Positions 1 to 18,273 of a DNA stretch of 18,273 bases are shown one piece after another. The DNA lies in assembly GCA_905178155.1 (NCBI GenBank), contig CAJINV010000001.1, positions 2,199,889-2,218,161 of the forward strand, written 5' to 3'. The first letter of the stretch is position 1, and every line of letters starts with the position of its first letter. The notes beneath the pieces are model-generated. The model was given only the letters and a program-made list of their open reading frames with translations. It did no database searches and had not been told where the DNA came from. The stretch is from Amoebophrya sp. A120. Taxonomy: Eukaryota; Protista; Dinoflagellata. A program made the translations under genes and the position numbers.

Positions 1-83
1 CCCTGACCTTCACGCCTCCCGGCGGTTGCCCTATATGGTAACGGCAACTGCCTTCGCGCTGCGTTTGCTAAGCAATATCGCAA

Positions 84-134
84 GCGCGCAGAGCGCGCGC
101 GCCGGCTTCGTGGGCCGGCGCGCGCTCTGCGCGC
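84..134. repeat. GC-rich inverted repeat (~21-bp stem, 2-nt bulge, 7-nt loop)
   Basis: GCGCGCAGAGCGCGCGCGCCGGC-TTCGTGG-GCCGGCGCGCGCTCTGCGCGC. Confidence 0.8.
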
Positions 135-310
135 GCGCGCGCACGCATTTGGTTACCAGATCAGTATTTATCAACTCGAAGTTGTATTGGCTCATTCAAA
201 CGACAAAAACACAATGACGATGTTCAGATGAACGAGTGCATCGATCCTGCACCATCTGCATCTGCTCGTGCTCCAGGGCACAGAAATCAAGCAAAGCTAT
301 GTTATCTATA

Positions 311-3300
311 CTCGTGGTAGTCGGTGGGTAGCCCGACCCAGGTGCGGACTTTGGTGTCGGGAATGATGAACTTGAGCGGGTCGTGCTCGGGCGGCATATG
401 GCTCTCAAACGTTACACTCTCAACTGTTACATGAATTTGTCATGCAAAAGCACCATCATCATCCACACGATCAAGCTGCTTCGCATGACAAATTTGCGAA
501 GGGCCAGTAAACAACGCCTAAATCTGTTCGGAATTTGTAATGCTACAGGTGCAGCCTCCCCCCTTCCACTTTTCCCATTCTTGCATCACAAATCCATGTA
601 ACAGTTGAGAATGTAACGTTTGAGAACCCCATACGGCAGCAAACACTCGTCTGGCATCTCGAATTGGACCTGCTCAGCGCCTATGAATTGCAAACATGTC
701 TACTGGGTCTGGAAGAATACAAACTTGTAATGCGTATTTCAGAACACAGAAAAATCTCTCATGCATACGTAGCAAAAGCTGCCCACTTTCTGTCACCAAA
801 GTGGGGAATTTGTCATGCAGATTCGGCATTGTGGAAGCTTCTCGAAACCTGTGATGCTAGAGCTTCCATACCAGACCTTCCGTGTCATGCAAAAACAGCA
901 TGACTCTTGCAGACCCAGACATATTTGCAATGCATAGCGCCGTCGTCCACCAAACCGCGCGGCCCCCGCACGTACTGCTCTTCGAAGCAGGCGTAACGCT
1001 GCTCGTACCGCCCTTGTGTCGGTCGCATGTGGTAGCCAGGGAGCGGAAGCTCTAAAGGCTCGTACATGAAAACCTTGTTGCGAAAATGAATGCGAATGCG
1101 ATGTTGCGAAAAATGCTGTTGAACAGCATCAAATAAACGCAGCTGCTTCACTCTTATTCATGGCGCACCGGCTTTCAAGATGTGGACAATATGATCAACA
1201 GCACGCGCCTGGAATCTTCATCTATCCTCCGAACTAAGCCCCTAATAAATACCTTGCAGTCTTCTCTTTCTATCAGCGGGAGCGGTTTGAATTGCAAAAA
1301 GTTTGCGCGGTCGGTGTTCAGCAACGGCTCGAAATCAAATTGTTTGTCTTCCTCGTCGGCACCCAGTGCGGACTCCGAGGTCGGCAGAATCGTTGGCAAA
1401 AGCAGCCGTGGCTGGTTCAAGACTATCCTGGGTAGCGGCGCCTTGCCCGCACGGTCAACTTCGAGTTGCGGTTCGAGGATGTCTTCGGCGTCCTCGTCGT
1501 CGTCTGAATTGGAGTTCAATTTCTGTTGCACTTGCAAATGCAAAAACCATGCCTGAACCTGCATTTCATCAACCTCCACCGAATGTACTAGAGGTCTTTT
1601 TGTTTTCTCACGAAGTAGAGCCCCAGTGTAAAAGAAGCAAAAACGCGAAGATGATGCTGTCGTGATGAAACTTCAGTCTACCTTTCTTGTCCTTCTGCTT
1701 ATCCTTCGGCGCGGAGGAGACCGCCGCCGCCTTATTTTCTGCTTCCACCCAGGCCTTACAGCTGGCGCGGTCTGTGACCTCGTTTTCCGCCAACGCTGCT
1801 TTCAGCTTCTCCAACCTTCGCCACGCGCGGAGTTGCATCAACAGCTTTGTCCCGGCGCGCACGAAGCGGTCGATGATTTGCAACCGCATCGCGAAGGAGT
1901 CGTTCGCGTACACATCCCAGCAGGGGGGAACCGCGCTCCGCCAGTCCAGCGGGAGGGGCACGCGGGTGTCGTTACTGGTTTCTTCCGAGTAGCGGTGGAC
2001 GTCCGCGGTCAGCGTTTTCGTGAGCAAGTGGGTCTGTATGACAGTGCACAACCCCCCCTCCCCCAACTTTGTCATGCAAAACACCCAATCCACCCTTTCA
2101 AAGGGTGGATTGGGTGTTTTGCCTCTTGGCACTGTTTGCGTGACAAGTTCTGCTTCTGGCAGCCCAAAGAGCACTGCAAATGGAAATACAATCCAGTGCA
2201 AATTTGTCATGCAAAACCGGCACTCTTGCTGATGCTTGTGTTGCCGTTCATGCTATACAAATGAGGGCAAGGCGGAGCTGTGCACTCTCATAGTCTGCAA
2301 AGCCGCGCGCTTGTCGCGGACCGCCTGCTTCTCCTGATATGCATTGCAAATGTGTCTGGGTCTCAAAGGATGCAACTTGTCATGCTAAGTCTGGATAGTG
2401 CAAAAATTTGTGTTGCATGATTACCAAAAGGTGTCCACTTCTGAACAAGTTTAGCGGCAGTTTGTCATGCAGGATAGACATGATAGAGACTTCGCAGAAC
2501 CTGTCGTGCTAGGTCCTGCATTGCAGACCTCATGGGGCATGGAAAATATGCATGACAAGTTTGCATTCTTCCACACCCAGACATTTGCATTTAATACCTG
2601 GTTGGTCATTACCACCTCGCCGAGGCAGACTTGCGTGCCCTTCAAGTCCTTGGCTTTGTCGTACCTGTAGTACAGGGGGAAACCGATGTTATGATGATGT
2701 TTGGTGAATCTCATTTTTGTTTTTCCGCACTCTTTCCTTGCGCTTGCCCACCGCCACCACATTCACAACGATATAGGGCATATAATTTCTGAGGTATTGC
2801 GACTTTTGATCCTGTTCCTGCTCCTGCTGGCAACACACCACACCTTTGTAAAGAAGTACTCTTGCAAGTCTCGGTATTTCATGTCGAAGCGGAGTTCCCG
2901 CGCTTGCCTGTCTTGTGCAGTTTCCTCCGTTTCGTCCTTCTCTTCCGTCGCCTCCCCGGCGGCTGCTTTGCGCTCGATATCCTATGTAAAAACGTCCCCA
3001 CCGGAGAGTTAGTTTCTCATGCGCAACCCCATTAATACGAGGAGCATTTTCTAATGCTGTCTTGGACTTTGTTATGCTCGAAACAGGAAGAGACGCTAGA
3101 TTTGTGATGTGGTTTCACTAGCCAAAAACAGCTACACTACTGACCCAAACTCGTCATGCGCAACAGCCAAAACTTCTCGATCTGTGTTCGCAAAATTGAT
3201 TCCCATCTTGCCTGTCGCGGGGGGACCACGAATTTCATCAGGATACTCGGTTTCGTTCAGTTGCTCGCGTTGCTCCCGAATGAACTCCGCTAGATCGGCG

Positions 3301-4853
3301 AGCGGCATTTTGCCCGCAGTCTGGTTCATGACGAAATTTATGTGGTGCTGCCCATACACTTCCTCGAGCGGAACCTGGTGAGATTTTTTTGCATTTTTGT
3401 TCTTTTTTCTGTTTGCATGTACGTGATTTTTACGCAAAGAAGTGTCCGTCAAGATGCCGGTGAAAACCAGCCGTAAGTCCTGCAAAGTAAAAACGGTAAA
3501 ACGAGCAAGCATTTTATCAATACCTACCTTGATGTCGTCGACCGTTTTGTATTTTTGTGGAACGGGCTTCACGAAGGGTTTGTCCACGAAGGGGTCGTTT
3601 TTTCTGTCGAGCAGAATTTTCACCCGGTCTTCCAAGTCCGATTTTGCGCGTTCTCGCTGCACTTTTCGGTACTCCCTCTCCCCGACGGTGACCACCTCTG
3701 CCTTGGACAAGTCCGACAAGCAGTTCCCCAAAATGTTCACGATACTCGGCTGGGAGTCAAACTGCGCGATTTCGACGGAAATTTTCATCGTGCTGGTGCG
3801 GTGGTGCGTGGGCATGTACGTGATTGCGACGTTGGTGGTGGACTCGGGGAGGATAATGCCCCGCAGCGGAGAAATCTCAAACGCTTCGTCCTTTTCCAAA
3901 ATCTTGATCTCGAACTCAAACTCCACTGGTATCCGGCACGAAAGGGGGAGGAGCTGTTGTTTTCAGTTTTGATTATTATTTCTTCCCGTGTCGACGGGAC
4001 CTGTGAGACCTTGTAACCCTCTCTAGCGGGGGCCGTACGAAACGAGAAGATGAAGTTTACTTTTTTGTTAGGCGAACCGAAACAACGAAATCTAGCGTCA
4101 CCTTCGTTTTCGACGTGGCCAATCCTAGTGTGCCGAAGTCTATGTAGCTCGGCAAGGGCGTGTCGTTGGCTGAGGGGTAGCCGTGTATTGGCACTAGAAG
4201 ATTCTCATCCTGCTTCCCCGTGAAAACTTGCAGATTGTCGTGGTAATATCGCCACTCGCTGGGCGTGAAAAAAACCTCCACTTCCTCTGCCATTCCGGGA
4301 GCCAGCAGGCCGCGCTTCTCGAAACTGCAGTAGAGTTTGCAAATTGCTACGAGGTAAAGTAGTTTTTCATTCGTGAGCTTCACCAGGCTCGGCGTTGGCG
4401 TTGCATTCATGCGAGCATGAGTAACTGGTGCACATGCACAAGGAAAAAAAAACGAAAACTACGTTGTAGGTAATCCACTTACTTTATCCGAAAGGCTTTT
4501 TCAGCCGACGGCGGCAACACCATGACTCGCAGGGCCTTTCCGGAGATGTTTCGTATTGTAAAAACCTGCTTGTGTTCCTTGTGTATCTGAAATCCACCAA
4601 AATGCAGTATGCCCGGCTTCACCGCTACCTTCACATTTTGTCGCAGCTTTTCAAACGGGTACTTCTTCAGCAGTAGATTCTGCGCATTCTCGTCGTCCGT
4701 TCGCCGGGCTCCAAGTTCCGCGGGCACGAACAGCGTCGGTTCCTCGGGTACCACCGGGGGGAGGTTCGTCGCATGTTCGGCCGCGCTCGGGGGTTGCTGT
4801 TGCCCGCTTCGCATCTGCGAAGACGAGCTAGAGGAGGGAGTTTGTTCTGGCAT
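311..4853 (-). CDS. CFAP221: Cilia- and flagella-associated protein 221 (PCDP1) homologue, multi-exon, >768 aa, 3' end unresolved. Hand-built exons: 4853-4483, 4324-4102, 3953-3528, 3374-3244, 2979-2860, 2664-2595, 2339-2291, 2038-1682, ~1530-1253, 1073-935, 683-632, 398-~311
   Basis: Spliced N-terminal region reads KPGILHFGGFQIHKEHKQ...RVMVLPP...GLLAPG...FTPSEWRYYHD...LLVPIHGYP...PSYIDFG...PLSCRIPVEFEF...FEISPLRGII...EIAQFDSQP, matching my recollection of the CFAP221 ASH-like region (PGIIHFGGY, FSPDEWRYYYD, LLVPIHAYP, PLQCSCPVDFEF). GT-AG introns at 4325-4482, 3954-4101, 3375-3527, 2665-2859, ~1531-1681 (acceptor uncertain) and 1074-1252, plus five TIR elements, join the exons in frame. The start may lie further upstream (open frame and a CAG near 4913). 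Confidence 0.88.
399..631. mobile_element. TIR introner/MITE, family B (233 nt)
   Basis: ~50-bp imperfect TIR TATGG..TCTCAAACGTTACA(C/T)TCTCAACTGTTACATG(A/G)ATTTGT(C/G)ATGCAA, with TA on both sides. Removal gives CCG TAT ATG (LLPY-MPPEHDPLKF). Confidence 0.9.
684..934. mobile_element. TIR introner/MITE, family A (251 nt), orientation 1
   Basis: Ends TATGAATTGCAAACATGTC..CTGGGTCTGGAAG and CTTGCAGACCCAGACATATTTGCAATGCATA. Removal gives GCT ATA GGC (DDGA-IGAEQV). Confidence 0.9.
2039..2290. mobile_element. TIR introner/MITE, family C (252 nt)
   Basis: Ends TATGACAGTGCACAAC and GCTGTGCACTCTCATA; homologous to 13846-14076. Removal gives ACT ATA CAG (ALQT-IQTHLL). Confidence 0.88.
2340..2594. mobile_element. 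TIR introner/MITE, family A (255 nt), orientation 1
   Basis: Ends TATGCATTGCAAATGTGTCTGGGTCT and CTTCCACACCCAGACATTTGCATTTAATA; interior similar to 10060-10322. Removal gives GTA TAT CAG (TNQV-YQEKQ). Confidence 0.9.
2980..3243. mobile_element. TIR introner/MITE, family D (264 nt)
   Basis: Left end TATCCTATGTAAAAACGTCCCCAC is identical over 24 bp to 13464-13487; degenerate right end GGGGGACCACGAATTTCATCAGGATA. Removal gives GAG TAT ATC (NETEY-IERK). Confidence 0.85.
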
Positions 4854-7800
4854 GGTCTTCGGAAGTGCTGATGGTGAAGATGGAGGGAGTGCCGGCGCAA
4901 GGGCACGAACCTTCTGTAGATTCCAAGGCTAGTAGCCTGTCTGAGCCCGGAAGTCGCGATGTTGGCGTTACTTCAATGTGGAAATCGCCAGGTGGTCACC
5001 CTTTGAGCACCGCCAGTATTTCTTGTCCTCGATTTCGAAAAACGGATTTTGTCGGACAGCCATGCAGTACTCGGGTTCGGGAGAAACATCTTCCCTATCT
5101 ACCCGTTGCAATCCCTCCAGTCAATTGACCGCAAAGGAGCGCCTGCCCTGCTTCGGTGTTTCCACATTGCGACACAGAACCAAGGACAGACGGATGACCG
5201 GACGGGGAGATGCGTTGCTTGTCCTCTATCGTGCGGTCTGCGGAATCGGCATCTTCAGGCGGCGCAATCAAGGTCGCGACTGTGCAGCTCTGAGCCTCGT
5301 CTCTCTTGTCCAGCCGACTGTAGTGCCTGCTCGTGCTCCTGATGAATGATTTGCAAAAATTCCCGCACTGATTCTGAAAGAAGAACGATCTCCGATTCTC
5401 AAGGGCTGCGGCCCACGTGCAGCCTTACATTGGAAAAAAACTAACTTCCGAGTGCTCGCAACAACAGACCACGGCACTCACGACAACTCAGATGAAGCTA
5501 GTCGCTCCCGGCTTCCCGGCTGGACAGACTGACACAACCGTCAACAGGCTCGGGCCACCCAGGACACTCAAGCGAAGTAGCGCTCAGACCCAGGGGCCGC
5601 TCGTTTCTTTATCACAGCTGCAGCCTGTACCCACACTACCCTCTACCTGTGCTGCGTGCTTGCGAACAGACAGGGAGATATAAACGGCGCAAGCGGTCGC
5701 CATTATCGCAACCCAGGAGGAGGCGTACAGGACGCCCCATTTTCGGAGGGCGGCCCAATTAATCCAAACGCAAAGAACAACAAAATAATGAAAGGGCCCG
5801 AAGCTGGCATCGTGGCGCCGCCCCTAATGCGAATTGCCGTCGGCCTAAGTAGTCAAAACCGCGGCTGCGGCGCGCTGGGAGTTGAACGAAGTGCGCGGCC
5901 CCGGCTGGTGCGGCGCTGGCATCCAAACAAGAAACAAAGACGCCCCTGAAGGAAACACAACTCCCTCACGCACCCTCCTTGCCTTCTACCGGCCGGCGGC
6001 ATAGCAGGGGGGGGCGGCGAGAGGGCGCGGCGGCGCCGCCGTCCGAACAATACCGAGGGGCCGCCGGCCTGCGGGCGAAGAATGAAAGCTGCCTGGCGGG
6101 CGCGGCCTCGGCATAATGGGCGCCAGACAAATCGCGCAGCCACAAAACCGCGCGGCGGCCCGCCCCTTTCGTTTCTGTAGCACCTCCCTGGGCCGGCGCT
6201 TTCGGAGCTTGGCTGGGCCGCGTTCGGGGCCCGGCGCCGTTCTCGGCCCCGGCCCGCGCCAGGCGCGGCGGGGCACCTTAAAGCGCGAAAAAACAAGAAG
6301 CGGGCGCCATGCCTGTGCTTCTTGATGCCCGCGCCTAGGGCTTCCATCTATGTACCTACGGGCGCAGGCCGGTCAGGATGAAGACGAAGCGCGTGCGAAA
6401 ATCAACCGCCGGCGCTAACTATCGCTTGCGGGCGGTGGGGCGCCCCAAATAGTTGCAGCAGCCGGTCTTGCCGCTGGTTCGTACGTTCCGGACCTTTGCC
6501 GGCTTTGGTCTCTTGCCGTTCCCACCTCCCCGGTTGTCTTGCAAGTCTGGCCCGATAACTCCCGCAGCCCGCCCCTCGCAATCAAACGCTGGCAACCCCC
6601 CCGCCCCCTCCTCGGTCGGTGGAGGGCCCACCGGCTTTGGGGTCCAGAAACTTCGGGGGCCCGAGCGATCAGCTCGGCGCAAGATGAAGAAGCGCAAAAT
6701 AAACACTCAGCGCGAAAGCCCCGGCGCCTCTGGAAAATTGCGGAGCGGCAACACTACTCGCGCGGAGCGATCTATCAACGGGCCGGGCCATGTAGTTGCA
6801 ACTTGTCGAGGGGCAGGGGCAATAGCCCAGGTCCCCGACGGGTGCCACACGTCCACGGAACTGCTGCGGCCGCGGCCTTGGTGACGGCGCTTGCGCTAAT
6901 AGCCGCACTTCAACCAGCACAACCGGCCGCCACTTTCTTCCAAGGCCGGGCCGGCAGCGTAGCCACTTGCGCCGGACTCTGCGCGCCGGCCCCCCGTCGC
7001 GAAAGGAAGCCCCGCATGCTTGCAGCCACGCCAGCTAGCGGCGGGCGAAGGAAGGCCGGGCCCGGCGCAGCTAAATTGCAGGCCGCCGCTTGGGCACGAG
7101 GAAAGCTCCAAAGCGCCGCCGTCACGCCCCGAGAGCGAGTTTGCAAAAACCCACAAGCCTCAGGCGGCCAATATTGCGCAGCGCCAAAGCCGCGCCCCGG
7201 CCCCCCAAATACCACCTGCCATTGTTTCATTCTTGGGCATGCCGCGGCCGACCGATTGCACCGGGGCCACGCCGCAGGAGGGACATACCCCCGCCCTCTC
7301 CCTTCTATCCTCGCGCCGCCCGGCCGGCCTGCTGGCCCTGCAGAATTTCTCCAAGGTGTTGCGAGGTTGTCAACCACGGCCGTGGTAAGGCGCGCCTGGT
7401 ATTCCATGCATGTCCCGGAACGCTTCGCCAAGGGCGTCGGCTGCGGTGCTGAGTTTGGTGCCCTTACGGAAACGCCGCGACACAGCGCACGCCTGCGCCG
7501 GCAGGGCGGCGCGTTCTTACTTTTAGCCTTAGCGGCCTCGCTGGGCCGGCGGGCCTCTACTTAAAAGGGCGCGCGACGCCCCGCGCCCGTCTTGGCCTCA
7601 AAGCCGAAGATAGCTTGGGCTACAAGTAAGCAAAAAACTGCAAAAAAAATCCAGCGCGCGGCCGGAAATTCAGAAGCGCGCAGCCAGTTAGGTTCCGGCT
7701 GCTGCAGCTGGTTGCATAGCCCCTGCAAGCTCGCCCTCATTAGGGAGGCTAAAAGTGGCGCCAAGGTATCGATGTCACTTTCTCAAATCATCTGAAACAG

Positions 7801-8537
7801 GAGGCCTAGGCTAGTGGTCTCAGGTGGAAAAAATCATTGTGCTGAGGCACAATCAGATCGAAGGAGTTAACTTGTCAAATGTGAATGCCACGCTGCTTAT
7901 TGCTTGTTGCTGGACCACGTGAACAAACATCAAGCGTAAAAGCGCACATGCCATTTCTGGTTCATCCGCTTCTCCTCATATGGCTCCTCATCATCATTAT
8001 CTATTAATTTCATCTATACATCAAATCGACAGCAGTTCATTATTCAGCGGCTTGTCTTGTCTTGTCGAATAGTCCTCAGATGAAGGGAGCAAAAAGGATC
8101 CCTCGTCGCTTTTCATCACCTTCAAGGGTGGCTCGACCTCCATCAGGGGGAGTCTATTCGCCTTCGCGTTCCCGATCGCCGCAGGGTGAACGTGACATGG
8201 CCTTCTAGCTAGGTTTGGCTCCGACGTAGCCGATCAGGCAATTACAGAGACACAGGCGAGAGTGGGCGTGACATGGAGAAGATAAAACTCACGCTCTTCA
8301 TCTTCAACTTCACTGGGCCCTTCGCCCTTTGACCGTCTTCTGCATCGCCTTCCAGTCGACTCGTGACCCGCTGCTTCCTTCTCATCCATTCCACCGATTG
8401 CGTTCATTGCACTGCTTTGCAGCAAGGTCAGTCAGCTGTTTGTCACGCACGACTGGGGCACATCGCTCCTCTGCGTCGCCCAGGCATCCTGCGTTCTTTC
8501 ACAGCAGCTCGTTCATCTACTCCGCGCTGTTCTTTTA

Positions 8538-9371
8538 TCAAGCCTGCGTGGTCGAGGTCGTCGTCGTCTTGCTCAACCTGGCTTCCAATTCCGCCTGCAC
8601 CATGGTCATGTTCATTTCGAAGGTCTGGATCAACCGCCGCAGTTCCTGCGTGGACTTGTTCCGAAAATCCGTCGCTTCGGTATCCCCCTCCAAATCGTGC
8701 AGCTCCGTCTCCAGCGCCTGCCGTTCCTTCAGCAGAGTCGCCACCTCCTCGTTCAACTCGTCAAAACGGGTTTGCAACTCCTTTTCCTCCTTCACCGCGT
8801 CGGCGTCGTCGGACCGCGTCCGCAGCGTCTCCTCGCACTTGAACAGGCTCTCGATCGCGTTGCTCAAGTACCCCTGAAAATCGTCCTCCCAGGTGCGGTT
8901 CGTAGAAGATGCGGCGGGCTGGAGAGAGGAAGGGGAACGCGGCAGATCGCCTGCATTGCGATTTCGGTAATATACATGGTGCATTTCCTTTTTCAACATC
9001 CGCATCAGGAGGCGGGAACAGGAAGAACAAGAACTCTTGCAGACATATTAATTTGCGCACATAAACGACAAGTAAAAACCGCGAAGATTGTAGCTCGCTA
9101 ATGTTCTACATGAACTTTGTGAATCGCGAGTACCTATTATCGGACTTCGCACAGTGAGCCGGTTTATGAGCGCTTGGTCATGGGGCTCGAAAAATTCGTC
9201 ATTGAGGTTCTGTGGCGGTGGTGCCGGCCCAGCCGGTTTCGTAGAAGTACTGCCTGAAGACGCGGACGCTGGTGGTGCGGTCTTTTTCGCGGCGGGAGCT
9301 GCGGCCGCGGCACTCGGAGCTTTACCCAAAACACCACTGCGCCACGCGGCTTCATCAGCTGAGTCCGTCAT
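8538..9371 (-). CDS. Hypothetical coiled-coil protein, ~184 aa, two exons (9371-9153, 8873-8538)
   Basis: ORFs 9048-9419 and 8538-9005 join in frame via a GT...TTTTCAG intron at 8874-9152 (DQALINRLT|GYLSNAIESLF). The N-terminus is A/P/S-rich and the C-terminus is E/L/K-rich and heptad-like. No family recognised. Confidence 0.7.
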
Positions 9372-9937
9372 CTTTGTTGTGACAATATTTTTATCACGTT
9401 CTGTCTCGTCAGAAAGCAAAAAGCAAAGCTTTTCATTTAAGTCTTGATGTGCTTCTTCTCTTCAAGATCCATACGCACAATAATCTCGACGCCCTCACGA
9501 CGACCGTCGTCGTCGCTTCAGTTAGTTGTAAATCCTAATCCTCACACACAGACATATTAACTACCTTGATGTTCCGCTGCAACAGGAGCGGGTGAGACTA
9601 CACGGTTACACAAAAAGACTTTGTGCAGAACAACGGGAACAACGTCCACTCAACCGACTTACGAGAACCACCGCGAACGCGCTTCATACGCCGTTGAGGC
9701 TTATGACCAACAATAAAGTGTCGACGCGTATTCACCCCGCGCGGGTTAAAATTCTCATGTGAAATGGTGCATGGCCCTTTGTTCTTTCTCACAACTGCGG
9801 TTTCTGTAACACTGCTAAGGGAACATCAATCAATGCTGTGGTCGTAGTCGTTCGTAAATGATTTTACTTTTTCTTATTATTGCGCTAGTAGACACAAACA
9901 GAAACAACTTCAAGACGTTTAAGTTTATTCTGTCTCG

Positions 9938-10884
9938 TCAAGAATCGATGGATTTCTTCCAGAAGTTTGGGTTTTGCGTTAATTTTCTTCGAAAGGAGTC
10001 GAACCACTGCTCCAGTGCCCCGATCGGGACGAGTTTCTCTTGCACCAACGCCTGCCCTATCAAATGCGAAAATGTCTGGGTCTGGAAGAATGCAACTTGT
10101 CATGCTAAATCTGAAGCATGCAAAAATCGGTGTTGCATGATTACCAAAAGTCGTCCAGTTTTGACCACGTCGGGAGGGAGTTTCTCATGCAGGATAGGCA
10201 TGAGAGAGATCGCACAGAATCTGTCATGCTAGGTCCTGCATTCCAGACCTCATGCCATGGGTCATGGAAAAGCTGCATGACAAGTCTGACAATCTTCCAG
10301 ACCCAGACATTTTTGCAATCCATATGCCCCCGCGTTCGCCACTGCTCCTCGGTGAGGATCCACCCGCTCATGTGGTCATAGCAGTTCTGCGCGAGCGCCT
10401 TCACGAATGTGAGGTAGTCCGTCTGCTGCTGCTGCACCTGCTGCTCTTTGGGCACGATTTTCTGCTGTATTGCGGACAGCGGCTCGACGAGCACCCCTAT
10501 CCTCGTAAACTGCGGCTCGGGTGTGACCGCGACGATCGCCGTTTCTGTAGGAGCTGCCGACAACATGGCTGGCTGTGCGGGCGGCGAGTTCGACGCACTG
10601 CTCTTCGTACTGGCGGACGAGGAAACGCGGAAGATCGCGGAGGGTTTGTCATTGGCCAAATGCCCGAGGAACTTGAAGCCGTTGTCGGACAACATGAGGT
10701 AGACAGACGCGCCATGGTTCTCCGGCAACGCTTGCGCGCCGGTGAGAAAGAGAACCAAATGCTGCAGCTGGGAGTGCGGCACTGGAAGCTGGAACATAAT
10801 CTCGTTGTCGCTCATTATCTGCCCGTTCACTTGCACCGGCTGACCGGGGAGAATTAACCCGATCACGTTGCTCGTTGCGGCCAT
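9938..10884 (-). CDS. HIKESHI: Hikeshi/OPI10-family (DUF775) Hsp70 nuclear import carrier homologue, 227 aa, exons 10884-10323 and 10059-9938
   Basis: Motifs GLILPGQP, HLVLFLTG..LP...GASVY, FKFLGHLANDKPSAIFRV and IGVLVEPL. After removing the TIR element the family C-terminus LVPIGALEQWFDSFRRKLTQNPNFWK appears in frame, ending in TGA at 9938-9940. Confidence 0.88.
10060..10322. mobile_element. TIR introner/MITE, family A (263 nt), orientation 1, in the Hikeshi gene
   Basis: Ends TATCAAATGCGAAAATGTCTGGGTCTGGAAG and CTTCCAGACCCAGACATTTTTGCAATCCATA. Removal gives CAT ATA GGG and restores the conserved C-terminus. Confidence 0.93.
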
Positions 10885-11838
10885 GATTGATGGATCTTGT
10901 TCGGATTCAAAAGTACTAGAGTCGGATGAAATAATGATTGAAATAGCGACAGAAGTAGAGGATGAGGCCTATCAGTTTCAACGTGTGCTGTCGCTCTCCT
11001 CATCCGTAATGAGCAATACGGATATTTACTGCTTCCAATAGACTCGTCAGCAGGGGACTAGGACTCTGGACTCTCGATCTCGTCGTTTTAACTACCAATA
11101 TCAGGAAACAATGACTTCTAATTCATCTGTTTGATAGTGCAAACTCTAACTCTTTCTTAAATTTCTAGAAGATGTTGAGATGACCCTGCAACTAGAAGCA
11201 AATTATGAAACAGAGATACTAGTATGCATTGCCCAGCGGTTTGCCTTCGCCGATGCATTTGCAGTTTTGTTTGTCGTCGATTCTTTCATTGTGTGATTCT
11301 GGAGTAAGATGCCGTTGTGAAAATCATCCTCCAATGAATTTTGATCTACCAATGTGTATGCATGCAAAAATTTTGTACAGGATGTGTGGTTCCGCTTCGT
11401 TGAGACGACTATATCAAATTCCAAAAAAGTTACTACATGTATGATGAAACAAAAACGATTTTTGTGCGCTACTCAAGCGGTAATCTGCTTGATGCGCTCC
11501 GTTCATACTGCTAGGAAATTTTGAAAGATTAAGATTTACGATTGGAAAAACTATGGTGAAAACAGATCTGACTAGAAGAAGTCATCCTGTTTCTGAGCTA
11601 GAATTTCTGCTATTGTTCCGAAGACTAAAAGATAACTGCTCATCAAAGATAAAGATTGTAAATGTAAACTCCGAATAAAACAGGTTAACGGAAAACTACC
11701 GATTCTTCTGGTGGTTGTAGTTCGAGTTCCACTGTAATTGTACAGAATAGTAATGATTTGACCTGGAGATGAATTATTCTTGCAGATGAAGTGTACTGTT
11801 GCTGACACTTCTACCCAGCAAAAAATCTCATCATCCCG

Positions 11839-14800
11839 TCAGTCTTCGTACGGCATCAGAACGGTGTAGGAAATCCGCTTCTTCTTCGGCACTGTCGACT
11901 GTTTCCGGATAACCTTCTGCGGTCCGCGGCGGAAGCCGTAATCCGACAGGTTCATCAATTCGTCCGCGGCGTTCTGCGCCTGCATCTCCTCCTTCAGATC
12001 CCGCACCTCGTAAATGAGCCGGCGACTGCTCAACCGTCCCAGAGCCGACTGCTTCCGCCGCTGCTCGTTCATCTGCGACAAAGACTTCCCCGCGGCAATG
12101 CCCTCCGGCGGCCCCGCGCCGGACTTTTTTGGCATCTCCGTCAGCGTGCGCGCGCCGGGCACGAGGAACGACTTGGGTTGGTGCTGGAACATATCAAATG
12201 TAAAAATGTCTGGGTCTGGAAAGTTCCGGGATTTGTGATGCATATTTTGTATGAGCCATAATGCATGTGATGCATGATATAGCATCACAGATTTTTAGAG
12301 GGCTTCCTGATCCCTATTCCGCATGAGAAATGCCCTCTCCGCGTACCACAAACTGGACTCCTGTTGTTGGTCACGCAATACAGATTTTTTTGGAATCCAA
12401 AGACAGCATGACAAGTTGCAATCTTCCAGACCCAGACATTTTTGCAATTCATAGAACAGCGCGGGGCCGCACAAGTAGCTCGGTCGCGACTTCTTCCCGC
12501 TGTTGTTCTCTTGTTCTTCTTCGTCCTCCGGGGAAGAAGAACTCAGCATCCGACTGTTCTGCTTACTTCGGACCTGTTGCGAAGTTGTGGTCTTTTTTCT
12601 CACGACAGCACTGCCGGTAGAAGAGGTGGAAGTTGTTTTGTGCACCACGCGGGACGCAGGCGACGAGGCTTTATTGCGGTCTTTCTGTTTCTGCCCCCTA
12701 CTACTGGTACTACCTGTTGCAACCGGCGCCGTGGCCGGTCGCCGGTCGTATTCGAACTCGTCGAAAAAGTCATCTTTTTCATTCTCCTCCAGCTGCAAAT
12801 CCTCCGTTTCTTGCAGTAAAGTCCTCGCTTTCAACTCGTCGGGGCGCAGCGTGGTCACCATAGAGGAAGAGGGAGATTTATTTTCGTTTATTCCGCCATG
12901 TCGGTGGTCTTCTCCTGGTCTTGTTGAGACAAGAGATGAGACTTTGTTCATGGCCTTCGCGGACTCTTGTGACGCGGTTTTTAACACCCTTTCCGCTCGA
13001 TGCTGTTCCTGCATCATCTCTTCCTGTTCATGGTCTAGCACAACCGTTTCCCCTTCTTTGTAGTGCGCACCGAGACCAAACGCGAACGTCATCCCTTTCT
13101 TCAGCGTCTTGTCTTGAATATTTTTCGCTGGTGATACTGACCTACTATTCGGAGAACCCGCTCCTGCTGCCCCTGTCAGATCATCGTTCGGCCCGAGGCC
13201 CTGGAACATGCGCTGAAAAGCGATTTTCTGCTCGGCTTCGCTGCGTCGCAGTGGCGGTTCCTCGGGCACGACGAAGACCTTCTTCTTGTGTCCATTCGGC
13301 AACTCCTGGTCGGCTTCTCGCAAATTGAACAGCGCCATCGCGTTGGCCCACGCTTCTTTTTCCGCCTGCTTCGGGACCACCCGCTCCGCGTAGCACCGTT
13401 GGAGGAAGGTGACCCCCTCGAAGTCCCGCGGGCCCATCTCGATAGCCGCGCGGCCAAAGGCTTTATCCTATGTAAAAACGTCCCCACTCCCTCGTTGTCA
13501 TGCAGGTTTGCATCCACAGAAACGTCTGTAATGCACATCCGCATGACGAGAGAAATTTGTAGTCGCGTTCTGGGATTTGTAATGCTGCAAAAAGGATAAC
13601 AAGCAGGCGTCTTTGTGATGCGGCTCTCCTTGCTAAGCAGCCCGATACTACAGATGCAAACTTGTCATGCGGGACAGCCAAAACTTGTGGGTCTGTGTAG
13701 CAAATTCCCCAACTTGACGATGGGGTGGGGACGTTTTCCCTTAGGATAGGCTTTCACCAAAAACCACCGCTTTTTGCTAAGCCGGGACTTCGTGATGGCG
13801 TGCCGGTCGAACATGGACCGCTGCGCCTTCTCCTGCTCCTTCTTATGAAAGCGCACAACTGCTCCCCCTCCCCCTCACTTGTCTGGCATGAACGGCAATA
13901 CACGCATCGGCTGCAAGAATGCAGGTTTTGCACGACAAGAAATTCATCCAGGATCATTCTTGTTGTAGTGCTGGTTGCAGTTCCAGAAGTTGTTATGCAA
14001 AAAGTGCCATAGGGGCAAAGGGTGGATTTGGAGTTTTGCATTACAAATGAGGAGAAGGGGGAGTTGTGCACTCTCATACTTCTGCGCGAGCATCCACAGG
14101 TTATTGTTCACCAGGATCCTCCGCACCGCCTCCTTATCGTCCGCGTCGCCGCACAGCACGAATTTCGCGTTTTCCGCCTGTTCTAGGTTCCGCAAATCAT
14201 GCTCTTCCTGTTTCGATATGCATTGGAAACATGTCTGGCTCTGGGTCTGGAAGTAGTTTCTGAGACTTGTCATGTTGGAAGGCTAAGGGCAGGGCGTCCC
14301 ATTCGTTTATAAACTTAAAACGGTAGCCACCTACCCAGCAAACTCTGAGTGGAATAAGCACGGGCAAAGCGATCTCTACCGAGAGACAGTTACAAGAGCT
14401 CCTGGGACGGCTGCGGGATGAGCTTCTGAGACTTGTCATGCACGTTTTGCATGAGCCATGATGTCTGTGACGCATGCCCTAGCATCACAGATTTTTTGAG
14501 GCATTCACTCTTGATGCCTATTCCGCATGACAAATTCCCTCTCCGCGTCGCAAAAATTGCATTCCCTTTGCTGCTCATGCAATACAGATTTTTTAAGAAT
14601 CCAAATGCAGCATCACAAGCTCCGCTGTCCCAGAGGACCAAGGCATATCTGCAGTTGATATTCGACAGGTGCGCGATGTGGTCGGTGTCCTCCAACTCTG
14701 CGGAGCCCAACTTCTCCGTCTGCTCATTCTTACTGCTCGCCGAACCCGCGGAATCCCGGCTGAATCTGCGGCCGGCCGCTGCACTGGAGGATCTCTTGGA

Positions 14801-16534
14801 CACGACTCTCCTGTTACCCGCTCCTGGGGCAGAAGACGGTCTTCTACCACCGCTTTGGCTTTTCGGACTGAGCGACGACCCATGGTCCGCTCCCGCGAGA
14901 GATTCCACCGCGAACACCGGACCGGTTATGCTTTTCGCCAATGCGTATCAAGTGCAAAAGTGTCTGGGTCTGGAAGAATGCAGACTTGTCATGCATATTT
15001 TCTATGATGATTGATGCCTCTAATGCATGATCTAGCGACACAGATTTTTAGAGCGCTTCCTAAACCTAATGCCTATTCCGCATGAGAAATGCCCTCTCCA
15101 CGTAACACAAACTGGAGTCCTGTTGCTGGTCATGCAATACAGATTTTTTTGGAATTTAAAGACAGCATTACAAGTTGCAGTCTTCCAGATCCAGACATTT
15201 TTGCAATCCATAATGCGCCGACGTCTTTGAAGCGCTCCTGCTGTTCCTCGCGGAAATACTCCAGTGCCTCGTTTGCGTCACGGATAAAATCGCCCGGCGC
15301 GGGCGTGTCTACGTCGAAAAATTCCGCCACGCGGGAGTAGGGGTCCACGTCCGGATCCTCTTTCAGACCTAACGTTTCCAGCAGCTTCTCGTTCGTGGCA
15401 AACTGGCAGTCGCGAAACTTCGCCCGTATCTTTTCGCGTTTCGCCGGGTCCTGCATAAGCGAATTCCTTCTCGCCCACCAAGGGCTCGGGATACCCTGCT
15501 CCTTGAAAAAATCCAGGATGGCCTCCGGGGACTGGTCGGGGACGAAAGCGGAAGAACTGAAACTAGAACGGGAACGGGAGAATTGCAGCCCTTTCTCTAT
15601 CTGATAATTTCAACAAGTTGGAAGTTAGTATATTCACTAGATTCTGCTTGCAGAAGCAGATCGTCGATGTAGATGGCCTACAGCAACGGAAGCAGTTGTA
15701 CCAAAACAAGAGACATCGATCATCTGACTAAGTATGAGAATCAGAATTTAGTAAAACTCACCCCAACTTTTGTCGTCCTCTCCGGCATCAAACTTTTGAA
15801 CGGCCTCGGGTTTTCCCCGAGTACGCTGTCCGTCCGCTGGAAGTGCAGTTTTGGATTGCTCGCCGTGTCCACGATGCCCAGCTTGGCCGCCGCAATTGGG
15901 TCGCTGTGTCCGGCCGCTATGCCGTCCATCACGTCTTTAAGCGAGACGCGCTCGCCGCCCGTCCCATTGCGGCTCGGCGCGTTGGAGGATTCTGTTGGTT
16001 TTGGATTTGGAATGCGATATGATCGTCTATTTTCATGTCAATGTCATGTTGATATTGTAGATTGTAGCCTTCTTCTTGCGAAATGCTTTTAACCGCAAGA
16101 AGAAGAACCCAGACTGCAAGCATGATGAATTTTACCTGCATCCTCGAAATCGTCCAAATAGTCTTCGGGGTCATCTTCCTCATCCTCCGACTGGTAGTTG
16201 CCCTCGTGGTATCAGATGCAAAAGTGTCTGGGTCTGGAAGAATTCGAGATTTGTGACGCAGTTTTGCCTGACCCGGATTGTCTGGCATGCAAGCCAGCAC
16301 AGCAGCACAGATTTCGAGCAGGTCTCCCAAGGCCTAAGACGCATGACAAATCCCCTGCTTCGGTAACAAGAAACGGGCACGGGGCCTTTTGCTGGCCATG
16401 CATGACAGAATTTCTCATGATGTAGAATTCGCATCACAAATTGGAATCCTTCCCGACCCAGACATTTTTGCATTTGATACGTGACGCATCGGAGGACCGG
16501 CGTCCACGCCCAATTCGTCCTCTGCGTAGGCCAT
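11839..16534 (-). CDS. Hypothetical protein, ~883 aa, 9 exons: 16534-16478, 16211-16136, 15991-15762, 15600-15211, 14947-14659, 14218-14077, 13845-13747, 13465-12452, 12193-11839
   Basis: Exons sum to 2652 nt and give one stop-free frame from MAYAEDELGV to VLMPYED* after removing two GT-AG introns (15992-16135, 15601-15761) and six TIR elements. Contains charged and S/T-rich low-complexity tracts; no domain recognised. Confidence 0.78.
12194..12451. mobile_element. TIR introner/MITE, family A (258 nt), orientation 2
   Basis: Ends TATCAAATGTAAAAATGTCTGGGTCTGGAA and CTTCCAGACCCAGACATTTTTGCAATTCATA. Removal gives TTC TAT ATG (PALFY-MFQHQP). Confidence 0.92.
13466..13746. mobile_element. TIR introner/MITE, family D (281 nt)
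   Basis: Ends TATCCTATGTAAAAACGTCCCCAC and GTGGGGACGTTTTCCCTTAGGATA. Removal gives GCC TAT AAA (LVKAY-KAFGRAAIEM). Confidence 0.9.
13846..14076. mobile_element. TIR introner/MITE, family C (231 nt)
   Basis: Ends TATGAAAGCGCACAACT and AGTTGTGCACTCTCATA; shares AAAGGGTGGATT with 2039-2290. Removal gives AAG TAT AAG (LAQKY-KKEQEK). Confidence 0.9.
14219..14658. mobile_element. TIR introner/MITE, family A, orientation 2, enlarged to 440 nt by a nested insertion
   Basis: Left end TATGCATTGGAAACATGTCTGG(CTCTGG)GTCTGGAAG; degenerate right end GCATATCTGCAGTTGATA; interior matches the 12194 and 14948 copies. Removal gives AAT ATA TCG (HLSN-ISKQEE). Confidence 0.87.
14258..14440. repeat. 17-bp perfect direct repeat TTCTGAGACTTGTCATG (14258-14274, 14424-14440) flanking a 149-nt insert
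   Basis: Read directly; the insert is absent from sister family A copies. Confidence 0.9.
14948..15210. mobile_element. TIR introner/MITE, family A (263 nt), orientation 2
   Basis: Ends TATCAAGTGCAAAAGTGTCTGGGTCTGGAAG and CTTCCAGATCCAGACATTTTTGCAATCCATA. Removal gives TTA TAC GCA (DVGAL-YALAKS). Confidence 0.92.
16212..16477. mobile_element. TIR introner/MITE, family A (266 nt), orientation 2
   Basis: Ends TATCAGATGCAAAAGTGTCTGGGTCTGGAAG and CTTCCCGACCCAGACATTTTTGCATTTGATA. Removal gives GTA TAC CAC (MRHV-YHEGNY). Confidence 0.92.
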
Positions 16535-16908
16535 ACTTCGTTCTGAGACTATTTCTCGCTCGTCTTTAGAATTCGCACAGCACGTGGGGGTGGGGAAAAA
16601 AAGTCCCGTGCTGCAAAAAGAAAAGATGTGTGATTTCAATTTTGGTCAACAACGTTTTGCTTCCGAAATAGCTTAGCGTACGACAACGAGGCATCAAAAG
16701 GCAGTTGTCATGAACTAACACTGTACGCGTTTGTGAAAAAGACTGGCAAGCAGGCGCTACGAATCGAAAAAAAGACGAGTGCGACGACCCCCAGCCCCCC
16801 ACGCATGGCAACAAAAAAAACGAAAAAAACCGGCAGCGCGTGCCACAATAAGTTGTTTTCCTTTTCGCAGCGATACATCCAACCGCAAATCAAGAGCAGA
16901 TGCCCCCC

Positions 16909-17901
16909 AACCCATGGACGAGATCTGATACGACCACATTGATTATTATTATTTAGATTCGCTTTAAAAAAGCGCGCTAGCCAACCGGCAAAGCCGATTA
17001 TGGCAGCGAGTGTCCAGGTCTCACGTGCGTTCACCTTCAGCGGGTCCTCTGTGTAACTTCTTCACCGGGTTCTCTCAAAGTAGTACTAAAAAACTATGGG
17101 TAAACTCTTAGTAAAGTTTTCTAAAACTCCTCGTACGCTGCAAGAAAAAATTTTTCCCCTTTTTGATCTGTGATTATCGCTCTGTGCAATCTAAAAACTT
17201 TTTTTCTCCAGGATCCTGAGCTATGGCCGACCTTGATTTGCAAGATCCTAATTGAAAAGTGCTTGACTAAAAAAGCGACAATACTGCAGTTTGGACGCTT
17301 TGGTAGTGTGAAAACGCCTATTTCCACTACTTATCCTGTAACCATGACCTAACAACTAAATAGAGAGAGAAAAAAACTAAAAAAGGGCAAGCTTGAATTT
17401 AGTTTGACCTTTCGTCTAGACACAGAGTTAGCCTGATACTTGTGCATGAAGGAGACAACAGCTGCTAGTCCAACTAGTTGATCTAAACTCTGACCGCCGC
17501 CTCATCCGGAGCCCCCGGTTTCTCTTCCGTCTCCGGTTGTTCGAGCTTACTTGTGGTCCGGTGATATTCCACGCGTTCTCCAGTTGACTTCGCCTTGACT
17601 AAGTTTCTGCGCCGCGGTTAAACGGGCGAGCCAAACGACCACCGCGCACGTGAGCCTGTTGCGCAAGCTCGTCTATCCTTATAAGCTGACCGATGAAGAC
17701 TAGCCTCGGGGCCTCCGGCACAAAGTATAGGAAATGAAAAAAATCCGCTCCCTTGGGGAACCATAAGCGAAACACTATCTATTTTCTTCTATGCACGATG
17801 TTATTCTTTTCTTGTAGCCGAAAAGTCTTAAACCCATGGACGAGATATGATACGACCACATTGACCGACAACGGTCTTATGATACGAGATATGATACGAC
17901 C
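16909..17901. repeat. 34-bp direct repeat (16909-16942 and 17831-17864, one mismatch) plus an 18-bp third partial copy (17884-17901)
   Basis: AACCCATGGACGAGAT(C/A)TGATACGACCACATTGA occurs twice; ACGAGATATGATACGACC occurs again at 17884. Confidence 0.88.
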
Positions 17902-18089
17902 TTATCCCGCGGGTCATCTGCTGTAGAATCCCGACGGCTTGCTGCTGCAGCTCCTGTGCGCCGGTGGCGTGGAGAACATCGTCCGGCACGACGTAGGAGA
18001 TGTTAACTGCGCCAGCCCGCGATGTGGAAATACTTATGGACCGGAGGAAGTCCGCTACTTTCTGGTCTTTTGCTGTCCCACTCCTCGTA
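17483..18089 (-). CDS. 3' portion of an unknown gene entering from beyond the window; candidate exons 18089-17901 and 17606-17483
   Basis: Only one minus frame is open below the TIR element at 18090 (YTRSGTAKDQKVADFLRSISI...QQMTRGI). A GT-AG intron at 17607-17900 would join it in frame to NLVKAKSTGERVEY...AAVRV*. The last exon is tentative. Confidence 0.5.
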
Positions 18090-18270
18090 TCCAGCGCAAA
18101 AGGAATCGCACTCGTTCAATTTGTAATGCTCTTACTTAGTCTCGCATGACAGATCTGCTTTCCTGCATGACAGATTTGATTTCGTTTTTCCTGTCTGCAT
18201 GACAAGTTTCATTTTTCCTGTTGCAAAATTTGTGAAGCGACTCCTGCTAGTGCGATTCTTTTGCGATGCA
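18090..18270. mobile_element. TIR introner/MITE, family E (181 nt)
   Basis: Left TATCCAGCGCAAAAGGAATCGCACT versus reverse complement of the right end TATGCATCGCAAAAAGAATCGCACT; three internal GCATGACA copies. Frame not testable because only 3 nt of flank remain in the window. Confidence 0.85.
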
Positions 18271-18273
18271 TAA

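Follow-up and report, generated by a model that had tools for sequence, protein, structure and literature searches.

Which nucleotides are removed when fold-back elements interrupt the coding exons of Amoebophrya sp. A120, at which level, and by what signal, is the question raised by this locus. The window (the whole stretch of DNA analysed, 18,273 nt) contains 13 such elements in five TIR families (A–E), a number and grouping already given by the initial annotation. All have 5′ TAT and 3′ ATA termini, with an inverted repeat starting at TAT and linking both intron ends in 13/13. TIRs are imperfect, 25–45 nt in length; element length is 185–444 nt.

Host genes and elements

The three host genes are as follows.

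310..4853, minus strand: host gene 1, Ig-like domains, CFAP65/HYDIN type (PF24507, E 5.8e-12); first 744 of 985 aa in the span; 5 introners and 6 canonical GT-AG introns.
9938..10884, minus strand: Hikeshi-like protein gene, 224 aa (PF05603, E 3.5e-27; PF21057, E 4.8e-10; proteins P0001–P0003).
11839..16534, minus strand: host gene, no function assigned, 865 aa; 6 introners and 2 canonical introns.

Twelve elements sit in coding exons of these minus-strand genes (5 + 1 + 6). Four interrupted genes had been annotated; this holds for three, and the thirteenth element (18088) is cut by the window end, hence excluded from the counts of target-site duplications (TSDs). By protein identity, the elements lie in genes of A120 itself, the strain in which the class was described. 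X1 and X2 are public contigs, not reads, judged to be RNA by guess and by behaviour, from one sample of one study; X5 is a DNA-like run. Elements are named by their first position.

397..633, minus strand: introner, family D, 237 nt; TSD CGGCA/CGGCA; skip 242; joint 391 to 634 in X1 and X2; P0004/P0005 alignment.
682..936, minus strand: introner, family A, 255 nt; TSD GCGCC/GCGCC; skip 260; joint 675 to 936; one GC-AG register possible; protein alignment.
2037..2292, minus strand: introner, family B, 256 nt; TSD GTCTG/GTCTG; skip 261; joint 2031 to 2293; record arithmetic 999 = 999.
2338..2596, minus strand: introner, family A, 259 nt; TSD CCTGA/CCTGG; skip 264; joint 2332 to 2597; GT-AG register available; upstream TSD copy retained.
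2978..3245, minus strand: introner, family C, 268 nt; TSD CTCGA/CTCGG; skip 273; joint 2972 to 3246; upstream TSD copy retained.
10058..10324, minus strand: introner, family A, 267 nt, within the Hikeshi C-terminal domain; TSD TGCCC/TGCCC; skip 272; X2 loose ends at 10057 and 10325 (15 and 10 nt); P0001–P0003 alignments.
12192..12453, minus strand: introner, family A, 262 nt; TSD GAACA/GAACA; skip 267; joint 12186 to 12454 in X1 and X2.
13464..13748, minus strand: introner, family C, 285 nt; TSD GGCTT/GGCTT; skip 290; joint 13457 to 13748 in X1 (depth 18.6) and X5 (43.6; nearby total 86.7).
13844..14078, minus strand: introner, family B, 235 nt; TSD CTTCT/CTTCT; no joint among the contig joints listed; scarless junction fits annotated protein P0006; X1 depth 1.0 in bin 13922–14089, inside the element.
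14217..14660, minus strand: introner, family A, 444 nt, including an additional stretch of about 166 nt bounded by 17-nt direct repeats; TSD TTCGA/TTCGA; skip 449; joint 14211 to 14661 in X1 (17.3) and X5 (46.6; nearby total 91.1).
14946..15212, minus strand: introner, family A, 267 nt; TSD ATGCG/ATGCG; skip 272; joint 14939 to 15212; X1 record contiguous 375/376; right end at full depth in X5.
16210..16479, minus strand: introner, family A, 270 nt; TSD CGTGG/CGTGA; skip 275 by X1 record arithmetic; both ends at full depth in X5 (81.8, 82.5).
18088..18272, strand not assigned: TIR element, family E, 185 nt, at the window end; the single visible right-flank base mismatches a 5-bp TSD; an X2 contig exits the window at 18083, 4 nt off the element's end, at minus-strand AG.

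Target-site duplication and copy number

Tc1/mariner elements have the target dinucleotide TA as TSD, and TA could be taken for the target duplication here as well. This assignment, and with it Tc1/mariner identity, is rejected: the TA is terminal sequence of the element itself. What is duplicated is a variable 5-mer, perfect at 9/12 complete elements and matching in 4 of 5 positions at the other 3 (12/12 at ≥4/5; random pairs, 0.12% perfect and 1.8% at ≥4/5). The elements are too short to code for a transposase; none was found in the window. Short, with TIRs and a TSD of fixed length and without transposase, they are of the MITE type. They are repeated in the genome, with a summed contig depth in X5 of up to 1.7e5 versus about 82 for single copy, and a scan gave at least 146 loci. 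Perfect 5-bp TSDs occur in 94/106 further copies and in 32/44 other TAT...ATA candidates, TSDs of 6–9 bp in 0/106. A transposon origin with 5-bp duplication is practically certain. The class is already known, as the initial annotation stated: introners of strain A120, including 5-bp repeats and TAT ends, have been published (Farhat 2021).

Removal product

Skips at nine contig joints are 242, 260, 261, 264, 273, 267, 272, 290 and 449 nt, with a further skip of 275 nt by record arithmetic. Skip equals element length + 5 at 11/12 elements (9 joints, 1 by record arithmetic, 1 by loose ends). The contigs in which elements are skipped also lack 7 canonical GT-AG introns. Two RNA runs of raw reads, X9 and X10, do not contain this DNA (11 and 3 reads placed on it). 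The scarless product of gene 1 is identical to A120 protein P0004 in 744/744 residues (A25 ortholog, P0005); the Hikeshi-like product is identical to A120 protein P0001 in 221/225 columns, and the 865-aa product to partial A120 protein P0006 in 625/642 aligned columns, gap-free at 5 P0006 junctions. The removal product is the pre-insertion sequence, scarless: the element and one 5-bp TSD are lost.

The initial annotation had removal of every element leaving TATA, a model that goes with a Tc1/mariner-like TA duplication, and named other junctions as evidence against such removal. Other junctions were found. That model predicts a skip of length − 4, and the measured skips are 9 nt longer at 11/12 sites; at the Hikeshi junction, two short X2 loose ends give the scarless joint instead of the predicted one. 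Removal leaving TATA does keep the frame at 12/12 sites, as annotated, but scarless removal does too, and because the two differ by 9 nt the frame test is blind between them. Compared with proteins, 3 surplus residues result from the TATA model at every one of 11 junctions, including the 6 covered by A25 orthologs, where the scarless model is gap-free; the TATA model also leaves the 5-bp repeats unexplained and is virtually untenable. All three intron phases are present, as annotated (4, 5 and 3 of 12), and the reading as MITE-derived non-canonical introns of the Amoebophrya type holds, the elements being absent from spliced contigs.

Removal very probably happens at the RNA level. Reverse-transcriptase template switching, with the elements staying in the RNA, is highly improbable. 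Direct repeats beside a strong hairpin are a known recipe for it, with loss of the element and one repeat (as described in the cited part of PMC4176328), and the RNA evidence here is presumably all cDNA-based; the repeats, however, are merely 5 nt, three of them imperfect, and a single contig skips all five gene 1 elements. Any element retained singly gives a premature stop (12/12 cases), yet conservation between A120 and A25 extends across the junctions in both gene 1 and Hikeshi. Interior bin 16274–16441 of element 16210 has depth 0 in X1 and X2, although contigs drop rare forms.

Filled and empty alleles

Two haplotypes are present in X5, X1 and X2. Empty-site alleles occur in X5 at half depth for two copies, 13464 and 14217, one contig each, adjoining half-depth SNPs. 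The insertions are polymorphic, with filled and empty alleles at two sites. RNA junctions at 13464 and 14217 could derive from the empty allele. In X5 both ends of element 16210 are present at full depth, and X1 skips the element.

Internal eliminated sequences of ciliates are excised from DNA and carry pointer repeats. A comparable excision in a transcribing life stage, with RNA made from element-free templates, would account for the joined form at 2 sites in DNA-like X5, and loss of one direct repeat follows pointer logic. It is nevertheless very improbable: the two empty sites are allele-like, at half depth beside half-depth SNPs, and the ends of 16210 (both) and 14946 (right) are at full depth and unbranched, with no joined form of either among the 15 joints listed of 75.

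That every RNA junction stems from a haplotype or strain lacking the elements, the filled alleles being dead, is barely credible. Contig pieces of gene 1 agree with the window throughout (0 differing letters); X5, whose variant letters at 13354–13363 recur in X2, has 16210 filled at full depth; and the X1 contig over 14217 is without the five SNPs of the X5 empty allele, although phasing across 35 nt is weak. Consistent with such an origin are the two haplotypes and the two polymorphic sites.

Splice ends, orientation and cut register

Of the 12 complete elements, 11 are skipped in RNA-like contigs and 10 are without GT-AG, GC-AG or AT-AC register. The annotated absence of these registers is therefore too broad by two: at the real junction 2338 offers GT-AG and 682 GC-AG. 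Among further loci, a canonical-like register occurs in 12/97 versus 11.8 expected by chance, without enrichment, and any GT-AG register in just 5/97; U2-type GT/GC-AG ends are not a property of the elements. Orientation versus inferred transcription is random among further loci (46:50), and family A copies of either orientation are skipped within the window. With phase corrected for, no TSD position shows a base bias (smallest p among 20 cells, 0.039). Given random orientation and no dinucleotide bias, the signal lies most plausibly in the paired termini, as had been proposed; since the junction rule is orientation-free, with no selection on flanking bases, the terminal stem would be the only signal. 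Removal is probably guided by the element ends, not by flanking dinucleotides.

Where the duplicates are unequal (3 sites), the 3′ cut falls 1 nt or more past ATA. The mismatch adjoins ATA in 3/3 of these, a pattern not repeated in the loci (adjoining ATA 1/8; position 5, 4/8). In Table S4 of Farhat 2021 (PMC7789003), as cited, 9/9 top A120 non-canonical end pairs have T second. This NT pattern may reflect the aligner's pick among equivalent registers. Neither AG nor GT is selected in any register, which is awkward for spliceosomal 3′ recognition.

Terminal stem and proposed mechanism

Predicted stems have z −2.3 to −11.2 in 12/13 elements, and the second terminal pair is predicted with probability ≥0.91 in 12/13. 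Element 2978 folds like its shuffles (z −0.5), yet is skipped in contigs; in element 397 a bulge offsets the terminal pairs. A terminal stem would bury both intron ends.

On balance, the elements are read as non-autonomous TAT...ATA fold-back transposons, likely removed by RNA splicing that reads the predicted terminal stem and not GT/AG. Each insertion, in either orientation, has duplicated a near-random 5-mer, and two sites are still empty in the second haplotype. A transposase encoded elsewhere may mobilise all families; a candidate site for its binding is a subterminal 9-mer shared between families. Folding of the pre-mRNA is predicted to join the TIRs in a long stem with UAU:AUA at its base, so that the duplicate copies come together, and cuts at fixed stem offsets summing to 5 nt would give the pre-insertion sequence, the product observed. 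The best guess of register, tentative, places the cuts 1 nt ahead of TAT and 4 nt behind ATA, with the element's invariant U at intron +2.

Catalysis would at best guess be by a modified U2/U5/U6 spliceosome; for spliceosomal catalysis as such, the model leaves the chances about even. In the cited part of Farhat 2021 (PMC7789003), U2, U4, U5, U6 and the majority of spliceosomal proteins were found in A120, and U1 was not. No published branch-point or lariat test was found in the literature for Amoebophrya introners, and neither lariat nor circle nor any intermediate was observed here. Rather unlikely is a spliceosome-independent removal with the same origin and product, in which a structure-specific endonuclease with ligase (tRNA/IRE1-like) or euglenid-type machinery cuts the stem base and releases a linear or circular intron without lariat. 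Insensitivity to terminal dinucleotides and orientation and the long terminal stems agree with it, as do Euglena non-conventional introns, where fixed spacers are described between a paired core and the cuts (PMC12501133, cited part) and release is in the form of circles (review PMC11282704). However, no candidate enzyme was identified, the A120 spliceosome is nearly full, and spliceosomal removal is reported for the MITE introns of Fritillaria (review PMC11282704, cited part); 2338 and 682 offer GT-AG and GC-AG, within chance, however.

The stem-reading splicing proposed above may be extended, speculatively: one splice-site-blind machinery would bind the terminal UAU:AUA stem of any A120 MITE family and cut like a ruler, 1 nt upstream and 4 nt downstream of it, the offsets equal to the transposase's 5-bp stagger and the elements still spreading. 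This full form is doubtful. If true, elements may land anywhere in exons, in either orientation, without protein cost, and filled and empty alleles may coexist in one culture.

Comparison with known systems

Ginger/Tdd transposons share TIRs, and TDD-4 and TDD-5 give 5-bp TSDs (PMC2836005). Ginger has TGTNR ends and mostly 4-bp TSDs with target preference (PMC2836005), whereas the A120 elements have TAT ends; by these termini, Ginger identity is rejected, and no transposase was found in the window. Homology to LTR integrases is noted for A120 TIR introners in the cited part of Gozashti 2025 (PMC12130899). Ginger/Tdd kinship is a lead only.

The following comparisons rest on the cited parts of the sources. 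Introners of Micromonas and Aureococcus are likewise short DNA transposons with TIRs that take one TSD length with them when spliced out, but use canonical splice sites, one carried and one from the TSD (PMC11282704, PMC7789003), in contrast to A120 with a GT-AG register in 5/97. MITE introns of Fritillaria borealis share TIR + TSD elements turned introns in bulk, reportedly with an adapted spliceosome; they prefer AG-AC and AG-AT ends and a TAC target (PMC11282704, PMC7789003), the A120 elements neither. Euglenid non-conventional introns share non-GT-AG ends, terminal pairing, TSD-like repeats, probable MITE origin and set cut distances, and differ in a CDG/CHG core, spacers of 3 nt and 5–6 nt, a purine past the 3′ cut, and circles (PMC12501133; PMC11282704). 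The euglenid-type core was not found: the A120 core is TAT/ATA, with no flank base preference.

Closest are the published A120 introners, with inverted repeats from TAT to an A stretch, about 240–270 nt, and non-canonical ends (Farhat 2021, PMC7789003; Gozashti 2025, PMC12130899), and with exon/intron borders marked by direct repeats, given as 5 bp in the legend of Fig. S19 (PMC7789003). The window elements resemble them in organism, TAT inverted repeats, border repeats and absence from A25 ortholog proteins (PMC7789003, PMC12130899), and the published features were all found here: A120 genes, TAT inverted repeat, border repeat, removal from transcripts, repeated family. The cited account of Farhat gives repeats of 3–5 nt at variable position and leaves the border undefined (PMC7789003), and the automated TSD calls of Gozashti are 2–5 or NA among 21/58 A120 rows (PMC12130899); here the TSD is uniformly 5 bp across families. 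Random orientation, no dinucleotide selection and empty-site alleles were seen here and not in the cited parts of Farhat 2021 and Gozashti 2025. Removal without GT-AG concerns over 60% of A120 introns; the window sharpens the question of how it happens, and adds no new kind of element. Element + 5 nt is a simple junction rule for A120 introner removal. Unequal-duplicate copies can fix the cut register from existing RNA-seq, and filled and empty alleles of one gene in one DNA sample are a built-in control for the cost and accuracy of splicing.

Elements and host genes

Thirteen elements with a TAT start and an ATA end are present in the window (unbiased inverted-repeat scan and inspection). Five families are separated by pairwise alignment and TIR sequence, which upholds the count and grouping of the initial annotation. 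The elements are as follows.

397-633, element
682-936, element
2037-2292, element
2338-2596, element
2978-3245, element
10058-10324, element
12192-12453, element
13464-13748, element
13844-14078, element
14217-14660, element
14946-15212, element
16210-16479, element
18088-18272, element, cut by the window end

Twelve elements interrupt exons of three minus-strand genes: a CFAP65/HYDIN-type Ig-domain gene (gene 1, 310-4853), a Hikeshi gene (9938-10884) and a third gene (11839-16534). Insertion into host exons is retained from the initial annotation for three of its four genes; the 13th element is cut by the window end. A retained element causes a premature stop at 12/12 sites. With its introns and elements removed, gene 1 encodes a product that agrees with protein P0004 of Amoebophrya sp. 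A120 in 744/744 residues; the Hikeshi model matches the Hikeshi-like protein P0001 in 221/225 columns, and the third-gene model matches the partial A120 protein P0006 in 625/642.

A 5-bp direct repeat, overlooked in the initial annotation, borders every complete element; it is perfect in 9/12 and matching at 4/5 in 3 (0.12% and 1.8%, respectively, in random pairs). Long terminal stems are predicted in 12/13 elements (z -2.3 to -11.2; 30 shuffles each); the fold of element 2978 has z -0.5 (30 shuffles). No Rfam matches at gathering score. A 9-mer, defined from the element repeats themselves, occurs 29 times within 12/13 elements and 0 times in the 14,783 bases of the window outside them, mostly 33-52 nt from element ends and across otherwise unlike TIR families. 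It is a candidate transposase site. As read near the 3' end, the 9-mer includes a branch-point-like UGAC, but it would be paired in the predicted stem. In the 444-nt element, two 17-nt repeat copies (14258 and 14424, within 14258-14440) enclose about 166 nt of unrelated sequence; the element is nonetheless skipped precisely, and the insertion site is polymorphic.

Junctions in RNA-like contigs

Six of 11 sequencing runs were compared with the window (X3, X4, X6, X8 and X11 left out). Contig sets X1 and X2 represent one sample, RNA by guess (no run is recorded as RNA among the sources used). The raw-read RNA runs X9 and X10 gave 11 and 3 reads on the window, mostly partial, and contribute no evidence. 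Seven canonical GT-AG introns are skipped by X1/X2, and elements are skipped within the same contigs. Displayed skips are 242, 260, 261, 264, 273, 267, 272, 290 and 449 nt, each equal to element length + 5. Letters between the joint sides are marked as not known, and the gap is closed by record coordinates: in gene 1, 999 letters account for 999 exon bases; ahead of 16210, 69 letters account for 69 bases, which gives a skip of 275 nt there. The scarless junction of the Hikeshi element is given by two short loose ends. No joint is displayed at 13844; a scarless junction there agrees with P0006.

Removal leaving TATA, as initially proposed, is refuted by these contigs. Their joints remove the element and one duplicate, and the skips are 9 nt longer than the proposal predicts. 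The frame is kept under that proposal, yet three residues are inserted at each of 11 junctions checked against proteins, 6 of them covered by orthologs from A25. The model with a TA target duplication was rejected on skip length and on these extra residues. A TA target is a feature of Tc1/mariner. Because skips equal length + 5 and the TATA model adds residues, the product is the pre-insertion sequence. The corrected rule is removal of the element and 5 nt, in either orientation, with no flank signal.

Template switching by reverse transcriptase is expected to yield an identical junction (PMC4176328). It cannot, however, account for protein conservation in genes truncated upon retention. At three sites with unequal duplicates the first base of the upstream copy is kept in RNA, which places the 3' cut 1 nt or more beyond ATA. 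The earlier statement that no register is canonical applies to 10/12 sites, without a canonical-like register among six; 2338 is readable as GT-AG and 682 as GC-AG.

DNA-like contigs and a probable second haplotype

Contig set X5, of unrecorded kind, behaves as DNA. A 1056-nt contig of depth 81.8 reads through two canonical introns, and depth summed across the elements is as high as 1.7e5. The joined form occurs in one contig per site, with a depth of 43.6 at 13464 and 46.6 at 14217; neighbouring variant letters have half of the total depth there (86.7 and 91.1, respectively). These forms are interpreted as alleles with an empty site, belonging to a second haplotype, with the single 5-bp target directly visible. 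Excision from DNA, a very unlikely reading, would likewise lose one direct repeat, as in the pointer logic of ciliates. X5 enters elements at full depth at both ends of 16210 and at the right end of 14946; joined forms of these two are absent from the 15 X5 joints shown, of 75 in all. Filled in X5 and skipped in X1, both sites argue for RNA-level removal.

Differences of the window from P0001 and P0006 coincide with regions where RNA-like contigs also diverge from it, which suggests a second haplotype in the Hikeshi and third-gene regions. Diploidy, a two-genotype culture and local duplication are alternative sources of the two-haplotype signal. This signal, made up of half-depth variant letters in X5, some common to X2, and of the differences from P0001 and P0006, lies at 13297-13457 and 14211-14795, also at 10606-10659, 11348-11597 and 13152-13243. 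No haplotype differences were seen in gene 1, unlike the genes of P0001 and P0006. The literature searched, including the main text of Farhat 2021, yielded no mention of two A120 haplotypes or of polymorphic insertions in this strain; subscription papers and figures may cover these.

Further copies in a public assembly

A 19-base TIR motif gave at least 177 matches in at least 146 loci of one public assembly and 0 in viral_contigs. Excluded were 28 matches without upstream TAT, copies with low TIR score or <12 nt of flank, and second ends of the same copy, leaving 106 complete copies; a 97-copy set further omits 4 with <4/5 match and 5 with low coding score. TAT and ATA are imposed by the search, so that their invariance in the loci is no independent test. 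Among the 106 copies listed the 5-bp duplication is perfect in 94 and 4/5 in 8; lengths of 2, 3, 4, 6, 7, 8 and 9 fit only 11, 2, 1, 0, 0, 0 and 0 and were rejected. Among 44 other TAT...ATA candidates in locus flanks it is perfect in 32 and 4/5 in 6 (counted from output).

Orientation, assigned by a codon/strand model (59/65 correct in leave-gene-out cross-validation), is 46 versus 50 with 1 ambiguous in the 97 copies listed. A GT-AG, GC-AG or AT-AC register is found in 12/97 (11.8 expected), GT-AG in 5/97, and no position of the duplication is biased after codon-phase correction. The flanks thus carry no detectable splice signal. G enrichment at position 1 (42/97) was rejected as a register clue (p 0.054 after the same correction). 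A phase bias of 47:28:22 (p 0.005) is confined to the forward-scored half (14:10:29 vs 14:12:18; window 4:5:3) and is treated as a scoring artefact. Mismatches solely next to ATA are seen in 3/3 cases in the window, but in 1/8 in the loci, and the pattern was rejected; a milder excess of single mismatches falls at the two outer positions (12/17, p 0.011, post hoc).

Window DNA outside the elements has 0 matches in the loci and the best element copies are 72-92% alike, which may mean that the loci come from a different strain. By eye, flanks of L002-L141 hold at least 6 further TAT...ATA TIR types of 130-330 nt, mostly with perfect 5-bp duplications. TIR copies without the duplication occur at L008, L017, L056, L058 and L089.

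Remaining parts of the window

18083-18273: an X2 contig exits 4 nt from the 13th element, followed by an A-run; the sole base beyond the element is A. Possibly a copy without duplication and with an unambiguous cut, or an element ending a longer canonical intron.
5400-7800: spacer of high GC content (up to 68%) in which inverted repeats are numerous, X1/X2 cover is sparse and long open frames have no match in Pfam; another 5 open frames, including 3 within the spacer, gave 0 Pfam families.
8538-9371 (minus strand): coiled-coil gene of 216 codons; it has one canonical intron, no introner and a weak sub-cut-off Pfam match.
16893-16942, 17835-17860, 17883-17900: three occurrences of a short block (by eye) in non-coding DNA upstream of the third gene.
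79-141: GC-rich hairpin in the intron taking gene 1 beyond the window start; 34 nt skipped by an X2 contig.

Removal and comparison with known systems

The elements are real and their class is already known in A120; the initial annotation had called it not new, and it is published for this very strain. In the available parts of Farhat 2021 (PMC7789003), A120 introners have inverted repeats starting with TAT and direct repeats of 3-5 nt (5 bp in the legend of Fig. S19); 29,850 repeated introns are reported, with borders not fixed there. Also compared, in part, were 21/58 A120 rows of one dataset of Gozashti 2025 (PMC12130899), PMC11453091, PMC2836005, PMC12501133 and bioRxiv 10.1101/2025.04.10.648098. 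The corrected rule and the empty alleles ease testing of the A120 splicing question.

Mobilisation would be due to a transposase not seen in the window. The terminal ends would pair in RNA, and cuts would fall at fixed offsets from the element ends, 5 nt in total. A register with cuts 1 nt ahead of TAT and 4 nt past ATA is favoured on weak grounds: it places U at intron position +2 and coincides with the GT-AG register of 2338; Table S4 of Farhat 2021 has NT-xx for all nine of its top non-canonical A120 end pairs, which aligner choice may explain; and one X2 contig departs from the window at an AG, 4 nt away from the 13th element. The last point, taken at first as proof, was lowered to a weak hint, as the contig has no continuation into the duplicate and the window ends there.

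Removal by a modified spliceosome, the putative catalyst, is the favoured reading, with roughly an even chance. In its favour, most spliceosome parts are reported for A120, with U1 absent (Farhat 2021, parts available), and Fritillaria is a precedent for spliceosomal MITE introns (cited through the review PMC11282704, seen in part). The lack of any selection for AG or GT speaks against a spliceosome and for a euglenid-like or endonuclease-ligase route with a putative enzyme; that route is considered rather unlikely overall. No lariat test of such introns was found in the literature searched, as far as its texts were available. The intron circles of euglenids and the work on Polarella are likewise cited through the review PMC11282704.
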